From the IMG/VR virus record IMGVR_UViG_3300045988_010396, positions 32,001 to 96,000 of that record: DNA of 64,000 nt. One strand, written 5' to 3'. The translations under genes and the position numbers were made by a program. Below the pieces are notes generated by a model, which had not been told where the DNA came from, did not search any database, and saw only the letters and a program-made list of their open reading frames with translations. Below are positions 1 to 64,000 of the stretch, piece by piece (positions within the stretch are counted from its first letter, which is position 1; every line of letters begins with the position of its first letter). The stretch is from a virus.

Positions 1-278
1 ACTTTCTTTATTATTGTTACCATCTCTTAGTTTCTTTACATGCTTATACCCATCCTTAATGGCTTTATACCTAGGGTATGTACATGATAGTTTTCCGATG
101 CTAGGTATATTGAAGTTAGTCCTCAACTTGTTGAACTCCTCCTCACTAAGGTCATCTTTAAGTGGTAGTTCTGATATTGTGCATCTTATATACTCCCAAT
201 AAGACTCATATGCCTCCTTGACTACTTCTCCGGGTAGTTCAAGCTTATTAGCCACATGGTCTATAGCATCTTGATAGT

Positions 279-665
279 TCATTGAAAATCAAATAATAAC
301 ATCAACTTGAATGAGCCATTTTCCTCAATAACTCTAGGTATATATCTTGGATTGAGCTTACCATCTATTATAATGTTATTCTTTCTCAATTTACCCATTA
401 TGACCTGGAAGTGAGGAAGAGTTATATTGCACTCTTCTCTAACTTTCCTCTTAGTATCTTCACTCATAACGAGTCTGTCAAGAATATCATTATCAGAGAC
501 CACCTTACTTAGTTCATATCTCTGCTTGACAAAGGAAGTGGCTACTTCCATTTCCCTTTCAGTAAGATGGTGAAATGGCTGTAAGAACATAAACCACATC
601 TTAAAGAAAGAGTAGTCAAGCTTACATGGTATTCTCACCACATTGTCCACTCCCTTCTTGACCAT
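279..665 (-). CDS. hypothetical protein
   Basis: 128-aa ORF on the minus-strand arm; no recognisable motif. Confidence 0.4.
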   Translation of the reverse strand: MVKKGVDNVVRIPCKLDYSFFKMWFMFLQPFHHLTEREMEVATSFVKQRYELSKVVSDNDILDRLVMSEDTKRKVREECNITLPHFQVIMGKLRKNNIIIDGKLNPRYIPRVIEENGSFKLMLLFDFQ

Positions 666-667
666 AG

Positions 668-973
668 TTACTCTCCTTTATCAGTGTTTTCTTCTGCTTG
701 TTCTGGAGTAGCCATCAGATTTTCTATCTCAATAGCACACTGTACCTTAAAATTATGAGACAAGTAAGCATTATCCTTATCAATAACAGCAAACAGATAA
801 TCAAGTCTCTTATATAGGTTAGCCAGATTAGCTTCATTCAGTGCCATCCTTAACTGCTGGTTCTGTGTATTAAGCTGCTGAGCCTGTGCACTAAGCTGGT
901 GACATACATTCTCCAACTCCTCATAACTAAGTTTATTCTTAGCTTCTCCCATTTCTCTAACTTCTTTTCCCAT
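668..973 (-). CDS. hypothetical coiled-coil protein
   Basis: 101-aa ORF, Q/E/L-rich heptad-like sequence. Confidence 0.4.
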   Translation of the reverse strand: MGKEVREMGEAKNKLSYEELENVCHQLSAQAQQLNTQNQQLRMALNEANLANLYKRLDYLFAVIDKDNAYLSHNFKVQCAIEIENLMATPEQAEENTDKGE

Positions 974-974
974 A

Positions 975-1187
975 TTATTTATTTAAGAATTTATCTCCAT
1001 ATTTTGCAATATATAACTTCTCCCACTCCTCTATAGTATTTTCCTCAATATCAGTGTCTCCACAGTGGTCACAATAGTCCATACCATCAAGGGACATTAT
1101 TCTAAGAGATAAACAACTTTTACAGTATTTAACTGGGACAGAGTTATAATCAAGTGCCTTGGACTCATCTCTAAGTAAGTGTTCCAT
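975..1187 (-). CDS. small zinc-ribbon protein
   Basis: 70 aa with CKSC...CDHC Cys pairs. Confidence 0.4.
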   Translation of the reverse strand: MEHLLRDESKALDYNSVPVKYCKSCLSLRIMSLDGMDYCDHCGDTDIEENTIEEWEKLYIAKYGDKFLNK

Positions 1188-1362
1188 ATAACTATGATTT
1201 ATAATAAACTAAATATATCTGTCCACCAAGAGTAAACATATTTACTATAGCCTCTCTTGGTATACCAAGTTCATTTGCCTGGCTTATTATACCCCTAATT
1301 GTCTGACCTACTATACAAGTCATTACTTTATTCTTCTCACCCATGTTCTAACTATTTTATAG

Positions 1363-1436
1363 TTTCGGGAGTAGGACTCGAACCTACAACCTCCAGCTTA
1401 TGAGGCTGGTTAGCTACCATTGCTAGCATCCCGAGA
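1363..1436 (-). tRNA. tRNA-Met (CAT)
   Basis: reverse complement has GGTTCGAGTCC T-arm, a 7-bp acceptor stem and anticodon loop CTCATAA. Confidence 0.8.
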
Positions 1437-1612
1437 TATTGCCAAGATTTGGTATGGTACTTGGCATTGTAAGGTTAACCTTATACTTACACCCCCAATC
1501 ACCTACACCTATTAAGCTGTTGTTTATACAGGTCAGCTCCTGTTGAGGTTTACCTAGTAGCATTGGGTGTTACTCTATCACTGTAGGTAAGACAGTTTTT
1601 AGTAACTTGTAG

Positions 1613-1686
1613 AGCCTCCCCTCAGAATCGAACTGAGACTCCCTGTTTACAAGGCAGGTTTGCTAAACCATTAACACTAAGGAGGC
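1613..1686 (-). tRNA. tRNA-Thr (TGT)
   Basis: acceptor GCCTCCT/GGGAGGC, T-loop TTCGATT, anticodon loop CTTGTAA. Confidence 0.7.
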
Positions 1687-1690
1687 ATAG

Positions 1691-1772
1691 TACCCCTGAC
1701 AGGAGTTGAACCTGCAATCCCCAAGGGCGTTGGTGTTTAAGACCAATGTGTATTCCATTCCACCACAGGGGC
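1691..1772 (-). tRNA. tRNA-Leu (TAA), type II
   Basis: 82 nt, acceptor GCCCCTG/CAGGGGT, anticodon loop CTTAAAC, 15-nt variable arm. Confidence 0.75.
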
Positions 1773-1779
1773 ATTATAC

Positions 1780-2232
1780 TTAGTAAGGTCTCAAATCACA
1801 TAACTCAAAGAGGTACTTGTATTTCAGTATATTATGTATGAATGTCTCACACTCAGACCTAATTCCTGCATATAGAGTTCCTTCTGGAATATTCTCATAG
1901 AACTTAGTAGTTCCTGCTTTGACCTCATTGATGAAGTCAATAGCATTAAGAGCATCACTAGGAGCACCTTTAATCACATTAGGTTGCATATGTCCAAGCA
2001 ATCCCTGATATTCCTCTGCCAATCCATCCTGATAGTCTGAGATAATACCTAGGAACTCATCTAGGTAAACATGAATATTCTTCTTAGGAGCTGCCCAATG
2101 CAGATTCTTACACTTAGTCTTCCAACCCTCCAGAAGGTTAATGAAGCTAATGAAGAATTGACTAGGGTTCTCATCTTGAGAAGGCTTGAACATCTCATCC
2201 ATTAGCTGATTATCTAGAAAAACACTATCCAT
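1780..2232 (-). CDS. hypothetical protein embedded in the tRNA array
   Basis: 150-aa ORF between two tRNA-Leu genes. Confidence 0.45.
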   Translation of the reverse strand: MDSVFLDNQLMDEMFKPSQDENPSQFFISFINLLEGWKTKCKNLHWAAPKKNIHVYLDEFLGIISDYQDGLAEEYQGLLGHMQPNVIKGAPSDALNAIDFINEVKAGTTKFYENIPEGTLYAGIRSECETFIHNILKYKYLFELCDLRPY

Positions 2233-2318
2233 TTCTCTAATTCTTTATTTGATACTGCAAAGTTAAGCTAAATATTTAACCTATGCAAGTAAATTACATT
2301 ATTTAACTAAATTATCTG

Positions 2319-2401
2319 TACCCTCCAAGGGACTTGAACCCTTATGTACTTAGTACACTAGTTTCTAAGACTAGCCTGTATACCCATTCCAGCAGGAGGG
2401 T
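2319..2401 (-). tRNA. tRNA-Leu (TAG), type II
   Basis: anticodon stem CTAGT/ACTAG, loop CTTAGAA, long variable arm, T-arm GGGTTCAAGTCCC. Confidence 0.75.
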
Positions 2402-2411
2402 GTAAGCTCTC

Positions 2412-2858
2412 TTATAGAGAGCTATATTCTTTTGTAGCATCAAAGCTAGGGCAAGCTTTTGAGCTAAAGTCTCTGTGCCCATGTATAGATGCTTGAGGGT
2501 ACTTAGTCTTTAACTCCTTAAGTAACTTAACTAATGACTGCTTCTGCTGAGCAGTCCTAGTATCTTTAGGTGTCTTGCCATCAGAAGCACATCCTCCTAT
2601 ATAGCATACTCCAATAGAGTTAGCATTATGGCCAGCACAGTGTGCACCTATAATAGACTCATCTCTACCTGTATGTATAGAACCATCTCTATATATTACA
2701 TAATGATAGCCTATATCAGAGAAGCCCCTTTGAAGGTGCCACTGTCTTATAGTATCTACACTATAGTCTTTACCTTCTGGTGTGGCACTACAATGTACTA
2801 TTATTTCATTTATTTTTCTTGCCATACATATATTATAAAACTTATCATGTTCCCCCAC
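2412..2858 (-). CDS. N-acetylmuramoyl-L-alanine amidase (Amidase_2/PGRP fold), probable endolysin
   Basis: IVHCSAT...DIGYHYVI..DG.I..GR...AH...NSIGV..IGG pattern typical of T7-lysozyme-like amidases. Confidence 0.8.
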   Translation of the reverse strand: MGEHDKFYNICMARKINEIIVHCSATPEGKDYSVDTIRQWHLQRGFSDIGYHYVIYRDGSIHTGRDESIIGAHCAGHNANSIGVCYIGGCASDGKTPKDTRTAQQKQSLVKLLKELKTKYPQASIHGHRDFSSKACPSFDATKEYSSL

Positions 2859-2922
2859 TAGGAGTCGAACCTAGCTCTCAGGATTAAAAGTCCAGAGTAT
2901 CCACCATCAATGCTTTGGGGGA
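2850..2922 (-). tRNA. tRNA-Lys (TTT)
   Basis: acceptor TCCCCCA/TGGGGGA, anticodon loop CTTTTAA, T-loop TTCGACT. Confidence 0.75.
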
Positions 2923-2994
2923 GTGAAGCAGGGTCTTTTTAAGAGGTTTCATCTTATTCCTAGGAAAGATTTTTACCCTGCACACCCTCTAGTG

Positions 2995-3068
2995 CGCCTC
3001 CACAAGGACTTGAACCTTGAGTCCCCTGCTTAAGGGGCAGGTGCTTTAACCAATTCAGCTATAGAGGC
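2995..3068 (-). tRNA. tRNA-Lys (CTT)
   Basis: acceptor GCCTCTA/TGGAGGC, anticodon stem CCTGC/GCAGG, loop CCCTTAA. Confidence 0.75.
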
Positions 3069-3074
3069 TTATAG

Positions 3075-3149
3075 ACTTGTAGGTGGGATTTGAACCCACG
3101 AATCACCAGTTTTGCAGACTGTGCCCTTAGACCACTCAGGTACTCCAAG
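3075..3149 (-). tRNA. tRNA-Cys (GCA)
   Basis: T-arm GTGGGTTCAAATCCCAC, anticodon loop CTGCAAA; one acceptor mismatch. Confidence 0.65.
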
Positions 3150-3153
3150 ATAG

Positions 3154-3231
3154 TACTGGCAGAGGGACTTGAACCCCCATGTGACCAATTACCCTTTCTA
3201 GACTGTATAAGAGTCAGGGGATATGCCAGTA
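3154..3231 (-). ncRNA. atypical tRNA-like element (anticodon unassigned)
   Basis: acceptor ACTGGCA/TGCCAGT and T-arm GGGGGTTCAAGTCCCTC are clear, but no canonical D-arm or anticodon arm; internal hairpin GACT-CTTATAC-AGTC. Confidence 0.4.
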
Positions 3232-3238
3232 TGTTGGG

Positions 3239-3311
3239 GTGTCTGATGGGAGTTGAACCCACACTACTTGGAGCCACAATCCAAGGCTCTGACCAATTAA
3301 GCTACAGACAC
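3239..3311 (-). tRNA. tRNA-His (GTG)
   Basis: extra 5' G(-1), discriminator C, anticodon stem TTGGA/TCCAA, loop TTGTGGC. Confidence 0.8.
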
Positions 3312-3313
3312 AG

Positions 3314-3385
3314 TTCTGATGAGTGGACTCGAACCACTAGCTACTGCCTTATGAGAGCAGCTTTCTACCATTGAAATACATCAGA
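3314..3385 (-). tRNA. tRNA with CAT anticodon (second copy; Met/fMet or Ile-lysidine type)
   Basis: acceptor TCTGATG/CATCAGA, anticodon loop CTCATAA. Confidence 0.75.
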
Positions 3386-3391
3386 ATATGT

Positions 3392-3465
3392 AGGTACAAT
3401 AGGACTTGAACCTATAACCTCTTGAATATCAGTCAAGTACTCTAACCAATTGAGTTATGTACCTA
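3392..3465 (-). tRNA. tRNA-Ile (GAT)
   Basis: acceptor AGGTACA/TGTACCT, anticodon stem CTTGA/TCAAG, loop CTGATAT. Confidence 0.8.
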
Positions 3466-3469
3466 TATG

Positions 3470-3542
3470 TGGGAAAGATAAGAATCGAACTTATATCCAA
3501 GGATTTTCAGTCCTCTGCATAGACCATCTTTGCTACTTTCCC
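3470..3542 (-). tRNA. tRNA-Phe (GAA)
   Basis: acceptor GGGAAAG/CTTTCCC, discriminator A, anticodon loop CTGAAAA. Confidence 0.75.
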
Positions 3543-3545
3543 ATT

Positions 3546-3619
3546 GCAGATAGAGTAAGACTCGAACTTACATCTAAGGGTTAACAGCCCCTTGTTCTAA
3601 CCTTTGAACTAAAGACCCA
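3546..3619 (-). tRNA. tRNA-Asn (GTT)-like; acceptor strands do not pair in my reading (possible pseudo-tRNA)
   Basis: D-arm, anticodon arm (loop CTGTTAA) and T-arm resemble E. coli tRNA-Asn, but 5' GGGTCTT does not pair with 3' TCTATCT. Confidence 0.4.
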
Positions 3620-3627
3620 TTATTTGT

Positions 3628-3699
3628 TGCTCCTACAAGACTCGAACTTGTGACCTTTGGTATGTAAAACCACTGTTCTTAACCACTGAACTAAGGAGC
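3628..3699 (-). tRNA. tRNA-Val (TAC)
   Basis: acceptor GCTCCTT/TAGGAGC, D-arm GTTC..GAAC, anticodon loop TTTACAT. Confidence 0.7.
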
Positions 3700-3783
3700 A
3701 TTGATAGGGTAGTTTCTTTAACCTCTAACTACCAAAAGAGGGTTCTAGCAAAAGCTCAACATTATGAAACACGGAAACTAATG

Positions 3784-3856
3784 TGGAGAATGAGAGACTC
3801 GAACCCTCTAATATAGCTTGCAAAGCTATCAGTTTAGCCAGTTAGCTTAATTCCCC
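3784..3856 (-). tRNA. tRNA-Ala (TGC)
   Basis: anticodon stem ATAGC/GCTAT, loop TTTGCAA, discriminator A. Confidence 0.75.
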
Positions 3857-3861
3857 ATTAG

Positions 3862-3934
3862 TATGGGTACTTGGACTCGAACCAAGGACAACTACATCCC
3901 AAATGTAGCATTCTACCTACTGAATTACACCCAT
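3862..3934 (-). tRNA. tRNA-Pro (TGG)
   Basis: anticodon stem CTACA/TGTAG, loop TTTGGGA, T-arm CTTGGTTCGAGTCCAAG. Confidence 0.8.
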
Positions 3935-3940
3935 ATATTG

Positions 3941-4023
3941 CGGAGAGATGAGGTCCCGACCCCCAAGCATTACTGCCCCCATTGTTTTCAAGACAAGTCC
4001 CAGTCCCACTGAGTTATCTCTCC
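3941..4023 (-). tRNA. tRNA-Ser (TGA), type II
   Basis: acceptor GGAGAGA/TCTCTCC, discriminator G, anticodon loop CTTGAAA, long variable arm. Confidence 0.7.
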
Positions 4024-4075
4024 ATTTGCCTACCTACCACTGTAGGATAGGACTTTGGTTTTGTTATAAGTGTGC

Positions 4076-4146
4076 AGACTATGAGGGAATTGAACCCTAA
4101 CCTTCACATTGACAGTGTGATATGCAAACCACTACACTACATAGTC
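4076..4146 (-). tRNA. tRNA-Asp (GTC)
   Basis: acceptor GACTATG/CATAGTC, anticodon stem TCACA/TGTGA, loop CTGTCAA. Confidence 0.7.
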
Positions 4147-4158
4147 TATATAATTTAG

Positions 4159-4230
4159 TACCCCCTGATAGAATCGAACTATCATTCTAAGTTTAGAAGA
4201 CTCATGTATTATCCATTATACTAAGAGGGC
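4159..4230 (-). tRNA. tRNA-Arg (TCT)
   Basis: D-arm GTAT..ATAC, anticodon loop CTTCTAA, T-arm GATAGTTCGATTCTATC. Confidence 0.7.
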
Positions 4231-4238
4231 ATCTCTAG

Positions 4239-4310
4239 TTGGGACTAGAGGTCTCGAACCTCTGCTATAAGAGCCAAAATCTCATGTGACTGCCACTACA
4301 CCAAGTCCCA
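4239..4310 (-). tRNA. tRNA-Gln (TTG)
   Basis: acceptor TGGGACT/AGTCCCA, anticodon loop TTTTGGC, T-arm AGAGGTTCGAGACCTCT. Confidence 0.7.
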
Positions 4311-5057
4311 CTCTGAATTACTCTGCAAAGGTAAGCAAATTTTTTGAATCTACCAAATTTTACTGTAAGAAATTTAATTATTAGAGTCCAGAAAGGTATT
4401 AAGATTACTCTTTTCTATATAATACCTTGTTACCTCTTTGTATTTTAATTAATAATGTGTTCTCAGTATCTACCTCATTAAATCCACCATCAAATATAGG
4501 GTCATAAGCCCAAGATACCATTACTCCATTAAAATACCTATATGTAAGAATATCGCCTCTCTGCAAAGTTATTTTCATAGCCCCATTAATTTATTAGCCC
4601 AACTTTCTGTATAGAAATGATAGTACCCTTCCTTATGATTGTCACAACAATGGATATAACCATTTAACCAAGCATAAAGTATTGAAGGAATACCTAAATT
4701 ATTAGGTATAATATATCCCTAGCCTGTGTTGCCAAGCTTGTTTCATATTAGTTCTGCACTTCGTTGGACCCGTTCTTGGTTATACCCCTAAAGCATATTT
4801 ACCTGTACCTTTTCTCAGTAGTATTGGTTATGCTAATCCAACTTATAACAAAACACTTTGTACCAGTATCGGGGACACCTCATTCCTATATATTGGAACT
4901 ACTACCCAACTTCTGCTCCATTACTTGATTACCTCATGGAGGATAGAGACATACTACCTATCTCTCTGGCAGGTGCAAAGGTAAGTATAAAATCTGATAT
5001 AACCAAATATTTTAAGAAAGTTTAACTATACACTATGGTCTAGGTTAAAAAATTTTA

Positions 5058-5074
5058 ATTTTTTTTTTTTTTTT
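5058..5074. repeat. T17 homopolymer tract in an ORF-free region
   Basis: 17 uninterrupted T, followed by a G-rich hairpin (GAGGGGGGT...ACCTCCCCT). Confidence 0.9.
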
Positions 5075-5410
5075 AATTTTTGTGGTACTTTATTGGTATG
5101 AGGGGGGTATAATATACTCACACCTCCCCTGCCTCTGGCTTGTTGGGGCTTGTCCCCGTGGGTTGAAATGATACATACTAACACTAGCCAAGATATTGTT
5201 AACTTATATTTATAACAAAAATGAGAGAAGAATTAGACATGCTCTTTCTGTTGGAGCATTTCAGTCTTGAAGATTTAGTAAAGGCTGAAGAAGAGTGTAT
5301 TGCTGCTATTAAAGCTTATCTCAAAAATGTGAAACATCACATGGATTATATAGCTATGCATCTATAATAAGATAAATAAAAGATTAGGGTGAGGGGGACT
5401 AACTCTCACC

Positions 5411-5620
5411 TTGCCTTTGATAACATTCCTATATGATATGAAGAAGAACATTCTCATTGCGGTATTGGCACTAGTGGTGCTAGTACTTACAGGTGTTACT
5501 CTCTACCAAAGTGAGAGACTGAGTGCTGCCAAGGCTTATATCAATGACCTTGAGGCAGACTATCCTGACTACATTGATACCACTTCTGGAGGTGATGCAT
5601 ACTCAGAGTGGTATAACTAA
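5411..5620 (+). CDS. small membrane protein (paralog of 7276..7467)
   Basis: N-terminal TM helix; C-terminal AKAYINDLE.D.P.YIDTTSGGDAYS.WY shared with ORF 7276. Confidence 0.5.
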   Translation: MPLITFLYDMKKNILIAVLALVVLVLTGVTLYQSERLSAAKAYINDLEADYPDYIDTTSGGDAYSEWYN

Positions 5621-5687
5621 CTCCTTCCTTACTTTTGACATTATTAACTTTGAACCTTATGGTGCTTAGGTCAACCATTATTCAGTT

Positions 5688-5969
5688 ATGAATCTGTTTT
5701 CTAATCTTAGGGTGTATGGTGGTAAGTGGTCTGAGAAGTCATCCAGACACTTCACTCAGGAAGAGCGGGCTCTTGTAGAGAAGGCTCAGGTAGTTGAGAG
5801 TCAGTATGGCTCATCATGCTGCTTCTTTATGAAGAACGGCACTACCATGTATGTTCCTATGTCTCAGGATGCTAAGTCTGAGGTAGGTGACATGGTAGAC
5901 CTGTCTTCTGCTGAGATTGTCACTCTGGAGAAGCAGGGTGAGCATGACATTCAGCGCATCAGAGGATAA
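5688..5969 (+). CDS. hypothetical 93-aa protein (paralog of 6347..6628)
   Basis: about 75% aa identity to ORF 6347 (MNLFS.LRVYGGKW.EK.SR.FTQEE.ALV.KAQVV.SQYG.SCCFFM.NGTTMYVPMS.DAKS.VGD). Confidence 0.55.
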   Translation: MNLFSNLRVYGGKWSEKSSRHFTQEERALVEKAQVVESQYGSSCCFFMKNGTTMYVPMSQDAKSEVGDMVDLSSAEIVTLEKQGEHDIQRIRG

Positions 5970-6346
5970 TAGTCCTCATAGTCATCAGACCTCATAGGAG
6001 AGTGGGAGTAATCCTGCTCTCCTTTATTTTTGAATGAATAATAAACAACAACATATGATTAACAAGCTATTATATCATCCAGACAGTGACTAACTAGGAA
6101 ACAACAACATATGATTATATAGCAGAGGCACTAACTCCTCCCTTGATACTGGCTATACTATTTATTAGCTGACAGTAGAAGTAATAGTAGTAACTAACAA
6201 CAGCAAGATATGATATATTCAAGTATATCTTTAGAGCAAGGTCACTAACTCCCCCCTTGCCCTTGCCTTGCATAGCTAATGCTAATAGTAGTAGCTGTGC
6301 ATGTGCACAAATAACATTTATCACATAACATTTAACATTTAGCACT

Positions 6347-6628
6347 ATGAACTTGTTTTCTAGTCTGAGAGTGTATGGAGGCAAATGGGCTGAAAAGGCT
6401 TCCAGAAAGTTCACACAAGAAGAGCTGGCTCTTGTAACTAAGGCCCAGGTGGTGGATTCCCAGTATGGTAACTCTTGCTGTTTCTTCATGGCAAATGGTA
6501 CAACTATGTATGTACCAATGAGCACTGATGCAAAGAGTGGGGTGGGTGACATCATCAACCTCAATGAGGCAGAGATAGTTACCTTAGAGAAGCAGGGTGA
6601 AAATGACATCCAGAGAATCCGAGGATAA
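6347..6628 (+). CDS. hypothetical 93-aa protein (paralog of 5688..5969)
   Basis: diverged duplicate, about 70% nt identity with many synonymous changes. Confidence 0.55.
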   Translation: MNLFSSLRVYGGKWAEKASRKFTQEELALVTKAQVVDSQYGNSCCFFMANGTTMYVPMSTDAKSGVGDIINLNEAEIVTLEKQGENDIQRIRG

Positions 6629-6896
6629 TCTGTAGTAAAGAGTGTGTACCACACATAGTGGTGCATAACTCTTTTTACTGTCTTTGCAGCAACAACAAAG
6701 TGGAGTGACTTATATAGTTACTCTACTTTGCTTGTCATTTTTCAAGTCAGTTATTCATTAAAAAGAGTTAAAAATGACACTAGGAGAATGGGTAGGAGTA
6801 ATCCTATGTATTGCACTTGTAATAGGTGCAATATGGGATATATGTACAGGATATAGCTCCAAAAATTAACACACAATACACACAAAATTTAAGAAA

Positions 6897-7283
6897 ATGA
6901 AAAAATATGCTGTACAAAGAATTGATAATGGTCAAGTAATTGATTATGTTGATTCGCCAGAACAAGCTTCATACTGGCTACAAATGAGTAATCCAAAGTT
7001 TGAATTGGTAGCTACTAATACCTCTAGTATCATAGTTACTTATACAGAACTTGAAGGACCTAACGGATATGGACACCAAGAAGAATCTTTTGCTACTTAC
7101 GGAGGAATTGTAAGATGTATCATTAATCTATATAAATGGGCAAACCAAGAAGCTTCTGTGTGGGGGCCTAATCCAATGGATATTAAAGGCTACCTTAAAA
7201 AATGCAATGTTATAGTAAATGGGCGAGACAAGACTGAGTGGTTTTTAGCTCAAGTAGATAAATTAAAGATAATGTATGTGTAA
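6897..7283 (+). CDS. hypothetical protein
   Basis: 128-aa ORF between the paralog genes. Confidence 0.45.
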   Translation: MKKYAVQRIDNGQVIDYVDSPEQASYWLQMSNPKFELVATNTSSIIVTYTELEGPNGYGHQEESFATYGGIVRCIINLYKWANQEASVWGPNPMDIKGYLKKCNVIVNGRDKTEWFLAQVDKLKIMYV

Positions 7284-7467
7284 GAATATAACCATTGTAG
7301 TACTCCTACTAATAGTAGGAGTACTTATAGGTATTTGTATCTACCAAAATGATACTATCAGTAGAGCTAAGGCATATATCAATGACTTGGAGAATGACTT
7401 CCCTGAGTATATTGATACTACCTCAGGTGGTGATGCTTATAGTGACTGGTATGAAAGAGTGAACTAA
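7276..7467 (+). CDS. small membrane protein (paralog of 5411..5620)
   Basis: TM helix plus the conserved C-terminal motif. Confidence 0.5.
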   Translation: MCKNITIVVLLLIVGVLIGICIYQNDTISRAKAYINDLENDFPEYIDTTSGGDAYSDWYERVN

Positions 7468-8107
7468 AGCACTAATATTAAGAGTAATATACCTCAAGAT
7501 AGATAGGGACAAATAGGACTCACCTAAACGAAAATCCGCTGTTGAGTGAAAGATTGATGTGAAGGTCAGACAAGTAAACTCATGGAGTTGAAAGCAGCAC
7601 CGAGGGACTGGGAATCGAGTAGACAAGACACAGTGCATTAGTAGAAAGGGGACTTGACAGTAAAGGTACTAAAACCTGGTAAGTGTAACGAGTTGAGGTT
7701 TCTATTAGGAGATGATACCAATGGGTGTTGAATAGCATATATTTAGTATCCCTAATAATATTATAATGTATCTATTAAACTCCGTATATCTTAAAAAGTA
7801 CTGGAGGTTACTGACTTTAATAATAACAGTGCTTAAGGGGATTAGCATATATTGGTTAATGCAATAGTTATTCTATGCAAATAGGCTCAAATCCTATATC
7901 ACCTACTAATAAAATAACCACAAAATATACAACAATGAAAAGAAAGAGATTAAAAGGGGCATTTGTATGTTCCGTGACAGATTCTAGGCTCACTATAAGA
8001 GTCTGTAAAACTAAGAGGTACTTCATCATGTTCTGGGGTGAGCTTTATGAGATTAAATTCTCTGAAGTCAAGATGTATGAGGCACACAACATTAAGGTAA
8101 TAGTGAG

Positions 8108-8434
8108 ATGAGAAAATATGTTGTCTATGACACCACAGGCAATCCTGTTGGTGTGTCATTCAAAACTATTAGAGAGGCTGAAGAGTATAAAGCCATCAAC
8201 AGGAGATTTGATTGGGTTGTGAAGCTGGTAGACATAAACATATGGAGGGAGAGCACTCCTAAACAAAGGAATGCTCTTACCTTCTGTGAGAAGGTCTTGG
8301 ATATTCAATTTGAAGGCAACAGGCATGATTTCTATGAAGTGTCTGACTTCTTGTCTGAGTATCTGGAAGAGGCTAAACAAACAGCAATAGAATTATCATG
8401 TATGTATTCATCTTATATGTGGAACAATGATTAA
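8108..8434 (+). CDS. hypothetical protein
   Basis: 108-aa ORF. Confidence 0.4.
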   Translation: MRKYVVYDTTGNPVGVSFKTIREAEEYKAINRRFDWVVKLVDINIWRESTPKQRNALTFCEKVLDIQFEGNRHDFYEVSDFLSEYLEEAKQTAIELSCMYSSYMWNND

Positions 8435-8639
8435 AGTAAGTAAATGCGTGTTACTGTACGCAACAATCATATGCAGCATTCTGTTTATAACAGGTGGTGA
8501 CGCAATAATGTCAGTAGGTATTAAATACTTTCTGATATTTGGGTTAGTTTGTGTTGCTCTAATTTATCTATCTTATAAATTAATATCCAAGAAGGAGTTT
8601 GATTCCTTCACGGGATTTAACATTATAGATAAATTGTAG
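8427..8639 (+). CDS. small membrane protein
   Basis: two hydrophobic helices. Confidence 0.35.
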   Translation: MIKVSKCVLLYATIICSILFITGGDAIMSVGIKYFLIFGLVCVALIYLSYKLISKKEFDSFTGFNIIDKL

Positions 8640-8713
8640 TTGTAGATTGGGCTTTTCTGGTTCGTGAGAATAGGAAAAGACTTTTATAGTAAACAATTAA
8701 AAACAGATTAAAT

Positions 8714-9007
8714 ATGAGAATTATAGTAGTTTTTATATTTGCTTGCATTAGTCTTATAGCCAGTGCACAGCAATTCAAGCGTGAGGGTAATACCTTTGTG
8801 CAGGATACCACAAAAACTTTCAGAAAGTCTGAGGGTAAGGAGACCAAATACACCTACAAGGATAAGAATAATAAGGTATATCCTATATTCATTACCTCTT
8901 CTGGAGCTGTGTATATAAACAAAATATCAGCAAAGACAGGTAAGGAATACAGAATGTACCTTCCCAAGGGTATCAAGGAAGCTATTGCCAAGGAGATAAA
9001 GCAATGA
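8714..9007 (+). CDS. small secreted Lys-rich protein
   Basis: N-terminal signal-peptide-like segment MRIIVVFIFACISLIASAQ. Confidence 0.4.
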   Translation: MRIIVVFIFACISLIASAQQFKREGNTFVQDTTKTFRKSEGKETKYTYKDKNNKVYPIFITSSGAVYINKISAKTGKEYRMYLPKGIKEAIAKEIKQ

Positions 9008-9099
9008 TTATAACAATATTTGCTTGGCTATTTGTAATAGTTTGGGTATTAAAAATGAAAGACCAATGATAATACTTGGAATTTTAGAGATGATATTCT

Positions 9100-9396
9100 A
9101 TGGTTTTGGTACATTCTTGTTTTGTATCTTGCTATGGCATGTCTTTTTTAACGATAAATAAGATGTCTGAGCTTCTTGTTACAATCCTTAACAAACTAGG
9201 TTTGGGTAAAGGATGTAGAGTATACAACATATCTAACATGAAAAGATACATGTATGATGTGTTTGGAGACTCTATAAAGGTAGATATAATATCTCCTATA
9301 TCTGTCAGTCTTGAAGCAGGTAGTAATAAAATCATTATCACTTATGAGATAGTGAACAGTACGATAAAGAGTCTGACTATTAAAGAGGTGTTATAA
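9100..9396 (+). CDS. hypothetical protein
   Basis: 98-aa ORF. Confidence 0.3.
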   Translation: MVLVHSCFVSCYGMSFLTINKMSELLVTILNKLGLGKGCRVYNISNMKRYMYDVFGDSIKVDIISPISVSLEAGSNKIIITYEIVNSTIKSLTIKEVL

Positions 9397-9403
9397 ATGG
9401 CTC

Positions 9404-9489
9404 ACTCCCTTAGCTCAGTTGGTTCCGCAAGGCTTGAGAGCATCGGACTTTTAATCCGAGGGTCATGGGTTCGAGTCCCATAGGGAGTA
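9404..9489 (+). tRNA. tRNA-Lys (TTT)-like with a roughly 13-nt insertion in the D-loop
   Basis: acceptor ACTCCCT/AGGGAGT, anticodon stem TCGGA/TCCGA, loop CTTTTAA, T-arm ATGGGTTCGAGTCCCAT; D-arm GCTC...GAGC encloses extra CCGCAAGGCTTGA. Confidence 0.55.
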
Positions 9490-9506
9490 CTATTCATTTC
9501 ATTCAA

Positions 9507-9826
9507 GGGGCTGTATTTGGTCTTGACTGGTGGCTACTTGGTATGAGGACATGCAGAGACTGATGGAGAGACATCAAAACTTTAGGTGGCAACAGAATTT
9601 CTGCACCTGTAGCTCTTGCTGCTTAAGCAATCTACTGAGTTAGTCACTGACTTGGAAACAGAATAGTGACAAGACAAGATTTCTTGCATAGATAAATGCA
9701 AGTGGTGGACTATGTTGACAATCCAGTCAACCCCAGCAGAGAACCAACTGCATAATAAAGTGGTAAGCATGTGTAATCCTTATATTGAGAGCTATTAGGA
9801 CAGGGGTTCGACTCCCCTCAGCTCCA
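9507..9826 (+). ncRNA. ssrA: tmRNA (SsrA-like)
   Basis: 5' GGGGCTGTATTTGG...GACTGG and 3' GGACAGGGGTTCGACTCCCCTCAGCTCCA closely match the E. coli ssrA ends; acceptor GGGGCTG/CAGCTCC; internal tag frame GGC AAC AGA ATT TCT GCA CCT GTA GCT CTT GCT GCT TAA = ...NRISAPVALAA*. Confidence 0.8.
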
Positions 9827-9902
9827 GAGGCACGTTGTTAGATACTTCCACGTAGTGTGCCTTGGGTTAAAAGCTAGATTCTAACAAAAAAAAAAAGATT
9901 AT

Positions 9903-10205
9903 ATGTTAATAACAGAAAGAGCAAAAAGGAAAATAAATACTTTATTAGATAGTACTAATGATTGTATAAACTATCCTAAAACTAATAAAGATGGTTATGG
10001 GGATATTCAAGAGATTGTGGAGGGTAAAAAGCTCCACATGTTAGCTCATAGAGTATCTTATCAGTTATATACAGGAGAAGACATATCACCTGATGATATA
10101 ATATGTCATAGATGTGATAATCCTGCTTGTATTAATCCTAGACATTTGTTCAGAGGCACTCACTCAGATAATATTAAAGATAAGGTTTGTACCCATTATT
10201 CATAA
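9903..10205 (+). CDS. HNH homing endonuclease
   Basis: [13 protein letters not shown]...[15 protein letters not shown]...HSDN (HNH_3-type). Confidence 0.7.
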
Positions 10206-10501
10206 GCGGTCGTAGCATAATTAGCGGTGACGCGGTAGTGGAATCCAATTACGACTATATTGTTTTCAAGAACTGGTGGTCATCAGGAAGATACTTTACA
10301 TGGACTAGAAGCAATGATATGTGGTGTGTTGGATGCTTCTACGGCACGGGCAAGGAGCTAATCGCTAAAGCCTACAAGGACAGCAAGGTGAGTGGTAGAG
10401 AGTATGAGAGAATAGTCAAATATGTAGAGCGGATTAAGAGAGACAGCAAGCCATCTTTGTGGCGGAGAATACTGTTTAATCTTAGCAAGCTCTGCAAATA
10501 G
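10187..10501 (+). CDS. hypothetical protein (possibly frameshifted C-terminal domain of the preceding HNH endonuclease)
   Basis: overlaps the HNH ORF in another frame. Confidence 0.3.
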
Positions 10502-10523
10502 TATAAAATTAAACTACATCAGA

Positions 10524-10805
10524 ATGGCAAAGATTGTAAACAATGACAAGGGGTTCAAGGTAATCAGCTTGTCAACAGAGGATGCAGCATCTCTGGGCTT
10601 TGGTATAGATGGCTCAGGTACATGTATATGTATGCATTGTAATAAGGGGTGCCGTAGTGGAGACATCTATTACATTGCAGTGCTTCATGACACTATGTGC
10701 AAGAAGTGCTATGAGAGGTGGATTAAGTCTGCTACAAGGTATGCAGAAGATATACCCATTGAAAATAGGAACTTCAACCACTATAAGGAGTGGCTGTGTC
10801 TGTGA
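10524..10805 (+). CDS. small Cys-rich zinc-binding protein
   Basis: CICMHC...C and CKKC motifs. Confidence 0.4.
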   Translation: MAKIVNNDKGFKVISLSTEDAASLGFGIDGSGTCICMHCNKGCRSGDIYYIAVLHDTMCKKCYERWIKSATRYAEDIPIENRNFNHYKEWLCL

Positions 10806-10943
10806 TTATTCTTATATTGTAGTGTACTATGTATTTCAAAGAAGATGAACCAATAAGAGTGCTTATGACAACACCTCTTCCTGACCCCTACTTATAAGGG
10901 CAGTTATTGGTACTAAAGTTAAATTTATGTTAAAGGTAGGTCA

Positions 10944-10980
10944 TTTGTTTGGTAATATCAAACTTTTGACTTACCTTTGC
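10944..10980 (+). promoter_or_regulatory. candidate Bacteroidetes-type sigma-A promoter upstream of the Ro60 gene
   Basis: TTTG, about 20 nt, then TACCTTTG (-33 TTTG / -7 TAnnTTTG consensus) roughly 26 nt upstream of the ATG at 11006. Confidence 0.4.
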
Positions 10981-11005
10981 GGTGTTCAATTAAACAACAG
11001 AGATT

Positions 11006-12429
11006 ATGTGTTCAAAAGTTAATCCTAACCTAAAGCCTGTACCTAAGTTTGAAAACACTCAACTGGCAGGTGGTTATGGTGCATTAGCTGCCAGGCAGTC
11101 CAATGTAGCATTGCTTAGAAGAGCAGTGCTGGCTAATCTCCTTTGAGAGGATGTAGCATATATGGATGGTGAGAGAGTAGCCAATGAAATACAGAGGTTA
11201 ATACCTCTGTGCCCTGCTGAGGATGTATATAATATAGCTCTTGAAGCTAGGTTAATGCAGAAACTGAGGCATACTCCATTGTTTATAGCAGTGGAAATGT
11301 GCAAGTATCCTGAACATAAGTTATTTGTTAAGGACTTGCTACCAAAGATAGTTACAAGAGCTGATATGCTCACTGACTTCTTGGCTATATATATATATAT
11401 TGGAAGGATGGCAAGCATCCTATCTGTAACCAAGCTAAGAAGGGTCTTGCTCTAGCCTTCCACAACTTCAATGAGTATAAGTTGGCTAAGTATGACAGAG
11501 ATGCTGCTATCAAGCTCAGGGATGTGATGTTCTTGGTACATGCAAAGCCTAGAAACCAGTATGAGCAGGAGTTGTTCAATAAGGTAGCTGAGAGAACTCT
11601 CACACCACCTGAGACATGGGAAGTCATGTTAAGTAGAGGTGATGACAAGAAGGCTACTTGGACTAAGCTCATTACAGAGGGTAAGATTGGAGGTCTGGCT
11701 ATGTTGAGAAACATAGCTAATATGCAGAAGGCCAATGTGGATAGAAGGACTATCCAAGATGGCCTTAAGACACTGAGAAGCTCAATGCTATTACCTCTTG
11801 ACTTCTGGAAGGCTGCTAGAATGAACCCAGCATTTGAGAGAGACATTGAGGATGCTATGATAGAGGCATATAAGAACTTACCTAAACTTCCTGGCAAGAC
11901 ACTATTTATAGTGGATGTATCAGGTTCTATGGGTTTTTTAACCTCTGGTAGCTCTCAGTTCAACAGGATGGACCAAGCTTGTGCTATGGCTATCTTGGCA
12001 GCTAATCAGTGTGAGGACTATGAGCTTGTAGCTACAGCAGGTAATGATGATTCTAAAATAAGTGCCTCAGAGTGGATTGAATATCCAAAGAGAGGTTTTG
12101 CTCTTGCTCCACAGATAATGGATACCAGGCATAGGATTAGTGGTGGAGGTATATTCACCAGGCAGTGCCTAGAGTGGTGTAAGGATAAGTTCAAAGACAA
12201 GAAGTTTGATAGAATTATCATATTCTCAGACTCTCAAGACTGTGACTATCCTGAGAAGAGAGTACCTAAACCATTTGGTACATATAACTATATTGTAGAT
12301 GTATCTGCTCATACAAGAGGAGTGAACTACAAGGGTGTATGGACTGCTGAGGTTTCAGGCTGGTCAGAACATTTCTTGACTTATATTGCAGCTCTTGAGG
12401 GATTGCAGAATAAGTTTGAGGAGCAATAA
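11006..12429 (+). pseudogene. rsr: Ro60 / TROVE-domain plus vWA RNA-binding protein (Rsr-like), interrupted
   Basis: N-terminus ...QLAGGYGAL.. (Ro60 NAGGY motif) runs into an in-frame TGA at 11144-11146; continues in the same frame to 11455; after the (TA)7 tract at 11386-11400 the homologous reading moves to frame 1 (...FHNFNEYKLAKYDRD..VMFLVHAKP like Ro60 ALAVTKYKQRNGW..LLRLSHLKP); AMLRNIANMQKA and vWA MIDAS FIVDVSGSMG match human Ro60 ALLRNLGKMTA / LLAVDVSASM. Confidence 0.8.
11386..11400. repeat. (TA)7 dinucleotide tract at the frame junction inside the Ro60 gene
   Basis: tatatatatatatat; losing one TA unit would join the upstream (frame 2) and downstream (frame 1) TROVE segments. Confidence 0.9.
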
Positions 12430-12580
12430 ATAAAAAGAGCCTATAAGTGAAAGTCAGAGTTACTTCAATATTGGGATATTTTGACACTCTGACAAAGTGT
12501 TCTATAGGCTTTTAAGCTCTTCTATAGTTAGAAAGAGTTTCGAGACCCGATTGCCTTTGATGCATCTCGGGTCTTGCGAT

Positions 12581-12717
12581 GGAGGAGTTAGCTCAGAGGT
12601 TAGAGCAGTTAAACAAGACACTCTACATACTGTTCTCTAGTAATAGTAGTGATTTGTAGAGATACTTCAAGCACTTTCATTGCACAGGTCATAGGTTCGA
12701 GTCCTATACTCCTCCCA
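12581..12717 (+). ncRNA. tRNA-like RNA with about 85-nt insertion in place of the anticodon arm; candidate YrlA/Y-RNA-like tRNA mimic (copy 1)
   Basis: acceptor GGAGGAG/CTCCTCC plus CA, D-arm GCTCAGAGGTTAGAGC, T-arm ATAGGTTCGAGTCCTAT; insertion contains AGTAGTG...ATACTTCAAGC. Confidence 0.6.
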
Positions 12718-12740
12718 ACTTTGTTGGATTTTGTGTGTTT

Positions 12741-12777
12741 TACCTCACTGGTATGTGAATATAGGTGAGGTTTTTAC
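12741..12777 (+). terminator. Rho-independent terminator after Y-RNA-like copy 1
   Basis: ACCTCAC...GTGAGGT hairpin followed by TTTTT. Confidence 0.55.
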
Positions 12778-12780
12778 AAG

Positions 12781-12918
12781 GCGGAGTAGCTAAATGGTTA
12801 AAGCAACACCCTTACAGAATTTATCTGGTAAAGCAGTAGTGGGTTGTCAGGGTTACTTCAAGGTTATAGCATTAGTTTTGGGTGCTAAAGAATGTAAGTT
12901 CGAGTCTTACCTCCGCCA
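12781..12918 (+). ncRNA. tRNA-like RNA with inserted module; candidate YrlA/Y-RNA-like (copy 2)
   Basis: acceptor GGCGGAG/CTCCGCC, D-arm GCTAAATGGTTAAAGC, T-arm GTAAGTTCGAGTCTTAC; anticodon-stem-like CACCC...GGGTG encloses about 66 nt containing GCAGTAGTGGGTTGTCAGGGTTACTTCAAGG. Confidence 0.6.
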
Positions 12919-13127
12919 CTTATTTACCTACCTCACCTAGCATAGTTATACAGGATAAGACCCATTATGATGGAGCACCGATGAAACTATCCTAGCCACG
13001 CTGGTATTGCTATTCAGTGAGTGAGAAAATGAATAGCCTCGAAGCATAGTGGAGATAACGTCAAGGAGTACCATCCTTAGCAGCTATGTAAAATTGGTTG
13101 ACAATCTGGAAAGACAGATAATAAAAT

Positions 13128-13257
13128 GGGGGAGTAGCTAAATTGGTTACTATACTCTTGCTGTTATTCTCTGGAAGCAGTAGTGTTAGCAAAGAGTTAC
13201 TTCAAGCATTCATCTGGTAAATGAAAGTATATTGGTTCGAGTCCAATCTCCCCCGCA
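13128..13257 (+). ncRNA. tRNA-like RNA with inserted module; candidate YrlA/Y-RNA-like (copy 3)
   Basis: acceptor GGGGGAG/CTCCCCC, T-arm ATTGGTTCGAGTCCAAT; insertion GGAAGCAGTAGTGTTAGCAAAGAGTTACTTCAAGC. Confidence 0.55.
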
Positions 13258-13457
13258 AAATAGAGGTTAGTGAATGTTACAGTTACTTCAATTATGATTA
13301 GTATATTGGTTTAACATTCAATCAAGAAAGGAGTAGATTTATTCACAACTTTTTTAACTCAACCCAACTGTGGCAGAGTTGTTCTACCTCTATTAAGAGG
13401 GCTATGGTAGTAATACTATAGTCCTCTTTCTTTTTGAAATTGTGTTAGCTACATATA

Positions 13458-13874
13458 TTGTATTACTTAAAAAAAAAAAGTATGGCAAAAACAAATGAAA
13501 GTGTCGGGAGAGTCGAGGACTTGAAGGCACAAGTGAAGGACCTTCTAGGCTTAGATGCCATGATGGATGAGAGTGTGACTAAGGAAATGAAGGACGAACT
13601 TATCGCTCAGGCTAAGAACAAAGGTGATAAGCACATCGAAGAGGTGATGGACACCATTGAGAAGGCACTTGAGAAGGTTAAGGACCCTGAGTTCAAGGCT
13701 ATCATCGCCTCTATCATATGGACTAAGTGTCCTATAGGTATGCAGAAGTCCTGCATTGAGTTTCACAACAAGCTGTTGTGTGTTGCGATGGCTGCTCATA
13801 TGGATAAGCAGACTAAGGGTAATTCCCTTGCAGGTCTTGCACTGCTGTCAACTGTACTTGGAGATAAGAGATAA
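13458..13874 (+). CDS. hypothetical protein
   Basis: 138-aa ORF, K/E-rich. Confidence 0.4.
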   Translation: MYYLKKKSMAKTNESVGRVEDLKAQVKDLLGLDAMMDESVTKEMKDELIAQAKNKGDKHIEEVMDTIEKALEKVKDPEFKAIIASIIWTKCPIGMQKSCIEFHNKLLCVAMAAHMDKQTKGNSLAGLALLSTVLGDKR

Positions 13875-13880
13875 ACTGAA

Positions 13881-14252
13881 ATGAGTGAAATCAAGGTGAG
13901 TGTCAGTATTACACTACAAGGTGGTGTAATGCTGACCCAAGCTGAGGCTGAACAGCTTGAGAAGAACAAAGTAGGCACTGGTTATGACCTGACTAGAGTC
14001 AAGGTTAAGGACAAGGAGGGTAATGCTGATGTCCTCAACGTGAGAACTAGGAAGTCCAGAACTGCCACACAGACCATAAGCATGTACAAAGAGGCTTATG
14101 AGTACATGACAAGTAAGGATAGCTGTCCTACCAGTATCAAGCAGTATGTATGGGCTAAGATGAAGCCAGTACAGAGATTGGAGGTACATCTTAACTTGGT
14201 ATGTAAGCACCTCGGGGGCATCTCCTACACCTATAAGGTATTTGATGATTGA
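13881..14252 (+). CDS. hypothetical protein
   Basis: 123-aa ORF. Confidence 0.4.
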   Translation: MSEIKVSVSITLQGGVMLTQAEAEQLEKNKVGTGYDLTRVKVKDKEGNADVLNVRTRKSRTATQTISMYKEAYEYMTSKDSCPTSIKQYVWAKMKPVQRLEVHLNLVCKHLGGISYTYKVFDD

Positions 14253-14408
14253 GTAATAACAACATCACTTATACTGTAGAAGTATGAGGTTTCTTGTGGT
14301 ATTAGTGTCCTTATTGGGAGTCATACTCCTGATAAGGACATTTAATAGGTATGGCCCTAATCTTGACTTGGCACAGTCAGGCAGGAAGTACGTTAAACTA
14401 TTTGAGAT

Positions 14409-15128
14409 ATGATAGAATTTGGACTTAAGAGAGTTACAAATGGTAAGAAATCAAGGTTTCTTAAGAAGTTTCCTCGTAAGAGAATACTCCATAGGGGGGA
14501 TGAGAAAGCTGCCTCTTGGTTTAGAAACAACTGGATAGATGATAACTACATATACTTTAAGGGTAACTTGGATAGATTCCTTAAGTCCAATGTAGGAAGA
14601 CCAGTTGATAAGGTATTTTCAGAATTCCTTGACAGGTGTAATAAATCTGCCAGTGTATATAATCTGAGGAAGTGGTTCTATGACATGTTTAAGGAAAAGT
14701 CAGAGATTGGCTGGTCAGGTGGTTTCTATATCACCAATGGCATATTGAACTACAAGAAGAGAACCAAGAAACCTAAGTACAAGTCTTACATCAGCATGTG
14801 TGACTATAACAGGCAGTTAATACCTGATATAGGTGCTCTGTGCAGACAATGTGAGTCAAGTCATCTCAAGCAACCTGTTGGAGAGTTCAGGCTTGCCTAT
14901 AAGGGCCAGAAGAGGGTTTACTTAGTGGAGAGGGAGATATGGTTATCAGACCTAAAGCTACAGTCTCACTATAGGTTATGCTCTATTTATGGAGTGGGCA
15001 AGGGAGTATCCAAGAGTATATTGGATTATCAAGACAAGATGTACAAGGCTACCTATGTATTATGTGACAATCTGGGTTGGTCTGAACTACCTGAGTTTGT
15101 ATTTATTACCAAGATTGAAGAGAAATGA
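14409..15128 (+). CDS. hypothetical protein
   Basis: 239-aa ORF. Confidence 0.45.
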   Translation: MIEFGLKRVTNGKKSRFLKKFPRKRILHRGDEKAASWFRNNWIDDNYIYFKGNLDRFLKSNVGRPVDKVFSEFLDRCNKSASVYNLRKWFYDMFKEKSEIGWSGGFYITNGILNYKKRTKKPKYKSYISMCDYNRQLIPDIGALCRQCESSHLKQPVGEFRLAYKGQKRVYLVEREIWLSDLKLQSHYRLCSIYGVGKGVSKSILDYQDKMYKATYVLCDNLGWSELPEFVFITKIEEK

Positions 15129-15307
15129 AGAAAGGTCTTATACTAGTAGCATTAGTATTATTGTTCATAGTGTTTATGGCTATACTGACAGGTTGTCTTA
15201 GCCTAATATCAGCACCTAACACTATAGAGAACATATTGGGAGTGGTGATACTAGCTGCCACTATGATAACAACGATAAATCTAATCAAGAGTCAAATTCA
15301 AAAATAA
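15125..15307 (+). CDS. small membrane protein
   Basis: 60 aa, two TM helices; start overlaps the previous stop. Confidence 0.35.
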   Translation: MKKGLILVALVLLFIVFMAILTGCLSLISAPNTIENILGVVILAATMITTINLIKSQIQK

Positions 15308-15345
15308 GCTGTAAGTGTTTAACAAATTTAATAATTGAAAGAAAA

Positions 15346-16131
15346 GTGAAAAGTAAATTGATTTTGGGACTTCTGTTCTCGTTTATGATGTTCTCCATGA
15401 CATCCTGTATGGAGAAGGTAGATGCTGGTTGTGAGGGCATCAAGGTGAATCTGTATGGTAGCGATAAGGGAGTAGATGATGCTTCCCTAGTAACTGGTAT
15501 TGTATGGTACAACCCCTGGACCACTACAGTATATGAGTACCCCACCTATGTACAGACCATTGACTATGAGCCATTCACTATCAATGCTAAGGATGGTTCT
15601 GAGTTCACTGTAGACCCTACTGTGTCATTGAAGATTATTGATGGCAAATCACCTGCTGTCTTCAAGAAGTACAGAAAAGAATTGAATGAGGTAATCAAGG
15701 GTACTCTGTATAACTATGTGAAGGATGCCTTTAGAATCCAGTTGAACAAGTTCACCACTGATGACATTGTGAGCAAGAGGGATAGCATTGAGAGTGCTAT
15801 TGAGAGATATTTGACTCAAGCACTTGCCAAAGAGAACTTCCAATTGGAACAGCTCACTTCTGGATTGAAGTACCCCCAAACCATTGTAGAGTCTGTGAAT
15901 GCTAAGAATAAGGCTATACAGCAGGCCATGCAGGTAGAGAATGAGGTCAAGGTAGCAGAGGCCCAAGCCAAGAAGCTCATTGTAGCTGCTGAGGCAGAGA
16001 AGAAAGCCAATGAATTAAGACAACAGGCTCTTACTCCAGCTATTCTTGAGAAGATGTGGATTGAGAAATGGGATGGTAAGCTTCCTGTGTATGGTCAAGT
16101 GCCTACTATATTCAAGGATATTAGTAAGTAA
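15346..16131 (+). CDS. lipoprotein with SPFH/band-7-like domain
   Basis: signal peptide plus Cys (lipobox-like ...MTSCMEK); C-terminal AEAQAKKLIVAAEAEKKANELRQQAL coiled coil after a beta-rich core, as in HflK/C and stomatin. Confidence 0.45.
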   Translation: MKSKLILGLLFSFMMFSMTSCMEKVDAGCEGIKVNLYGSDKGVDDASLVTGIVWYNPWTTTVYEYPTYVQTIDYEPFTINAKDGSEFTVDPTVSLKIIDGKSPAVFKKYRKELNEVIKGTLYNYVKDAFRIQLNKFTTDDIVSKRDSIESAIERYLTQALAKENFQLEQLTSGLKYPQTIVESVNAKNKAIQQAMQVENEVKVAEAQAKKLIVAAEAEKKANELRQQALTPAILEKMWIEKWDGKLPVYGQVPTIFKDISK

Positions 16132-16134
16132 GCT

Positions 16135-16455
16135 ATGGGATGGATTATATTAGGTATTATGTTCCTTGCAGTGACTGTATGGTCACTCAAGGGCACTACC
16201 ATTGTTGAGTACTGCTATAAGGACAAAGTGGATGAACACCATGTTCCTGTGTGGGCACTGCTTATAGCTTTTGTACTTTACTGTGTTCCTTTTATAGGCA
16301 TATTGGTATTCATAGCATATCATGTATGGTTCATTGTATTTGCCTGTACAAAACCACATAATGGGTATGAGTACTATATTATGGAACTGTCAAACAAGAA
16401 CATACTGCATAGGATTCTTGGTGCAATAGTACGTGTGCTTAATAAAACAATCTAG
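16135..16455 (+). CDS. membrane protein
   Basis: 3 predicted TM helices. Confidence 0.4.
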   Translation: MGWIILGIMFLAVTVWSLKGTTIVEYCYKDKVDEHHVPVWALLIAFVLYCVPFIGILVFIAYHVWFIVFACTKPHNGYEYYIMELSNKNILHRILGAIVRVLNKTI

Positions 16456-16927
16456 TATGAAACAAAAGATATTTAACTATATACTACTGTCTTGGATGGT
16501 AATCCTTACAGGATATATTGCCTTAGAGAGTGGGAAAGCCCCTCCTGATGCTGAGTTTGAGCTAAAACTCAATGATAGGGAGATTATGAAAGACTTGGAA
16601 GCTAATGTTACCAATATGCTTGCGGTGTGTGAATACTATGGAGTAAAACATCCTAGGGTAGTCACAGCTCAAGCTATATTGGAGTCAGGTAACTTTGAGT
16701 CCAAATTATTTAAGGAGTATAATAATCCCTTTGGTCTTTACAATAGTAAGAAGAAGGATTACTTCAAGTTCAAGCATTGGACAGATGCTGTAGCAGCCTA
16801 TATCTCTATGGTGGAGTATAGGTATGTTGGAGGTGATTATTATAGATTCCTTGAGGAGCTTCCCTATGCCCAAGACAATAGATATATAGATAAAGTTAGA
16901 ATAATAGAAAGTAATTTGCCCCCGTAG
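16433..16927 (+). CDS. peptidoglycan hydrolase, glucosaminidase (FlgJ-like family) with N-terminal membrane anchor
   Basis: AQAILESGNFESKLFKEYNNPFGLY matches the Glucosaminidase-domain AQAALESGWG...NN.FGIK motif. Confidence 0.6.
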   Translation: MCLIKQSSMKQKIFNYILLSWMVILTGYIALESGKAPPDAEFELKLNDREIMKDLEANVTNMLAVCEYYGVKHPRVVTAQAILESGNFESKLFKEYNNPFGLYNSKKKDYFKFKHWTDAVAAYISMVEYRYVGGDYYRFLEELPYAQDNRYIDKVRIIESNLPP

Positions 16928-16929
16928 AT

Positions 16930-18114
16930 ATGAATAGAGAAGATGCAAGAGAAGAGATATTAAGATTGACCAATAAGGCAATACTCTTGGAACTCCCAAC
17001 TGGCTATGGTAAGTCATTGATGGGTATGGACTTATGCTTGAGAGATAATCCTCAAAGAATTCTTATAGTAGTACCTAGAGTTGTTCTTATACAGAACTGG
17101 AAGAATGAGTTCAAGAAGTGGGGAAATGATGAATATCTGGATAGGGTTACATTCAGTACCTATGCTGGATTACATAAAGTTCCTAATATCCGAAGGCACT
17201 TTAACTGTGTCATACTGGATGAGGCTCATCATGTGACCCCTAGAGTCCAAGACTTGCTCACCTATATAACATATGACAAGATAATCATGTTGTCAGCTAC
17301 AGTCAAGAGAGACCTCAAGTATGACTTGAAGGATATGTTTCCTGACTTGTATTGTTATAAGGTGAACATGAAGGAAGCCATAGAGAATGAAGTCCTTCCT
17401 GACCCTATGGTCTATCTGTTACCTCTTACTCTTGATAGCAGATATAATTCAGAAAAGATAGTAAAGCATAGTAGTGGCAGAACCTCAGTAACTTGCTCCT
17501 ATAAGGATAGATGGAACTATATAAGGGACAAGAATATCAAATTGACTATTGAGTGTACTCAGCTCCAGAAGAGTATTGAATTAGACAATGAGATAAGTTT
17601 CTGGAAAGATAAGTACATGAGAACTAGGAATGAGATATTCAAGAACAAGTGGTTACATCTTGCAGGTCAGAGGTTGAAATGGTTATCAAACCTAAAGAAC
17701 CCCATTATGCTTAATCTGTTAGCTCTATTCAAGAATGAAAGAGTATTGACTTTCTGTAACTCCATAGACCAGACTATTGAACTGGGAAGGAACTGTATCA
17801 ACAGTAAGAACAAGGATGCTGTCAAGGTGCTTGAATCCTTTAATAAGGGAGAAATAAGGCACATCACCGCTTGTAATATGCTCAATGAGGGCATGAACTT
17901 GTCTAACTGTAGGATAGGTATATATGCCAATCTCAACAGTTCTGAGATAATCATCAAACAGAGACTAGGTAGAATACTTAGACATGAGAAACCAGTGATA
18001 GTGATACCTTTCTATAAGGGTACTAGGGAAGAGGAGTTAGTTGCTAAGATGCTTGAGGATTATAATCCTCAGTTAATTCATACAATAGAAAACATAACTG
18101 ATATAAAGATATGA
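16930..18114 (+). CDS. SF2 DEAH-box helicase
   Basis: motif I LPTGYGKS, motif II ILDEAHH, motif VI QRLGRILR. Confidence 0.8.
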   Translation: MNREDAREEILRLTNKAILLELPTGYGKSLMGMDLCLRDNPQRILIVVPRVVLIQNWKNEFKKWGNDEYLDRVTFSTYAGLHKVPNIRRHFNCVILDEAHHVTPRVQDLLTYITYDKIIMLSATVKRDLKYDLKDMFPDLYCYKVNMKEAIENEVLPDPMVYLLPLTLDSRYNSEKIVKHSSGRTSVTCSYKDRWNYIRDKNIKLTIECTQLQKSIELDNEISFWKDKYMRTRNEIFKNKWLHLAGQRLKWLSNLKNPIMLNLLALFKNERVLTFCNSIDQTIELGRNCINSKNKDAVKVLESFNKGEIRHITACNMLNEGMNLSNCRIGIYANLNSSEIIIKQRLGRILRHEKPVIVIPFYKGTREEELVAKMLEDYNPQLIHTIENITDIKI

Positions 18115-18512
18115 GAAATAAAGTTTTGATTCAGAAGTCCAGCTTCCATGTGGATGAGGCAAACAAGGTGGTTGTATGCACACTTGAGTGTGATATGCAG
18201 CTTGATAAGCATCCTGCTTGGAATTCTATTGATTGTAGAATGTTCAAGAATATCCCCTACGCAAACTGGTATGGCAAGTTCACTGTCAAAGCTAAAGCAA
18301 GGTGCAATGCCACAGACACATTCAGTGTTGAGACTGGCAAGAGAATTGCTGAGAGCAGGGCTAAAGCCAAGATGTTCAACGTCTCCAGCAGAATATATAA
18401 GCTTTGTTCAGATGCTCTGACAAAGTTGGCAAAGGAATGTAGTAACTCATCTGTAGCTTGTGAGCAGGCCATGATGATTGAGAATGACCATGTTCTTGAG
18501 TTAACTAGATAA
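18111..18512 (+). CDS. hypothetical protein
   Basis: 133-aa ORF, start overlaps the previous stop. Confidence 0.4.
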   Translation: MRNKVLIQKSSFHVDEANKVVVCTLECDMQLDKHPAWNSIDCRMFKNIPYANWYGKFTVKAKARCNATDTFSVETGKRIAESRAKAKMFNVSSRIYKLCSDALTKLAKECSNSSVACEQAMMIENDHVLELTR

Positions 18513-18515
18513 GGT

Positions 18516-19112
18516 ATGACAATAAGCATAAATGAGTCTGTTTGTAAGAAGAATAAGTTGAGCTTGGCAGAGCTTCTATCTATTCTCCTTATTAAGACTG
18601 GTGCTGACATACCTAAGTTATTCAAAAGTCTTGAAGAGAAGGAAATCATAGTCAAGGATGTATTTGGTGGTTATATGATAACTCAGAGATGGGATGATGT
18701 AGCCTCCACTATACTCCTTGATTCTGACAAGGACAGTCAGCCATCAGAGAGACTTGAGAACTTAGCTGTACAACTGGCTGAAATATTCCCCAAAGGGAAA
18801 AAGGCAGGCACTTGCCATTATTTCAGAGGTAATAAGAAAGATACTATACTCCGATTGAAGAAGTTTTTCAAGAGGTATGGTAATAAGTTCACAGATGAAC
18901 AGATACTAGAGGCTGCTAGAAGCTATGTAGCTTCCTTCAATGGTAACTATCACTATATGAGAGTATTGAAGTACTTTATATGGAAAGATGCCAAGAAGGA
19001 GGATGCAGATGGTAATCTGTATGTGGATGAAACATCTGACTTAGCGACCCTGATTGAAAATGCAGGTGCTATTGATTCCATTAAAGAGGATTGGACTACT
19101 AGCTTGAATTGA
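18516..19112 (+). CDS. hypothetical protein
   Basis: 198-aa ORF. Confidence 0.4.
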   Translation: MTISINESVCKKNKLSLAELLSILLIKTGADIPKLFKSLEEKEIIVKDVFGGYMITQRWDDVASTILLDSDKDSQPSERLENLAVQLAEIFPKGKKAGTCHYFRGNKKDTILRLKKFFKRYGNKFTDEQILEAARSYVASFNGNYHYMRVLKYFIWKDAKKEDADGNLYVDETSDLATLIENAGAIDSIKEDWTTSLN

Positions 19113-19113
19113 T

Positions 19114-20337
19114 ATGGATGTATTTGACAGGTCAATAGAGAAGCTCAAAGTCAGGAGACAAAGGATATTGGATGGGCAGATTAACTGTATTCCATTGCCT
19201 TTCCCTAGATTGAGAACCTGGTTGCCAGGTATTGAGAAAAGAAGATATACTATAGTTACTGCAAACCAGAAGATAGGTAAGTCAAAGCTAAGTGACTATC
19301 TGTATGTCTATGAGCCTTTCTTCTATATGATAGAACATCCTGACCAATTAAGGTTCAAGGTGCTTTACTTCACTCTTGAAATGGGAAAGGAAGAGAAGTT
19401 CTATGAGTTTCTCTGCCACCTGTTATATAGGTTGGATAACATAAGGATAAGTCCTACCAACCTTAAGAGTACAAATGCTGACAATCCTTGTCCTGAGCAT
19501 ATACTTGAACTCATTGAGAGTGAGAGGTATCAGGAGTATATAAGGAAGTTCAAGGAGACTGTCATCTATATAGATGATATAAGGAATCCTACTGGTATCT
19601 ATAAGAGAATCAGGGGGTTTATGCTTGAGAGAGGTCAGTTCCACTACAAGAAAGGTACTATTAAGGATGAGAATGGCCTTCCTATGGAGGTAGATGTCAT
19701 TGATTACTTTGAGCACACTGATGAAGATGAGTATATAGAGGTAATCCTTGATAACTATTCCAATCTTATGCAAGAGCAAGGTATGGATAAGAGAGCTACC
19801 ATTGAGAAGATGAGTAAGTATGCCATTGAACTCAGGGATAAGTTTGATATTCATTTCTGTGCTATCCAGCATCAGGCTCAAGCTCAGGAAGGTATTGAGA
19901 ATCAAAAGCTCAATAAGCTATATCCATCATCAGATGGTTTGGCTGACTGTAAGACCACCACTAGAGATGCCAATCTGGTATTAGGTCTGTTCAGTCCGTT
20001 CAAGTATGGACTTACAGAATATGAGAAGTACGACATAACCAGATTCAAGAACAACATCAGGTTCTTGATAGTCATTGAAGATAGGGACAATGGTGCTGGT
20101 GGCCAGGTATGCCCACTACTCTTTGATGGTGAGGTAAGTAACTTCTGTGAATTACCTCTTCCTGACAATAAGAGGGAGATTGAGTCAGCACTACAGTATG
20201 TAGAGCAAGTCATAAGAAAGAGGGCTACTCTAGTATTTATGATGTTCACAAGAGAGTTCTCAAGAGAAAAAAGAAAAGTAGTTAAAGGCTTGCACAGATG
20301 GTTCAATAGAAGTATCTTTGCAAGCAGAAACAAGTAA
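19114..20337 (+). CDS. DnaB-like replicative helicase (RecA-fold C-terminal domain)
   Basis: Walker A TANQKIGKS (H1) and YFTLEMGKEE (DnaB H1a FSLEM motif). Confidence 0.65.
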   Translation: MDVFDRSIEKLKVRRQRILDGQINCIPLPFPRLRTWLPGIEKRRYTIVTANQKIGKSKLSDYLYVYEPFFYMIEHPDQLRFKVLYFTLEMGKEEKFYEFLCHLLYRLDNIRISPTNLKSTNADNPCPEHILELIESERYQEYIRKFKETVIYIDDIRNPTGIYKRIRGFMLERGQFHYKKGTIKDENGLPMEVDVIDYFEHTDEDEYIEVILDNYSNLMQEQGMDKRATIEKMSKYAIELRDKFDIHFCAIQHQAQAQEGIENQKLNKLYPSSDGLADCKTTTRDANLVLGLFSPFKYGLTEYEKYDITRFKNNIRFLIVIEDRDNGAGGQVCPLLFDGEVSNFCELPLPDNKREIESALQYVEQVIRKRATLVFMMFTREFSREKRKVVKGLHRWFNRSIFASRNK

Positions 20338-20343
20338 AAGCAA

Positions 20344-20874
20344 ATGGCAAAAGCATTGATTTTAGCTAAGACTGGGTTTGGTAAATCCAGTTCACTGGTT
20401 GGTGTACCCTCTGCTGGTATATTAGGCTTGGACCCTAAGGAGACTTATCTCCTTAGCTGTGTTAATAAGCCTCTGCCTATCAAGGGTGCATCTAAGATTT
20501 ATGTGCCTATACCTATGCAGGGTATTACTCCTGCTAACTTAGGTTCAGTCATAGGTAAGGGCAACAGGATTATCACCAAGGATGCCAAGATTGTAGCTGC
20601 TGCTATAGAGTTGCTAATCAATTCACCCTTCAAGAACATAGTAGTTGATGATATGAACTATCTATCGCAGGACTACTATATGAAGAATGCCATGAAAGGT
20701 GGTTGGGACACTCCTAAGCAGATAGGTTACAATATGGGTCTTATCTTTGACCAGATTGACAATGTGCCTGAGGATAAGAACATTATCTGTATGGCTCACT
20801 TTGAGACCTACAAGGATAAGAATGGTGACTCCATCTCTTACAAGTACAAATCAACTGGTAACATGGTAGCATAA
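20344..20874 (+). CDS. small P-loop protein
   Basis: N-terminal AKTGFGKSS Walker-A-like motif. Confidence 0.35.
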   Translation: MAKALILAKTGFGKSSSLVGVPSAGILGLDPKETYLLSCVNKPLPIKGASKIYVPIPMQGITPANLGSVIGKGNRIITKDAKIVAAAIELLINSPFKNIVVDDMNYLSQDYYMKNAMKGGWDTPKQIGYNMGLIFDQIDNVPEDKNIICMAHFETYKDKNGDSISYKYKSTGNMVA

Positions 20875-21084
20875 CATCTGCCATTATCTATCTAATTGCT
20901 GGAACACCCTAAAGACAACTGAACTACAAAGTAATTGGTAACAATAAGCTTGAATGTTTGAAAATCAGTTGTATTCTTAGTGATGGAGAAATGGGCAATC
21001 AGCAGCCAAGGGACTCTACGAGTTCAAGGTTCATCGACTATCCCCTGTTGTGGGGGAGTACATTTATAAAGTAATCAATTATAT

Positions 21085-21699
21085 TTGGAAATGGTAGACA
21101 ATAGAGAAGTACACATTTATGCATTAAGACATCCTGATACCTTAGAAATAAGGTATGTCGGTAAAACAGTGAGAAAATTAAGTAGAAGGTTAGGGAATCA
21201 TATTGCAAATGCTAAAGGTAACCAGCACAATAAGCATTTAAGTAATTGGATTCTTAATATCTTGAAGGAAAATAAGAAACCTGTAATAGAACTCTTGGAA
21301 ACTTGTCAAAGTAATAACTGGCAAGAAAGAGAGCAATATTGGATTTCTCAATTTCCTAATCTGATAAATCTCACTGCTGGAGGAGATGGATGTGTAGGTT
21401 TTATTCATGATTCTAAAGCTATAGAAAAGATTAGACAATCTAAATTTGGTACTAAACATTCTGTAGAATTTAAGGAAGCTATGAGTAAAAGGCTTAAAGG
21501 TGTGCCTCTTAGTGAAGAACATAAAAGTAAAATAGGTTTAGCTAATAAGGGAAGGAAGGCTTCGGAAACTGCAAGAAAGAGGCTATCAGAATCCCACAAA
21601 GGTATTACTCAGAGTGAGGAATCCAAAAGAAAAAGAAGTGAATCTATTAAACTTTGGTGGACTAAGAGAAAGTCTATTGAAGATATAGTCAAATCTTAA
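21085..21699 (+). CDS. GIY-YIG homing endonuclease
   Basis: HIYAL...IRYVGKT...R...N (GIY-YIG) with C-terminal K/R-rich NUMOD-like repeats. Confidence 0.75.
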   Translation: MEMVDNREVHIYALRHPDTLEIRYVGKTVRKLSRRLGNHIANAKGNQHNKHLSNWILNILKENKKPVIELLETCQSNNWQEREQYWISQFPNLINLTAGGDGCVGFIHDSKAIEKIRQSKFGTKHSVEFKEAMSKRLKGVPLSEEHKSKIGLANKGRKASETARKRLSESHKGITQSEESKRKRSESIKLWWTKRKSIEDIVKS

Positions 21700-21972
21700 T
21701 GGAAACATTAAGGAGGTATAGTAGAGTGATTAACTATAATAGTTATACCTCATTAAATGGGATGAATACATCACACCTGAAGGTAAGTTTGAGACTGTAC
21801 TCTTTGGAAAGATGTCATGGGATGATACAGCTAAGGTAGCTGTAAGGCAGTTTGTAACCAATAATGATGGTGAATATCCTGCCAAAAGTCCTGTTGGTAT
21901 GTTTGAATCCCTGTATATTCCTAATGACTTGGGTATAGTAGCTCAGAAGATGCAGGAGTATTATGAGGGAGA

Positions 21973-22263
21973 ATGACCAGAGAGGAAGTAATCAGGTTAA
22001 GCTATGCATATGCAGCTAGCAATGGCAACCTGAATAGTAATGATACAAGTGTATTGCTACTATCATATTGCTTGGAAAATGGGAAACCTTATACAGAAAG
22101 TGCAAGGTTTGTGATGTGCTTGAGCAGAAGACCTGTGCTTCTTGCTTATTGTATATCCTATGCTCTTATGTGGTATGAGAAAAAATATGCCATATGTAAG
22201 CTGTATTCAGCACCCGACACTAGGGCATTTGGTAATGGGAGAAGAATAATCTTAATATATTAA
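21973..22263 (+). CDS. hypothetical protein
   Basis: 96-aa ORF. Confidence 0.3.
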   Translation: MTREEVIRLSYAYAASNGNLNSNDTSVLLLSYCLENGKPYTESARFVMCLSRRPVLLAYCISYALMWYEKKYAICKLYSAPDTRAFGNGRRIILIY

Positions 22264-22268
22264 GTAAA

Positions 22269-22739
22269 ATGAAAGAGTTAAGCAAATTTGAGATTGCAGC
22301 CATCAGAAGGACTGCACAGAATGTGAATGCAATGGTCACTAAGAAGACCAAGTTGAAAGAGAAGATTGATGCACTTCAAGCTGAATATGACCAGCTTGAA
22401 GAGGCACAGGAGCAGTTTGAAGTGCCCATCAGAAAGATGACTGGTGGTTATGGTACTGAGGACCTCATAGTGAAGGTGATTGAGGACACTGGTAAGCTGG
22501 ATAAGGATGGTAAGCCTGTCAAGCTGGCTAAGTATGTCTTGAAGTACCCCGACACTATCCTTCCTCCTGCTATGGATGGTGGTGATGGTGTAGTGGATGA
22601 CACTGAGAAGGCTCCTGAGGTTGAAGTGCCTGCAGAGGATGCAGTAGCTATTGCTGCCTCAGTAGAATCTCCTCTTGCTCCTGCTATGGAGGACAAAGAG
22701 CAGGGTACAGGCCCCAGTGACCTTCCCTTTATGAACTAA
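22269..22739 (+). CDS. acidic hypothetical protein
   Basis: 156 aa, D/E/P/A-rich C-terminus. Confidence 0.4.
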   Translation: MKELSKFEIAAIRRTAQNVNAMVTKKTKLKEKIDALQAEYDQLEEAQEQFEVPIRKMTGGYGTEDLIVKVIEDTGKLDKDGKPVKLAKYVLKYPDTILPPAMDGGDGVVDDTEKAPEVEVPAEDAVAIAASVESPLAPAMEDKEQGTGPSDLPFMN

Positions 22740-22760
22740 TCAAACAAGAAGTAAGCAAGT

Positions 22761-23705
22761 ATGAAAGAACATAATGCAGTATTTATGGCATTTGCACAGG
22801 GCAGTGAGTCTAGGGAAGTTGTAAGAAAGCTGTACGTTGGTATAGCTCCTGTCTTTGTGTTGGCTGTCAACCCTAGTAAGGAAGAGACAGAGAAGCTCTA
22901 TAACACAGAGCTTGATGAAGCTCCTAACTATCTGAGTGAGGCTGAGATTGGCCCAGAAGGTAATAAGTCTAAAGTGCCTCAGGCAAGAATAGACTTTGTA
23001 GTTAAGTCAGACCCTAAAAATTGTAATGGAATTGAGATGCTCACCAGAGTAACTTTCTTCCTCAACAAGGCTTATAGGTATAACAAGGATAACACCAAGG
23101 TTGAGGTAATCAATAAGTATGGTGAGACTACTTGGTTGCCTATCAATGCTGCTAAAGGTACTGAACCTATTCCTGACAACATGAAGTGGTATGACACTTC
23201 CGATATGAGACCTGCCTATATCGGTGAGTCAGAACTTACTGACTTCATCAAGAAGTACCTGAACATTCCAAACAAGTCATTTACTAACCCTAAGACCAAG
23301 GAGGTTAAGTTTATTCCTAACTTAGCTGATGCTGAGGCTAGACTTGACAAGATTGAGAACTACTTCAAGGGTGACTTCACTGAGTTGAAGAACATCATCA
23401 AGTTGCAGCCCAACAACAGGGTTAAGGGCATGTTTGGTGTAAGAACTACTGATGATAATAAGCAGTACCAGGCTGTTTATACTCAGAAGTTCCTGAAACT
23501 CAATGTCACAGACTACAGTAAACTTGATGAGGAGATGCAGAACAGAAAGGCTGCTGGAGCATATCCTACAACTGAGTTCAGCATTGAACCTCTGCATGAG
23601 TACAATGTAGCTGCAACTGATTTCAATTCACCTGAGAATGACCCATTGGGTGCAGGTTCAGCACCTACAAGTACTCCTTGGGATGCTTGGGGTGGTAACA
23701 AATAA
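22761..23705 (+). CDS. hypothetical protein
   Basis: 314-aa ORF. Confidence 0.45.
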   Translation: MKEHNAVFMAFAQGSESREVVRKLYVGIAPVFVLAVNPSKEETEKLYNTELDEAPNYLSEAEIGPEGNKSKVPQARIDFVVKSDPKNCNGIEMLTRVTFFLNKAYRYNKDNTKVEVINKYGETTWLPINAAKGTEPIPDNMKWYDTSDMRPAYIGESELTDFIKKYLNIPNKSFTNPKTKEVKFIPNLADAEARLDKIENYFKGDFTELKNIIKLQPNNRVKGMFGVRTTDDNKQYQAVYTQKFLKLNVTDYSKLDEEMQNRKAAGAYPTTEFSIEPLHEYNVAATDFNSPENDPLGAGSAPTSTPWDAWGGNK

Positions 23706-23737
23706 TGACTGATTAACTCTATAAAACTATTAGACTG

Positions 23738-24739
23738 ATGGCATTTGGTAACGGAGAGCATAGCATTACCCTAGAAGATGTCCTAGCAAGAACTACGGAA
23801 TTTGGCATACTATACCATTATTTCAATGTAAGTGAGCTGCCCACTGTAATACATTCACCTTTAAGGCATGACAGCAGACCTTCATTTGGTCTATATACAT
23901 TGGATGGTAAGAGGGTACATTACACTGACTTAGCCACTAAGGATAGAGGTGGATTGTTTGATTTGCTTATGAAGTATTGGGGGGAGAGCTACAAAGATAT
24001 GCTTAATCATCTTTGGAAGGATTTACCCAGTTTCTCCAATGCCAATGTCCAGTTTAATAGTATGAAGAGTGAGAGGTCTTACCAGTACCAGTCTCTCAAG
24101 TCAAGGAGCATAGACCTTCAATGTAAGGTCAGAGAGTGGAGGGATTATGATATAGAATACTGGGCTTCTTATGGTATATCACTAGAGTGGCTCAAGTATG
24201 CTGACATATATCCCATATCACATAAGATTGTAATTAGGGAGGGCCAAAGATATGTGTTTGGAGCTGATAAATATGCCTATGCCTATATAGAAAGGAAAGA
24301 GGGTAAAGTGACCCTCAAGATATACCAACCTTACAATAAAGGTGGGTACAAGTGGAGCAACAGACATGACAGGAGTGTCATATCACTTTGGACTAAAGTA
24401 CCTGAGTATGGAGATAGAATCTGCATATGTTCATCCATGAAGGATGCCTTGTGCTTATGGGCTAACACAGGAATACCTGCGTTAGCTATTCAAGGGGAGG
24501 GCTATGGTATGAGTGATACTGCTATTGGTGAACTCAAAAGGAGATATAGTCATATCTATATACTACTGGACAATGATGAAGCTGGACTGCAAGATGCGGT
24601 AAAACTGTCAGAGTCTACTGGATTCACCAATATAGTATTACCAAAAGTGAATGATGCTAAAGACATCAGTGATTTATACAAATCCCTTCAAGACCCTAAT
24701 AGGTTTAGAGGTATTATTATGCCCTTATTTAAGAATTAA
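23738..24739 (+). CDS. DNA primase (DnaG-like, Toprim)
   Basis: N-terminal SPLRHDSRPSF (degenerate zinc-binding CPFH..PSF) and Toprim YILLDNDEAG. Confidence 0.7.
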   Translation: MAFGNGEHSITLEDVLARTTEFGILYHYFNVSELPTVIHSPLRHDSRPSFGLYTLDGKRVHYTDLATKDRGGLFDLLMKYWGESYKDMLNHLWKDLPSFSNANVQFNSMKSERSYQYQSLKSRSIDLQCKVREWRDYDIEYWASYGISLEWLKYADIYPISHKIVIREGQRYVFGADKYAYAYIERKEGKVTLKIYQPYNKGGYKWSNRHDRSVISLWTKVPEYGDRICICSSMKDALCLWANTGIPALAIQGEGYGMSDTAIGELKRRYSHIYILLDNDEAGLQDAVKLSESTGFTNIVLPKVNDAKDISDLYKSLQDPNRFRGIIMPLFKN

Positions 24740-24790
24740 GGTTTTTCAAGATAACATTAACAAAAGTTTTAACATTTAACATTTCAAATT

Positions 24791-25468
24791 ATGGAGACAC
24801 GTAAAGTAACCATCATCAATTCAAAGACCCAGAGCCAGAAAGTAATTCAGGACTCTAAGGCTACAACTCTCGGTGAACTCAAGCAGGAAATGAGGGAGAG
24901 AGGTATTGACTACACAGGTATGACTTTCTTTGAAGGTCACATGAGAGCTGAACTCAAGGATGATGCAGCTCCCCTGCCTGCTAACATACCCTATAAGGGT
25001 CAGGTAGTCAATGACTTGACATTCATGTTGACTGCACCTGAGAAGAAGGTTAAGTCAGGTGCTATGTCAAGAGCAGAAGCCTATGCAGAAATCAAGAAGA
25101 AGGGCTTGCAGGGTGCTTGTGTTAGTATGTTCGGTAAGAATTTCACACAGTGTTCCACTGCTGACCTTATCTCTTTGATTGAGAAGAACTCTGCTAAGGC
25201 AGCTCCTGCACCCAAAGCTGAGAAGCCTATAGAGGCAGCAGCTCCTGCAAAGAAGGAGGAAGCTTCTATAGCACCTGAAACTCCTGCTACTGGCTGTAAC
25301 TGTTCAAAGGCTATTGCCATTCTCGCAGAAGCACTATATGATAATGATACCATTGAGGGGGAGACCTATGACGCAATCATGGCTACTCTCAAGGGTGGTT
25401 CTTACAGTGCACCTGAGAAGATGAGCAAGAAGGAGATTGATACTATGTTTGACTTTGTGGAAAGATAA
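24791..25468 (+). CDS. hypothetical protein with Ala/Pro/Lys-rich linker
   Basis: 225-aa ORF. Confidence 0.4.
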   Translation: METRKVTIINSKTQSQKVIQDSKATTLGELKQEMRERGIDYTGMTFFEGHMRAELKDDAAPLPANIPYKGQVVNDLTFMLTAPEKKVKSGAMSRAEAYAEIKKKGLQGACVSMFGKNFTQCSTADLISLIEKNSAKAAPAPKAEKPIEAAAPAKKEEASIAPETPATGCNCSKAIAILAEALYDNDTIEGETYDAIMATLKGGSYSAPEKMSKKEIDTMFDFVER

Positions 25469-25487
25469 GGTCAGATTGGATAACACA

Positions 25488-25529
25488 GTGAAGGGTGAGT
25501 AGTATACTTGCCTTTCACTTTTTTTTTTA
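25488..25529 (+). terminator. Rho-independent terminator
   Basis: AGTGAAGGG...CCTTTCACT hairpin followed by T10. Confidence 0.6.
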
Positions 25530-26853
25530 TACAAGTATGAATGAAGAAATGACTAACAAGGCAAGGGAGTTATATGATAATATCATGTACTTTCCTAATA
25601 AGGTTCTTAGTATATTCAATGACTTCTTTGGAGAGCAGAGAATAGATATGCAGGGGTTCTGGAGCTTTGAAGAGTTCCTATATTCAATATCTGAGAACAG
25701 GCTCAGTTTTTTCTTCTCTAACAGAGGTGCTGTACTTAGTAGCCCAGAGTTCCAAAGTACCAGTAAAGAGAATAAAGCTATTATAGAAGATATGCTTGAT
25801 AATGGTGCTTTGGATAATACTGTACTCAGTGATGAGGCACTTGCCACATATTTCCTGCCTATAATGACTACTGCTGTATTGCAGCATGTTCCACGAGGGT
25901 TCATTCTTGTGCATTTCCCTCATGTAAGGGTTACTAATGAGCATGATAAATTTGTGGATATAAGTCACCTATGGGTTAAAGTACATATAAAGGCAAATGG
26001 CGCAGGCACAGGTTACTTTGGTGTGAATAGGAGTGAGTATGAACTCTCTCATATGAAAGCAGACTATATGCATAGTCATGTTCCTGGTATTCCATTCGGT
26101 GGGTTTACTAGTTTTATGTCTCCTTGTTTAGGCAGTGGACCCATCAGAAATACAGTAGCTACTCTTGCAATGGGATATGATGAAGCTATGTGGCAGTTGT
26201 TCTGTCTTGAACTGGACAAGTATGTTAGAGTTGAGAGTCTCTCTGGAGTACCTCATAGGTATCTGGAGAGGATAGGCAATGGTAGGGGCATGACTAATGG
26301 AGAAACCCATTTCTCCATGAAATCTAATACATTCAATGACTATAGTAACATATTCTCTAAGGAGGATATGAAAGACTTTGTAGAGCACCTGATAAGAGGC
26401 AAGAAGCTTAAATTTAACTTTATAAGAGGAAGCTATGGTTTTGCAATGTCCTATCTTGACTATAGAATACTCATCAGTAATGAGTTCATCGAGTGGTATA
26501 ATCTGAGATATAACTTAGGAAAATCTACTTCAAGTTATGATAACTTTATCAGTAAAGGAATACTGAAAGAATGTATCATCAACAATGGTAAGATACAATA
26601 TTTTAGGAACAATACTGATAATGGTAGAAACTATTATAGATATGAAGGAGCTAATGTATGTACATTCAAGGGTAAACCCATCAATATACATATAGTAGAC
26701 AGTTCCTGTGATACTCTTAACAAGACAGTGTTGGTCAATGCAGGTATTGCTGAGGAAATAGCAAAGGCAGTACTTACAATAGTAAATTACAAGTATGGAA
26801 GAGAAGAAAGAGGAGAAGAAGCTGGAATTGGTACACCAGCAATCTATCTATAA
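25495..26853 (+). CDS. hypothetical protein (true start probably the ATG at about 25537, MNEEMTNK...)
   Basis: 452-aa ORF; the listed upstream start lies inside the terminator T-run. Confidence 0.45.
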   Translation: MSSILAFHFFFYTSMNEEMTNKARELYDNIMYFPNKVLSIFNDFFGEQRIDMQGFWSFEEFLYSISENRLSFFFSNRGAVLSSPEFQSTSKENKAIIEDMLDNGALDNTVLSDEALATYFLPIMTTAVLQHVPRGFILVHFPHVRVTNEHDKFVDISHLWVKVHIKANGAGTGYFGVNRSEYELSHMKADYMHSHVPGIPFGGFTSFMSPCLGSGPIRNTVATLAMGYDEAMWQLFCLELDKYVRVESLSGVPHRYLERIGNGRGMTNGETHFSMKSNTFNDYSNIFSKEDMKDFVEHLIRGKKLKFNFIRGSYGFAMSYLDYRILISNEFIEWYNLRYNLGKSTSSYDNFISKGILKECIINNGKIQYFRNNTDNGRNYYRYEGANVCTFKGKPINIHIVDSSCDTLNKTVLVNAGIAEEIAKAVLTIVNYKYGREERGEEAGIGTPAIYL

Positions 26854-27985
26854 GATGATAATCCCTCAGGAAGTTGAGAAGAAGATAAGACTTCTGTGCA
26901 GGGAGATACATAGTGTGGAATGGTCTGGAGTGCTATTCTACAAGGTAAGTGGTTCATTTGAGGATAAGTCACTGACAATTACTTGTGTAGACTTATTTCA
27001 GATGGATGAAGGTACTGGAGGATATACTGAATATGATATGTCTCCAGATGTCTCAGGTTATATGGTAGACCATCCTGAGCTGCTTGATGCTGATATATAT
27101 CAAGGACTTATCCATAGTCATAACAACATGGCGACGTTTTTCAGTGGTACTGATACAGCCACTCTACAGTCAGAGGGTAGTGACATGAACCACTTTGTGT
27201 CACTGATTGTAAACAATGCTGGTAAATATACAGCAGGGGTGACTAGAAAGGCTAAGCTCAAACAGACAGTCAATGAGGAGTTCACATATCCCACATGGAG
27301 GGATGAGAGTGTATCTGGCAATAGAACCTTTATAGTAGAAAAGGAGTACATCCAATGGTTCAATCTTGACATTGAAATTGAAGGAGTCTGCAATGACTTT
27401 GAAACTGAGATGCTTGAAAGGATTAAGGAGATTAGGACTAATAAAGCCAGCTCTAGGAAAAGTGCTATCAATGTTAGAAGCCCTTATATTAGCTCAAATT
27501 ATGGAGGACCAATAGGTTCCTATGGTAGCCCCAGAGGATATACAATACCTGCTGATCCAGCCAACACTACTCCTATCAAGAAAGAGGTTAAGCAATCTAC
27601 ACTCTTTGGTGATAGTGATGAGGAGTTTATGGACTATGAGAAGTTCAAGCTCAGTGATGAGATAGTGGACTGGGTGGTCAAGCAGACCATCACTTGTAGT
27701 GTAATCATTCCTAACTCTAGTAATATTGACATAGAGAAGTGGGCTAGGTCTATGGATTCTCTGTATAAAAAGAGATTCACAGACAAGAAGGAGTTTGAAG
27801 CCTTTGCATCAAACTTTGTGGACTTTGTGGTTACCTATACAGAAGACCCAGAGGCTGCTGCCTTCTTGGATTCTACAGAGATGGCTGCTGTATTGGCTTA
27901 TCAAGTAAAAGAGAGACTAAGCTCCCTGCCTAAGAATGAGTGGCTGGATGCTTGGATTAAATTGTATGATGATTATATACTATAA
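26795..27985 (+). CDS. JAB/MPN (JAMM) metalloprotease-domain protein
   Basis: E...HSHNNMATFFSGTD = H-x-H-x7-S-x2-D JAMM motif. Confidence 0.7.
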   Translation: MEEKKEEKKLELVHQQSIYKMIIPQEVEKKIRLLCREIHSVEWSGVLFYKVSGSFEDKSLTITCVDLFQMDEGTGGYTEYDMSPDVSGYMVDHPELLDADIYQGLIHSHNNMATFFSGTDTATLQSEGSDMNHFVSLIVNNAGKYTAGVTRKAKLKQTVNEEFTYPTWRDESVSGNRTFIVEKEYIQWFNLDIEIEGVCNDFETEMLERIKEIRTNKASSRKSAINVRSPYISSNYGGPIGSYGSPRGYTIPADPANTTPIKKEVKQSTLFGDSDEEFMDYEKFKLSDEIVDWVVKQTITCSVIIPNSSNIDIEKWARSMDSLYKKRFTDKKEFEAFASNFVDFVVTYTEDPEAAAFLDSTEMAAVLAYQVKERLSSLPKNEWLDAWIKLYDDYIL

Positions 27986-27987
27986 GT

Positions 27988-28899
27988 ATGGAAGATATGG
28001 TAAGTGAAGCAAGTGCTCAAGCTCTTAACCAATTAGAGCAGGCTCGTCAAGAGCTTGAAAGAGCTATTACGGATTATGAGATACCTGAGGAAGCTCAATT
28101 GAGTCCAGAAGAGGAAGCAATGTTGTCAGTAGCAATGGATAGTACACATCGTGAAATACCAGTAAACTCACAGACAATCACTATAGATGAGACTACAAGC
28201 AGGTTCAGTGGAGCTATATGGTATGAGGAGATACAGAAACAGACTGTCACTTTGGCAGGTGTTGGAGGTATTGGCAGCTATGTAGGCTTTTTGTTAAGTA
28301 GATTGAAGCCAAATAGACTTATCATATATGACCCTGACAGAGTTGAGACTGTCAATATGTCAGGTCAGTTGTATGGTCAGACAGATGTAGGTCGTTATAA
28401 GTGTGCAGCTCTTGCCGATATGGTCATGAACTACGCTAACTATTGCAATATAGTGGCATTGGGCCAAAGGTTTGAGGATAACTCTGAGGCTACTGACATT
28501 ATGATATGTGGCTTTGATAATATGGCAGCAAGAAGGACATTCTATGAGAAGTGGAAGCAGAGAGTATTGTCCTATCCTGCTGGTAGTGATAATAGAAAGA
28601 AGTGTCTATTCATAGATGGAAGATTGGCAGCAGAAGAGTTCCAAGTATTGTCTATTCAAGGGGATGATGAGAGGGCTATGGCAGCATATGAAGACAAGTG
28701 GCTGTTCAGTGATGTAGAAGCTGAGGAGACTATATGCTCCTATAAGCAGACTACATTTATGGCTAACATGATTGCATCAGTAATGGTCAATGTCTTTGTA
28801 AACTTCATAGCTAACCAATGTGGTCCTATCATAGATAGGGATGTGCCTTTCTTCATATCCTATGATGCAAGTACAATGTTTACTAAAGTTGAAATGTAA
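27988..28899 (+). CDS. E1-like ThiF/MoeB-family adenylyltransferase
   Basis: Rossmann motif VTLAGVGGIGSYVG and C-terminal Cys residues; immediately downstream of the JAB gene. Confidence 0.7.
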   Translation: MEDMVSEASAQALNQLEQARQELERAITDYEIPEEAQLSPEEEAMLSVAMDSTHREIPVNSQTITIDETTSRFSGAIWYEEIQKQTVTLAGVGGIGSYVGFLLSRLKPNRLIIYDPDRVETVNMSGQLYGQTDVGRYKCAALADMVMNYANYCNIVALGQRFEDNSEATDIMICGFDNMAARRTFYEKWKQRVLSYPAGSDNRKKCLFIDGRLAAEEFQVLSIQGDDERAMAAYEDKWLFSDVEAEETICSYKQTTFMANMIASVMVNVFVNFIANQCGPIIDRDVPFFISYDASTMFTKVEM

Positions 28900-29696
28900 T
28901 GCAAAGAGTAAGTGATAGAATGGGTCATACTATTGAATATATGTATAACTCAACAGGAGCTGTAAGTGGCAGCGGAGTTTCAGCTGCATATGTTAATTAC
29001 TCCTCGCACACAGTGTTTCCACTATTCTTTAGGGTTTCTTTACAAGGGGATAAGATTGAGCTTCCCATACTTGCCAAGGAGTGCGTGCAAGGTGACCTTC
29101 TTGCAAGATTAGAGGCTAGGTCAAACCCTCTCAGAAGAAGGGACATCATTATGCCCCTCTCTACTCTAGAGTTTAACCATGCTCCTTATAGAACAGCAGA
29201 TGCCTTAATCAGGAATCTGGTGGAGTTCAACTCCAGTAGGGGGGACATGTATCTGAGGGCCAAGACCAACAAAGGAGAGACATACTATGGATGTAATGGT
29301 ACTATATTCAACAAGGATATGGTTCCACTTATCTTCAATGTCATAGAATGTGAGATTGTGGGTAATACTCTTGCCTATAAGAGAGTCAAGAGTTATATAC
29401 ATCCATCAGTATTCTATTCTGATGGTATTGTGGAGAAGTGTATAGCCAACAAGATTATCCCATTTGTCATGCAGAATGGTGTAGATGTGAGACCCTATGA
29501 CTCAAGGATAGTCAATGACATCAGCTATGTAAATATAGGAGGAGTAAGGAAGACTATACCTGAGCTGTCAGTTGCCAATGTAGCTGACAGGTTCTTCTGT
29601 AAGCCCATTCTTCCTAGTGTGGCATATAGTGATGACAACATCAATGATATGCTTAACAGAAACATTGATGATATATTCAATATCATTGGGGTATGA
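28899..29696 (+). CDS. hypothetical protein
   Basis: 265-aa ORF translationally coupled to the E1-like gene. Confidence 0.45.
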   Translation: MQRVSDRMGHTIEYMYNSTGAVSGSGVSAAYVNYSSHTVFPLFFRVSLQGDKIELPILAKECVQGDLLARLEARSNPLRRRDIIMPLSTLEFNHAPYRTADALIRNLVEFNSSRGDMYLRAKTNKGETYYGCNGTIFNKDMVPLIFNVIECEIVGNTLAYKRVKSYIHPSVFYSDGIVEKCIANKIIPFVMQNGVDVRPYDSRIVNDISYVNIGGVRKTIPELSVANVADRFFCKPILPSVAYSDDNINDMLNRNIDDIFNIIGV

Positions 29697-30397
29697 CACT
29701 TGAGGAATACTTTGGTGATTGGCTTAGAGTGATTGACAGAGCAGAGTTAGATAAGGTATTGATACTCCTTAACAGGATGTATAAGGTAAAACCTATATGT
29801 CCTGCACAGGAGAATGTATTCAAGGCATTCAACTTGTGTAAGTACCATGACTGTAAGGTGGTATTCATAGGTCAAGACCCATATCCTCAGAAGGGTGTGG
29901 CTACTGGCATATTGTTTGGAAATGATGCAAGTACTAGAGAAGATGACTGGTCTCCATCGTTAAAAATTGTTAGAGATTCAGTTATAGACTTGCGTAGACC
30001 ACATAATTTGATTACCTTTGACCCCACTTTAGAATCATGGGCTAAACAAGGAATCCTTATGATTAACTCTGCTTTGACAGTAGAGATGAATAAGGTAGGC
30101 TCACACACTATGTTGTGGAGGACCTTCATCTCAAAGCTACTAAAGAAGATGTCTGAGTATGATGCTGGTATGATATATGTGCTGTTTGGTGGCACTGCCC
30201 GTACCTTCAAGCCATATATAGGAAAGTATAATGATGCGATAGAGATAGAGCATCCTGCATACTTTGCAAGAATCAACCAAGACATGCCCTCAGATATATT
30301 CTATAAGATTAACAGACTATTAAAAGATAGGTGTAACTACCAGATTAACTGGTATAAAGAAGAAAAATATGAACAAATTGAAACTGAAAAAGAGTAG
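29693..30397 (+). CDS. ung: uracil-DNA glycosylase (family 1)
   Basis: VVFIGQDPYP...GVATGILFGN water-activating and uracil-pocket motifs. Confidence 0.8.
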   Translation: MTLEEYFGDWLRVIDRAELDKVLILLNRMYKVKPICPAQENVFKAFNLCKYHDCKVVFIGQDPYPQKGVATGILFGNDASTREDDWSPSLKIVRDSVIDLRRPHNLITFDPTLESWAKQGILMINSALTVEMNKVGSHTMLWRTFISKLLKKMSEYDAGMIYVLFGGTARTFKPYIGKYNDAIEIEHPAYFARINQDMPSDIFYKINRLLKDRCNYQINWYKEEKYEQIETEKE

Positions 30398-30902
30398 TAA
30401 AGAGGTCAAGATGGGTGAGCAACTCATCAAAGTTGTGAATTTATGTGGTATTCCTATACCTATAGCACAGGTTGAGATTAACAAAACTACTCTTCCTGAC
30501 CTTATCAAACATGGTATAATAGTGGCAGGAGGCTCTGATAGTGACATTGACATCACTATTGAAGGTGCAATACAGCATCTGGCTAATAGGATTGGATGGA
30601 ACAAAGAGAACCTTGAGAAGTACCTCAGCAACCTCTATAAGATTAGCCCTGCTGCTGCCTTTGAGATTGTACTGAAGGAGGTGGCTATCCTGCTTGATGA
30701 GAAGTATCCTGACCACATCAACAACAGCAATGAGATTTGGGTAATCAATAAGGTCAGCGGAGGAGTTCAGAAACTCAAGGACCTGAGTAAAATCAAGAGT
30801 TTCCAGCACTTTGCAGCTTTCAGAAGTCTTGAGGATGCTCTTGTAGCCAGGAGAGTAATGGCCCCTGTATTGAAGAATTTGTATGGAAAACAAAAGAATT
30901 AA
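30369..30902 (+). CDS. hypothetical protein
   Basis: 177-aa ORF. Confidence 0.4.
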   Translation: MNKLKLKKSSKEVKMGEQLIKVVNLCGIPIPIAQVEINKTTLPDLIKHGIIVAGGSDSDIDITIEGAIQHLANRIGWNKENLEKYLSNLYKISPAAAFEIVLKEVAILLDEKYPDHINNSNEIWVINKVSGGVQKLKDLSKIKSFQHFAAFRSLEDALVARRVMAPVLKNLYGKQKN

Positions 30903-31335
30903 AGGTGCTACACCTTTAGTTGTTGAAGACATTAAGTTCAAATCCAAAATTGAAGCAAGTGTGTATAAGCACTTGCTTCAAGCTGGATTTGACCCAGTGT
31001 ATGAGGGTATGAAGTTCACTATATGGAGTGGCTTCAAGCCTACAGTCCCATTCTATACAAGTATAGGGCGGAGCAATGGACTTAATATGAAGAAAACTAT
31101 AGACATCACTTATACCCCAGACTTCACATTCATGTATAATGGTAAGCTGATTATCATAGAGGTTAAGGGGCTTCAGAATGATGTCTTTCCATATAAGTTC
31201 AAGATGTTCAGAGGTATGCTTGAGAGAGAACCTTATGTAGGCAATACCCTACTATTTGAAATATTCAACATCAAGCAACTAAAGGAGTGTATAGAAATCA
31301 TAAAATCTTATGACTCCAATACAGAGACTAAATAG
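30883..31335 (+). CDS. PD-(D/E)XK nuclease-fold protein
   Basis: TPDF...KLIIIEVKG (D...E-V-K). Confidence 0.4.
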   Translation: MENKRIKGATPLVVEDIKFKSKIEASVYKHLLQAGFDPVYEGMKFTIWSGFKPTVPFYTSIGRSNGLNMKKTIDITYTPDFTFMYNGKLIIIEVKGLQNDVFPYKFKMFRGMLEREPYVGNTLLFEIFNIKQLKECIEIIKSYDSNTETK

Positions 31336-31579
31336 CTTGGTAAAATCATTCCCAGAGAGAGATAGGGGATTGGCGCAGAAGATGTTGGATGAAAGGAAGT
31401 TTGAAGACTTATGGGAACTTGTAAAGTCCTCTATCTATATGGTGAGGAAGTACAAGGACAAGTATGAAGCTGACCTTACTGATATGACTGTGTTCAAGTC
31501 TGAACTATCCTCCTATATGGACCAGTTAGGTCTGGAGGATGATGAGGAAGAATTGATTGACACTTATGAAGAGTATTAG
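31310..31579 (+). CDS. acidic hypothetical protein
   Basis: 89-aa ORF. Confidence 0.35.
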   Translation: MTPIQRLNSLVKSFPERDRGLAQKMLDERKFEDLWELVKSSIYMVRKYKDKYEADLTDMTVFKSELSSYMDQLGLEDDEEELIDTYEEY

Positions 31580-31588
31580 AGAACTAGC

Positions 31589-32191
31589 ATGGAGTGTAGT
31601 ATTTGGATTTATCAAAAATTCTTAGTATCTTTGCACTTTGCAACTAAAGTTTTTGAAGATATGGAAGAAATTTGGAAAGACATTCCTGGATATGAGGGAT
31701 TGTACCAAGTTAGTAGTCTTGGAAGGTTCAAAGCTCTGAGTAGAGTAAGAAAGGGAATTTATGGAAATAGAATCTACAAGGAAAAGTTATTATCTCCTAA
31801 AGTGAATTTTGATAGGTACTACTATGTAACCTTAACTAAGGAAGGTAAGAAAACTAGTTATAGAGCACATAGACTAGTAGCTTTAGCTTTTCTTGGAGAT
31901 AGCAATCTAGTCATAGACCACATTGACGGTAATCCCTTGAATAATGAGGTTACTAATCTAAGATATGTATCTCAAGCTGAGAATGTTTCTAATCCTAATA
32001 CTATATGTAAGCAGTATAAGCCTGTTATACAGTTGTCTATGGATGATACTGTTATAGCTGAGTATCCTTCAGTTATGAGTGCTGCACTAGCAGTGGGAGC
32101 TTATAAATATGGGACTCATATAGGGCAGTGCTGTAATGGAAAGAGGACTACTGCATATAATTATAAATGGAAATGGAAAGAAAAAGTATAA
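31589..32191 (+). CDS. HNH homing endonuclease (NUMOD4 plus HNH_3)
   Basis: WKDIPGYEGLYQVSSLGRFKAL then AHRLVALAFLG...DHIDGNPLNN...N. Confidence 0.75.
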   Translation: MECSIWIYQKFLVSLHFATKVFEDMEEIWKDIPGYEGLYQVSSLGRFKALSRVRKGIYGNRIYKEKLLSPKVNFDRYYYVTLTKEGKKTSYRAHRLVALAFLGDSNLVIDHIDGNPLNNEVTNLRYVSQAENVSNPNTICKQYKPVIQLSMDDTVIAEYPSVMSAALAVGAYKYGTHIGQCCNGKRTTAYNYKWKWKEKV

Positions 32192-33216
32192 AAGACATCT
32201 CATGGCAAGTTTCAGAGCCAACCTATAGGGCTGATAGTGCTATAAGCTATTCAACCCTAAGTAGATTTGAAAGGGAAGGGTGGAGAAAGCTTGGCTCACT
32301 CTTTGATAAGATTGAAACACCCTCACTCACATTTGGAAGTGCTGTTGATACTAAGCTGACTGATGGGGATGAGGCATTCAATGAGAGGTTCATTGTATGT
32401 GACTTCCCACCATTGTCAGATACATTGATAAGCATTACAAAGTTCCTCCACAAGAACTTCCATGAGAGCCATAGGAAACTCAGCATGATAGATGATGCTG
32501 AGATTAGTAGGGCTGCATTGATGTTCAACTATTATGCTAATCCCAAGTATGAGAACTTTAGGGTAAAGAGTATTAAGGAGAGCTGTAGTGAATACTATTC
32601 ACTTCTTACATTAGCAGGAGACAGGACTGTACTATCACAGAATGACTATGCTGACGTAATGGCTTGTGTGGAAGAGTTAAAGACCAATTCAGCAACCAAG
32701 TATTTCTTTAGCTCAAATCCTTTTGAGACTCAGATTGAGAAGGTGTTCCAGTTGAAGTTCAGAGCAGAGTTTCAAGGCATACCTGTCAGATGTATGTTTG
32801 ACGAGATTATTGTAGACCATGAGAAGAAGATAATATACCCTATAGACTTAAAGACTACAGGTCACCCTGAGGAAGAGTTTGAGGAGTCTTTCTCTCAATG
32901 GAGATATGATATTCAAGCCAAGCTATATACCTATATATTACAGGAGTGTATCAAGAATGATGAGTACTTCAAAGACTTCAAGATACAGCCCTATCAGTTT
33001 GTAGTTATAAACAGAAGGACTGTAGCTCCTATTGTATGGGTGTTTGAAGGGAACTTTGGACAAGTAGACCTTAAAGATGACAAAGGTAATATATTGAGGG
33101 ATTGGAGGAAGATACTCAGTGAACTTCATTATTACCTGAGATACTCTGGCAAATATAGTATAAGGGCAATGGAAAATAACTGTGTATTAAAGATAAATAA
33201 TTTGACAATATGTTGA
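32167..33216 (+). CDS. RecB-family PD-(D/E)XK exonuclease (lambda Exo / Cas4-like fold)
   Basis: FDEIIVD...IDLKT...QWRYDIQAKLY (D, D-x-K, QxxxY). Confidence 0.6.
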   Translation: MEMERKSIKDISWQVSEPTYRADSAISYSTLSRFEREGWRKLGSLFDKIETPSLTFGSAVDTKLTDGDEAFNERFIVCDFPPLSDTLISITKFLHKNFHESHRKLSMIDDAEISRAALMFNYYANPKYENFRVKSIKESCSEYYSLLTLAGDRTVLSQNDYADVMACVEELKTNSATKYFFSSNPFETQIEKVFQLKFRAEFQGIPVRCMFDEIIVDHEKKIIYPIDLKTTGHPEEEFEESFSQWRYDIQAKLYTYILQECIKNDEYFKDFKIQPYQFVVINRRTVAPIVWVFEGNFGQVDLKDDKGNILRDWRKILSELHYYLRYSGKYSIRAMENNCVLKINNLTIC

Positions 33217-34970
33217 AAGTAGTTAAGAGAGACAGAAGTATTGAGGACTTTAATGCCCAAAAGGTAGTCAGTGCAGTCCAGAAGGCATTTGCATCAGCGG
33301 GATGTGTTTTTTCTGAGTATCTGAACACAATGATACCTGCCTTGTTTGAAGAGGGGGATATTATTGGTGTAGAGGATATACAGGATAGAGTAGAGCAACT
33401 GCTGATGAATGACAAGCACTTCAAGGCTGCTAAGTCATATATCCTATATAGGGAGAAGCACAAGCAAGCCAGGTTTATTAGAGAAAGGATTGATTATATG
33501 TCCAACTATGCAGATTCTGATGATAATGCTGCTAGTTCTTCAGAGACTGACCCTAATGCTAATGTAACCCAGAAGAATGTTGCCAATCTTGATGGGGAAG
33601 TTTATAAGACAGAGAATAGGATTATTCAGAGGCAAAGGATGAAGGATGAACTTAATATCCTTTATCCAGAGGTAGCAAAGCAGTATGAAGTGGATATTGA
33701 GAACCATATATTCTACCCTCACGATGAAGCTAGTGTACCTACTTTGAAGTTCTATTGTCAGGCAGATACTCTTTATCCACTTATGACAGAAGGTGTAGGT
33801 AATATAGATGGTGTGACACCAACTCCTCCTAATGATTTACAATCATTTAGTGGACAAATAACTAATCTTACCTTCTTGCTTTCTTCTCAGTGTAAAGGTG
33901 CAGTAGCCTTTGGAGAATATTTCATTGCTCTGAACTATTACATCATTGCAGAGTTTGGGGATAAATGGTATGAGAAGCTTGATTGTGTTGTAACGTCTCC
34001 TCATTGTAGGATTCAAAGAACAGTCAGAGATTTCATAGAGAAAGCCTTCAAGCAGTTTATCTATGGCATTAATCAACCTGCTGGTAATAGGTCATATCAG
34101 AGTCCATTTACAAATGTATCTTATTATGACCATACATACTTTAGTTCATTGTTTGGAGAATTTTGTTATCCTGATGGAACTAAGCCTGAGTGGGCTGCAA
34201 TTAATGTTCTTCAGAAGATGTTTATGAAGTTCTTCAATAAACTTAGAACCAAGCAGATTTTGACCTTCCCTGTTGAAACACTGGCAATGGTACATGATGA
34301 CAAGGATATTATAGACAGAGAATATAAGGATTTCTGCGCAGAAATGTATGCAGAAGGACACTCATTCTTTACTTATATTTCAGATAGTGCTGATAGTCTT
34401 GCATCATGCTGTAGATTGAGAAATGAACTTGCAGAGAATACTTTCAATCCTACATCAGGTCTTACTGGTGTTATGACTGGTAGCTGCAATGTTATCACTC
34501 TTAATATCAATAGGATTATACAGGATTGTGATAAGGCTTATGGGTTGAAGAGAAATGGTGGTTGGAAAGAGAATACCTCATTTATTAAGGATTACTTAGT
34601 AGATATTCTTCATAGAGTCTATAAGTATCATATTGCTTATAAGACTATGCTCTATGAACAAGAAGAGAAAGGTATGTTTGCAGCTTGCAATGGTGGATAT
34701 ATCAGGGTGTCAAAGCTATACAGTACCGTAGGTATCAATGGCTTGAATGAGGCTGCTAAGTTCTTAGGTCTTGAAGTATCTAACAACAAGGACTATATAG
34801 AGTTCTTGCAGTTGGTTCTTGGCACTATTAAGGAACAGAACAAGTTACACTCTATCCATGACAAGAAGAGACCTTTCCTGTTTAATTCTGAGGTAGTTCC
34901 TGCTGAGTCTCTCGGTGGTAAGAATTATAGATGGGATAAAGAGGATGGATTAGAACCAATGTCCATCTAA
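33210..34970 (+). CDS. nrdD: anaerobic ribonucleoside-triphosphate reductase NrdD, N-terminal 586 aa (ATP-cone plus catalytic barrel)
   Basis: ATP-cone VVKRDRSIEDFNAQKVVSAVQKAF; length and order consistent with class III RNR; lacks the Gly-radical C-terminus. Confidence 0.8.
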   Translation: MLKVVKRDRSIEDFNAQKVVSAVQKAFASAGCVFSEYLNTMIPALFEEGDIIGVEDIQDRVEQLLMNDKHFKAAKSYILYREKHKQARFIRERIDYMSNYADSDDNAASSSETDPNANVTQKNVANLDGEVYKTENRIIQRQRMKDELNILYPEVAKQYEVDIENHIFYPHDEASVPTLKFYCQADTLYPLMTEGVGNIDGVTPTPPNDLQSFSGQITNLTFLLSSQCKGAVAFGEYFIALNYYIIAEFGDKWYEKLDCVVTSPHCRIQRTVRDFIEKAFKQFIYGINQPAGNRSYQSPFTNVSYYDHTYFSSLFGEFCYPDGTKPEWAAINVLQKMFMKFFNKLRTKQILTFPVETLAMVHDDKDIIDREYKDFCAEMYAEGHSFFTYISDSADSLASCCRLRNELAENTFNPTSGLTGVMTGSCNVITLNINRIIQDCDKAYGLKRNGGWKENTSFIKDYLVDILHRVYKYHIAYKTMLYEQEEKGMFAACNGGYIRVSKLYSTVGINGLNEAAKFLGLEVSNNKDYIEFLQLVLGTIKEQNKLHSIHDKKRPFLFNSEVVPAESLGGKNYRWDKEDGLEPMSI

Positions 34971-35743
34971 AACCTCTTTTAATTGACTCAGAAGTCCCTA
35001 TGGGATTATGAGGGGCAAGCAAGGGAAACCTGTGCAGCCTGACAGACTAAACAAAGAGGACTTTAATATACAATCTGTGAAGATAGAATATTAAAGTATG
35101 CAATAGTCGGAACTCTATGGTAACATAGAGAGGTTAATAGAAATATTAACCCATTTATTAGAAATATGGTTATAATCTTGCATAATTGGGATAAAAGTTT
35201 TAACTTTGCTCCCAAAATGATTAAGTATGGAGACTAAATTATGTAAGATTTGTGGTAGAGAATTACCATTGGAGATGTTTGATGAAGGAAGACATCAATG
35301 TAAGGATTGTAGAAGAGCTTATAGGAAGCAAAGGAGATTGGAACATCCTGAGATTCACAGGGCACAAGCTACAAGAAGGCAGGATAGGCAAGGAGAATGG
35401 CTTAATAGCATAAAAACTCCCTGTATTGTCTGTGGAGAAGCAGAACCTGTTTGTATTGACTTTCATCATATCAATCCAGTAGATAAGGAATTTACCATAG
35501 GTAAGTATAGAAGTAGGAGCAAGGAGTGGCTTCTGCAAGAAGTAAGTAAGTGTGTTTGCTTATGTGCTAATTGTCATAGGAAAGTACATGCTGGTTTGAT
35601 AAACTTAAATAACTATATTGCTAATGAATCACCTCTCTGCACAACGGGAGAGGGTGTAACAGAATGATTGGGTCCCTGAAGATGAAAATCTTTACAACTC
35701 ATATTTCTTTGATGCCCATAATGATACTTCAGTACTAGATAAG
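34971..35743 (+). mobile_element. intervening element in nrdD: candidate group I intron carrying an HNH endonuclease ORF
   Basis: GACAGACTAAAC at 35041-35052 resembles the group I P7(3')-J7/3 element (Tetrahymena CAGACUAAAU, T4 td GUGCUAAAU); HNH ORF inside; nrdD halves flank it. Confidence 0.5.
35227..35667 (+). CDS. HNH endonuclease (intron/insertion-encoded)
   Basis: CKICGR...CKDCRR...HHINPVDKE...CANCH.KVH. Confidence 0.75.
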   Translation: METKLCKICGRELPLEMFDEGRHQCKDCRRAYRKQRRLEHPEIHRAQATRRQDRQGEWLNSIKTPCIVCGEAEPVCIDFHHINPVDKEFTIGKYRSRSKEWLLQEVSKCVCLCANCHRKVHAGLINLNNYIANESPLCTTGEGVTE

Positions 35744-36079
35744 ATGATTCTGCATGGAAGGCAGACAGCACAATATTGTGACGGAGGCTCAGCTTGTCAT
35801 ATCAATCTTGAAGACCATCTGAGCAAAGAGCAGTATCTCAAGCTGATAGACTTTGCTGTAGCTAATGGAACAAACTACTTCACATTTAATATCCCTAATA
35901 GTAAGTGTGATGATTGTGGTTACATTACTAAGCATCCTATCACTGAGTGTCCTAAGTGTCATAGTAAGAACATTACTCAATATACAAGGGTTATAGGATA
36001 TTTAAGACCTATTAAGTCCTTTGGTAAGGATAGACAAATAGAGGCTAACAAGAGAGTATATAGTAATAATATAGAATAA
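35744..36079 (+). CDS. nrdD: NrdD C-terminal segment (Zn ribbon plus glycyl-radical domain)
   Basis: CDDCGY...CPKCHS followed by TRVIGYL (RVCGY glycyl-radical motif). Confidence 0.75.
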   Translation: MILHGRQTAQYCDGGSACHINLEDHLSKEQYLKLIDFAVANGTNYFTFNIPNSKCDDCGYITKHPITECPKCHSKNITQYTRVIGYLRPIKSFGKDRQIEANKRVYSNNIE

Positions 36080-36242
36080 TGGAAGATTATGAAATAATTG
36101 ATTGGCCTGATGTTCAAGCATATATGGAGTTAGAAGGGTTTGAAGAGAATAGTACTCTAATAACCCCTAATGACAGTATGGGAATAGGGTCTTCTACATA
36201 TCTTGTAGATAAAGAATGGTATGATTCGGTAAGAGCTGTGAT

Positions 36243-36701
36243 ATGATTAAATATGTAGATACTTTAATTGGGTTTGCAGAAATTCCTAATGAAATTTCTC
36301 TATGTATTAATATAAGTAATTGCCCCTGTCATTGCGAAGGATGTCACTCATCTTACTTAGCACAAGATATAGGAGAACCTCTTGATTTACAACATTTGAC
36401 TAACCTTATTGATACTAATAAGGGTATAACATGTGTATGTATAATGGGAGGTGATGCTAATCCAAGTGAAGTAGATGATATTGCACAAGACATTAAGGAA
36501 TACTATCCAGAATTGAAAGTTGGATGGTATAGTGGAAGGCAAGAGTTAAGTAATGACATTGACCTATTCAACTTTGACTATATAAAACTTGGACCATATA
36601 AGGAAGAGTTTGGTCCACTTAACAGTAGGACTACTAATCAAAGACTATATCAAATAAAGAATCATAAAATGTTAGATATAACATCTAGATTTTGGAAATA
36701 G
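36243..36701 (+). CDS. nrdG: anaerobic RNR activating enzyme NrdG (radical SAM)
   Basis: CPCHCEGC = C-x3-C-x2-C cluster motif; follows nrdD. Confidence 0.7.
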   Translation: MIKYVDTLIGFAEIPNEISLCINISNCPCHCEGCHSSYLAQDIGEPLDLQHLTNLIDTNKGITCVCIMGGDANPSEVDDIAQDIKEYYPELKVGWYSGRQELSNDIDLFNFDYIKLGPYKEEFGPLNSRTTNQRLYQIKNHKMLDITSRFWK

Positions 36702-36816
36702 ATGATAAACATTAAGATTAAGGAATATGGAGAAGAAGATACAGTAACAAGAATAATTACTGTAACTCTTTTCTATATTCCTATTTTTAGTTATAAGAAA
36801 ACTTCAACAAATAGAG

Positions 36817-37428
36817 TTGCAGTTAATCAGTTTAACAAACCAAAAGAAAGAGTTAGAATTAAAGGATTTAACAATGAAACTGAAAATTAAAGTAAAAGAG
36901 ATAGTAAAAGGTCTCTATACAGAGGCTAAAGATGAAAAGGGTAACTTGGTTCCTTTCATAAATCCTATTGGTGACTGCATTGACCTTAGAGCAGCAGCAG
37001 ACTATAAGTTTGAGGCCCCTCAAGCAGGTATTCTTCATCAGAAGGATGGAGTTAAGACAAGGGATGTAGAGTTTGATGAGAAGCTTGTTAAGCTTGGAAT
37101 TGCAATGCAATTGCCAAAGGGATTTAGTGCTAAGATTAAGCAGAGAAGCTCTACTACTAAGAAGCTTAGGCTTGTAATGGCTTCCTCTGGCTTTATTGAT
37201 ACAGTGTATTGCGGAGATAATGATGAGTGGGGGTTCTATTGTTATTCAGTAGATAAAACCACTATTCATAAGGGAGAGAGGGTTTGTCAATTTGAAATTG
37301 TGCCTAATCAGTTTGCAACTGTGTGGCAAAAGCTTAAGTGGCTCTTCTCTAGTAAGATAGAGTTTGAGTGGGTTGATAAGCTTGGTAATGCAGACAGAGG
37401 TGGCCATGGGTCTACTGGCACTAATTAA
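36817..37428 (+). CDS. dut: dUTPase
   Basis: motifs I GDCIDLRA, II QRSS, III GFIDTVYCGD, IV RVCQFEI, V RGGHGSTG. Confidence 0.8.
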   Translation: MQLISLTNQKKELELKDLTMKLKIKVKEIVKGLYTEAKDEKGNLVPFINPIGDCIDLRAAADYKFEAPQAGILHQKDGVKTRDVEFDEKLVKLGIAMQLPKGFSAKIKQRSSTTKKLRLVMASSGFIDTVYCGDNDEWGFYCYSVDKTTIHKGERVCQFEIVPNQFATVWQKLKWLFSSKIEFEWVDKLGNADRGGHGSTGTN

Positions 37429-37442
37429 AACAAGTATAGAAC

Positions 37443-37943
37443 ATGGAATTTGTATTGAAAATAGTGTTTGTGTTGCTCCTAGCAGGCATTGCTGTCATAG
37501 TAGCACATTTCGTTGATTCTGCTAGGAAGAAAGTTTCTCACAGCAGTATGTCTTTCAGAGAGACTATGGACTTATGTGAGCTTCCTATAGTAACATTTAT
37601 GAATAATGGAAGGAAATTGAATTTTCTCTTGGACACTGGTGCAAGTAAATCTGTTATTCATAGTGGTGCTCTAGAAGGACTTACATATAAAAGTATCAAT
37701 AAATCTGGTGATGTATATGGTATGGATGGAAAAAGGAAGGATGCCTCTTTTATCAATATGTCTATAGGATATAGAGGTAAAGATTATAATGAGGAGTTCC
37801 AATCTATTGATATGAGTGTCCCATTCAGTAACCTAAAGGCCGACTTTGGTGTTAATCTGCATGGTATTCTATCTAGTACCTTCTTTCAGAAGTATAAGTA
37901 TGTACTGAACTTTGATGAACTGGTAGCCTATTCTATGGTATGA
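37443..37943 (+). CDS. membrane-anchored retropepsin-like aspartic protease
   Basis: N-terminal TM helix then LLDTGASKSVI (hydrophobic-hydrophobic-D-T/S-G-A). Confidence 0.5.
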   Translation: MEFVLKIVFVLLLAGIAVIVAHFVDSARKKVSHSSMSFRETMDLCELPIVTFMNNGRKLNFLLDTGASKSVIHSGALEGLTYKSINKSGDVYGMDGKRKDASFINMSIGYRGKDYNEEFQSIDMSVPFSNLKADFGVNLHGILSSTFFQKYKYVLNFDELVAYSMV

Positions 37944-38209
37944 AAGACTTGATTAAACTAAGGTCAAGAGACTGTGAGGAGAACTACTTGAAGGGGCTAA
38001 AGAAATCTGATGGCTCAGAGTCAAAGACTTATGTACTCAAAGTATCTACTCCATATCTTAGAAGTGGTGAAGTGGAAGGAGGCAGAAAGTTCATTGACCC
38101 CTCGGGAGGACCTATGATTGTAGTAGGTGGTTATCTTGAGGAGGCAGAAGCAGTAGTCAAATCAATAGACTTTACTGTAGGTTATGGTTACACTGTAACA
38201 TTTGAATAA
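37940..38209 (+). CDS. hypothetical protein
   Basis: 89-aa ORF. Confidence 0.35.
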   Translation: MKDLIKLRSRDCEENYLKGLKKSDGSESKTYVLKVSTPYLRSGEVEGGRKFIDPSGGPMIVVGGYLEEAEAVVKSIDFTVGYGYTVTFE

Positions 38210-40584
38210 TGGATGAGTGGTTTGAAGAAGGAAAGCATGAAGCTATCAAGTACTATGGCAAGCAGATATACTTTGTATCTGGAATCACAAACTTATTTAG
38301 TGATGCAGAGATAGGATGTCCTTATAAGAATATATCAGTAAGGGAGTCGTTAGAGCTTCTTAGCACATTAAAGGTTGTAGGGTTGGATAGTGAGACTAGA
38401 GGTACAGAGATATGGCAAGGTCAGTTGCTGCTGCTTCAATTAGGTAATAAGCACTTTGAGGTAGTCATTGACTGTACTACTGTAGATGTCAAACTATACA
38501 AGGAGTTCCTTGAGAGTGACAGGCTTTTCATAATTCATAATGCCAAGTTTGACCTAAGATGGTTGTATAAGGAAGGTATTGTAATCAGAAATGTATATGA
38601 TACCTTCCTTGCAGAGAAGATATTGTTCCTGGGATTTCCACCAGGAATAGTATCACTTAGCTTGCAAGCTTGTTGTGACAGGTATCTAAATGTCTATCTT
38701 GACAAGACAGTTAGGGGTAAGATTAACTATGGTATCACTGATGAGGTAATAATCTATTCAGCCAATGATGTTGTGTTCCTTGAGGATGTCATGGAAGCAC
38801 AGTTAAAGCAGATAGAGGCTAGGGGTCAGAGAGTTGCCTTGGAGATAGAAAATAGGTTTGTGAAGGTATTGGCTTATATTGAGTTCTGTGGTATAAGGCT
38901 TGACATTGAAAGATGGAAAGCCAAGATGGTTAAGGATGCTGAAAGGCTGAGAGAAGCAGAGCAGAAACTCAATGACTGGGTTGTAGAGTATGTGATGTCT
39001 AAAGGTGACAGAGATGCTATAGCCTATGATGTTCAGACTAAGAGAGGAAGAGTAAAGAGGGCTGAGGGTACTGTAGGCAAGTATGTTGCTATAGACCCAC
39101 AGCAGAGTCTCTTTGAGGAAAACAAGCCAAGATGTATCATTAACTGGAACAGCAACAAGCAGGTTATACCATTGTTTGAGGAGTTAGGGTTCAATGTATG
39201 GACTAAAGACAAGAAGACTGGAAAGATGAAGAAGTCAGTGGACTCAAAGCTGCTTAAACAACAGTTGGATAAGAGTCCTCTGGCTAAGTTATATCTTGAT
39301 TACTCTAGTGAGTTTAAGGTAGTTACTTCATTTGGTCAGAACTTCTTGGATGCAGTCAATCCTGTTACTGGGAGAATACACCCTACATTCAATCAGATGA
39401 TGGACACTGGCAGATTGAGTTGTGGTAAAGGAGGGAAGAAAGGTGGAGGTAAAACTAAGGATGATGACTTTGCTGAGGAAGAGCAGACTGAACAGGATGC
39501 TGATGTTATTATAGCAGTAGATAAGAGTGTGAATATTCAGCAGCTACCTTCTGATGCAGAGACTAGAGCTTGCTTCATACCTGATAAAGACCATATGTTG
39601 GTTGATTGTGATTATGGAGACCAAGAAGGTCATGTTTTTACTGAGCTAAGCCAGGATAAAGCATGGATTGATTTCTATAATGACCCTAATGAGAGAGATG
39701 GTCACTCCTTTGTAGCTAAGATGATATTCTCTGATGAGCTAAAAGATATATCAGAGAAGGAAGTAAAGAAGAAGAGGAAAGACTTGAGGGATGCTGCCAA
39801 GCCAGCTAGGTTCACATTTAATTATAATGGGACAGCCAATGCTTTAGCAGCTAACACAGGTAAGTCTCTTGAGTTCTGTGAATTATGTTTTAAGAAGTAT
39901 TTCTCGGCATTCAAAGGCATAGCCAGCTACTTTAGAGTGAGTAAGGCTAATATGTGGAAAAGAGGTTACATCCTAATCTCAAAGTACACGGGATTGAGAG
40001 CTTACATCTATGACTATCCTATACTGAAAGGCATAGAGAGAAGAATCAATGGAATGGGTCAGGAGTTCTGGGATTCCTACAGGAAAGCCAAAGACTCTGG
40101 TCAGGTCATTGATGATGTCCCTGCTGCGGTTCTTCAACAGATGGCAAGGAAGTTTGCCAATGGAGAGCCTATGGAGGCTATTGCTATAAGATATGAGTAT
40201 AAAGTCAAGAAGGGTAAGAAAATTGAGACAAAATATATAGACATTAACAGGGAGACTGTATTGATTAAGCTCTGGAAGCATCTGGCAAAGAGAAGGTCAT
40301 CATCTGAGAATCAGTCCTGTAATTATCCAAGTCAGGGTACAGCAGCAGCTATGACTAAGATTGCTGGTATAATGTACTTTGATTACTTGGTAGAGTCAGG
40401 ATTGATATTCAAAGTATTGATGCCTAATGATGTTCATGATGAGTATCTGATAGAGCCACCCACTGATATAGCTGAACAGGAAGCTAAGAAACTCAGTGAA
40501 TGTATGGAAGCATCAGCAGCTATGTTCTGTCAGTCAGTCAAGATTAAGGCAGTTCCCGAAATTGCAACTCATTGGGTTCATTAA
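38209..40584 (+). CDS. DNA polymerase, family A (with 3'-5' exonuclease domain)
   Basis: Exo motifs (LDSETRG, HNAKFDLRWL); pol motif A DCDYGDQEGHVFTELS, motif B RDAAKPARFTFNYNG, motif C VHDEYL. Confidence 0.9.
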   Translation: MDEWFEEGKHEAIKYYGKQIYFVSGITNLFSDAEIGCPYKNISVRESLELLSTLKVVGLDSETRGTEIWQGQLLLLQLGNKHFEVVIDCTTVDVKLYKEFLESDRLFIIHNAKFDLRWLYKEGIVIRNVYDTFLAEKILFLGFPPGIVSLSLQACCDRYLNVYLDKTVRGKINYGITDEVIIYSANDVVFLEDVMEAQLKQIEARGQRVALEIENRFVKVLAYIEFCGIRLDIERWKAKMVKDAERLREAEQKLNDWVVEYVMSKGDRDAIAYDVQTKRGRVKRAEGTVGKYVAIDPQQSLFEENKPRCIINWNSNKQVIPLFEELGFNVWTKDKKTGKMKKSVDSKLLKQQLDKSPLAKLYLDYSSEFKVVTSFGQNFLDAVNPVTGRIHPTFNQMMDTGRLSCGKGGKKGGGKTKDDDFAEEEQTEQDADVIIAVDKSVNIQQLPSDAETRACFIPDKDHMLVDCDYGDQEGHVFTELSQDKAWIDFYNDPNERDGHSFVAKMIFSDELKDISEKEVKKKRKDLRDAAKPARFTFNYNGTANALAANTGKSLEFCELCFKKYFSAFKGIASYFRVSKANMWKRGYILISKYTGLRAYIYDYPILKGIERRINGMGQEFWDSYRKAKDSGQVIDDVPAAVLQQMARKFANGEPMEAIAIRYEYKVKKGKKIETKYIDINRETVLIKLWKHLAKRRSSSENQSCNYPSQGTAAAMTKIAGIMYFDYLVESGLIFKVLMPNDVHDEYLIEPPTDIAEQEAKKLSECMEASAAMFCQSVKIKAVPEIATHWVH

Positions 40585-40587
40585 GGT

Positions 40588-40911
40588 ATGGAAGCTTGGA
40601 GAATAGCTATCCCCATAGTAGTGCTTATACTAGCCACTATAGGTGCATGGTACACAGTAATACTAAGACGGAAAGAGATAAGAAGCATGATGTATGTAAA
40701 TCCTAAGAATGACTGTCGATACTTACCACTCTATAGGTGCAGGATGAAATGTCCTGCATCTGATGAGTGGTTTGATGCGCTAATCTATCAGGATTGTAAT
40801 ACTAAGCAATTGTATATCATGGATATGAAAGACTTCCATGACAAGTTTATTAAACTAATAGAGTATAATAATGGAAACAACAGTAAACAAGGAGTATCAG
40901 AAACTGATTGA
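40588..40911 (+). CDS. small membrane protein
   Basis: N-terminal TM helix. Confidence 0.35.
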   Translation: MEAWRIAIPIVVLILATIGAWYTVILRRKEIRSMMYVNPKNDCRYLPLYRCRMKCPASDEWFDALIYQDCNTKQLYIMDMKDFHDKFIKLIEYNNGNNSKQGVSETD

Positions 40912-41296
40912 TACTATCAAGTCAGTAAGGGATATGGCTAGTCTTAGCCCTGAAATGTGTGCTAGACTCAAGACAGTAGAACAGGGCCTTATAAACTTAG
41001 GCTCAAGTCCAGTACTATCTGATAAAGTACAGCCCTTTATGGACATAACCATTAATATGGCTAAGACTTATGCAGCTAAGAACCATGACTATGGTAACTC
41101 ATTTGAGCAGTCCTGTGATAAGTTTGGTATTATAGCATCGGTAGTAAGACTAGGAGACAAGATGAATAGAATTGAGTCTTTGACTACCAAAGAAGCTGAG
41201 ATAAAAGAGGAGTCTATTAAAGATACTCTTCTGGACCTTGCTAATTATGCTATTATGACTGTAATGTGGTTAAATCAGCAACCTAAAGAGGAATAA
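40871..41296 (+). CDS. MazG-like / all-alpha NTP pyrophosphohydrolase-fold protein (tentative)
   Basis: NHDYGNSF...RLGDKMNRIESL resembles phage MazG/DUF1599-type proteins. Confidence 0.3.
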   Translation: METTVNKEYQKLIDTIKSVRDMASLSPEMCARLKTVEQGLINLGSSPVLSDKVQPFMDITINMAKTYAAKNHDYGNSFEQSCDKFGIIASVVRLGDKMNRIESLTTKEAEIKEESIKDTLLDLANYAIMTVMWLNQQPKEE

Positions 41297-41298
41297 AC

Positions 41299-41727
41299 AT
41301 GGTAATAGCAGTGGACTTTGATGGAACTTGTGTTACACATGAGTTCCCTAAAGTAGGTAAAGATATAGGAGCAGTTCCTGTCTTGAAGAAGTTAGTAGAG
41401 AAAGGGCATAAGATTATTCTTTACACTATGAGAAGTCATCCTGATAAAAATAATCAAGGCAAAACTCTTAGTGGAGAGACTATATCTAATGATACTTTAC
41501 AAGATGCAATTGATTGGTTCAAAGAGAATGGGATACCTTTATGGGGAATAAATGAGAACCCCAAACAAAAGGAATGGACATCATCTCCTAAAATATATGC
41601 ACATCTTTACATAGATGATGCAGCTTTAGGAGTACCACTTAAATTTGATAGAAATATAAGTGACAGAGCCTTTGTAGATTGGGAAGAAGTAGAGCAGTTT
41701 TTAATTACAAATGGTGTTATATGGTAG
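41299..41727 (+). CDS. HAD-superfamily phosphatase
   Basis: N-terminal VDFDGT (DxDGT) motif. Confidence 0.6.
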   Translation: MVIAVDFDGTCVTHEFPKVGKDIGAVPVLKKLVEKGHKIILYTMRSHPDKNNQGKTLSGETISNDTLQDAIDWFKENGIPLWGINENPKQKEWTSSPKIYAHLYIDDAALGVPLKFDRNISDRAFVDWEEVEQFLITNGVIW

Positions 41728-41981
41728 ATAATAAATGTGGAACAGCAACTGAAGAATTGAAGCTCTGGATTATTGAGTTTGATATTATTGTTTCTAATAA
41801 TAAAGGATGTGCTGTAGTAAAAGCTAATAATCCTCATCAAGCGGAAATTCTGTTGAGAACAGAAGGTATAAGTAATGGTAATCCTGGGAAGTATTGTATT
41901 ACACGTATTGCAGAGATTATACCTTCTCCAGAAGCTATGCTAATATGTGAACAATGGGCACATCCTGTGGATGATTATTGA
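41679..41981 (+). CDS. hypothetical protein (possible partner of the HicA-like gene)
   Basis: 100-aa ORF ending 4 nt before the HicA-like gene. Confidence 0.3.
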   Translation: MGRSRAVFNYKWCYMVDNKCGTATEELKLWIIEFDIIVSNNKGCAVVKANNPHQAEILLRTEGISNGNPGKYCITRIAEIIPSPEAMLICEQWAHPVDDY

Positions 41982-41984
41982 TTT

Positions 41985-42191
41985 ATGAGGCAATATACAC
42001 AGAGAGAGTTTATCCAGATATGTGTAGCCAATGGTTTCTATTATAGCAGACATAATGGAGGCCATGCTATCTATGTCAATGATAAGGGAGGACACATAAG
42101 CATCCCACTAAACCTTGAGTGTGTTATTGCTAGGAGGCTCATTAAAGAGAACAATCTTGAAGTTGATATTAAGAAACTGAAAAAGGAGTAA
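41985..42191 (+). CDS. HicA-like (YcfA family) mRNA-interferase toxin homolog
   Basis: 68 aa; ...GFYYSRHNGGHAIYVN..GGHISIPLN pattern of HicA (G..RxxGSH......G...TIP.H). Confidence 0.5.
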   Translation: MRQYTQREFIQICVANGFYYSRHNGGHAIYVNDKGGHISIPLNLECVIARRLIKENNLEVDIKKLKKE

Positions 42192-42195
42192 GAAG

Positions 42196-42537
42196 ATGGA
42201 CAATTATCCAATGGGAGCTAATACTCCTAATGCACCCTGGAATCAGGTTGACAGTCCTGAAAGGGAAATTGAGGTCACAGTGAGTGTTACCCTTAGTAAA
42301 ACTGTAAGGATTAGTGTATCTGACTATGAGATTACTGACTCTGGAAAGGATGAAGATGGTGAATACTTTGAGAATATAGACTACTCAAACTGTGACCTTA
42401 AAGGTGCAGTTGAAGAGCAGATTGTATTGCCTCAGGAGGCTTGGGATTATATAGCCCCTAAATCAAGGAGGGAGGTCAATGCCATCTTTGACTTAAAGGG
42501 CTGGAATGTTGATGACTTTGAAGTTGTAAAGGAATGA
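42196..42537 (+). CDS. acidic hypothetical protein
   Basis: 113-aa ORF. Confidence 0.35.
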   Translation: MDNYPMGANTPNAPWNQVDSPEREIEVTVSVTLSKTVRISVSDYEITDSGKDEDGEYFENIDYSNCDLKGAVEEQIVLPQEAWDYIAPKSRREVNAIFDLKGWNVDDFEVVKE

Positions 42538-43334
42538 TAGATAACTTTGAATTAACCAAGAGTCTCTTCTATTTCAATGAAGCAAATGATATGTTCTTCC
42601 ACTTACAGATTGTTCAAAGAGCCAAAGACCATAAGGGCGAGAACAAGAAGGTAAAGGAAGGTGCAATTAAAACTTACTTCATTAAAAGTAGAGAACACCT
42701 TGATAGGGTAAAAGAGGAAGTCATATTCCTCTGTGAACACTATAGTGCAAGAGCCTACATCAATGTGTCTGGGAAGGACTTCTCAGCTTTACAGAACCTG
42801 ATGCTTGCTAAGTTGGCAGAGTATAATCTGAATGGTACTGTCAGAGACCCTAGGAGAATACTTAATAGCGCAGCAGGTGAGTTAAAGTCAAGAAGTCCTA
42901 AATGGGTAGTTGATGTAGATGATGTATCTATGCTTGATAACATAAGAAAGAAGGTGTGTGAACTCTATTATAAGGCACATGGGGAGAAAGGGCAAGCTAT
43001 ACCCATCGAGGATATTACAGATAGGATGATACCTGCTATAGTGGCAGAATTCCCTACCAAGAGTGGTGTTCATCTTATAGCCAGACCTTTCAACTTAAAG
43101 GAGTTCCATGATATATTCCCAAATGTAGATGTTCATAAGAACTCTATGGGTACTGTATTGTATATTCCTGATAGCCTAAAGCATAGGTATGTATGTAGTG
43201 AGTGTGGCAGTCCCAATGTTCAGGTACCAGCATGGGTCAATGCTAATACCAATGAGTATATAGATGACATAACTGATGATACTGAATGTTGGTGTGAGGA
43301 TTGTAGGAAACATACTAAACTTAAGGAAGTATGA
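42534..43334 (+). CDS. hypothetical protein with C-terminal zinc ribbon
   Basis: CSECGS...CWCEDC. Confidence 0.4.
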   Translation: MIDNFELTKSLFYFNEANDMFFHLQIVQRAKDHKGENKKVKEGAIKTYFIKSREHLDRVKEEVIFLCEHYSARAYINVSGKDFSALQNLMLAKLAEYNLNGTVRDPRRILNSAAGELKSRSPKWVVDVDDVSMLDNIRKKVCELYYKAHGEKGQAIPIEDITDRMIPAIVAEFPTKSGVHLIARPFNLKEFHDIFPNVDVHKNSMGTVLYIPDSLKHRYVCSECGSPNVQVPAWVNANTNEYIDDITDDTECWCEDCRKHTKLKEV

Positions 43335-43537
43335 GATGCGCAGTGATTGATGAGTTTGTAGTAATTTGAATTTATATTATATGACATTTATAATTCACCA
43401 TAAAGATGGTCATAGAGAGACTTATAGTAATACTTATGATGAAGATGATGAGTATGAAAGAGATGCTGCATGGGATGATGTAAGAATGACATTTCCTGAT
43501 GCTGATTATATAGAAGCTTTCTAGTATATTTATAAAT

Positions 43538-43720
43538 ATGAGTGGTATTAGAGTAAGTATTAAGACAAAAGCTAAAGAGACTCTGAAATTATCAAATCAT
43601 CTAAGAACATATCTTTTTCAAGAGGAGTATGATGAATTAAGTAATTGTACTCCTTCTGAAAAGAAAGTACTTAAAGATGCTTTGTCAGTTCTAAATTCCA
43701 TAATAGTTAAAAGTAAATGA
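43538..43720 (+). CDS. hypothetical small protein
   Basis: 60-aa ORF. Confidence 0.3.
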   Translation: MSGIRVSIKTKAKETLKLSNHLRTYLFQEEYDELSNCTPSEKKVLKDALSVLNSIIVKSK

Positions 43721-43721
43721 T

Positions 43722-44141
43722 ATGCCAAAGATAATTTTATGTAGAGGTATTCAAGGTAGTGGTAAGACTACATGGGCTAAACAATGGGTACTTGAAGACC
43801 CAGAACATAGAGTAAGATTTAACAATGATGATATCAGAAATATGTTAGGTAAGTATTGGGTACCTAGTAGAGAGCCTATAGTTACAATTATGAAAAACAG
43901 CTTTATACAAGGGGCTGCTATTTTCCATCATGACGTTGTAATAGACAATATGAATCTTAATAGTACAGAAGTTGAGTACTGGAAAAGGACAGCCAAGGTG
44001 TTTAATTATGACCTTGAAATCAAGAATTTCTTTACTCCTCTTCAAGAGTGTATAGATAGAGATTCTAAGAGACCTAATCCTATAGGGGAAAAGGTTATAA
44101 GAAATACGTATGAAAGGTATAAAGATATTCTTGAAGCATAA
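43722..44141 (+). CDS. polynucleotide 5'-kinase (T4 Pnk kinase-domain-like P-loop kinase)
   Basis: KIILCRGIQGSGKTTWAKQW...NNDDIR...DRDSKRPNPIGEKVIRNTYERY parallels T4 Pnk KIILTIGCPGSGKSTWA...NRDDYR...KRNSKRGTKAVP..VLRSMY. Confidence 0.6.
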   Translation: MPKIILCRGIQGSGKTTWAKQWVLEDPEHRVRFNNDDIRNMLGKYWVPSREPIVTIMKNSFIQGAAIFHHDVVIDNMNLNSTEVEYWKRTAKVFNYDLEIKNFFTPLQECIDRDSKRPNPIGEKVIRNTYERYKDILEA

Positions 44142-44147
44142 TATAAT

Positions 44148-44405
44148 ATGAAAATATTAAAATTTTACTCTCCTTGTTGTGGACAATGTAAGGTTGTAGC
44201 AAAGGAGTTTAAGAACCATCCTATTGATGCTCCTATTGAGGACATTAATGTGATGGAGAATCCTGAAGTAGCTGACAAGTATAATGTTAAAGGTCTTCCT
44301 ACTATTCTACTTCTTAATGATAAAGAGGAAGTAGTAGAGACTTGGCGTGGCATTGTAAAGTCAGAGGTTATTAACAGTATGATTAAGGAATATGAAGCTA
44401 ATTAA
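44148..44405 (+). CDS. thioredoxin/glutaredoxin-like redox protein
   Basis: YSPCCGQCK (CxxC) in an 85-aa Trx-fold-sized protein. Confidence 0.6.
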   Translation: MKILKFYSPCCGQCKVVAKEFKNHPIDAPIEDINVMENPEVADKYNVKGLPTILLLNDKEEVVETWRGIVKSEVINSMIKEYEAN

Positions 44406-45321
44406 GCCAAGTTTTGAAATATGGGAACAGCCTGCTGGTCTTGAAGGAGTTTATAAACAGATTGAGAGAGTAGGTAGAGTATGTTATAAGTCTGAGGATA
44501 AGATAACAGAAGATTCTGCCAAGCCATTTGTAGATAGGATGATTAAGTCTGGTCATGGTGCTATGTTGGAGCATGGCACAGTGTATTTATATATCAGAAG
44601 GAAGGGTAATGAATCCTTAGAGGCGGATAGGTATCTTATGAATCCTTATTCAAAAGTGGTATTTAGCCAATCTCCTAATTCAAGGGATATGGAAATCTAT
44701 ATTACTACTAATCTCAGAGTGTTAGTAGAGAATGGTTGGCTTGATGACTTAAAGTACATCTGTGAACCTACAGAGTACCATGAGAGAAGAGTTACTGTAC
44801 ACTTTGTATGTGATAGAGGTGTATCACATGAGTTTGTAAGGCATAGAGTAATGTCTTTTGCTCAGGAAAGTACAAGGTATTGTAACTATTCTAAGGATAA
44901 GTTTGGCAGTGAGCTTACCTTTATTATTCCTTGTTGGATGGACATGCACGATACTGATGAAGGAAGAGAGGTAACTCGTAATTGGAATTTTGATATTTTA
45001 GATGGATGTTCTATTATAGCAGAAGAAGGTGAGTTTGATGATGCTAGAGATGCTTTTCTAACCTCTCTTAATGTGGCAGAGCATTGCTACCTAGAATTAT
45101 TACAAAAAGGCTGGACTACTCAACAAGCAAGAGCTGTTTTACCAAACTCCTTAAAGACAGAATTGGTAGTCACAGGATTTATTAAAGACTGGAAACACTT
45201 CTTTTCATTGAGAAGTGGGATTGCTAAAACAGGTAAACCACACCCACAGGCTCAAGAGTTAGCTGAGCCTCTCATGGATGAATTTGTCAAGAGAGGTATA
45301 ATGGAAACACTTATTAAATGA
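44392..45321 (+). CDS. thyX: flavin-dependent thymidylate synthase ThyX
   Basis: ThyX signature RHRVMSFAQES (RHR-x7-S). Confidence 0.85.
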   Translation: MKLIKPSFEIWEQPAGLEGVYKQIERVGRVCYKSEDKITEDSAKPFVDRMIKSGHGAMLEHGTVYLYIRRKGNESLEADRYLMNPYSKVVFSQSPNSRDMEIYITTNLRVLVENGWLDDLKYICEPTEYHERRVTVHFVCDRGVSHEFVRHRVMSFAQESTRYCNYSKDKFGSELTFIIPCWMDMHDTDEGREVTRNWNFDILDGCSIIAEEGEFDDARDAFLTSLNVAEHCYLELLQKGWTTQQARAVLPNSLKTELVVTGFIKDWKHFFSLRSGIAKTGKPHPQAQELAEPLMDEFVKRGIMETLIK

Positions 45322-45347
45322 GTTTATAACTAATAAATATTTTTAAT

Positions 45348-45968
45348 ATGAGAACGGGTATTAAAGTAGGAGATGTGCTTAGTGAGGCCAGTCATTATAT
45401 AGTGACTGGTCTTAATTTTGGTAGTAGTATCAGATGCAAGCACTTTGAGAGTGGTGAGGAAGTCAATATAGGCAAGTCCTATATAGACAACTACATTAAG
45501 TCTGGAGATAACTATGACCAAGAGGTTAAGGTAACTAAGGAAGACAAGAAGGATGGTACTCTTGGTATTAGAAGTATCTGGGAGAACATCCACTCTGGCC
45601 AGGTATTCACTGTGTGCTTTAAGAAGCAGGATAAACCTAAGAGTAAGAGAAAGTTACAGGAAGATATTGATGCTATTGTAGAGCAGTTCTCAAATAGTAT
45701 TGATGCAGTTAAGAACAGTAAGAAAGGTGTTGCAAATGCAGCAAAGAATCTTGTTACTGAGCTGGTCAATAACCCTGTACTTCCTTATGAAGAAGGAGAT
45801 GAGAGAGTACTTAGAGGCTACAAGATTCAGTTTGAATCAAGAGATGGCAGGTATGATTGTGTGGATATGGATATTATCAAGACTGACAAAGAGTCAGGTA
45901 TTAGACCAGTCAATATTCTGACCATTAAGTGGCTCATTTATAATGGTGTTAAATACATAGTGGAATGA
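45348..45968 (+). CDS. hypothetical protein
   Basis: 206-aa ORF. Confidence 0.4.
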   Translation: MRTGIKVGDVLSEASHYIVTGLNFGSSIRCKHFESGEEVNIGKSYIDNYIKSGDNYDQEVKVTKEDKKDGTLGIRSIWENIHSGQVFTVCFKKQDKPKSKRKLQEDIDAIVEQFSNSIDAVKNSKKGVANAAKNLVTELVNNPVLPYEEGDERVLRGYKIQFESRDGRYDCVDMDIIKTDKESGIRPVNILTIKWLIYNGVKYIVE

Positions 45969-46543
45969 ATGCGTCAGTAACTAAAGAAGACTTGATTGGT
46001 CAGATTACCAACTTCCCACTATGGATAGTGAAAGCTATGGTGTCAAACCAAGTGAGGCAAGGTAATCCAGCCAATGTCAAGGTATTCCAAGAGAAGGTAG
46101 ATGCCTCCTTTGTTGAAGGTGGATTCAGTTGGAATAAGTCAGCAGAAGGTCAGTTCTTCTGGAGTAAGGTAATCAATGGTAAACAATTTCCTAAAGAGAT
46201 TACTCCTCTTGATAAATCCATTGAGCCTGCTGATGAGAGTCCAAAAGAGGCTGTTGTTGAAGCAGTTAAGAAGATACCTGCTTATAAGGTGGGTGATATA
46301 GTTAAGGTAAAGAATGGTAAGAATATTATCACTAGGATAGTTATTGGGTATTTCCCAGAGCTGCCTAATCCTTATATAACTATGACTGTGGATGGCTTTA
46401 ACATTTTTAAGGAAGGTAAAGCTACTGAGTGTAATCTTAGAATAGTAGCACTTAAAGAGCCAGAGTATGTATACCTGACTCTTAAAGACATATCTGAGGG
46501 TAAAGGTGTGGGTGTAGACCCTGACCTTATCAGAATAGTATAA
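45965..46543 (+). CDS. hypothetical protein
   Basis: 192-aa ORF, start overlaps the previous stop. Confidence 0.4.
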   Translation: MNASVTKEDLIGQITNFPLWIVKAMVSNQVRQGNPANVKVFQEKVDASFVEGGFSWNKSAEGQFFWSKVINGKQFPKEITPLDKSIEPADESPKEAVVEAVKKIPAYKVGDIVKVKNGKNIITRIVIGYFPELPNPYITMTVDGFNIFKEGKATECNLRIVALKEPEYVYLTLKDISEGKGVGVDPDLIRIV

Positions 46544-46683
46544 TAGAGCAAGGGTGGGGTGTAGTAATACATCCTACCTTATTGTTATATTATTAAAGGT
46601 GTTAGAGGTGAAGTAAAAACATCCTTAATACCTTGCACAACTACAATTAAATTACTACTTTTGCACAAACTAATTAAAGAAAT

Positions 46684-49600
46684 ATGAGTAAGACAACTTG
46701 TTATAATCCACTCAAAGGAGTAGATGATGTTATAGCAGCTCAAGTACCCTCATGGAATAGTCACTATGTGGCTAACCTTAGAGGCATGTATGAGGAGGCT
46801 AAGGGCAAGTCTACTACAGATGTGAATGAGTTACTGGCATTTAGAAGAAGCTTAAATGATAAAGATGCCAAGGCTCTTACAGAAGCCATCACAAACCCAA
46901 TAGCAGCATATGACCAGTTAAAAGAAGCTTTCTCTACTCAAGAGAGAGTTGATAGAGTTAATATGATAGCTAATACATTCTCAGATGTTGTTGATGCTAT
47001 ACAAGAAAGCAATCCTAGTCTTAGCAGAGAGGACATTATTATGGGCTATACAGACCAGAATGGTAAGTTCCAAGGTGGTCCAGCATTCATATATAGTGAG
47101 GTGTATAAAACCCTCAAAGCCGAGATGGATGAATATGCCGAGAATGGCTATGAGGAAGAGGTAGAGAAGTATAGACGGGTATTTAAGAACTGGGGAGCTT
47201 TAGTGACTTATACTAATACTACTCTTAGAGATACAGAGGGTCTTAAGATAGGCACTAAGCTAACCTTTGCTGATTCTTCTACCATTGCTGACTATGATGA
47301 GAATACTGCTGTAGAGTCATTTGTAGCTGAGGAAGCTCCTAGAGAATCATGGCAGGAAGTGTCAGAGTCTGTAAGTCCTTTTGGGAGTACTTCTATACTA
47401 GTAAGAAGGCTGCTAGGGAGACTATCTGGGTATACTTCTAAGAATGAAGAAGATTATGATGACCTTGGTCATCTTAGGAGATTACCTGCCGTACAAGTGC
47501 ACCAAGCACTTATGGAAACCCTTAGAGGTATGCAGAGCGAAAGTGATATGGTGGCTATTCTGAAACAGAATATGAATAGTAAGCCCTACATTAGTTCTAT
47601 ACTTGAGGAGTTTGCTAAAGACCCTATACTCAGAACTCAGTTCTTTGTAGATTTTAGTAAGGTCTTTCAGTTATACTCAATGCAGAATGAGACAAGAAAG
47701 GGAGGTATTACCACATATAAGAATAGTGTACTCAATATTCTCTCAAGAAAGAGTGCCTATAGGAGGTATTCAGTGGCACTGGCGACTAGGACTCTCAAGG
47801 CTGATAATGCAGTCTTTAGATATGAAGATGAGGGTACTTTGGTAAATGAAGCTAGAGCAAAGCAGCTAGCTGACTTTATAGAGAAGTATTTAGGTACTGA
47901 CCAAGACATCTTCAGTAAGTTCAATGAGCAGGGCTTCTCTAATCAGGATAGGATAGACTTCTATAAAGCTGTACTACCTGTACTTGGTATTAACCTTACT
48001 GAATCTGGCTATGATGTTCTTGTAAAGGACAATAAGAGAGTTATGTCTCTTAATAGAACTCTTAAAGACCTTCCAGCTATTCTTAGAAAAGCTAAAGATG
48101 GTATGAAGTTCCAAGACCTAATTGACTTAAGAATTGGCCAAGGAGCTAGTGAGGGGTATCTAAAGGAGAAGATAGGTAAGATATTTCAAGTTACAGAGAG
48201 CTTAGATAACAGTAAGAAGGTATTAAGCAGAGTAAGGTTCCAAGACAACACTTATTACAGTGATATACAATCATCTTATCTTGGTAGATTCAGAGATACT
48301 ATAGATGCTCTAGCTAGGAAAGGCAACAAAGCAAAGCTACAGTCTTATCTAGAGGAGCATTTCTTGAGAAATGATTTCTTTAGAAACTCTGATGGCAAGA
48401 TATATAATAAGTGGCTTCAAGACCTTTACTACAGCAACCTTCAAGACCAGAAGAGCTTTGCTAATATGTTCACTTACAAGAAGTTCTTAGGTGATGATAA
48501 TCAGAAATTTGAGGATTTCACAGGCAAGAAGCAGGCTATAACCTTGATAAATGAGTACTTTGCAGAGTCTAAGGATTATGCTTGGTACCCAGTATTTATA
48601 TTAGGAGATAGTGGTGCTTCAAAGTGGATTAGGGCTAAGAGATACTCATCTGACCAGATAATAACAGGTCTCTATAATGTATATCTTCAAGAGAAGATAT
48701 TTCAGAGGGAGATTAAAGAACTCAAGGAGGGACTTAAAAGAGAAGGCAAATCTCTTGGAAGTCTTGCTAAGATTGATGAGACTAAGTTTGGTTTACTGCC
48801 ATTCCTAAATGAGAAGAAGTACAGTGACATGATAGACATGACAAATATTGAACAGTCTGTCAAAGCTGCTATTAAAGCTCATCTAAGAGATGCCTTCAAT
48901 GAGTATATGATTAAGTTGGATAGGGCAGGTGTTCTAGGTAAGACCCAGAAAGGTGACTATAAGTACTTGAGTATGCTAACTAAGTACATAACCAAGGATA
49001 AGCAGAAGTTGACTGGTGATGATGCAGTCAGAGCTAACCTTATGGATTACTTCTACAATAGTAAGTTTGCTACTGTAATGCAGATGCAACTTATGACTGT
49101 AAATCCTATATTCTATAAAAATGGAGATAGCACAGATGTTCAGAAAAGATATAAAGAAATTCATGCCTCAGGCAATAGAGTAAGTGTAGAGGCTGTAAAT
49201 CCTTTCACAGGTGAAAGATTCAGTGATAGAGACTATCAGACTACTGTATATTTTGATGATGTTGAAGTGAACCCAGAAGATACTAATCCTGAGTTTATGG
49301 AGGTCATAGCCAAAGTATATGGTAAAGATAGTGAAGTCTATAAGACCTATAGGGATAAGACATCTTTCACTGATGGCCAAGGTTATAGAACTCTTAAATC
49401 TTATAGAGCTGTGATGGGTATGGCTGGAAAGTGGAATAAGAAATGTGAAGATGCTTACAATGAGATTGAAAGTATTAGAGCAGATATTAGGTCACAAGGT
49501 GGAGAGATAACTGATGAGCAAGCCCAAAGAATAACTAGCTTAATGGTTACATTCCAACCTATCAAGCCATTCACCTATACACTTGAAAGATGGAAACTTG

Positions 49601-52600
49601 GCAATAGTGTATTCCAGATACCTGTGCAAATGAAGTATGCTGAAACAGTTATGATACCTGAACTGATGCAGAAGGGCAGTAAGTTAAGAGATATGCTTGA
49701 GTGGGCTGAACAGAAGAATGTAGATGTGGTTGCGGCTACTACTGCTGTAAAAGTAGGTTCATTTGGTGCTGTAAATGTGAAGGATGCTACTAATAAGGAT
49801 GAACTGAATGCTTCTTTAGATAATGCTATCATTCACAATCTGAGCTATGATGACTATGTTATTCAGAATAACATTCCTGAGCATATCCAAGGCTCACAGC
49901 TGTTCGCTACTCAAAGCAGAAAGCTGATATTTGCTGGTTTACAGCAGGTTGATGCTAATGGAAACACTATGTACTATGACCATTATACTGATGGTAACAG
50001 AGTTAATCTTGGTAATGGTATGGTCAGGCTCAATGCTTATAACCTCAACAGGTTCTATATAAGTCTTATAGCAGCTAACATGCTTGAGGACTTTGAAGAG
50101 TTTTCTTCTACTATAAAGGACCCCGAGAAAGTTAGACAAGCCCTAGTTCAGATGACTGTTAATAACAGCAGGGAGACTAGGGATAACCTTAGAGGCTATG
50201 GCAAAGGCATGGAGCATGACTTCCTTCTAGCATTATTTGAAGGGGGTATTGAACATGATACAGCAGCATTGTTGCTGAGTATGTTCAAGAAGCAAGTCAA
50301 CAAGCAAAAGATAAATGGAGGAAGTGCAGTTCAGGTATCAGCATTTGGTATAACTGGCTATACTGAGGACGATAATCTTAGGTTTGTCAAAGACCCTAAT
50401 AATGATGCTAATATCCTATATGCTGAGTGTGAGATACCTTGGGACTTAAGCTATACTGATAGCAATGGCAATAAGGTTGAGTTACAATTCAGTGATTGGT
50501 GTAATGCTGATGGTACATTAAAGATGGGTAAGAATGGAGTTTCTCTACTAGAGACTAAATTCCCAGGAATCACCTCTTTTATAGCATATAGAATACCTAC
50601 AGAGGATAAGTACTCCATGTTGAACTTAAGAGTAAAGAGATTTACTCAGAAGGTCAATGGTGGTGGTACTATTAAAGTTCCTGCTCAAGGTACTACTATT
50701 GCTGGATTTGACTTTGATATTGACAAGCTCTACTTTATGAGAAGGGAATATAAGGTCAAGAAGAGTGATAAAGCTGGAGAGTTAGGAAGTCAAATAATCA
50801 AAGCACTGTTTGGTGAGTCTGAGCATACAGATATAGCTGACGTGTTTGATGTACATGACTTTGAGGAATTTGATTATTCTAAGCCTGCATGGGATAAAAG
50901 TCAGAGCAGAGTGGCTAGGAACAATATGCTAATCACTCTTATGCAGAAGAGACTTGAAGACCCTCAGACTATAAAGGATAGAACCACTCCTGGTGGATTT
51001 ACTCATGCAAGTGCTGCTGCTAAGTATATCAGAACTCTTATGGGTATAGATAATCTGAATTATGATTATTCTGACCCTTGGACTATGGTAGTATATAATC
51101 AGCAGAACCAAGTAGCAGGTAAGCTAATTGGTATATTTGCTAATCAGAATACCAATAATGCTATTGCTTCATTGATGAAGGAGTTCAGCTTGGTGCAACC
51201 TATAGCATTTGGTAATCATCCTAATGGACTAAGTAATCTTCTTAATCCTAACACCCTGACTAAGGAGTTATTGGCAGCATCTGTGGATGCTGTTAAAGAC
51301 CCTGTGCTTAACTTCCTGAACTTAAATACTATCACAGCAGACAGTGCAGGTATGTTATGTAGATTGGGATACAGCTTTGAGGAGATTGGTCTGTTAATGA
51401 ACCAACCTATAATAAGAGAACTCTGTGAGTACTGTATGGACAACAATATGTCTGATATAGATACTGCAATAGATAATCTGTTACAGGATTATGGTGCAAG
51501 AGGTAATTATGCTGATATGTCATTCTCAGAACTGACCGTAGATGTACTGGCTAAGAATATAACTGACTTCAGGGACAACCCAGACATTATGCACAATAGT
51601 AACTATGTGTTCAATCAAGCCCAGGTGTTAGAACTATTCAGAAGTATCTATGCCACAGCTAAAGAGGTAGGAGCTTTTGTTACTAATACTAAGTTTACTG
51701 CATCGAATGCTGTTAAGTCTACTTTCGGTGGTATGTATGCTCAGCAAGACAGAGTGATTAGATATGTGAATAACCTTAAGTCCTCAAAGAATCCTAGATT
51801 GAGTATTGTAGTGAGTGACTATGTTGATAGTCCAATTACATTAGGTCTTGATATGAGTAATATTGAGGAATATATGGCACAGATACTCAACAATCCTTTT
51901 GGATATGAGCAAGTGATGTATGATGCTAATGTTCAAGCTGTAAAGGAACTTGGCAAGTACTATCCTTATGGCAAGCCAACGTATACTAAAATTAGGAACT
52001 TCATGACTGATTTGACTAAATCAGGGCTTGATGAGACTACTATAGACCAGATACATGAGTATATGCTAAGGTATATGATTGGTCTGGATGAACAAAGTAA
52101 GTTCAATCCTGAATATCCTATTAACCTTGATAATGGAGAGACAGTAAGGGCAGAAGACTATTATACTAAATATGTCCCTTTGAAGGTAAGTAACCTTTTA
52201 AGGACAAATAAAGAGTTAAAGAGTCTACCTATCTTTAGTCTACTCACATTTGAGGAAGGCAATGATGGTAATGTGCAAATGAAGATAGCTGATAGTGGTG
52301 CTTTAACACCTACCCAGAAAGATGAAGTAAGGGATAGCTGGGAGGTACTATTAACTAATCCTGAGTTATCTCAGGTAGCTAAAGACCTTTATATGTACTC
52401 TTACTACCAGTCAGGATTTGGGTTTGGAGTTATAGGGTTCAATCACTTAGCTCCGTTAGAGTTGAAGCTGCAATTAGACCTCAATGGCGAGACTAGTTAT
52501 ACTAGTTTCTTGGATAATGTGTTGGATGACAACATACCTGTTGACGAGGTTAGGTTTGCTCAAATGTTCTTAAGCACTCATAGGGATAACAACAGGCTAG

Positions 52601-53163
52601 TATATGAGCCTAAATCCAAGCAATATACTTACATTAAGAATTATGTGTATCAGAATGGTATGCCAGTAGATAGTTTCATATTAGATGTAACTACTGACAA
52701 GAATAAGGTTAAGCCTTTCATACTAAGGTCTACCAAAGAGGAGGTACACTATAGACCTGCTATATTGGTTGATGGACTCTTGTATGTTGCCAATGGTAGT
52801 ACATTTAATAGAAGCACTTCTGGAGCTATGGAGTATAGGCTTGTTAAAGGCAAGAACAATAAAAAGGTAAGTTTATCTGATATAGGAGTTCAAGATGACA
52901 AGTCAAGTACTGTTATAGATGGTGAACCTATTGTTGATATTGACACTATGTCTGTTGATAATCTAGTGGATGAATTAGTTAAGAGTCAAGTTAAGACTGG
53001 TACTTTGATGGCTGAGGAAGCAGAAGAAGCTTCTAGAGGTATAAGAAGCAACATCTTACAGACTACTAAGGAAGATGCAAGAGAACAATTGATTGGGGCT
53101 TTACTCGAGGAGTATAGAAAACTTGGTGTATCATGTAAGTTAAATGGTGAAAAGATTTGTTAA
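46684..53163 (+). CDS. giant virion protein (2159 aa); candidate crAss-like virion-packaged RNA polymerase
   Basis: uninterrupted 6.5-kb ORF; TIAGFDFDID segment (nt about 50701-50730) resembles the RNAP metal-binding DxDGD motif; size class matches crAss-like vRNAP. Confidence 0.45.
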   Translation: MSKTTCYNPLKGVDDVIAAQVPSWNSHYVANLRGMYEEAKGKSTTDVNELLAFRRSLNDKDAKALTEAITNPIAAYDQLKEAFSTQERVDRVNMIANTFSDVVDAIQESNPSLSREDIIMGYTDQNGKFQGGPAFIYSEVYKTLKAEMDEYAENGYEEEVEKYRRVFKNWGALVTYTNTTLRDTEGLKIGTKLTFADSSTIADYDENTAVESFVAEEAPRESWQEVSESVSPFGSTSILVRRLLGRLSGYTSKNEEDYDDLGHLRRLPAVQVHQALMETLRGMQSESDMVAILKQNMNSKPYISSILEEFAKDPILRTQFFVDFSKVFQLYSMQNETRKGGITTYKNSVLNILSRKSAYRRYSVALATRTLKADNAVFRYEDEGTLVNEARAKQLADFIEKYLGTDQDIFSKFNEQGFSNQDRIDFYKAVLPVLGINLTESGYDVLVKDNKRVMSLNRTLKDLPAILRKAKDGMKFQDLIDLRIGQGASEGYLKEKIGKIFQVTESLDNSKKVLSRVRFQDNTYYSDIQSSYLGRFRDTIDALARKGNKAKLQSYLEEHFLRNDFFRNSDGKIYNKWLQDLYYSNLQDQKSFANMFTYKKFLGDDNQKFEDFTGKKQAITLINEYFAESKDYAWYPVFILGDSGASKWIRAKRYSSDQIITGLYNVYLQEKIFQREIKELKEGLKREGKSLGSLAKIDETKFGLLPFLNEKKYSDMIDMTNIEQSVKAAIKAHLRDAFNEYMIKLDRAGVLGKTQKGDYKYLSMLTKYITKDKQKLTGDDAVRANLMDYFYNSKFATVMQMQLMTVNPIFYKNGDSTDVQKRYKEIHASGNRVSVEAVNPFTGERFSDRDYQTTVYFDDVEVNPEDTNPEFMEVIAKVYGKDSEVYKTYRDKTSFTDGQGYRTLKSYRAVMGMAGKWNKKCEDAYNEIESIRADIRSQGGEITDEQAQRITSLMVTFQPIKPFTYTLERWKLGNSVFQIPVQMKYAETVMIPELMQKGSKLRDMLEWAEQKNVDVVAATTAVKVGSFGAVNVKDATNKDELNASLDNAIIHNLSYDDYVIQNNIPEHIQGSQLFATQSRKLIFAGLQQVDANGNTMYYDHYTDGNRVNLGNGMVRLNAYNLNRFYISLIAANMLEDFEEFSSTIKDPEKVRQALVQMTVNNSRETRDNLRGYGKGMEHDFLLALFEGGIEHDTAALLLSMFKKQVNKQKINGGSAVQVSAFGITGYTEDDNLRFVKDPNNDANILYAECEIPWDLSYTDSNGNKVELQFSDWCNADGTLKMGKNGVSLLETKFPGITSFIAYRIPTEDKYSMLNLRVKRFTQKVNGGGTIKVPAQGTTIAGFDFDIDKLYFMRREYKVKKSDKAGELGSQIIKALFGESEHTDIADVFDVHDFEEFDYSKPAWDKSQSRVARNNMLITLMQKRLEDPQTIKDRTTPGGFTHASAAAKYIRTLMGIDNLNYDYSDPWTMVVYNQQNQVAGKLIGIFANQNTNNAIASLMKEFSLVQPIAFGNHPNGLSNLLNPNTLTKELLAASVDAVKDPVLNFLNLNTITADSAGMLCRLGYSFEEIGLLMNQPIIRELCEYCMDNNMSDIDTAIDNLLQDYGARGNYADMSFSELTVDVLAKNITDFRDNPDIMHNSNYVFNQAQVLELFRSIYATAKEVGAFVTNTKFTASNAVKSTFGGMYAQQDRVIRYVNNLKSSKNPRLSIVVSDYVDSPITLGLDMSNIEEYMAQILNNPFGYEQVMYDANVQAVKELGKYYPYGKPTYTKIRNFMTDLTKSGLDETTIDQIHEYMLRYMIGLDEQSKFNPEYPINLDNGETVRAEDYYTKYVPLKVSNLLRTNKELKSLPIFSLLTFEEGNDGNVQMKIADSGALTPTQKDEVRDSWEVLLTNPELSQVAKDLYMYSYYQSGFGFGVIGFNHLAPLELKLQLDLNGETSYTSFLDNVLDDNIPVDEVRFAQMFLSTHRDNNRLVYEPKSKQYTYIKNYVYQNGMPVDSFILDVTTDKNKVKPFILRSTKEEVHYRPAILVDGLLYVANGSTFNRSTSGAMEYRLVKGKNNKKVSLSDIGVQDDKSSTVIDGEPIVDIDTMSVDNLVDELVKSQVKTGTLMAEEAEEASRGIRSNILQTTKEDAREQLIGALLEEYRKLGVSCKLNGEKIC

Positions 53164-56100
53164 GTATGGGAGAAAGTTGTGTATTTAAGCCAGCTGTCAG
53201 AAACAAAGAAGGTAAGGAAGTGAATAGTAGGTTGTTTGACGACCTACTTCACTTCTCTTCAAATGACAGAGAGTTTGCTAAAAAATATTATTTTATAGGT
53301 ACTAGTGATGAGTTCCTAAGAGCCAATGCTAGGCATGTAGAGTATGATGAGAATGGAGAGATTACATTCAAGTCACTTAAGAACCTAGTATCACTGGATA
53401 TACCTTCTGAGAAGATTATCAATCAGTTAAACAAAGACATAGGCTCTGGAGAGCATGAGTATGGAGAGGCAGTATCACTAATGACCAGCTTCAACAATAA
53501 TAGCCCATATAACGATGAGTATATGGCTACTATAAGTACAGTTGAAGGCGGTAAAGCAAATTTACAGGTTACTAGAAAGACTACAGCTAATCAGACAGCT
53601 CTTGAAGAGACATTGACTAATAAGGGTTTGTTTGATAGAATAAAGCAAGCTGTTGAAAGATTAGGAGGAAGCATATCCTTTATAGATGAGGACTACAGTA
53701 AGTATGATACTGTTAATGCCAGAAAAGCAGAGTCTGGCCTATACAATGTAATATTCCTCTCAAAGAAAGGCAATCTTACTGCTGATATGGCAGAGGAGGC
53801 AGGTCACTTTGCTGTGGGGGCACTTGGCAATAATCCCTTAGTAAAGAGATTGGAATCATTATGCACACCAGAAGTACAAGAAAGTATATTAAAAGACCAC
53901 TATAGAGATGTACAAGGAAGAAAGAATCCTAGAAGAGAAACTGCTGGATATTTAGTTGGTCAATATATAATGAATGAAGTAGACCAAGAGTCTACACTTG
54001 GCAGACTTGCAGGTAGGATAGTAAACTTAGCAAAAAGAATGTTCTACAGACTTACTCTTGATGATGTAAGTAGAATGAGAGAAGAAGCTAAGGCTATAGC
54101 TAAGAATATAGCCAGAGGATTTATGTCTGGGGATAATGCTGGCAGTATTGAGAATGCTTTAGAGAATAAGGAAATCCTGTACTCATCTGTAGACTCTGTA
54201 CAAGTTAGTGCCTTCAAGGATGTTATTCAGCAGCTAGACTTACTAGCTTCTGAAATGTCAGCAGTAGATAAGACATTATATAGGAAGTGGAAGGATATTG
54301 AGGCTAACACTGCTATAGGCAGATTGTTTGAGAACCCGTCATTCTTTGCTGATATGGCTGCTATAGATGGTTTGTCTGTAGCATTAACACAATTGGCAGA
54401 TAGTGTTCCTGAAATGATTGATATGCTAGACTCTGTTAATTACAATTCTGATGAAGTTCCTGCTAATGCCAAGAAGCTAAGACAAGTAAAGCTATTTGTT
54501 CAAGAGTCTATTGCTATCATGGGCATCATAGATAATATGCTTGCCAGTGGTGAGGTACAACTGAAAGAAAATGTAAGAGATGCTTTGAATAGGGCATATA
54601 AGAACTTAAGCTCTCTTATTAAAGGAGCAGACAGACTAGAGGTAAATCTACTAAAGAAAGAAAAAAAGTTATATCTGTCTTTCTTAAAGGATATATATGG
54701 GGGTGAGTATGTTGAAAGAGCAGCCAGGGTTGTCTTTAACTTTAATAAGAGAGGGCTTGAAAGGGTGGCTGAAAGCAGGGAGTATCTATCAAAAGCTATT
54801 GAATCTCTTGATAGAGATGACAACTTTATGAATAGATATATAGCATCTATGGCTAATAGCAGTGATATAATCAATCAGTTAGCCTATAAAGCTAAAGCTT
54901 CTGCCAACAAGTTTGCTGATGATAATACCATTAAAGCATGGAATGATATAAGGGCTTTGGAACAGAGAGTCAAGAAGGCTAAGGTTGATACGAGGAAGTT
55001 GTTGGAAGTATCTGCTCGGGATGGTAAGTTAACTGGTAACTACATATCCAAGTATAATTGGGGTGATTGGGAGAATGACTGGTATGAGTTTAAGAACAAA
55101 TGCAAGGAAAATTTCCTTAGTGACCCATCTATTGAGGGTAAGACTCAGATAGAAAGGGAATACTTATGGGATGTCTACTTTAGACCTTTAGCTAAAGACT
55201 GGCATAAGTCTCACTCTACATATGACCAAACTACTCAAAGACCTATGCCTAATGATGGCTATAGAAACCATAACTATGATAGATTAACAGATACTGAGAA
55301 GGCAGCTCTAGATGATATATTGGAGTTGAAGGGGAGCCTTGATGACCTTCTAATCTATCAGTCTTATAATGGTGAAATGGTTGAGGCAGCTCATACTCAT
55401 CTATATAGAATGCCTCAGTTCAGGGGAAGTACCCAGAATAGAATTGAAAACTTAAAGATGACTAACCCTCTTGGTAGAGCTGTAAGTGGTGCTATAAGAC
55501 AGAATCTAATCAATACTTTCACTATTACTAGTGAGGATAGGGATTATGGTAGTGCGATGACACATAATACTATAGATGAGGATGTATTCTCAGATAGGCT
55601 TGATTTTGAGAAGGAGAAAGTAAAGAGAGTCCCTCTATATGGTATAAATAAGCTGAAAGATATGTCAGAGTTAAGTACTGATATATTTAATGGTTTATTA
55701 CAATATGCAGCTATGGCTAATACTTATGTAGCTACATCTAGTGTTGTAGATATACTGGAGACAGGTGTGGATGTACTAGCTAATAGAAGAGTAAAAGGTC
55801 TAAAGAGGGAAGTAGAGAGGAAAAATAAGTCAAACGTATTTGAAAGATATTGTGATTTCCTTGATGCTCAGGTATATAACTTATATGCAAACAGTAAGTT
55901 AAAGTTTGGTCAGATAGCTCTTACTAAGGTGATAGGCTTCTTAGGAAGCTTGGCATCTAAGGTGTTCTTGGGTGGTAACGTGGCTGGTGGTATGGTCAAT
56001 GTTATGACTGGCTTTAATGAAATCACTAAGGAAGCTATAGCAGGAGAAGTATATACACTGGCTGACCTTACTAAAGCTAATGCTTTATACTTTAAGCATC

Positions 56101-57275
56101 TACCAGAGAACTGGTTGGAGGCAGGTATGGGTGTGAAGAATAATAAAGTATCACTCTTTATGAAGAAGTTCAATGTTCAGAACAACCTAGATACTGAAGT
56201 TAGAAACTGGAGTACAAGAGAGAGCAGGCTAACTAGACTTAACCCATTTGGTAATAATCTAATGTTGCCCTATAAGAGTGGGGACCACTATATGCAGGCT
56301 ATGTCCTACTTGGCAGCAGCTAACCACTATAAGTTCTTGGATACTAATGGTGAGACTATATCATTATGGGATGCTCTAGAAGTGAAGAACATAGATGATA
56401 GTAATCCCAAAGCTGGTAAGACGTTAGAGCTTAAAGAAGGAGTACTATACATAGACCCTAAAACTAATCAAACTAGAGAATGGAATCTTGATGATGAAGT
56501 TAAATTCCAGAACCTATGTAGAGAAACCAACAATAGAATGCATGGTATCTACAATAGAATGGATAAGACAGCCTTCCATAATACTTGGTATGGTCAAGCT
56601 GCTTTAGCCATGAGAGGCTATGCACTTGGTCTATTGTATAGAAGATTCTCTTCTAATCAATATAGTGTGTCTTTAGGTAGAGAGTCCGAGGGAAGCTTAG
56701 TTACAGCATCAAAGGTATTTATTAACATGTTTGGAGGTACTAAGAACTTTATTCCATCCCTTAGGGCATTGGTATGCCCATTTGGTGATAGTGTAAAGAA
56801 CTCATTACTTGAGATGGGCTTCTCAGTGGAGCAGTATAGGAATATGAGAAGAAACTGGGCTGACTTTGCTTTTATAGGTATGTTATGGATACTCAAGGCA
56901 CTTACAGCTAAATCTGGGGATGATGACGACGATGATGACGATGATACAACATCTGGACTCATATACTACTTTGCAAGTAGGTTATACAAGGAGCAAAATG
57001 CCTACAATACTCCTTGGGGTATATGGGATGAGCAAAAGAGTGTGTTAGATTGGATGCCCAGTGGTGTATCAGTGGTAGGTCAAATACTTGATATAAGTAG
57101 GCTTATGATTACTCAAGAGGAGTATAAGACTGGTTCAGCTACCCATGAGAAAGGAGATAAGAAATGGGAATATAAGATTGGCTCATATATACCTTACTAC
57201 AGAAGTACAAGGGTATTAGAGCATCCTTATGAATCAGCTAAGTCATATGAATATGGTAGAGCTACTTATAAGTAA
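53157..57275 (+). CDS. large virion/ejection protein (1372 aa) with D9 tract
   Basis: overlaps the previous stop (ATG..TAA coupling); (GAY)9 encoding DDDDDDDDD at 56919-56945. Confidence 0.4.
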   Translation: MLSMGESCVFKPAVRNKEGKEVNSRLFDDLLHFSSNDREFAKKYYFIGTSDEFLRANARHVEYDENGEITFKSLKNLVSLDIPSEKIINQLNKDIGSGEHEYGEAVSLMTSFNNNSPYNDEYMATISTVEGGKANLQVTRKTTANQTALEETLTNKGLFDRIKQAVERLGGSISFIDEDYSKYDTVNARKAESGLYNVIFLSKKGNLTADMAEEAGHFAVGALGNNPLVKRLESLCTPEVQESILKDHYRDVQGRKNPRRETAGYLVGQYIMNEVDQESTLGRLAGRIVNLAKRMFYRLTLDDVSRMREEAKAIAKNIARGFMSGDNAGSIENALENKEILYSSVDSVQVSAFKDVIQQLDLLASEMSAVDKTLYRKWKDIEANTAIGRLFENPSFFADMAAIDGLSVALTQLADSVPEMIDMLDSVNYNSDEVPANAKKLRQVKLFVQESIAIMGIIDNMLASGEVQLKENVRDALNRAYKNLSSLIKGADRLEVNLLKKEKKLYLSFLKDIYGGEYVERAARVVFNFNKRGLERVAESREYLSKAIESLDRDDNFMNRYIASMANSSDIINQLAYKAKASANKFADDNTIKAWNDIRALEQRVKKAKVDTRKLLEVSARDGKLTGNYISKYNWGDWENDWYEFKNKCKENFLSDPSIEGKTQIEREYLWDVYFRPLAKDWHKSHSTYDQTTQRPMPNDGYRNHNYDRLTDTEKAALDDILELKGSLDDLLIYQSYNGEMVEAAHTHLYRMPQFRGSTQNRIENLKMTNPLGRAVSGAIRQNLINTFTITSEDRDYGSAMTHNTIDEDVFSDRLDFEKEKVKRVPLYGINKLKDMSELSTDIFNGLLQYAAMANTYVATSSVVDILETGVDVLANRRVKGLKREVERKNKSNVFERYCDFLDAQVYNLYANSKLKFGQIALTKVIGFLGSLASKVFLGGNVAGGMVNVMTGFNEITKEAIAGEVYTLADLTKANALYFKHLPENWLEAGMGVKNNKVSLFMKKFNVQNNLDTEVRNWSTRESRLTRLNPFGNNLMLPYKSGDHYMQAMSYLAAANHYKFLDTNGETISLWDALEVKNIDDSNPKAGKTLELKEGVLYIDPKTNQTREWNLDDEVKFQNLCRETNNRMHGIYNRMDKTAFHNTWYGQAALAMRGYALGLLYRRFSSNQYSVSLGRESEGSLVTASKVFINMFGGTKNFIPSLRALVCPFGDSVKNSLLEMGFSVEQYRNMRRNWADFAFIGMLWILKALTAKSGDDDDDDDDDTTSGLIYYFASRLYKEQNAYNTPWGIWDEQKSVLDWMPSGVSVVGQILDISRLMITQEEYKTGSATHEKGDKKWEYKIGSYIPYYRSTRVLEHPYESAKSYEYGRATYK

Positions 57276-57293
57276 TTCCTATAAAAACAATAA

Positions 57294-57331
57294 AGGCAAG
57301 AGAGGTTATCCTCCCTTGCCTTTTTTTTTTA
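57294..57331. terminator. bidirectional Rho-independent terminator between convergent giant genes
   Basis: GGCAAGAGAGG-TTAT-CCTCCCTTGCC hairpin followed by T10 (A10 on the other strand). Confidence 0.8.
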
Positions 57332-60300
57332 TCCTAAGCAGTCAAGCTCATGTTGCTTCTCCTGTTCAGTCCAACTATTGAAAAACTCTTCAATGTTTAT
57401 TGTTTCTCTATACTTAGTTCTAAGTGCTTCTTGCTGTTCGGAGGATAAACTACTAAAGCTTATGCCTGTTGGGTTACTTTCTACCTTTATGGGCTTAGCT
57501 CCAGGTTTCTTAACTATAGGCTTTCTCTTAGTTTTAACCTTACCTATAGTAAGCTCACCATCCCTCTTTACTTGAGGCTCTGGCTTAGCTTCTGCGCTTT
57601 CAACCTTACTCTCTGTAGGAGTAATCTCTCCTACTAGTGCTTTCTCAGATGCAGATAACTTGTCATACTGTATTGATATAGGAGATTCAGGTATCTGTCC
57701 TACTTCTCCTAGAACAGGATTAGCCTGCTTGTACTCTTTATCATTTAATAGTAACTGATTACCTTTGGCTACTGAGTAAGTATTATTGCTGTTAGGTGCA
57801 GGATATTCTACATGTATAGGTATGATATTTAATGATTTAACCTTAATCCCATATTTACCTTCCAAGAACTGCTTATATAAAGATAGCTGTCTTGAGTACT
57901 TAGCCGCTTTTTCTTCACTTATATTCTTGGCTCTGTGGGTCTTCATATCAAAGATATAGAAGTTGCCCTCCCTATCATAAGCCAGTAAGTCAAGTGTTCC
58001 AGCAACTGCTATCTCATGTACCCCTCCATTACTGTCAGTAACCTGTAGAGTACCTGTAGCTACTATATCTCTAGGTATAACTGTAAGACCTTGAGCAACA
58101 AGATAATTCTTGAATTTCTGTAACTGTTCAGCAAATCTACTAAGAGCCTCTTTTGAAGCATTGGGGTAAACCATCTCCACTGACTTACCATCACTTAACC
58201 AACCTACTGGACTAGGGGTGATATACCCATTAAAGAAATCCCTTACAAATTCATCAACACCAGTACCTATATTAGTAGATGGTGTAACCCAGGGGCTGTT
58301 AGGGTCAAATCTCTCGCCAGCCTGCTCATCAGCTTGTATGATTGAAGTAACTCTGACATATGTTTTACCTGTTCTTGTGTTGACATAAGTAAGACCATCT
58401 TCTGATAGTTGTACTACCCTAGAGTCTGCCATTATCTTTTCACTGACTTCTTGAGCTTTCTCCATAGCAGTAGTAACTTTATTTCTAACTTCTGTGCCTT
58501 GTTCAGTAAGGCCAGTATCAGTATCCACCTTCTCTCCTGATTGAGTAACAGCTGTTCCTGTATCTTGACTACTGGTAGAAGTAGAATTATCTGCATTAAC
58601 TACTACAGAAGTAGGATTAGCAGGTACAGGCTCTCTTAGAGCTACTGGGCTTGATACCTCAACTCCACTAATATCTCTCTCAAGTCTGTCAATTCCTACT
58701 CTCAAGATGTTGTCATATATAAGGTTAGTTACATTCTCCTCCTTATAATGCTTAGTATTAGGAGTATAGTAGCTGGGGTCTTTATCAACTTGCCAATTTA
58801 CACCCTGCCTAAAAGAACCACTAGGCATAAGCAGATTAGACAGTATTACCGCCATATTCTTAGCAGTTACCTCTTTCTCTGTTACACTGTTCACTATTCT
58901 TCCTAAGTTCTCATCACCTAAGTATAGGTCTAGTCCTAGACTTCCATCTACATTAGCAGGTCTTATAGAGTATTCAGCACTTGTTGAGTATATATGTCTC
59001 CTCAACTTATTATTTATATTCTCTATTATGGATATAGCCTTACTTTCACCAGTGAAACTAGTACCATCAGAAGTTAATTCTGTTAGGTCATTATTCTTAA
59101 CCAGACTATTAAGTACTCTTATAAAGTCTCTAGTTCTGCTGTTAAAATAAACTATATCAGTAGCACTGCCTGTTGATAGCACCTCTGCAAGTGATTTTCC
59201 ATTTCTAGGGCTGGTAGTCTCATCCAGAGTCTTAGTCAAGACTGGTATCTCAGATACAGACTCATCTCCCTTCATAGTGGGCAACCTATAGTATAATGTA
59301 GGTTTGCCATTCTTATCCTTTTTAGCAAAGAGTCTGCTTGCAACCTTTCTAACATATTTGTTATATGCTGCATTCCTTCTTATAGGGTCTTGGGTTGCAT
59401 CCTCAATTATAGCTTTGTCTTCTGGAGAAAGGTCTTCACTTATAAGTGAAGCAAAGTCCCTGTCAGTTTCTCTTGATGTACTTATATTGAGAGGAGGGCT
59501 AGCCACTATTACACTTGAGGTTACTTTTTTGTTGCCTGCTGATATAATCTTATTAGGTTGCTCAATAGCAAGTTGTCTTATCTGCCCTGCTCTGCTATCT
59601 AGTTCAGTTCTTGGTAGTACCCCAATAGGCTGGTATCTCTTATTGCCAATCACTATAGGACCATCACCATCCTCAACTATAGCTAACACTGGCAGATGCT
59701 GCTCATCAGTATAAGCAGTAGAACCATTCTTCATACTCTCCTTGACTCCTGTAGTTACATCATCAAGAGCAGCATAGAATACTACTGACCTATTTCCTGA
59801 CTTTCTGCTAAGCTTACCACTTCTAAGATACTCATCAACTCTCCATTCTCTAAACTTTCTACTTAGGAAGCTACTAAGATTACTGTTTATTCTAGCTAAT
59901 GATATAGTGGGCTTCTGTTGTGGAACTTCTGTAGGTGAGGTAGTCTTTTCAGCTTCTTTCTTCCCCACTTTAATAGTATGACTTGCCTGTTGTAGTAGAG
60001 AACCAGACCTCTCATTTATATCACCCCCCTGAGTAGCACTACCTAACAGCCTTACTGCTTCTTTAGCTATAGCTTCCTGTAGCTCTTCTGTAGAGTTATA
60101 GTGCTTACTTCCTAGTTTGTTTATTGCACTTATAGCTGCTTGCTTTGCATCCTCATCATATATAGCACTGGCATTCCTGACCACATTTATGGCTTGCTCT
60201 GCTGCTGTAAGTACCTCTCCATCATTATTATTGATGAAGTCATCTGATAATACAGTAACACCTTCACCCCCAGTTTCACTAGGTTGAGTAGGTGTAGTAA

Positions 60301-63300
60301 CAGTTTCAGGGGCTTTCTCAGCTTCCTTCGCAGCAGCTATCTGTCTACCAGACTCTTCAAGATTTGAAGTAGCATCATTAGATGCAAATATACCTGTTAG
60401 GGGTGCTGGCTTATCAGCAGCTACTGGCTTCTCTTCAGCCTCTTTTGTAATTTCCTCTTTTACTTCCTCATTCTTCTTGTAACTCTCCAAGGCTCTCTTA
60501 TATGAGTTCACCACAGCACCTATATTCTCCAGAGAGATTTTCATATTATCTTTTAACTTCTGGTTGAAAGCTTCAATCCAAGTTACTAAGTTTGACTTAC
60601 CACTGTCATCTGCTGATGTAAGAGCAGCCACAGCATCATCATAGTTACTTATATCTATACCCCTCCTAGACAAGAACTTAGTCATTGCAGCTACTAAGTC
60701 TTTATCTTGCTCTGAAATATCATTGAAAGCCTCATTCTTGATTAACTGGTTGTATATTCCCTCAGCAACCTCATCATCTTTCTTATATCTTTGGTATAGA
60801 GGATTGTCCTTTAGAGTCTGGTCAAGTACTGCTGCTTCATAATCATCAGCCTCATATAGAGCATTATCTACAGCTTCTGCAAATGCAGAGTAGTCTTGTA
60901 TCTCATTGAGCTTCTTATAGGACTTCTCAGCACCTTCAAGCCTCTTGATTAGTCTTAATCTATTCTCTATATTAGATAATATGTTTGGATTTTTAAGAGC
61001 TGCATTATACTGACCTAAGAATGTCATCTGAGCATCATTTATCCTAGCAGCATCCTCTACTTTGTTCATAAAGTCAGATGTAGCTGCTGTACCCTTCTCC
61101 ACTAGTCTTGCAATAACATCCTGCTGCTCTTGACTATACTTTCCCCTATTCTCTGGATTAAGCATTCTATACCTGTCAACAGGACTAAGTGACATAATAT
61201 CTGACTCACTCAATACAGGGGTAGCTCCTTCTTCAAGCCCCTTAGATAGTTTCTTGTAAGCTGCCATAGCTTTCTTCTTACTGTCCTGAAGGACCTTTAG
61301 CTGTTTATTGAGGGTGGATAGTTCACTCTTTTGCTTATCTGATAATATTGACTTATTCTTCTCTAAGTTACTTATCTTAGTTTGATAAGTCTCAATATCC
61401 TTATCAAATGCAGTGGGTTCTGATATAGAACCATACCTGGCTATATACTTCTTCTGCTCATCTGTTAATGTGGTTGCAACACCTCCACCATAACTAGAGA
61501 GTAACTCATTTTCAAGCTGAGTAGCTCTTTCTCTCCAGTCACCCATACTGAGCTTACCATATATAAGAGCCTCCTTAGTTTCTTGTGGAATGCTATTACC
61601 TAAGCTCTTCTCAAGGTCAGCAGTAGCCTCTTGAACTTTTTGCATAACATCGAGCATACTCTGGGCATCTTTCTTAATATCCTCAAGAGGTCTATCATCA
61701 TATTGGGCTATCTGCTGAGCCATTTTATCTCCCTCTTGAGCATTAAGTATATCTGTATATCTTTGAATATAAGCATCATATAATGGAGTGCCTTTCAATT
61801 GCTCAAGCATGAAGTAGTCCTGTACTTGCTTACCTAGTCTACTATTTCTATAGCTGAACTCATCACCCTCATCAGAAGCTTGTTGCATACTTCTAGCCCA
61901 TCCTAATGAACCTCTTAAAGAAGTAAGTCTTTCTCTGTTATTGCCTTGAGCTAGCCACTCATTAAGTGCTTTAGCTGACTCTCTTCTATCTTGATTCTCC
62001 TGCTTGTCGTTATAATAACTCTCTATGAATGGATTTCTCCAAAGGTTTCTAGCTATGGCACCTGCCTTACCTAAAGTACTCTTGCCTTCTAATGATGCCC
62101 TATCACCTTTAGACAGCCAGGCATTGACATTAGGAGTACCCATAGCTTGACCTAATGCACCATATATACCAGATTGAATAGCATCCTTGCTTATAGCTTT
62201 CCTACCTACTGCTGCAAATGCTGCACCTAAGTTATCAGACATGCTATCTACTATAGCATCATCTGCCACACCATCATATCTCTGTGCTATATAATTAGCT
62301 AAGTCATTCTCAGCAGCACCTCTAGAGAAAGCATCAGATACATCTTGGCTATACTCTTCAAGACCTTCGCCAATCATTTCCTTAGCCATATTCCAAGCCA
62401 TCTGCTTCTTTGTAAGTTCTCTAGCTACTACGTTACCAGCATCATCAAGAGAATATCTATTTCCTGCAAACAACTTTCCTACCTTACTTCTACTAAGTGC
62501 CTCTCTTGTTTTACCATTAAACATAGAAGCCTTTAGAGTCATATTAGCCGCTCCATTGATAAAGGAGTTAATAGTAAAGTTAGTTAGGGCTGCTTTATCT
62601 GCATTCTCTTCTGCTCTCTTTAGGGCATCCTCATACATTGGTTGAAACTCATCCCATACCTCTTGCCTTATTCTTTGTTCCGCAGCCTTATAGTCTCTGG
62701 AATAGGAAGTACCATCCTTGGTATCTTTAGTCAGTGGGGCAGTCTTCCACCACTCCTGCATTCTTTTCTGTACTTCTTCCTCCATTCTCTTGGCTTGCTC
62801 CTCTCCTATCATCTTCTTAGCATCCTCAAGATAGTCCTGCTTTGTATTAAGGGCATTCAAAGCACCCTCACCCTGACCTACCAATGCAGGGATTACATAA
62901 GCATTATATCTCCTCTGCCAAGCACTTATATTTTGAAGGGCCTTATTGACATTACTAGCGGTCTCTGCTGTAGCAGCCAGTTTGCTACCCATAGTAGCAT
63001 ACTTCATAGTATTGAAGACCCTATTACCTATAGCAGAAAGACCACAACCTTCAAGCATCGAAGCAACTGTAAAACCAGACTGCTGCATTAGTTCTGGAAT
63101 AGTATTTACACTAAAGATATTATCCCATAGGTTCTCCTGTTCCTCAGTAGTTCTTATAACCTCAAGCCTGTTGTATGCCTTCTCAGGGTCATTCTCTGTA
63201 AACAGAACTCCTTGCTTCATTACTTGGTCTCCATACCTAGTCCAAGAATTATCTAAGAACTGAGACCATAGGTTATCTAGATAACCCTCTTTCTGACTTC

Positions 63301-63976
63301 CACCAATTAATCTATCAAAACCTGTTAAGGCAGCAAGACCTCCAGTGATATTACCAACAAATGATATAGTACCACCAACTATATTAGCACCCATACCAGC
63401 CAGACCCTTCCATAGCTTATCTATTAGTGGTTGATTCTCAGATACTTCATCCTGTACTCTAGCAGCCATCTTCTTAGCTGCTGCCTCTGGGCCAAAAGCT
63501 TCTGACTCAGTTTGATAAGTGGACATAAGTTCTATCTTCTTATTACCATCCAGAGGAAAGTACTCAGTACCTTTGAATCTCTTATAGTATGGAGAAACCT
63601 CATCTAACATCTTGTCAAAGTCCCCCCACTGTCTTCTAGTACTTCCTATAAGATTACCATTATTAGCAACACCAGTATTGTACTCCTCCTCATGGGCCTG
63701 CTTAGTATTCTGATATACTTGCAGGTTCTCTATGTCATCATCTGGGGAAGAGAGGTATATACTATCTCTCTTCTCAGGTGACATACCTTTCAGAATGTTA
63801 TAGTCTTCTCTATTCCCAAACTTATTCTTAAAGGAGCTGTTTCTAAAGTATCTATCCTTTCTGTTATCATCCCAGTTAGTGTACCCTAGCTTATTAAGTT
63901 CCTCTATATTATCTTTCTCCCACTGTGCCCTATCTTGAGCTGTGAGACCTTTAACATTAAATACAAAGTCTGACAT
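57329..63976 (-). CDS. giant protein (2215 aa), probable virion/cargo protein
   Basis: uninterrupted 6.6-kb ORF on the minus strand; long coiled-coil-rich regions. Confidence 0.4.
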   Translation of the reverse strand: MSDFVFNVKGLTAQDRAQWEKDNIEELNKLGYTNWDDNRKDRYFRNSSFKNKFGNREDYNILKGMSPEKRDSIYLSSPDDDIENLQVYQNTKQAHEEEYNTGVANNGNLIGSTRRQWGDFDKMLDEVSPYYKRFKGTEYFPLDGNKKIELMSTYQTESEAFGPEAAAKKMAARVQDEVSENQPLIDKLWKGLAGMGANIVGGTISFVGNITGGLAALTGFDRLIGGSQKEGYLDNLWSQFLDNSWTRYGDQVMKQGVLFTENDPEKAYNRLEVIRTTEEQENLWDNIFSVNTIPELMQQSGFTVASMLEGCGLSAIGNRVFNTMKYATMGSKLAATAETASNVNKALQNISAWQRRYNAYVIPALVGQGEGALNALNTKQDYLEDAKKMIGEEQAKRMEEEVQKRMQEWWKTAPLTKDTKDGTSYSRDYKAAEQRIRQEVWDEFQPMYEDALKRAEENADKAALTNFTINSFINGAANMTLKASMFNGKTREALSRSKVGKLFAGNRYSLDDAGNVVARELTKKQMAWNMAKEMIGEGLEEYSQDVSDAFSRGAAENDLANYIAQRYDGVADDAIVDSMSDNLGAAFAAVGRKAISKDAIQSGIYGALGQAMGTPNVNAWLSKGDRASLEGKSTLGKAGAIARNLWRNPFIESYYNDKQENQDRRESAKALNEWLAQGNNRERLTSLRGSLGWARSMQQASDEGDEFSYRNSRLGKQVQDYFMLEQLKGTPLYDAYIQRYTDILNAQEGDKMAQQIAQYDDRPLEDIKKDAQSMLDVMQKVQEATADLEKSLGNSIPQETKEALIYGKLSMGDWRERATQLENELLSSYGGGVATTLTDEQKKYIARYGSISEPTAFDKDIETYQTKISNLEKNKSILSDKQKSELSTLNKQLKVLQDSKKKAMAAYKKLSKGLEEGATPVLSESDIMSLSPVDRYRMLNPENRGKYSQEQQDVIARLVEKGTAATSDFMNKVEDAARINDAQMTFLGQYNAALKNPNILSNIENRLRLIKRLEGAEKSYKKLNEIQDYSAFAEAVDNALYEADDYEAAVLDQTLKDNPLYQRYKKDDEVAEGIYNQLIKNEAFNDISEQDKDLVAAMTKFLSRRGIDISNYDDAVAALTSADDSGKSNLVTWIEAFNQKLKDNMKISLENIGAVVNSYKRALESYKKNEEVKEEITKEAEEKPVAADKPAPLTGIFASNDATSNLEESGRQIAAAKEAEKAPETVTTPTQPSETGGEGVTVLSDDFINNNDGEVLTAAEQAINVVRNASAIYDEDAKQAAISAINKLGSKHYNSTEELQEAIAKEAVRLLGSATQGGDINERSGSLLQQASHTIKVGKKEAEKTTSPTEVPQQKPTISLARINSNLSSFLSRKFREWRVDEYLRSGKLSRKSGNRSVVFYAALDDVTTGVKESMKNGSTAYTDEQHLPVLAIVEDGDGPIVIGNKRYQPIGVLPRTELDSRAGQIRQLAIEQPNKIISAGNKKVTSSVIVASPPLNISTSRETDRDFASLISEDLSPEDKAIIEDATQDPIRRNAAYNKYVRKVASRLFAKKDKNGKPTLYYRLPTMKGDESVSEIPVLTKTLDETTSPRNGKSLAEVLSTGSATDIVYFNSRTRDFIRVLNSLVKNNDLTELTSDGTSFTGESKAISIIENINNKLRRHIYSTSAEYSIRPANVDGSLGLDLYLGDENLGRIVNSVTEKEVTAKNMAVILSNLLMPSGSFRQGVNWQVDKDPSYYTPNTKHYKEENVTNLIYDNILRVGIDRLERDISGVEVSSPVALREPVPANPTSVVVNADNSTSTSSQDTGTAVTQSGEKVDTDTGLTEQGTEVRNKVTTAMEKAQEVSEKIMADSRVVQLSEDGLTYVNTRTGKTYVRVTSIIQADEQAGERFDPNSPWVTPSTNIGTGVDEFVRDFFNGYITPSPVGWLSDGKSVEMVYPNASKEALSRFAEQLQKFKNYLVAQGLTVIPRDIVATGTLQVTDSNGGVHEIAVAGTLDLLAYDREGNFYIFDMKTHRAKNISEEKAAKYSRQLSLYKQFLEGKYGIKVKSLNIIPIHVEYPAPNSNNTYSVAKGNQLLLNDKEYKQANPVLGEVGQIPESPISIQYDKLSASEKALVGEITPTESKVESAEAKPEPQVKRDGELTIGKVKTKRKPIVKKPGAKPIKVESNPTGISFSSLSSEQQEALRTKYRETINIEEFFNSWTEQEKQHELDCLG

Positions 63977-64000
63977 TATAATCCCTCATTTTGTTGTTGT

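Follow-up and report, generated by a model that had tools for sequence, protein, structure and literature searches.

A crAss-like phage encodes, one after the other, a tRNA-Lys(UUU) with a conserved hairpin in its D-loop and an intact tmRNA, and an HNH endonuclease gene follows them. The analysis covered one 64,000-nucleotide stretch of the viral genome, referred to here as the window. The best overall explanation of the locus, to which we give a probability of about 0.8, is a phage tmRNA that rescues ribosomes, a decoding tRNA-Lys that carries a hairpin and a mobile HNH gene. The insert-bearing tRNA-Lys is the more novel half of the pair.

The window aligns best with the Crassvirales genomes cr106_1, Kehishuvirus 'tikkala', cr128_1 and IAS virus, and on this basis its source is a crAss-like phage of Bacteroidales. 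The RNA module occupies positions 9404-9826 of the plus strand, where a 17-nt spacer (9490-9506) separates the tRNA gene from the tmRNA gene. A promoter scan without coverage of Bacteroides or phage promoters detected no sigma-70-like promoter in the spacer, and no intrinsic terminator was found there. The adjacency of the two genes is limited to the lineage of the window; the corresponding slot in other relatives holds a tRNA-Arg or other tRNA-like genes, and functional coupling between the tRNA-Lys and the tmRNA is therefore unsupported. ARAGORN locates a normal-length tRNA-Lys(UUU) at 2849-2922 and a tRNA-Lys(CUU) elsewhere in the window. A tRNA overlooked by the program at 3547-3618 is tRNA-Asn(GUU), and a group I intron lies at 20774-21155.

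The initial annotation placed a tmRNA at 9507-9826 on the plus strand, and both search programs bear this out. ARAGORN calls a tmRNA here, and the Rfam RF00023 model matches over its full length (positions 1-374 of 374) with a score of 83.1 bits (E = 9.6e-31) against a gathering score of 47 bits. The gene is a 320-nt, one-piece tmRNA in which the CCA is unencoded. Its middle fits the Rfam model poorly and the central region is shortened. The termini are those first described, GGGGCUG at the 5' end and GGACAGGGGUUCGACUCCCCUCAGCUCCA at the 3' end. The 5' strand of the acceptor stem (9507-9513) pairs with CAGCUCC at 9819-9825 to give the G3·U70 wobble pair, and the discriminator A is at 9826. The T-arm AGGGG-UUCGACU-CCCCU (9802-9818) completes a tRNA-Ala-like domain.

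Structural conservation was assessed with 48 distinct intact tmRNA sequences including that of the window, where intact means a length of 300-450 nt and an acceptor stem with 7/7 pairs. Across this family 96.6% of the cells are paired, compared to 41-49% when the partner strands are slid out of register. Compensatory changes occur in 33 of 73 pairs, compared to 0-8 in the slid controls, and none of 500 shuffles scored as high. All seven acceptor pairs form in each intact member; pairs 6 and 7 covary (AU/UA and UA/GC), and G3·U70 is invariant (48/48). The T-arm is paired in 100% of the cells with compensatory changes in 4/5 pairs. The tRNA-like domain is joined to the mRNA/pseudoknot domain by a long P2 helix (9527-9554 with 9767-9798) of 27 pairs, which is paired in 99-100% of the cells and has 8 compensatory pairs. 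Downstream of the tag, the helix UCACUG/UAGUGA encloses the conserved loop CUUGGAAACAGAA (9644-9669; 100% of the cells paired, one compensatory pair), and the hairpin CUUGCAU-AGAUAA-AUGCAAG (9683-9702) has compensatory changes in 6/7 pairs.

The expected pseudoknots are supported in part. The 3' pseudoknot (9736-9764) consists of GCAG/CUGC (tmRNA positions 230-233/242-245) interleaved with ACC/GGU (237-239/256-258), and it covaries: both stems are 100% paired, with compensatory changes in 3/4 and 1/3 pairs, respectively. The PK1 site, on the other hand, contains only the hairpin UGAUG-GAGAGA-CAUCA (9561-9576), which aligns to the Rfam PK1 hairpin and has a single compensatory pair (AU to UA in five sequences). 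No second PK1 stem was found in the window tmRNA. A candidate PK2 (GGAAA/UUUCU) is invariant and overlaps a covarying hairpin, and was set aside.

The mini-ORF ending in PVALAA-TAA that was noted at the outset is present at 9588-9626 of the plus strand, and its frame is the one conserved among the relatives. The resume codon of the Rfam model aligns with GGC at 9588-9590, and the frame GGC AAC AGA AUU UCU GCA CCU GUA GCU CUU GCU GCU UAA has 12 codons specifying GNRISAPVALAA and a UAA stop at 9624-9626. The register is kept in all 48 distinct sequences with tag lengths of 8, 9, 12 or 13 codons, and the indels are exclusively multiples of 3, which preserves the frame. The tags end in -AA or -VA (RVAA, RAAA, KMAA, LMAA, VVA or ALAA) followed by UAA, with UGA in one sequence (L056). 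ARAGORN proposes a different tag, ASGGLC* (gene positions 192-212), which was rejected because it lies in a non-conserved stretch, whereas every relative has a tag that lines up with the GNRISAPVALAA frame. Comparative analysis of the family establishes a tmRNA gene that is intact, conserved and selected for both its structure and its tag frame.

Homologous tmRNA genes were found in at least 61 viral contigs of IMG/VR, where they sit in a conserved phage context, and in 3 distinct GenBank crAss-like genomes. The cr106_1 homologue matches the window gene along its full length at 73% identity and has a GenBank annotation (MT774378), 'transfer-messenger RNA, SsrA'; phage tmRNAs are also on record for huge phages (PMC7162821) and for mycobacteriophages (PMC11915505). 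The initial description of a phage tmRNA as uncommon was thus overstated; the kind is documented, tmRNA genes are common in this crAss-like clade, and the window gene adds a member. In the cultured phage Kehishuvirus 'tikkala' the 3' acceptor strand of the tmRNA is degenerate, which shows that the gene can be lost. In some relatives the tmRNA gene is interrupted by group I introns.

Bacteroidales tmRNAs are 394-400 nt long, resume at GGC and encode the tag GE(T/N)NYALAA. The window tmRNA is about 75 nt shorter and has about 53% of the alignment columns in common with eight Bacteroidales tmRNAs, compared to 57-75% within the phage family. The GGC resume codon and the final GCU-CUU-GCU-GCU-UAA are common to the phage and host genes, and the ALAA end of the tag is that of the host tag. 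Stop-codon recoding, a possible link between the tmRNA and stalling at read-through, found no support: the long ORFs in the window stop at TAA (26), TGA (10) and TAG (6), and no suppressor tRNA was found. A weak tblastn search of the 64-kb window, with an E. coli SmpB query, gave no credible SmpB match (best E = 0.9).

Two other accounts of the tmRNA were weighed. The idea that the segment derives from host ssrA, whether left by attP-type integration, captured recently or joined in by a chimeric assembly, draws on the frequent integration of temperate elements into ssrA, which carries along the 3' end of the gene (PMC11915505), and on the tag frame, whose final five codons are the same in Bacteroides sp. 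GD17. The window gene is full-length: both ends and all domains are present, among them a tRNA-like domain and a tag ORF, and its helices covary. The complete model match, the occurrence of the same gene in a conserved phage context in 61 or more contigs and the 3 GenBank genomes, the phage flanks of the window gene, the shorter length and the low similarity to host tmRNAs refute this account, and the chance that it is correct is negligible. The window tmRNA is not a host fragment by any of these comparisons. It is also improbable that the RNA, instead of rescuing ribosomes, dampens or redirects host trans-translation, either as a decoy or inhibitor (competing with the host tmRNA for SmpB, AlaRS or ribosomes) or as a sensor or regulator. 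A passage in PMC11915505 cites a precedent in which the coding-less tmRNA of mycobacteriophage DS6A, expressed in E. coli, inhibits the endogenous tmRNA. The shortened phage tmRNA, apparently without a full PK1, would suit such a role, as would the dissimilarity of most family tags (DNTYRVAA, GNTSYRVAA) to the host tag. A pure decoy, however, has no need for a tag frame kept in 48/48 sequences through multiple-of-3 indels or for a hydrophobic -AA end, and the ALAA end of the window tag is exactly that of the host.

The gene upstream of the tmRNA (9404-9489, plus strand) is an 86-nt tRNA-Lys(UUU), counting the discriminator A, with the CCA unencoded. The initial annotation described a tRNA-Lys (TTT) with a 13-nt D-loop insertion, and the Rfam RF00005 match (66.3 bits) and the anticodon loop CUUUUAA, which identifies the isoacceptor as Lys(UUU), agree with it. 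The arms are the acceptor stem ACUCCCU/AGGGAGU, the D-stem GCUC/GAGC, the anticodon arm UCGGA-CUUUUAA-UCCGA and the T-arm AUGGG-UUCGAGU-CCCAU. These form a cloverleaf with 7/4/5/5-bp stems, G18-G19, a T-loop that fits UUCGAnU and a 7-nt anticodon loop in which U33 is present and position 37 is a purine. In 12 distinct homologues 99.3% of the cells are paired and 14/23 pairs show compensatory changes (0/500 shuffles as high). The covariation is in the acceptor, anticodon and T stems; the D-arm and insert are invariant, as are the anticodon loop, G18-G19, the T-loop and the discriminator A. Bacterial LysRS recognizes U34-U35-U36 and the discriminator A73 as identity elements. Both elements, the UUU anticodon and the discriminator A, are present in the window gene and in every complete family member, which predicts charging with lysine.

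The 13-nt insert UCCGCAAGGCUUG (9424-9436) is positioned by the Rfam alignment in the D-loop between U20 and A21, and contains the mini-hairpin CC-GCAA-GG with a GNRA tetraloop (9425-9432). The covariance model accommodates 14 nt at a single D-loop position and aligns the remainder with a posterior probability near 1. D-loops are usually about 7-11 nt long. The D-loop in this gene is 21 nt, and the same departure recurs in 46 genes, so 9404-9489 is classed as a variant rather than a standard tRNA-Lys. The insert also causes ARAGORN to label the gene 'tRNA-???'. The 2-bp stem of the insert never varies, so the hairpin draws no support from covariation, and, folded in isolation, the tRNA reaches a minimum free energy that does not stand out from those of shuffled sequences (z = -0.99). 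An extended D-stem, CUCAG/UUGAG, was rejected on inspection because it is broken in the relatives with A at the W position of the insert consensus. A TROVE/Ro60-like gene lies near the odd tRNA-Lys. A role for the tRNA as its Y-RNA-like partner was considered and set aside; the tRNA differs from YrlA-type RNAs in its normal anticodon arm and ends, and there is no Rfam Y-RNA match.

The insert consensus U-CC-GNAA-GG-CUWG occurs in 46 tRNA-Lys(UUU) genes (26 distinct) from crAss-like phages and unrelated 90-500 kb gut phage contigs. All 46 inserts are identical except at the N of GNAA, where C, U, G and A all occur, and at the one W position. A metagenome scan found the motif in 30 contigs. A pattern that left the stem positions free recovered UCC...GGCU alone, and in Lys(UUU) genes alone. 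Shuffles of the window give an expectation of 0 matches, which rules against a chance origin. An exact-pattern scan of 185,579 cellular genomes, in which variants would be missed, returned no match. The insert-bearing gene of the large phage contigs lies within arrays of 10-23 tRNA genes, and in some of them (L069, L071) it is the sole Lys gene. A broad literature search for D-loop insertions in phage tRNAs returned no description of such an insert. Judged from these alignments, the insert recurs with a conserved sequence in distinct gut phage lineages and is not a one-off oddity.

A decoding tRNA with a permanent hairpin is preferred over two alternatives. An unlikely one is that the gene is a pseudogene or a non-decoding tRNA-like RNA, such as a nuclease decoy or a handle for a phage enzyme, and that the tRNA-Lys(UUU) at 2849-2922 does the decoding. 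The normal-length tRNA-Lys(UUU) and tRNA-Lys(CUU) of the window leave room for this, a 21-nt D-loop is beyond the normal range, and strict conservation of the insert without covariation suits a protein-recognition site as well as a structural plug. Against it, the four stems are kept through compensatory changes in 12-26 distinct sequences, the key loops and the discriminator A are invariant, and some large phage arrays have no other Lys gene. The perfect acceptor stem and Lys anticodon loop are needless for a decoy, though a nuclease decoy might require them. The other alternative, that the insert is an intervening sequence excised after transcription by a phage or host activity to leave a normal 73-nt tRNA-Lys, has very little to recommend it. 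Interrupted RNA genes are plentiful in these phages: group I introns split the tmRNA gene of some relatives, another lies in the window at 20774-21155, and related loci contain tRNA matches of 112-144 nt. At 13 nt, however, the insert is far below self-splicing size, it sits in a loop where it is structurally tolerable, and its conservation is unlike that of typical spacers. Bulge-helix-bulge splicing endonucleases are not known in bacteria.

The HNH gene reported downstream of the tmRNA was confirmed as a free-standing 100-aa ORF at 9903-10205 (plus strand) that starts 77 nt past the tmRNA. It matches Pfam HNH_3 (PF13392) with E = 4.8e-7 and 29.8 bits (cut-off, 24.8) and has an additional sub-threshold zf-His_Me_endon match. 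A relative with 98.9% identity (L054) diverges precisely after window position 9826, and the sequence shared with a second contig (L009) ends at 10183. These junctions place the HNH gene at a recombination breakpoint. The ORF is predicted to have endonuclease activity and would be a mobile element in a hypervariable segment that starts precisely at the tmRNA 3' end.

In the proposed mechanism, 9404-9826 is probably transcribed as one RNA and the tRNA-Lys and tmRNA are then parted, probably by the tRNA-processing enzymes of the host. By analogy to bacterial tmRNA, the host CCA-adding enzyme would finish the tmRNA 3' end and host AlaRS would charge it with alanine through G3·U70 and the discriminator A. 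The charged tmRNA would enter stalled ribosomes together with host SmpB. Translation would restart at GGC (9588) and append (A)GNRISAPVALAA, which ends in ALAA like the host degradation tag. The phage would thereby be better equipped to rescue ribosomes in infected cells, where non-stop or stalled complexes arise from mRNA decay or RNA-targeting defenses. A function of the phage tmRNA in countering mRNA-cleaving defenses, as initially suggested, is a plausible conjecture. The tRNA-Lys is predicted to be decoding-competent, with the 13-nt GNRA mini-hairpin following G18-G19-U20 and probably projecting outward from the elbow.

Purifying selection maintains a phage-borne trans-translation RNA in a sizeable crAss-like clade, and crAss-like phages rank with the most abundant human gut viruses. 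The phage-specific tags can be separated from the host tag, which makes tagging by the phage RNA directly testable by mass spectrometry in those Bacteroides and crAss-like phage pairs that can be cultured. The tRNA-Lys matters more. Its insert is conserved, restricted to Lys(UUU), present in unrelated phages and absent from the cellular genomes scanned, which points to selection acting on this isoacceptor in particular. tRNA-Lys(UUU) is attacked by PrrC and is the primary target of PARIS; we know of no tRNA-Lys nuclease for Bacteroidales hosts. AriB, the nuclease of PARIS, cuts tRNA-Lys(UUU) and contacts U16-U17 of the D-loop in a base-specific manner; E. coli tRNA-Lys is cleaved less well once it carries U16C, the base present in the phage T5 tRNA-Lys (PMC12409363; PMC11464382). 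The role we tentatively favor, while giving it less than even odds, is that the hairpin does not hinder LysRS or the ribosome in using the tRNA but blocks a host nuclease that recognizes tRNA-Lys(UUU). The insert-bearing tRNA-Lys would then be a counter-defense tRNA. A more speculative and rather doubtful extension is that it represents an undescribed class, an elbow plug fixed in unrelated gut phage lineages that protects the tRNA from tRNA-Lys-specific host nucleases without impairing its charging or decoding, and that in this phage the tRNA and the tmRNA form a module which sustains translation under RNA-targeting immunity. The carriers of the plug in this extended proposal are crAss-like phages and 130-500 kb jumbo phages. 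Should the insert indeed block tRNA-Lys nucleases of this sort, it would represent a structural means of immune evasion of a new type and could serve as a probe for the matching defense systems of Bacteroidota. ARAGORN mis-calls both genes (wrong tag and 'tRNA-???'), and routine phage annotation pipelines will consequently mislabel them.

The window tmRNA resembles bacterial one-piece tmRNA, and Bacteroidales SsrA in particular, in its 7-bp acceptor stem, G3·U70, discriminator A, T-arm GGUUCGAnUCC, P2 helix, resume context UAnnU|GGC, ALAA-UAA tag end, at least one 3' pseudoknot and unencoded CCA. It differs from Bacteroidales SsrA in being phage-encoded, in its length (320 nt versus 394-400 nt), in having only about 53% of the columns in common and in the tag body GNRISAPV, which is unrelated to the host GE(T/N)NY. 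A standard tmRNA has four pseudoknots, PK1 upstream of the tag and PK2-PK4 downstream; in the window tmRNA PK1 appears cut down to a 5-bp hairpin, and the central pseudoknots are apparently fewer. Like the tmRNAs of cr106_1, huge phages (PMC7162821) and mycobacteriophages (PMC11915505), it is a viral ssrA located among phage tRNA genes. It is distinguished from these by the acceptor variant GGGGCUG/CAGCUCC and by its neighbors, the insert-bearing tRNA-Lys and the HNH gene. The usual tag of its own family has 8-9 codons, (D/G)NT(S)YRVAA, whereas in the lineage of the window the tag has 12 codons and an ALAA end like that of the host.

The tRNA-Lys resembles the T5 tRNA-Lys(UUU) that resists PARIS AriB (PMC11464382; PMC12409363), also a phage isoacceptor with a D-loop that departs from the cellular consensus. 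Phage tRNAs also evade retron or PrrC-type nucleases (PMC11555353). In the known counter-defense tRNAs single bases of the anticodon stem-loop or U16 are replaced, whereas the window gene carries a structured insertion of 13 nt. In carrying extra nucleotides beyond the 76-nt cloverleaf as a small hairpin, the tRNA-Lys is similar to the class II tRNAs (Leu, Ser and Tyr), which have a long variable arm, and to the archaeal and red-algal tRNA genes with D-loop introns (PMC3978253). Its insert is at D-loop position 20a/b rather than in the variable region of class II tRNAs, and unlike the D-loop introns it has no bulge-helix-bulge motif and occurs in a bacterial phage. It differs from both groups in that the sequence of the insert is conserved across lineages and confined to one isoacceptor.

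ARAGORN calls a tmRNA at 9507-9826 (+), and the Rfam tmRNA model RF00023 aligns over its full length (model positions 1-374 of 374) to 9507-9829 with a score of 83.1 bits (E = 9.6e-31; gathering score 47). Both tools support the tmRNA placed at 9507-9826 by the initial annotation. The 5' end GGGGCUG and the 3' end GGAC-AGGGG-UUCGACU-CCCCU-CAGCUCC-A form an acceptor stem of 7 bp that includes G3·U70; the discriminator base is A and the T-arm is canonical. The gene encodes no CCA, since GAG comes after the 3' end.

A 23-nt degenerate pattern built on a conserved block was used to search IMG/VR for the tmRNA family and matched 61 contigs, mostly of 90-103 kb, the size of crAss-like genomes. All 54 loci containing both gene ends have a 7/7 acceptor stem, and the genes are 300-450 nt long. 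The structure tested on the alignment of 48 distinct tmRNAs comprised P1, P2, the T-arm, a hairpin at the PK1 position, the helix that follows the tag, three hairpins toward the 3' end and one pseudoknot. Standard pairs fill 96.6% of cells, versus 41-49% after a shift of the 3' partners by 1-3 columns, and 33 of 73 pairs change on both sides, versus 0-8 after the shift. None of 500 shuffles equalled the observed pairing or covariation score, and G3·U70 is present in 48/48. The interleaved stems at tmRNA positions 230-233/242-245 and 237-239/256-258 are 100% paired with compensatory changes in both, so one or more 3' pseudoknots are supported. At the PK1 position there is just a hairpin of 5 bp, and bacterial tmRNAs have a longer central domain. 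The length spread of 300-450 nt reflects lineage-specific 60-150-nt blocks at a single central-domain site, after the post-tag helix and before the hairpin that follows (columns about 275-485 of alignment A3); the window carries the short form.

ARAGORN proposes the tag ASGGLC* at gene positions 192-212. Tabulation of the frames shows that one fixed register holds a tag frame in 48/48 distinct homologues, after the conserved …CAAAAC-AAUAACU context. The family tags are DNTYRVAA, DNTYKVAA, DNTSYRVAA, GNTSYRVAA, GNTSYKVAA, GNTSYRAAA, GNTYRAAA, GNSYRVVA, GTSYKMAA, AKSYRMTPALMAA and AEVDETPVRMAA, and the window lineage has GNRISAPVALAA. These tags have 8, 9, 12 or 13 codons, and all indels are thus multiples of three; compared with cr106_1, the window shows an insertion of 11 nt and a 1-nt shift that together restore the frame. 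The Rfam alignment places the window GGC on the resume codon of the model. The fixed register, the frame-keeping indels and this placement therefore define the tag ORF as 9588-9626 (+), with resume codon GGC and stop codon UAA. The ARAGORN default is wrong, and the frame ending in PVALAA-UAA read in the initial annotation is correct.

Two crAss-like phages, both Steigviridae, have a corresponding region with 72-73% identity to the tmRNA region: the uncultured cr106_1 and Kehishuvirus 'tikkala', whose host is Bacteroides cellulosilyticus, and its first 88 nt match cr128_1. The homologous gene of cr106_1 is labeled 'transfer-messenger RNA, SsrA' in GenBank. A 20-kb stretch elsewhere in the window gave partial matches only, to IAS virus (13% coverage at 88.5%) and, more weakly, to Bacteroides crAss-like phages. 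The relatives of the tmRNA region and these partial matches identify the window as a crAss-like phage with no close sequenced relative in GenBank. Host tmRNAs were sought with a back-translated pattern of GE(T/N)NYALAA, the tag expected for Bacteroidota. More than 120 genomes matched, nearly all Bacteroidota, including Bacteroides, Parabacteroides, Segatella, Prevotella and Muribaculaceae. The host Bacteroidota tmRNAs are 394-400 nt long, with resume codon GGC and a tag of exactly GE(T/N)NYALAA. Comparison with the host SsrA tag, as the initial annotation had proposed, finds in common the GGC resume codon and the last five codons (GCU CUU GCU GCU UAA), that is, the final ALAA codons and stop. 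In global alignments, about 53% of columns are common to the window tmRNA and eight host genes, versus 57-75% with the phage family. The window tmRNA is an old phage-resident lineage of Bacteroidota-type tmRNA. It is neither a remnant of attP nor recently captured nor chimeric, and the full-length model match and the column values show that the gene is not a host ssrA fragment.

As in tmRNA biology generally, CCA would be added to the phage tmRNA, followed by AlaRS charging through G3·U70; the charged form would associate with SmpB, move into ribosomes whose A site is empty and redirect translation into the tag frame. A tblastn search of the 64-kb window with an E. coli SmpB query, a weak test, found no SmpB (best E = 0.9), so host SmpB is likely used. 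The benefit could be added rescue capacity during host mRNA degradation or RNA-targeting defenses, an interpretation also given to huge-phage tmRNAs (PMC7162821). Stop-codon recoding, whose read-through would lead to non-stop stalls, was examined as a possible link and found no support. The phage tmRNA might instead act as a decoy, the role given to the coding-less tmRNA of DS6A (PMC11915505), but this is unlikely because its tag frame is so carefully preserved.

The gene directly upstream of the tmRNA, at 9404-9489 (+), matches the Rfam tRNA model at 66.3 bits. One D-loop position of the model carries an insertion of 14 nt, and posterior probabilities are near 1 elsewhere. The anticodon loop CUUUUAA identifies it as tRNA-Lys(UUU), consistent with the tRNA-Lys (TTT) with a D-loop insertion described initially; ARAGORN, misled by the insert, labels it 'tRNA-???'. 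An array of 18 tRNA genes at 1362-4310 (-) includes a canonical tRNA-Lys(UUU) (2849-2922) and a tRNA-Lys(CUU) (2994-3068), so the insert-bearing gene is a second Lys(UUU) copy. One gene of the array, a tRNA-Asn(GUU) at 3547-3618 (-), was missed by ARAGORN and found by Rfam, and a lone tRNA-Pro lies at 12846-12919 (+), downstream of a TROVE gene.

Viral contigs were searched for tRNA-Lys(UUU) genes whose D-loop is enlarged; the hits comprised the window lineage (contigs L009 and L054) and 128-380 kb contigs unrelated to crAss-like phages. A looser pattern with stem positions left free matched 15 viral and 30 metagenome contigs of 88-498 kb, mostly from human gut. The insert reads U-CC-GNAA-GG-CU-W-G in all 46 genes (26 distinct, window copy included), and every complete gene has the Lys(UUU) anticodon loop. 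All four bases occur at N of GNAA, as a GNRA tetraloop should allow, and the adjacent bases are constant. In an alignment of 12 distinct sequences, pairing reaches 99.3% in the stems of the acceptor, anticodon and T arms and 14/23 pairs are compensatory (shuffles as high, 0/500), whereas the D-arm and insert are invariant. A scan for the exact insert motif, which would miss diverged inserts, had no hit among 185,579 bacterial and archaeal species represented by one genome apiece, and the blastn search that linked the tmRNA region to cr106_1 gave no insert-bearing match among 50,697 GenBank phage records. GenBank holds no close relatives of the large contigs, which match Prevotella Lak megaphages best, and only in part. 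Two metagenome copies (L213, L219) lose tRNA similarity right after …GACUUU of the anticodon loop, where an intron or a truncation may lie. One contig among L205-L234 carries both the insert-bearing tRNA-Lys and an unrelated phage tmRNA (13899-14232 of the locus; ARAGORN tag ARVINMTPATTVAIAA). The large gut-phage contigs also encode tRNAs with long extra arms in the variable region: tRNA-Trp (91 nt; L068 2915-3005, L084 2124-2214), tRNA-Pro (89 nt; L069 6050-6138), tRNA-Met (82 nt; L069 1083-1164) and tRNA-Arg (85 nt; L084 1269-1353). These isoacceptors are normally class I, and the Trp extra arm contains a GAAA loop.

The insert follows G18-G19-U20, a region expected to face solvent at the outer elbow of tRNA, so a mini-hairpin there could be tolerated structurally. 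The LysRS identity elements (anticodon, A73) are intact. PrrC attacks the tRNA-Lys(UUU) isoacceptor, which is also the primary target of the PARIS nuclease AriB; phage T5 evades PARIS through its own variant tRNA-Lys (PMC11464382). AriB reportedly makes base-specific contacts with D-loop U16-U17, and its cleavage is impaired when U16C, the T5 base, is put into E. coli tRNA-Lys (PMC12409363). The targeting by PrrC and AriB and the D-loop contacts of AriB favor the insert as a structural plug against a tRNA-Lys-specific nuclease, a role that is unproven. The 2-bp stem of the insert shows no covariation, and the MFE fold of the isolated tRNA is unremarkable. Alternatively, the insert may be a recognition handle for a phage enzyme or an intervening sequence that is removed. 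The tRNA could also be a non-decoding decoy. In the large contigs it lies within arrays of 10-23 tRNA genes and is the sole Lys gene of some (L069, L071), which argues that it decodes.

The HNH gene noted initially after the tmRNA is an ORF at 9903-10205 (+) that matches Pfam HNH_3 above cut-off. Contig L054, 98.9% identical to the window, becomes unrelated exactly after 9826, and L009 stops tracking the window at 10183, a position within the HNH ORF; beyond these points, the two contigs match no other part of the window. The L054 divergence marks the tmRNA 3' end as a recombination breakpoint, with the HNH gene in a variable segment that is probably mobile. In relatives, the slot upstream of the tmRNA holds tRNA-Arg, other over-long tRNA-like genes or non-tRNA sequence. 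The tRNA-Lys/tmRNA adjacency is specific to the window lineage, so functional coupling is not claimed. The tRNA-like genes of 86-88 nt in this slot (cr106_1, 3904-3991 of L001; L004, L019, L021, L024) are labeled Ile(GAU) or Trp(CCA) by ARAGORN and have normal acceptor, D and T arms and an aberrant, enlarged anticodon-arm region. Other crAss-like relatives give Rfam tRNA matches of 112-144 nt with 40-70-nt insertions (L045 1070-1211, L064 11596-11707, L007 2329-2472). A TROVE/Ro60-like gene with a vWA domain at 11006-12429 (+) (Pfam TROVE E = 6e-10 on 11482-12429) appears disrupted by an in-frame TGA (11144-11146) and, near 11420-11450, a frameshift in a (TA)n run. In cr106_1, the TROVE gene (473 aa) is intact and lies at equal distance downstream of the tmRNA; the tmRNA…TROVE synteny is therefore conserved, and the region may be an RNA quality-control neighborhood.

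Rfam reports a group I catalytic intron at 20774-21155 (+) of the window, barely over threshold (51 bits, gathering score 50). Group I introns (86-88 bits) split the tmRNAs of cr128_1 and five related IMG/VR loci, L014, L037, L041, L053 and L064. The cr128_1 tmRNA (L003, MT774392; 4001-5317) lacks annotation in its GenBank record and consists of exon 1 (4001-4430) and exon 2 (5300-5317), with a junction defined by intron-less siblings (L015 and others). The ~870-nt insertion falls in the T-loop between UU and C (GGGUU^CGAAUCCC). This site would be T-loop subsite 3 by our reading of the numbering, and introns there are reported only from class Bacteroidia (PMC11915505), suggesting that phage and host have exchanged introns. 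In the cultured phage 'tikkala' (L002, OQ198717), two 'hypothetical protein' CDSs are annotated where the tmRNA homologue lies (4004-4295). This homologue has a degenerate T-stem and 3' acceptor strand (…GGGUUCGAGUCCAACCAUCCCCA), goes undetected at threshold by both ARAGORN and Rfam, and may be a decaying copy.

Phage tmRNAs are already known, and the family of the window tmRNA is annotated in one GenBank record. No literature discussion of the crAss-like family was found, and tmRNA goes unmentioned in the main comparative study on crAss-like genomes (PMC7886860). The window tmRNA is a new member of this family with a distinctive tag. The tRNA-Lys(UUU) with a GNRA hairpin in its D-loop is, as far as our searches show, an undescribed, phage-restricted tRNA variant, and it is more unusual than the tmRNA.

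What the first reader, a model, noticed from the sequence alone, without database searches (positions are those of the whole stretch)
11006..13330. Ro60 (TROVE+vWA) gene followed by three tandem tRNA-mimic RNAs: a phage Ro60 / Y-RNA-like module
What the sequence shows:
- A TROVE+vWA protein with clear Ro60 similarity (NAGGY-like N-terminus, AMLRNIANM, vWA MIDAS FIVDVSGSMG).
- Immediately after it come three about 130-138-nt elements. Each has a perfect tRNA acceptor stem, D-arm and GGTTCGAGTCC T-arm.
- In each, the anticodon arm is replaced by a 60-85-nt insertion, and the insertions share a motif (GCAGTAGTG...GTTACTTCAAG).

Established knowledge: bacterial Y RNAs (YrlA) are encoded next to rsr, contain a tRNA-like domain, and tether Ro60 to RNA-processing machinery.

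Inference: this is a phage-borne Ro60/Y-RNA system. That would imply RNA surveillance or repair, or interference with host tRNA/rRNA turnover, during infection. The alternative is three tRNAs carrying unusual conserved anticodon-loop insertions, which would be equally unusual.
Basis: partly seen in the sequence, partly recalled or inferred. Interest (0 to 1): 0.9.

Follow-up and report, generated by a model that had tools for sequence, protein, structure and literature searches.

The report
Y RNA stems built into tRNAs
Next to a (here broken) Ro60 gene, this crAss-like gut phage carries five small RNA genes sharing one conserved stem that also occurs in the Ro60-partner "Y RNAs" of unrelated phages; in three of them the stem sits inside an otherwise complete tRNA whose anticodon changes rapidly between related phages.

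Summary
A TROVE+vWA (Ro60) homologue lies at 11006-12429, but it is disrupted by a TGG>TGA change and an 8-nt (AT)n expansion. Relatives have an intact gene.

The three elements are not tRNAs that lost the anticodon arm. Each is a complete tRNA scaffold: Glu-UUC, Pro-UGG and Thr-GGU. Each carries a 53-66-nt insert, in the anticodon stem (28/29), the D-loop and the D-stem respectively.

The insert is a covarying two-helix module:
- P1a, NNN-GUUCU, P2 hairpin, UAGUG-NNN, P1b, UUACUUC.
- The same module occurs circularly permuted as two free-standing hairpins (12438-12510, 13261-13392).

Rfam finds no Y_RNA or YrlA here. However, YrlA-like RNAs beside Ro60 in Xanthomonas and Caulobacter phages have the same outer stem, internal loop and UUACUUC. 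UUACUUC sits where bacterial YrlA carries its proposed Ro60-binding motif. E1, permuted in silico, aligns end to end with one of them.

Best reading: these are Ro60-partner Y RNAs, a permuted YrlA variant with native tRNA ends. The module-bearing scaffolds occur in nearly all Ro60-positive relatives, including cultured crAss001, where the region is unannotated. Anticodons are hypervariable.

Splicing to yield working tRNAs remains a rival. Ro60 binding is untested.

The parts
11006..12429 (+). Ro60 (TROVE + vWA/MIDAS) homologue, disrupted in this genome by TGA at 11144-11146 and an (AT)7 run at 11387-11400 that shifts the frame
   Evidence: Pfam TROVE 41.6 bits. Full-length match to phage phiLo Ro60, PDB 9KOP/9L5Y. 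50/50 relatives have TGG at the TGA site, and the relatives recovered by the alignment have (AT)3 or a non-repetitive equivalent at the repeat. 78% identical to crAss001 gp96, annotated 'TROVE domain-containing protein'.
12438..12510 (+). Free-standing module hairpin H_A. Layout: P2b AGCCUAU, AAGUG-AAA, P1b GUCAGAG, UUACUUC, 20-nt loop, P1a CUCUGAC, AAAGUGUUCU, P2a AUAGGCU. It starts 9 nt after the Ro60 stop.
   Evidence: P1 7/7 and P2 7/7 complementary. MFE -23.8 kcal/mol, z -3.6. Homologues in relatives show compensatory changes.
12582..12716 (+). E1: tRNA-Glu(UUC) scaffold with a 61-nt module insert at 12610-12670, between anticodon-stem positions 28 and 29
   Evidence: Rfam tRNA 43.4 bits with a 74-nt insertion. 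Perfect cloverleaf after deletion; the only solution that survives the strictest ARAGORN threshold. Module CM hit 12620-12668, 62.3 bits. The permuted form aligns end to end with Olaya YrlA.
12780..12917 (+). E2: tRNA-Pro(UGG) scaffold with a module insert of about 65 nt (12797-12861) in the D-loop, flanked by the imperfect repeat GGUUAAAGC / GGUUAUAGC
   Evidence: ARAGORN cloverleaf after deletion. Module CM hit 12808-12859, 53.1 bits. The MFE fold keeps the module, anticodon arm, T-arm and acceptor stem as separate domains.
12918..13127 (+). 210-nt spacer conserved only in the closest relatives; possibly a further structured RNA; function unknown
   Evidence: 84-99% identical in L045, L001, L002 and L003 only. 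The consensus fold has little covariation. A sigma70-like site lies at 13098-13127.
13128..13256 (+). E3: tRNA-Thr(GGU) scaffold with a 53-nt module insert at 13153-13205, between D-stem positions 23 and 24
   Evidence: ARAGORN cloverleaf after deletion. Module CM hit 13154-13203, 60.4 bits. Fold z-score -3.0.
13261..13392 (+). Free-standing module hairpin H_B. Layout: P2b UAGAGGU, UAGUG-AAU, P1b GUUACAG, UUACUUC, 78-nt loop, P1a CUGUGGC, AGAGUUGUUCU, P2a ACCUCUA.
   Evidence: P1 7/7 and P2 7/7. Fold z-score -3.2. Also found by the composite finder that detects the Olaya and CcrColossus YrlA outer stems and nothing in 877 kb of Ro60-negative background.
13395..13438 (+). Intrinsic-terminator-like hairpin plus T-run that closes the Ro60/RNA cluster
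   Evidence: 15-bp stem followed by TCTTTTTG. The same arrangement closes the cluster in crAss001.

Best explanation
The 1-kb stretch after the Ro60 gene encodes five non-coding RNAs built around one conserved RNA module.

The module:
- Two helices, P1 of 7-8 bp and P2 of 3-10 bp.
- A conserved asymmetric internal loop: 5'-NNN(G/U)UUC(U/C) on one strand and 5'-U(A/G)GUG-NNN on the other.
- A conserved UUACUUC directly 3' of P1.

My reading is that this module is the Ro60-binding stem of phage Y RNAs of the YrlA type. In proteobacterial phages the same stem encloses a circularly permuted tRNA-like domain. In crAss-like phages it takes three forms:
- (a) It stands alone as a hairpin, right after the Ro60 stop and after tRNA 3' ends.
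- (b) In some relatives it encloses a whole tRNA.
- (c) It is capped at P2 and planted inside a complete tRNA scaffold, at the junction between the D-arm and the anticodon stem. This gives a Y RNA with native tRNA ends and an intact anticodon arm.

Proposed mechanism:
- The early operon is transcribed. The gene is early in crAss001.
- tRNA-type end processing releases the units.
- Ro60 binds the module.
- The attached tRNA body acts as the effector or cargo domain, as the tRNA-like domain is thought to do in YrlA.

The anticodon loop evolves about five times faster than the rest of the scaffold. This suggests the cargo end interacts with something anticodon-specific on the host side.

Shown: the module, its covariation, its two permutations, its restriction to the Ro60 strand and neighbourhood, its sequence and architecture match to phage YrlA RNAs, and the anticodon variability.

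Inferred: Ro60 binding, retention of the module in the mature RNA, and any role against host tRNA-directed functions.
For: 1. RNA structure.
- Insert type: 94.7% of cells paired against 71% in shuffles. 8 of 11 pairs have changes on both sides. Slid controls give 32-53%.
- Hairpin type together with proteobacterial phage stems: 94.3% against 57%. All 15 pairs have changes on both sides.

2. Specificity.
- The covariance model gives 95 strong hits in 55 sources. All are on the Ro60 strand. All lie 0.1-0.8 kb after the Ro60 stop, or 3-5 kb after it in the most distant phages.
- There are 0 exact core motifs on the other strand.

3. Linkage to Ro60.
- In helicase-anchored loci, 31 of 33 Ro60-positive loci carry modules. 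None of about 22 Ro60-negative loci with enough upstream sequence do.
- Two phages of the same clade (L208, L211) have the Ro60 gene and RNA cluster replaced by unrelated sequence.
- L206 keeps Ro60 and about 100 nt of conserved sequence after its stop, where its counterpart L020 has a module core, but has lost the tRNA-embedded copies.

4. Homology to known Ro60 partners.
- The Rfam YrlA model detects 2-3 tandem RNAs directly upstream of Ro60 in phages Olaya, CcrColossus and RHph_TM39, with E from 9e-9 to 6e-3.
- The Olaya and CcrColossus copies read P2b, UGGYG-UAGN, P1b, UUACUUC, tRNA-like cargo, P1a, N3-6-GUUCC, P2a. P2 is 9-11 bp with compensatory changes.
- UUACUUC occupies the position of the GNCGAAN0-1G motif that Chen et al. 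2014 proposed as the Rsr contact (PMC4201824).
- One composite finder detects these stems and window H_B, and nothing in 877 kb of Ro60-negative background.

5. Permutation. E1 with its P2 loop opened and its acceptor stem capped aligns end to end with Olaya YrlA #2. Score 105, against 46 for unpermuted E1 and 47 +/- 7 for shuffles.

6. Precedent. M. smegmatis YrlA is cut by RNase P in its acceptor-like stem and receives CCA in vivo. That gives the same topology in two pieces (PMC4201824).

7. No module-less allele of the scaffolds was found. IMG/VR gave 0 for the E1 scaffold. For the crAss001-type scaffold, metagenomes gave 0 without the module against 17 with it.

8. Anticodon loops include 8-9-nt loops, A33, A34, and Ser and Tyr anticodons on short-variable-arm scaffolds. 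From general knowledge of bacterial SerRS and TyrRS identity rules, this fits poorly with ordinary decoding tRNAs.
Against: - No Rfam Y_RNA or YrlA hit in the window or in crAss001, even at E<=10.
- The bacterial motif GNCGAAN0-1G is absent.
- Nothing here tests Ro60 binding.
- The insertion point differs between families (28/29, D-loop, D-stem) and slides between homologues: GGUUAYUA lies 5' of the insert in the window's E3 and 3' of it in L036. That is easier to explain if the insert is removed than if a fixed three-dimensional RNP is required.
- Deleting the insert restores a flawless cloverleaf every time, with compensatory changes spanning the junction.
- The window's own Ro60 gene is broken while its RNAs are intact.
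- In L044, L046 and L047 the modules lie 3-5 kb from Ro60, within a general tRNA/tmRNA island. Part of the linkage could therefore be shared location rather than shared function.
Confidence: 0.62

Rival explanations
1. The inserts are a new class of small intervening sequence. The module is the signal for an endonuclease plus a ligase (for example host RtcB). It is excised to give ordinary tRNAs: Glu, Pro and Thr here, Lys, Tyr, His and others in relatives. The free-standing hairpins are processing signals of the same machinery between genes.
For: - Deletion gives perfect cloverleaves with canonical anticodon loops in the window. In the anticodon-stem family it restores 5-bp stems with compensatory changes across the junction.
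- The insertion site varies and slides, as for archaeal non-canonical introns.
- Hairpins sit immediately 3' of tRNA ends.
- Changing anticodons would make sense for spare tRNAs that replace whichever host tRNA is depleted.
Against: - No known bacterial or phage machinery splices such inserts.
- By inspection I found no bulge-helix-bulge at the junctions.
- The 3' junction lies 0-5 nt after UUACUUC and the 5' spacer is 1-13 nt long, so there is no fixed ruler.
- No RNA ligase or splicing endonuclease was found among the window ORFs scanned.
- No intron-less allele exists in large collections.
- Many relatives have non-canonical anticodon loops or Ser/Tyr anticodons on class-I scaffolds.
- The colinear YrlA homologues keep the same junction unspliced (PMC4201824).
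Confidence: 0.2
2. The module is a small self-cleaving ribozyme, or the target of a host RNase, used in two permutations to cut the early transcript. This would be analogous to HDV-like ribozymes found 3' of tRNAs in gut phages.
For: - About 17 conserved unpaired nucleotides are framed by two covarying helices, and the module occurs in circular permutations, as hammerhead and twister ribozymes do.
- It is placed directly after tRNA 3' ends.
Against: - No hit to any ribozyme family in Rfam at E<=10.
- The same stem in proteobacterial phages frames YrlA-class RNAs; the YrlA RNAs characterised in bacteria are stable Ro60-bound species (PMC4201824).
- No conserved junction position is consistent with a single cleavage site.
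Confidence: 0.07
3. It is a DNA-level element with no RNA function of its own. Either TAGTG-N-TTACTTCAA is a phage promoter, or the insert is a miniature transposable element with ACTCT...AGAGT terminal inverted repeats that has landed in tRNA genes.
For: - Fixed spacing, strict strand bias and intergenic placement.
- A 9-nt imperfect direct repeat flanks the E2 insert.
- Homing-endonuclease genes are nearby.
Against: - Compensatory base changes occur in P1 and P2, including partners 20-95 nt away in the hairpin form. A promoter or a terminal inverted repeat does not need these.
- No presence/absence polymorphism.
- No copies elsewhere in the 64-kb window or in 1.4 Mb of related sequence outside the Ro60 neighbourhood.
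Confidence: 0.03

Closest known systems
YrlA-type bacterial and phage Y RNAs (Rfam RF02553; Chen et al. 2014, PMC4201824)
   Same: - Encoded next to Ro60 on the same strand, in tandem arrays.
- The outer stem, internal loop and UUACUUC match the YrlA-like RNAs of phages Olaya and CcrColossus.
- A tRNA-derived body is attached at the junction between D-arm and anticodon stem.
- E1 is colinear with Olaya YrlA #2 after circular permutation.
   Different: - No Rfam hit at any threshold.
- The tRNA body is unpermuted and complete, with open acceptor ends and a canonical anticodon arm.
- In the tRNA-embedded form the Ro60-type stem is an internal capped hairpin, not the RNA's termini.
- The free-standing hairpins have no tRNA-like domain.
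- UUACUUC replaces the bacterial motif GNCGAAN0-1G.
- The RNAs lie downstream rather than upstream of the gene.
[quoted passage not shown] 2014)
   Same: A Ro60-bound Y RNA whose tRNA-like part has a free acceptor stem with CCA. This is the same connectivity as E1.
   Different: The mycobacterial RNA reaches that state as two pieces cut from a permuted precursor. The crAss-type RNA is encoded that way as one chain.
Thermus phage phiLo Ro60 with Yrl1 and Yrl2 (PMC12135203; PDB 9KOP, 9L5Y)
   Same: A phage Ro60 (the best solved-structure match, E 3.8e-13) with two adjacent Y-like RNAs that it binds in vitro.
   Different: The phiLo Yrls were picked by a CGAA motif in a stem-bulge-stem and lie upstream of the gene. 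No tRNA scaffold is described for them.
Non-canonical tRNA introns of archaea and red algae
   Same: Short inserts in D-arms and anticodon stems whose removal restores the cloverleaf.
   Different: - By inspection there is no bulge-helix-bulge.
- Bacteria and phages have no known EndA-type splicing enzyme.
- The insert is a conserved structured module that also exists outside tRNAs.
Circularly permuted (two-piece) tmRNA genes, cited from general knowledge
   Same: A precedent that tRNA-derived functional RNAs exist in circularly permuted gene versions.
   Different: A different RNA family and function.

Membership tests
Ro60 / TROVE protein | TROVE (HEAT-repeat ring) domain above the Pfam threshold | tested here: met
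   PF05731, 41.6 bits against a cut-off of 23, on the frame-corrected product.
Ro60 / TROVE protein | C-terminal vWA domain with a MIDAS motif | tested here: inconclusive
   vWA_Ro60 19.2 bits, below the 27.7 cut-off. DVSGS is present, and the alignment to phiLo Ro60 runs through the vWA domain.
Ro60 / TROVE protein | Intact reading frame | tested here: not met
   TGA at 11144-11146 and a +8-nt (AT)n frameshift. Relatives are intact.
YrlA (RF02553) | Match to the family covariance model | tested here: not met
   No hit at E<=10 in the window or crAss001. Positive control: hits in three other Ro60 phages.
YrlA (RF02553) | Encoded adjacent to and co-oriented with a Ro60 gene | tested here: met
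   The first module core starts 14-26 nt after the Ro60 stop in 39 of 54 loci. All copies are on the Ro60 strand.
YrlA (RF02553) | Terminal stem carrying the conserved 5'-strand motif proposed to contact Ro60 (GNCGAAN0-1G) | tested here: not met
   The motif is absent. UUACUUC, the variant seen in phage YrlAs, sits at the equivalent position.
YrlA (RF02553) | Permuted tRNA-like domain in the order T-arm, closed acceptor-like stem, D-arm | tested here: not met
   E1-E3 have unpermuted complete tRNAs. H_A and H_B have no tRNA-like domain. E1 becomes colinear with YrlA only after in-silico permutation.
YrlA (RF02553) | Bound by Ro60 in vivo | not testable with these tools
   Needs RIP or EMSA.
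tRNA | Cloverleaf with a 7-nt anticodon loop, U33 and a purine at position 37 | tested here: met
   Met only after deleting the insert. As encoded, E1 scores 43.4 bits, while E2 and E3 give only partial hits below threshold. Several relatives have 8-9-nt loops or A33.
tRNA | Aminoacylation and decoding | not testable with these tools
Group I tRNA intron | Group I catalytic core of about 200 nt or more | tested here: not met
   The inserts are 53-66 nt. There is no Intron_gpI hit here, although the model does find one at 20774-21155.
Archaeal-type (BHB) tRNA intron | Bulge-helix-bulge at both junctions | tested here: not met
   By inspection of junctions and folds: the 5' spacer is 1-13 nt and the 3' linker 7-12 nt, asymmetric.

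The most novel reading that the evidence does not exclude
crAss-like phages, including cultured crAss001, make Y RNAs that are still real tRNAs: one-piece chimeras with processable acceptor ends and a freely re-programmable anticodon, tethered to Ro60. The anticodon end would be an evolving bait or adaptor for host anticodon-specific factors, such as anticodon nucleases or other tRNA-directed defences, synthetases or modification enzymes. The family would be the unpermuted ancestor-like form showing how YrlA Y RNAs arose from tRNAs.
Probability: 0.25. Interest if true: 0.88.

Novelty: new variant of a known kind. Interest (0 to 1): 0.72.

Why it matters
- Ro60 and Y RNAs are conserved from bacteria to humans, yet the role of the tRNA-like domain of bacterial Y RNAs is unknown.
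- Here the same Ro60-type stem is found fused to complete tRNAs, in the opposite topology.
- This occurs in relatives of the most abundant human gut phage family, including crAss001, which can be grown in the laboratory.
- In crAss001 the 905-nt region is unannotated, and the TROVE gene is an early gene.
- The find gives a tractable system for asking what the tRNA part of a Y RNA does.
- It supplies a plausible evolutionary intermediate between tRNA and YrlA.
- It reveals tRNA-like genes that standard tRNA finders miss in these phages.
- The rapidly switching anticodons point to a host-phage conflict centred on tRNA anticodon loops.

Tried and rejected
- Rfam at gathering and at E<=10 over the region and over crAss001: no Y_RNA, YrlA or ribozyme family; only tRNA hits.
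- Brute-force deletion plus ARAGORN. At default stringency it calls almost anything a tRNA, so I used threshold stepping instead.
- A loose 14-base pattern scan of IMG/VR for the motif returned mostly chance hits and wasted a scan.
- TGA-to-Trp recoding as the explanation for the in-frame stop. Rejected because very long late ORFs are open under the standard code, relatives have TGG, and a separate frameshift is present.
- Promoter reading. I checked the crAss-like promoter literature. Early phi14:2 transcripts have no common upstream motif, and no middle-promoter sequence is given in the text. Covariation argues for RNA.
- IS200/IS605-like ssDNA element (TTAC / TCAA ends, recalled from memory). 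Dropped because there is no presence/absence polymorphism and the module has distant covarying partners.
- Search for an RNA ligase or splicing nuclease among about 40 window ORFs: none. These ORFs form a replication module (PolA, NrdD, ThyX, helicases).
- Search for module-less alleles: none.
- The 210-nt spacer 12918-13127 as a hidden Y RNA. It is conserved only in the closest relatives, with little covariation.
- Literature: no paper in the library links Crassvirales to Ro60 or Y RNAs beyond calling gp96 a TROVE protein.
Full report
**What is at the coordinates**

The window is from a crAss-like phage of about 100 kb.
- Its closest relatives are IMG/VR contigs of 94-104 kb.
- The cultured Bacteroides phage crAss001 carries a 78% identical protein, gp96, annotated 'TROVE domain-containing protein'.

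The 11006-12429 product, once frame-corrected, behaves as a Ro60 homologue.
- Pfam TROVE scores 41.6 bits against a cut-off of 23.
- vWA_Ro60 is hit only weakly.
- It aligns over residues 25-464 with the solved Ro60 of Thermus phage phiLo, E 3.8e-13.

The gene is broken in this genome.
- The codon at 11144-11146 is TGA, where 50 of 50 relatives have TGG.
- An (AT)7 run at 11387-11400 replaces the (AT)3 or non-repetitive equivalent seen in the relatives recovered by the alignment. This adds 8 nt and shifts the frame.
- ORFs of 1372-2215 codons are open under the standard code. TGA recoding is therefore unlikely. This copy is a recent pseudogene or carries assembly errors.

**The three elements are complete tRNAs with an insert**

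Rfam finds no Y_RNA or YrlA in 12380-13480 even at E<=10. It finds only tRNA matches: 43.4 bits for 12582-12715 with a 74-nt insertion, and two partial hits.

Reading the sequence shows a canonical anticodon arm downstream of each insert. Deleting the inserts gives perfect cloverleaves:

| Element | Deleted span | Resulting tRNA |
|---|---|---|
| E1 | 12610-12670 | tRNA-Glu(UUC) |
| E2 | 12797-12861 | tRNA-Pro(UGG) |
| E3 | 13153-13205 | tRNA-Thr(GGU) |

ARAGORN is permissive when fed arbitrary deletions, so I raised its threshold stepwise. The solutions that survive are these. For the anticodon-stem family they are unique.

The inserts lie at different tRNA positions: between 28 and 29 of the anticodon stem (E1), in the D-loop (E2), and between 23 and 24 of the D-stem (E3).

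**The insert is a structured module that also exists on its own**

All inserts read, 5' to 3':
- a spacer of 1-13 nt,
- P1a (ACUCUNNN),
- NNN(G/U)UUC(U/C),
- a P2 hairpin,
- U(A/G)GUG-NNN,
- P1b (NNNAGAGU),
- UACUUC plus 0-5 nt.

On 34 distinct inserts from 54 related loci:
- 94.7% of pair cells are standard pairs, against 71% in shuffles.
- 8 of 11 pairs show changes on both sides.
- Slid controls give 32-53%.

A covariance model built from them finds 95 strong hits in 689 kb.
- All are on the Ro60 strand.
- All lie within 0.1-0.8 kb of the Ro60 stop, or 3-5 kb from it in the three most distant phages.
- Only the three known sites are found in the window.

The same two strands occur in the opposite order in free-standing hairpins: P2b, UAGUG-NNN, P1b, UUACUUC, a loop of 20-95 nt, P1a, NNN-GUUCU, P2a.
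- The window has two: 12438-12510, starting 9 nt after the Ro60 stop, and 13261-13392, starting 5 nt after the last tRNA. An intrinsic terminator follows at 13395-13438.
- Of 244 exact core motifs on the Ro60 strand (none on the other strand), 159 have a complementary partner strand downstream. In shuffled sequence the figure is 10 of 1220.
- In some relatives the hairpin loop is a full tRNA scoring 55-63 bits.

The module is thus one RNA motif used in two circular permutations. It is either capped at P2 and open towards a tRNA, or open at P2 and closed around a loop or a tRNA.

**Link to Ro60**

- In 39 of 54 loci the first module core starts 14-26 nt after the Ro60 stop. Most exceptions have an extra ORF or hairpin inserted there.
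- I anchored on a helicase gene 3.7 kb downstream and fetched 80 related loci. 31 of 33 Ro60-positive loci had insert-type modules. None of about 22 Ro60-negative loci with enough upstream sequence had any.
- Two phages of the same clade (L208, L211) have the Ro60 gene and RNA cluster replaced by unrelated sequence.
- L206 keeps Ro60 plus about 100 nt of conserved sequence after its stop but has lost the tRNA-embedded copies. Its counterpart locus L020 has a module core 17 nt after the stop.
- Physical linkage could explain part of this, so on its own it is only suggestive.

**The decisive comparison**

As a control for the negative Rfam result, I fetched the Ro60 loci of three other phages: Xanthomonas phage Olaya, Caulobacter phage CcrColossus and Rhizobium phage RHph_TM39.
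- The YrlA model finds two to three tandem copies directly upstream of each Ro60 gene, with E from 9e-9 to 6e-3. All are below the 69-bit gathering score.
- All carry (G)UUACUUC just after their first helix strand. This is the position where bacterial YrlA has GNCGAAN0-1G, the motif Chen et al. proposed as the Rsr contact.

Extending the Olaya and CcrColossus copies outward shows the full crAss-type architecture:
- P2b of 9-11 bp with compensatory changes,
- UGGYG-UAGN,
- P1b,
- UUACUUC,
- tRNA-like cargo,
- P1a,
- N3-6-GUUCC,
- P2a.

One composite pattern-plus-pairing finder detects eight such stems in those two phages.
- All eight are on the Ro60 strand and lie 0.15-1.1 kb upstream of the gene.
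- It also detects window H_B.
- It detects nothing in 877 kb of Ro60-negative crAss-like sequence.

Aligned together with the loops removed, crAss hairpins and proteobacterial phage stems share the conserved loop nucleotides. All 15 pairs covary: 94.3% paired against 57% in shuffles. The crAss members were chosen by a complementarity threshold, so the percentage is partly circular. The diversity of pair types is not.

Finally, I opened E1 at its P2 loop and capped its acceptor stem. The permuted E1 aligns end to end with Olaya YrlA #2, in this order: UAGUG, P1b, UUACUUC, a short anticodon-like hairpin, AGGUC, T-arm, acceptor stem, D-arm, linker, P1a, CUGUUC, P2a. The score is 105, against 46 for unpermuted E1 and 47 +/- 7 for shuffles.

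E1-type RNAs are therefore circular permutations of phage YrlA-type Y RNAs. Chen et al. showed that M. smegmatis YrlA is cut by RNase P in its acceptor-like stem and gains CCA in vivo. That yields the same connectivity in two pieces.

**Anticodon variability**

Within scaffolds that are at least 90% identical outside the anticodon loop, 17 of 30 pairs of distinct sequences have different anticodons.

| Positions | Per-site difference |
|---|---|
| Anticodon | 0.289 |
| Rest of the tRNA | 0.053 |

Fisher p is 5e-12, though the pairs are not independent.

Examples:
- The E3 scaffold carries GGU, GAU, AUU or CAU.
- The E2 scaffold carries UGG, UUG or an 8-nt loop.
- The E1 scaffold carries UUC, UUU, GCU or GUG.
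- crAss001-type copies have UUU, AUU or a 9-nt loop.
- Ser and Tyr anticodons sit on scaffolds with short variable arms.

From general knowledge, bacterial SerRS and TyrRS expect long variable arms. Not all of these can be ordinary decoders.

**Interpretation**

Best supported (about 0.62): the cluster encodes Ro60-partner Y RNAs of a new architectural variant. The module is the Ro60-binding stem and the tRNA is the cargo or effector domain.

Shown:
- structure and permutation of the module,
- its genomic restriction,
- homology to the outer stem of phage YrlA-like RNAs,
- anticodon hypervariability.

Inferred:
- Ro60 binding,
- retention of the module in the mature RNA,
- any function against host tRNA-directed factors.

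The main rival (about 0.2) is that the inserts are excised to give working tRNAs.
- For it: the flawless restoration of the cloverleaf, and the sliding insertion point.
- Against it: no known machinery, no fixed junction rule, no module-less alleles (0 against 17), the non-canonical loops in relatives, and the unspliced colinear YrlA homologues.

The ribozyme or processing-signal reading and the DNA-element reading are less likely, for the reasons listed under rivals.

**Novelty**

Phage Ro60 genes with adjacent Y-like RNAs are known (Chen 2014; phiLo 2025). Three things appear to be undescribed, since no paper in the searchable library connects Crassvirales with Y RNAs:
- the shared outer module with UUACUUC,
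- its use as a stand-alone hairpin,
- its insertion into complete, anticodon-switching tRNAs in crAss-like phages.

In crAss001 the 905-nt region is unannotated, and the TROVE gene is an early gene.

I rate this a new variant of a known kind, with interest 0.72.

Noticed in passing
window 9507-9829 (+): Phage-encoded tmRNA, 83 bits against the Rfam tmRNA model. Relatives also carry one near their Ro60/tRNA island.
   Followed up: partly
window 9404-9489 (+): A tRNA (66 bits) with a 14-nt hairpin-like insertion in the D-loop. ARAGORN cannot assign its anticodon; the anticodon loop reads CUUUUAA.
   Followed up: no
window 1362-4310 (-): An array of about 18 ordinary tRNA genes. One member, 3547-3618 (loop CUGUUAA), is called only by Rfam and has a poorly paired acceptor stem.
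   Followed up: partly
window 20774-21155 and 21085-21699 (+): A group I intron (51 bits) followed by or overlapping a GIY-YIG/NUMOD3 homing-endonuclease ORF, inside the replication gene block.
   Followed up: no
window 11387-11400: The (AT)7 run in the Ro60 gene is 8 nt longer than the (AT)3 or non-repetitive equivalent in the relatives recovered by the alignment. This looks like slipped-strand expansion or an assembly artefact. Together with TGA at 11144 it makes this copy non-functional.
   Followed up: yes
window 12918-13127 (+): A 210-nt spacer between E2 and E3, conserved only in the four closest relatives. It holds a hairpin CC(U/C)C-GAAGCAUAGU-GG(A/G)G. A near-consensus sigma70-like site (TTGACA-18-TAAAAT) ends one base before E3.
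   Followed up: partly
window 13324-13340; L264 (crAss001) 5148-5164: The loop of the last free-standing hairpin holds a conserved Shine-Dalgarno-like AAGAAAGGAGUAGAUUU in both the window and crAss001.
   Followed up: no
L264 (crAss001) 4416-4497; also L013: An extra hairpin of about 85 nt lies directly after the TROVE stop. Its outer stem covaries and its interior holds GCAGGUCCAAGUGAG, reminiscent of the metazoan Y RNA GGUCCGA motif. It is absent from the window.
   Followed up: partly
L011, L016, L018, L024, L037, L039, L046, just after the Ro60 stop: An ORF starting MLK(L/I)CKVCG is inserted between Ro60 and the RNA cluster in several relatives. It may be a mobile (homing-endonuclease-like) gene, but I did not scan it against any protein family.
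   Followed up: no
L034 7442-7513; L035 2805-2876; L033 5563-5635; L047 9795-9867: Uninterrupted tRNAs nested inside the loop of a free-standing module hairpin. Their 5' acceptor strand is formed by the conserved ACUUCAN of the module tail.
   Followed up: partly
L282 2227-2260; L283 1965-2000: Olaya and CcrColossus YrlA-like RNAs share an identical mini anticodon-like hairpin, UCGA-CUGUUAA-UCGA, right after UUACUUC / GUUCUUC.
   Followed up: no
window 9903-10205 and 31589-32191 (+): Two HNH homing-endonuclease ORFs (HNH_3; the second also has NUMOD4).
   Followed up: no

Follow-up and report, generated by a model that had tools for sequence, protein, structure and literature searches.

The TROVE/Ro60-like locus carried by the 64,000-nucleotide stretch of phage DNA analyzed here (the window) is best explained as a young pseudogene that was recently inactivated, a reading to which we assign a probability of about 0.85. 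The phage is a Kehishuvirus-like member of the Steigviridae, a human-gut crAss-like phage whose relatives infect Bacteroides intestinalis. Its TROVE gene carries two lesions, an opal codon at 11144-11146 and an 8-bp frameshift at 11386-11400, and an intact reading frame for the full-length ring protein is absent from the window. By standard decoding a full-length protein cannot be made, and the most that the locus could yield is fragments 46, 97 and about 315 residues long. The underlying events are ordinary, namely a nonsense mutation and a frameshift attributable to slippage, and involve neither a new coding rule nor a genetic switch. The locus is a pseudogene of a Ro60/Rsr family member, not a functional member of that family, and the window allele is one instance of the recurrent loss of an accessory early gene. 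For annotation purposes, the three ORF fragments in this interval belong together as one TROVE pseudogene, and they do not count as evidence that this phage uses an alternative code.

Table 1. Features of the TROVE/Ro60-like locus and of the structured RNAs downstream, numbered from the first nucleotide of the window
Feature	Position	Strand	Basis or remark
Whole TROVE/Ro60-like pseudogene, crAss001 gp96 orthologue	11006..12429	+	471 codons in intact relatives
N-terminal ORF fragment of 46 codons, up to the premature stop	11006..11146	+	ORF list and translation
Opal nonsense codon TGA, from invariant Trp47 TGG	11144..11146	+	Aligned against crAss001 and 7 close relatives
Middle segment, frame unchanged (frame 2)	11147..11385	+	Translation, crAss001 alignment
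(TA)7T tract, shifting frame 2 to frame 1	11386..11400	+	Comparison with relatives
C-terminal two thirds: predicted rest of TROVE ring and vWA domain, with DVSGS MIDAS-like motif	11401..12429	+	Frame 1
Conserved tRNA-like structured RNA (element 1)	12582..12715	+	Rfam tRNA 43.4 bits, 74-nt insertion
Second tRNA-like element, extra stem-loop between D arm and anticodon arm	12780..12919	+	ARAGORN and Rfam

The disrupted gene is Ro60-like

The closest known counterpart of the window gene is gp96 of crAss001 (AXQ62739.1; Kehishuvirus primarius), a "TROVE domain-containing protein" of the same length whose gene is 74% identical in nucleotides across 96% of the query (about 78% in amino acids) and is its orthologue. 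Both genes lie in the early region, adjoining HNH endonuclease genes and tRNA genes, and are followed by approximately 0.9 to 1 kb of noncoding DNA, and gp96 is transcribed early in infection (PMC8375218). The two differ in that the 472-codon ORF of gp96 is uninterrupted and keeps TGG at codon 46/47, whereas the window gene has the opal stop and the 8-bp expansion.

The repaired protein matches the Pfam TROVE family (PF05731) with 41.6 bits (cut-off 23; E = 1.2e-10), although this match spans only 59 residues. It also aligns through residues 25 to 464 (E = 3.8e-13) with the Ro60 protein of Thermus phage phiLo, the closest solved structure by sequence (PDB 9KOP, 9L5Y; PMC12135203). Matches to vWA_Ro60 (19.2 bits; cut-off 27.7) and VWA_2 (18.8 bits; cut-off 27) are weak and both below threshold, and the DVSGS of the repaired protein aligns with the DVSGS of the phage Ro60. 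The predicted architecture is a TROVE HEAT-repeat ring joined to a putative vWA domain with a DxSxS motif, resembling that of Ro60/Rsr, albeit with a similarity to canonical Ro60 that is weak. By analogy with Ro60/Rsr, the intact protein would be expected to bind structured noncoding RNAs.

An opal codon replaces an invariant tryptophan codon

As had been reported in the preliminary description of this DNA, the TROVE ORF that begins at 11006 ends at the TGA, and homology continues beyond it in the same frame. Indeed, the translation reads on through the stop (...LANLL*EDVAYMDGERV..., with the asterisk marking the TGA) and matches crAss001 gp96 (...LANLLWEDVAYMDGLKV...) on both sides of it. The lesion is a G>A transition at 11146. 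The Trp47 codon is TGG in 56 of the 57 relatives, and the exception (L060) carries the same TGA. The stop had also been placed in the region where Ro60 proteins carry a GSEGGTYY segment, and this position agrees with the alignment, in which LLWEDVAYMD is paired with LFLGDNTYYE of the Thermus-phage protein. The identical 46-aa product has catalogue entries from contigs of JGI/IMG, ENA and Logan.

Two different local haplotypes carry the TGA: the sequences flanking it in the window and in L060 conflict within 9 to 15 nt. This arrangement, slightly odd for a neutral lesion, reflects either recombination or a second hit on the same codon.

A more elaborate possibility is that the TGA is read as tryptophan and that the ribosome or RNA polymerase slips by one TA unit farther downstream, such that a full-length protein is produced after all. 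The TGA falls exactly on a Trp codon, and does so again in a second strain; in a third strain (L062) a TAG falls exactly on a Gln codon (CAG>TAG, codon 63); and a shift by one TA unit permits perfect re-pairing at the tract. Nonsense mutations that arise by a one-step transition, however, can occur only at Trp, Gln or Arg (CGA) codons, and thus the coincidence between stop and codon identity is not diagnostic. Reassignment of TGA to Trp or of TAG to Gln is known from some Beta-group (Steigviridae) crAss-like phages (PMC10136315), and the window phage shares with these both the family group and a TGA at a Trp position. In the recoded phages, in-frame stops are numerous, lie mainly in late genes and are often accompanied by a suppressor tRNA (PMC10136315), whereas the window phage has a single TGA, in a gene that is early (PMC8375218) and that has TGG in relatives.

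Other features of the window also argue against recoding. The TROVE gene is the only conserved gene whose two long stop-free segments are separated by one TGA, and the 64 kb contain no further candidate for an in-frame TGA. The giant late genes had previously been noted to lack in-frame stops, and this observation holds: no stop interrupts the ORFs of 2159, 1372 and 2215 aa, with approximately 5,700 giant-gene codons free of internal stops. No suppressor tRNA (anticodon UCA or CUA) was found in about 74 kb, comprising the window and 9.7 kb upstream of it (L079), of a genome that is about 29 kb longer. The window holds about 21 tRNA genes, the 9.7 kb upstream hold none, and two unassigned tRNAs read as Lys-UUU and Asn-GUU. 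Moreover, the gene is one continuous ORF in 57 of 57 relatives, with (TA)3 or less at the place of the tract, and the frameshift site therefore lacks the conservation of programmed frameshift or slippage sites. Sister strains also tolerate deletion of the whole gene. Given these findings, we consider readthrough or recoding, which had been offered as one explanation for the TGA, to be exceedingly improbable.

Separately, one candidate at 41979 that resembles the TROVE case proved to be a gene boundary, where a 100-aa ORF is followed by a HicA-like ORF with its own ATG.

An expanded TA tract shifts the reading frame

The second lesion is evident in translation, as previously described: homology passes from frame 2 (...LTDFLAIYIYI) to frame 1 (YIYIYWKDGKHPICNQAKKGL...) across TATATATATATATAT (11386-11400). 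All relatives have (TA)3 or less at this site (GCT ATA TAT TGG, encoding A-I-Y-W), crAss001 gp96 has TTA TAT TGG there, and the ancestral state of the tract is (TA)3T. The lesion is thus an 8-bp insertion of four TA units and not a slip of one unit. Removing a single TA unit does restore the frame, as had been suggested, but leaves two extra residues (I-Y) in a conserved segment and is not the ancestral state.

The tract is exceptional in its surroundings. It is the only TA run of five or more units in the window; (TA)5 matches number three, all overlapping within this one tract, compared with 0.65 in shuffled sequence. It is likewise the sole frame-breaking indel within a conserved ORF in the approximately 8 kb compared with close relatives. 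Of the mechanically called ORFs, the one at 11162..11455 starts in the middle part and ends in an out-of-frame tail, and the one in the C-terminal part spans 11482..12429 (315 aa).

The two lesions may have arisen in sequence. A G>A transition would first have turned the invariant Trp47 codon TGG into TGA, after which replication slippage would have expanded (TA)3 to (TA)7, adding 8 bp and shifting the frame near codon 131 of a gene that was already dead. The existence of a sister strain that carries the TGA alone is consistent with this order, and slippage is the mechanism we favor for the expansion.

Both lesions recur in the public contigs of this strain

Both lesions are present in 5 of 5 public contigs of the window strain, which may derive from one or a few related samples and whose sources include ENA (ERZ28596678), Logan (SRR5275468) and JGI/IMG, among others. 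Five contigs encode the frameshifted 97-aa product in its exact form, and five encode the 315-aa product. A neighboring protein specific to the strain is likewise on five contigs, whose sizes are distributed in the same way. Two poly-A runs are the only differences between the ENA contig and the window (A10 versus A11 among the assemblies, at 9886 and 13469), which indicates that the assemblies are not copies of each other.

These data bear on the suggestion that the lesions are sequencing or assembly errors masking a TGG and an in-frame TA tract. The two homopolymer runs do show disagreement among assemblies of this strain. The lesions, however, consist of a substitution and an 8-bp insertion, and not of a slip by a single unit. 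Both have the same form in the window, the JGI/IMG record, the ENA scaffold and the Logan contig. At 15 nt, the tract fits within one read or one typical assembly k-mer, and neighboring genes show no other frame-breaking indels. That the same two lesions recur even in assemblies that differ at the poly-A runs leaves an artifact with very little probability.

We found no TGG allele and no other (TA)n allele of the window strain among contigs or catalogued proteins. Ten hypothetical products, corresponding to (TA)3, 4, 5, 6, 8 and 9 on the TGA background and to (TA)3, 4, 6 and 7 on the TGG background, are absent from about 15 billion catalogued proteins, which thus show neither intermediates nor length variants. 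A pattern scan of metagenome contigs, allowing 0 to 24 extra bases in the tract, returned only two contigs, both with (TA)3 and TGG. An exact-pattern scan of the IMG/VR collection with the window's own tract flanks gave no matches, which places the window strain outside the collection scanned.

The same results weigh on slipped-strand phase variation, under which (TA)7 would be a contingency repeat that switches the gene by mispairing. TA-repeat phase variation occurs in bacteria, and the window tract resembles bacterial dinucleotide contingency loci in being a short tandem repeat within coding sequence that puts its gene out of frame. A run of seven dinucleotide units slips more readily than (TA)3, and the frame would be regained if the tract lost one unit or grew by two. 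Bacterial contingency repeats, however, are maintained, vary in length across strains and switch function on and off. In contrast, the window tract occurs in one strain only and is invariant in its contigs; no relative exceeds (TA)3; the (TA)7 product is present on five contigs while the products of the other lengths are uncatalogued; and the metagenome scan gave (TA)3 alleles only. Furthermore, the TGA lies upstream and holds the gene off at any tract length. We therefore regard a genetic switch as very unlikely.

The inactivation is recent

The intact homologs are functional and under strong purifying selection (dN/dS of approximately 0.1): pairwise values among five intact close relatives range from 0.06 to 0.17, and in IMG/VR the TROVE gene is intact at 52 of 54 loci, with 2 of 54 appearing disrupted. 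The window copy has accumulated five synonymous and two nonsynonymous lineage-specific changes, and its dN/dS relative to these homologs is 0.09 to 0.23, seven substitutions being too few to separate a very recent loss from continued selection. No window-specific substitutions were found beyond codon 147. Because the remaining sequence is undecayed, the inactivation is recent. Recent pseudogenization had been one of four explanations listed at the outset, and it is the one that accords with derived lesions, an undecayed copy and intact relatives under purifying selection.

The good state of the remaining sequence could alternatively reflect a truncated but functional product, made by reinitiation past the TGA (ATG 11162) or from an internal start beyond the frameshift, in the latter case at a start located after 11482, such as a half-ring of about 315 aa with the vWA domain. 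An in-frame ATG lies 16 nt past the stop, the C-terminal 1 kb carries zero window-specific substitutions, and in L060 the ORF downstream of the TGA extends for 420 to 423 aa. In the window, however, the post-TGA ORF meets the frameshift after 97 codons, and the 315-aa ORF has a TTG start midway through a conserved helix and would lack a third of the HEAT-repeat ring (the RNA-binding toroid). A lack of substitutions is also what is expected of a recent lesion. Finally, sister strains delete the whole coding region, which indicates that no part of the protein is indispensable. A functional fragment is accordingly unlikely, and recent inactivation remains our preferred explanation.

Close relatives have lost the gene independently

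Related phages with the same disrupted gene and decayed downstream sequence had been named in the preliminary description as the mark of a plain pseudogene. We observed instead that related phages are mostly intact, with a few other, independent knock-outs and deletions. In L060, which carries the TGA alone, an HNH endonuclease gene is inserted at the 3′ end. The TAG allele of L062 is a second nonsense mutation. A clean 1361-bp deletion corresponding to 11122-12482 of the window is present on eight contigs, five of which (L065-L069) come from five runs. Positions of approximately 11200-12424 (about 1.2 kb) are missing in L070, 9483-12686 (3.2 kb) are missing in L078, and a more distant relative (L042) has a 5′ deletion and a frame change. 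At least six different loss-of-function alleles exist in one species-level clade, although these were found by a search with gene fragments and their number cannot be read as a frequency.

Several independent losses among close strains indicate that the TROVE gene is dispensable at least under some conditions, and the protein is thus conditionally dispensable. A gene of the crAss001 type that is early, Ro60-like and under purifying selection is nonetheless repeatedly lost in close strains, while the tRNA-like RNAs persist. The loss alleles are natural knock-out strains for studying the function of phage Ro60 and Y RNAs.

It is conceivable that such knock-outs are selected rather than neutral, for instance because a host defense recognizes the TROVE protein or its RNP, or because the protein imposes a cost in some Bacteroides hosts. 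Under this proposal, which refines the pseudogene reading and does not replace it, many escape alleles would exist, the window allele among them. The destruction of the gene by two nonsense mutations, a repeat-expansion frameshift and at least three deletions, within a species-level clade that otherwise shows strong purifying selection, could be read in this way, as could the occurrence of the Trp47 TGA on two local haplotypes. In addition, the deletions take the protein-coding part and mostly spare the downstream tRNA-like RNAs, and the 5′ end of the gene is also spared in two of three deletion alleles (L065-L069 and L070). Against this stand the fragment-directed search by which the disrupted alleles were obtained and the less biased IMG/VR sample, in which only 2 of 54 loci look disrupted and the closest relatives are intact in five of five cases. 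These closest relatives share with the window strain a downstream 123-aa gene, whose exact protein is strain-specific and occurs on the same five contigs; its five IMG/VR relatives all have an intact TROVE gene. The early region is also generally plastic, with HNH endonuclease genes nearby, and endonuclease cuts driving neutral loss would suffice for the pattern. Adaptive loss is thus a tentative proposal that we hold to be possible but doubtful. If it is correct, the window is a member of a natural allelic series of Ro60 knock-outs, which could be used to learn the role of phage Ro60 and whether the tRNA-like RNAs act independently.

tRNA-like RNAs lie downstream of the pseudogene

Three tRNA-like elements lie downstream of the TROVE gene on the same strand and within 1 kb. 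In 254 bacteria and 22 phages, the tRNA-like RNA YrlA is reported to be encoded next to Rsr (PMC4201824), and the window resembles this Ro60/Rsr-YrlA arrangement in having structured, tRNA-like RNAs on the same strand no more than 1 kb away. By analogy, these RNAs would probably be the partners of the intact protein. They differ from Y RNAs in having free acceptor-stem ends like those of tRNAs. The downstream RNAs lack the GNCGAA(N)G motif, and Rfam gave no Y-RNA match for them at E<=1. An assignment as YrlA is thus unsupported, and they remain designated as tRNA-like structured RNAs.

Element 1 lies directly downstream of the gene. Its acceptor, D and T arms are present, and where a tRNA has its anticodon arm there is a long bulged helix; compensatory changes occur at 16 of 32 predicted pairs among 14 relatives. 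It is retained in most TROVE-deletion strains, at 97 to 100% identity in L065, L066 and L069; identity falls to about 75% in L070, and most of the element is missing from L078. Element 1 is a candidate Y-RNA-like partner. The 3′ part of the second element coincides with a tRNA-Pro called by ARAGORN at 12846-12919.

A Ro60-like gene carries two lesions

The DNA in the window is a portion of a crAss-like phage genome. Its segment 10900-12500 aligns at 74% nucleotide identity over 96% of the length with gp96, the TROVE-domain gene of Bacteroides phage crAss001 (Steigviridae, Kehishuvirus), and at 71-75% with 23 further records of the same genus. The crAss001 orthologue is an early gene, transcribed no later than 10 minutes into infection (PMC8375218). 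For searches, the translation was repaired by placing W at the TGA and taking out one TA unit. The repaired protein matches the Pfam TROVE model above its curated cut-off and two vWA models with scores just under theirs, and its residues 25-464, including a DVSGS MIDAS-type motif, align with the Ro60 homologue of Thermus phage phiLo (PDB 9KOP/9L5Y; PMC12135203). "Ro60-like TROVE + vWA protein" thus appears a fair label, the resemblance to canonical Ro60 being weak.

As the preliminary description stated, the ORF is closed by an in-frame TGA beyond which homology continues, with gp96 matched on either side (LANLL*EDVAYMDGE versus LANLLWEDVAYMDGL). The gp96 match then switches from frame 2 to frame 1, again as described, at TATATATATATATAT, the only run of at least five TA units in the 64-kb window. 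That removal of one TA unit would give a continuous ORF is arithmetically correct, but the product would carry two extra residues and is never seen. The comparison set comprised 54 IMG/VR loci from a scan with the repaired protein, crAss001, two metagenome contigs, and contigs from a protein index, yielding 57 relatives at both sites. Codon 47, inside the nearly invariant LANLLWEDVAYMDG segment, is TGG (Trp) in all but one, locus L060, which likewise has TGA. The tract is (TA)3 or shorter in all 57, and the nearest relatives (89-98% identical) read GCT ATA TAT TGG (A-I-Y-W). Therefore, the second lesion added four TA units (8 bp) and is not a one-unit slip.

Features of the window and of related loci (window coordinates, except for the L060 and L070 HNH genes)
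Feature	Position	Strand	Details
TROVE gene	11006-12429	+	gp96 orthologue
Nonsense codon	11144-11146	+	TGA, codon 47
TA tract	11386-11400	+	(TA)7T
Out-of-frame product	11162-11455		97 aa
Downstream product	11482-12429		315 aa
Poly-A runs	9886-9896; 13469-13479		A11; A10 in same-strain ENA scaffold
tRNA array	1362-4310	-	18 tRNA genes, no suppressor
tRNA-Asn(GUU)	3547-3618		within array; found by Rfam, missed by ARAGORN
tRNA-Lys(UUU), by eye	9404-9490	+	Rfam tRNA, 66 bits; unnamed by ARAGORN; ~12-nt D-loop insertion
tmRNA	9507-9829	+	RF00023, 83 bits; ARAGORN tag peptide ASGGLC*
HNH genes	9903-10205; L060 3107-3616; L070 4195-4258		
tRNA-like element 1	12582-12715	+	acceptor, D and T arms; long bulged helix replaces anticodon arm; 74-nt insertion
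tRNA-like element 2	12780-12919	+	extra stem-loop after D arm
tRNA-like element 3	13187-13247	+	
Group I intron	20774-21155	+	RF00028, 51 bits, just over gathering score
Small ORF	41985-42191	+	68 aa
L060 (SRR31227379)			same TGA; (TA)3 intact; 169-aa HNH endonuclease gene inserted at TROVE 3' end; adjacent ~23 last TROVE codons replaced
L062 (SRR23937433)	codon 63		CAG>TAG
L065-L069	11122-12482		clean deletion; eight contigs, the five shown from five runs
L070	about 11200-12424		absent; only the tail of an L060-type HNH gene retained
L075	about 9503-10496		absent, with tmRNA
L078	9483-12686		absent, with tmRNA
L042	5' end		more distant relative; deletion and frame change

The lesions recur in distinct assemblies

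Five public contigs, which are not necessarily independent samples, carry the exact 97-aa product, and five carry the 315-aa product; among them are a 103,245-bp ENA scaffold (ERZ28596678, SAMN06328475), a Logan contig (SRR5275468), and a JGI/IMG record. A strain-specific neighboring protein is also found on five contigs with matching size classes, and thus the lesions are apparently present in every contig of the strain. Across 12.3 kb, the window and the ENA scaffold differ only in the length of two poly-A runs, A11 in the former and A10 in the latter. These assemblies are therefore not copies of each other, and both nonetheless carry the TGA and (TA)7. Because differing assemblies concur, a sequencing or assembly error is extremely improbable. 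Comparison of ~8 kb with close relatives shows no frame-breaking indel in a conserved ORF other than the 8-bp insertion. The poly-A difference reflects either genuine heterogeneity or a sequencing error in homopolymers, and the Logan contig is broken precisely at the first of these runs.

Recoding and phase variation

In some Steigviridae, TGA is reassigned to Trp or TAG to Gln, chiefly in late genes (PMC10136315), and the locus could in principle combine such recoding with slippage. However, the TROVE gene is the only case in the window of a conserved protein encoded as two long stop-free segments joined by a single TGA, and three giant ORFs (2159, 1372, and 2215 codons) are uninterrupted, in keeping with the earlier remark that the giant late genes lack in-frame stops. 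No UCA or CUA anticodon occurs among the tRNAs of the window and the 9.7 kb upstream (taken from an identical contig); two tRNAs left unnamed by the tools read as Lys-UUU and Asn-GUU. The coincidence of TGA with a Trp codon carries no diagnostic weight, since Trp, Gln, and Arg (CGA) codons are the only ones that a transition can turn into a stop. A programmed frameshift site would be conserved, whereas this one is present in 0 of 57 relatives. We consider recoding plus slippage as improbable as artefact. A TGA look-alike at 41979 was rejected as a gene boundary, the second gene having its own ATG. This small ORF, which resembles HicA-type toxins by eye (…GGHAIYVNDKGGHISIPL…), begins directly after the TGA stop of a 100-aa ORF.

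A contingency repeat would vary in length, yet products of (TA)3, 4, 5, 6, 8, or 9 on the strain background are absent from a collection of ~15 billion proteins, as are TGG-version products; the (TA)7/TGA products do occur in it. When metagenome contigs were scanned with a pattern that tolerated 0-24 additional bases, only (TA)3 alleles were recovered, and the upstream TGA would stay whatever the tract length. Phase variation is accordingly very unlikely. Thus, three options listed in the preliminary description (artefact, slipped-strand phase variation, and TGA recoding) found no support.

A probable young pseudogene in a clade with repeated losses

Pairwise dN/dS is 0.06-0.17 among five intact close relatives and 0.06-0.23 over all pairs (highest for the window versus L062), values that indicate strong purifying selection. 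The window branch carries five synonymous and two non-synonymous substitutions, all ahead of codon 148, and no other disabling change. Because there is no drift of the kind seen in long-dead pseudogenes, the lesions are probably recent, a reading based on few substitutions (5 + 2), below the size for a formal test. We conclude, with a probability of roughly 0.85, that an accessory early gene has recently become a pseudogene at this locus. Recent pseudogenization was among the options first listed, and it agrees with a derived TGA and 8-bp insertion, shared by contigs, without further decay. A G>A transition at Trp47 (TGG to TGA) and slippage expanding (TA)3 to (TA)7 would have occurred in a lineage repeatedly losing this gene. 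That the loss was adaptive rather than neutral, a refinement of the pseudogene reading, is possible although unlikely; a functional truncated product is decidedly less probable.

Contigs were fetched for odd fragments in the protein clusters holding the window's fragments, and further independent TROVE knock-outs turned up within the same species-level clade. Most loci were found as fragments, so these counts are biased and give no frequency; in IMG/VR, sampled with less bias, 52 of 54 loci have an intact gene, and so do all five closest IMG/VR relatives. The presence of the TGA alone in L060 fits an order in which the nonsense mutation came first and the repeat expansion later. Downstream of the TGA, the L060 and window alleles are distinguished by synonymous differences at 9 and 15 nt, and TGG strains are overall nearer to the window than L060 is, which is consistent with either one origin with recombination or two independent hits. 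The lesions are real and explicable by ordinary mutation, and the locus is of value mainly as a member of a naturally occurring set of phage Ro60 knock-outs. The region also has mobile HNH homing-endonuclease genes, whose cuts may drive indels there. The early-region tmRNA is missing from some close strains.

Structured RNAs downstream of the gene

By analogy with its family, the intact product would be an RNA-binding ring protein that works together with structured RNAs, for which candidates lie directly downstream. The non-coding stretch of ~1 kb that follows the gene (12430-13457) contains three tRNA-like elements. Compensatory changes among 14 relatives back 16 of the 32 predicted pairs of element 1, which is therefore a real structured RNA. 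The elements contain no YrlA motif, GNCGAA(N)G (PMC4201824), and match no Rfam Y-RNA family; element 1 might represent a novel type of Y-RNA-like partner. In most TROVE-deletion strains (L065, L066, L069), the elements are 97-100% identical, whereas identity falls to ~75% for element 1 in L070, and L078 lacks most of that element. These RNAs may work without the TROVE protein or may merely not have been lost yet. Elsewhere, a group I intron lies between ORFs 20344-20874 and 21085-21699, which may be the two exons of a single gene.
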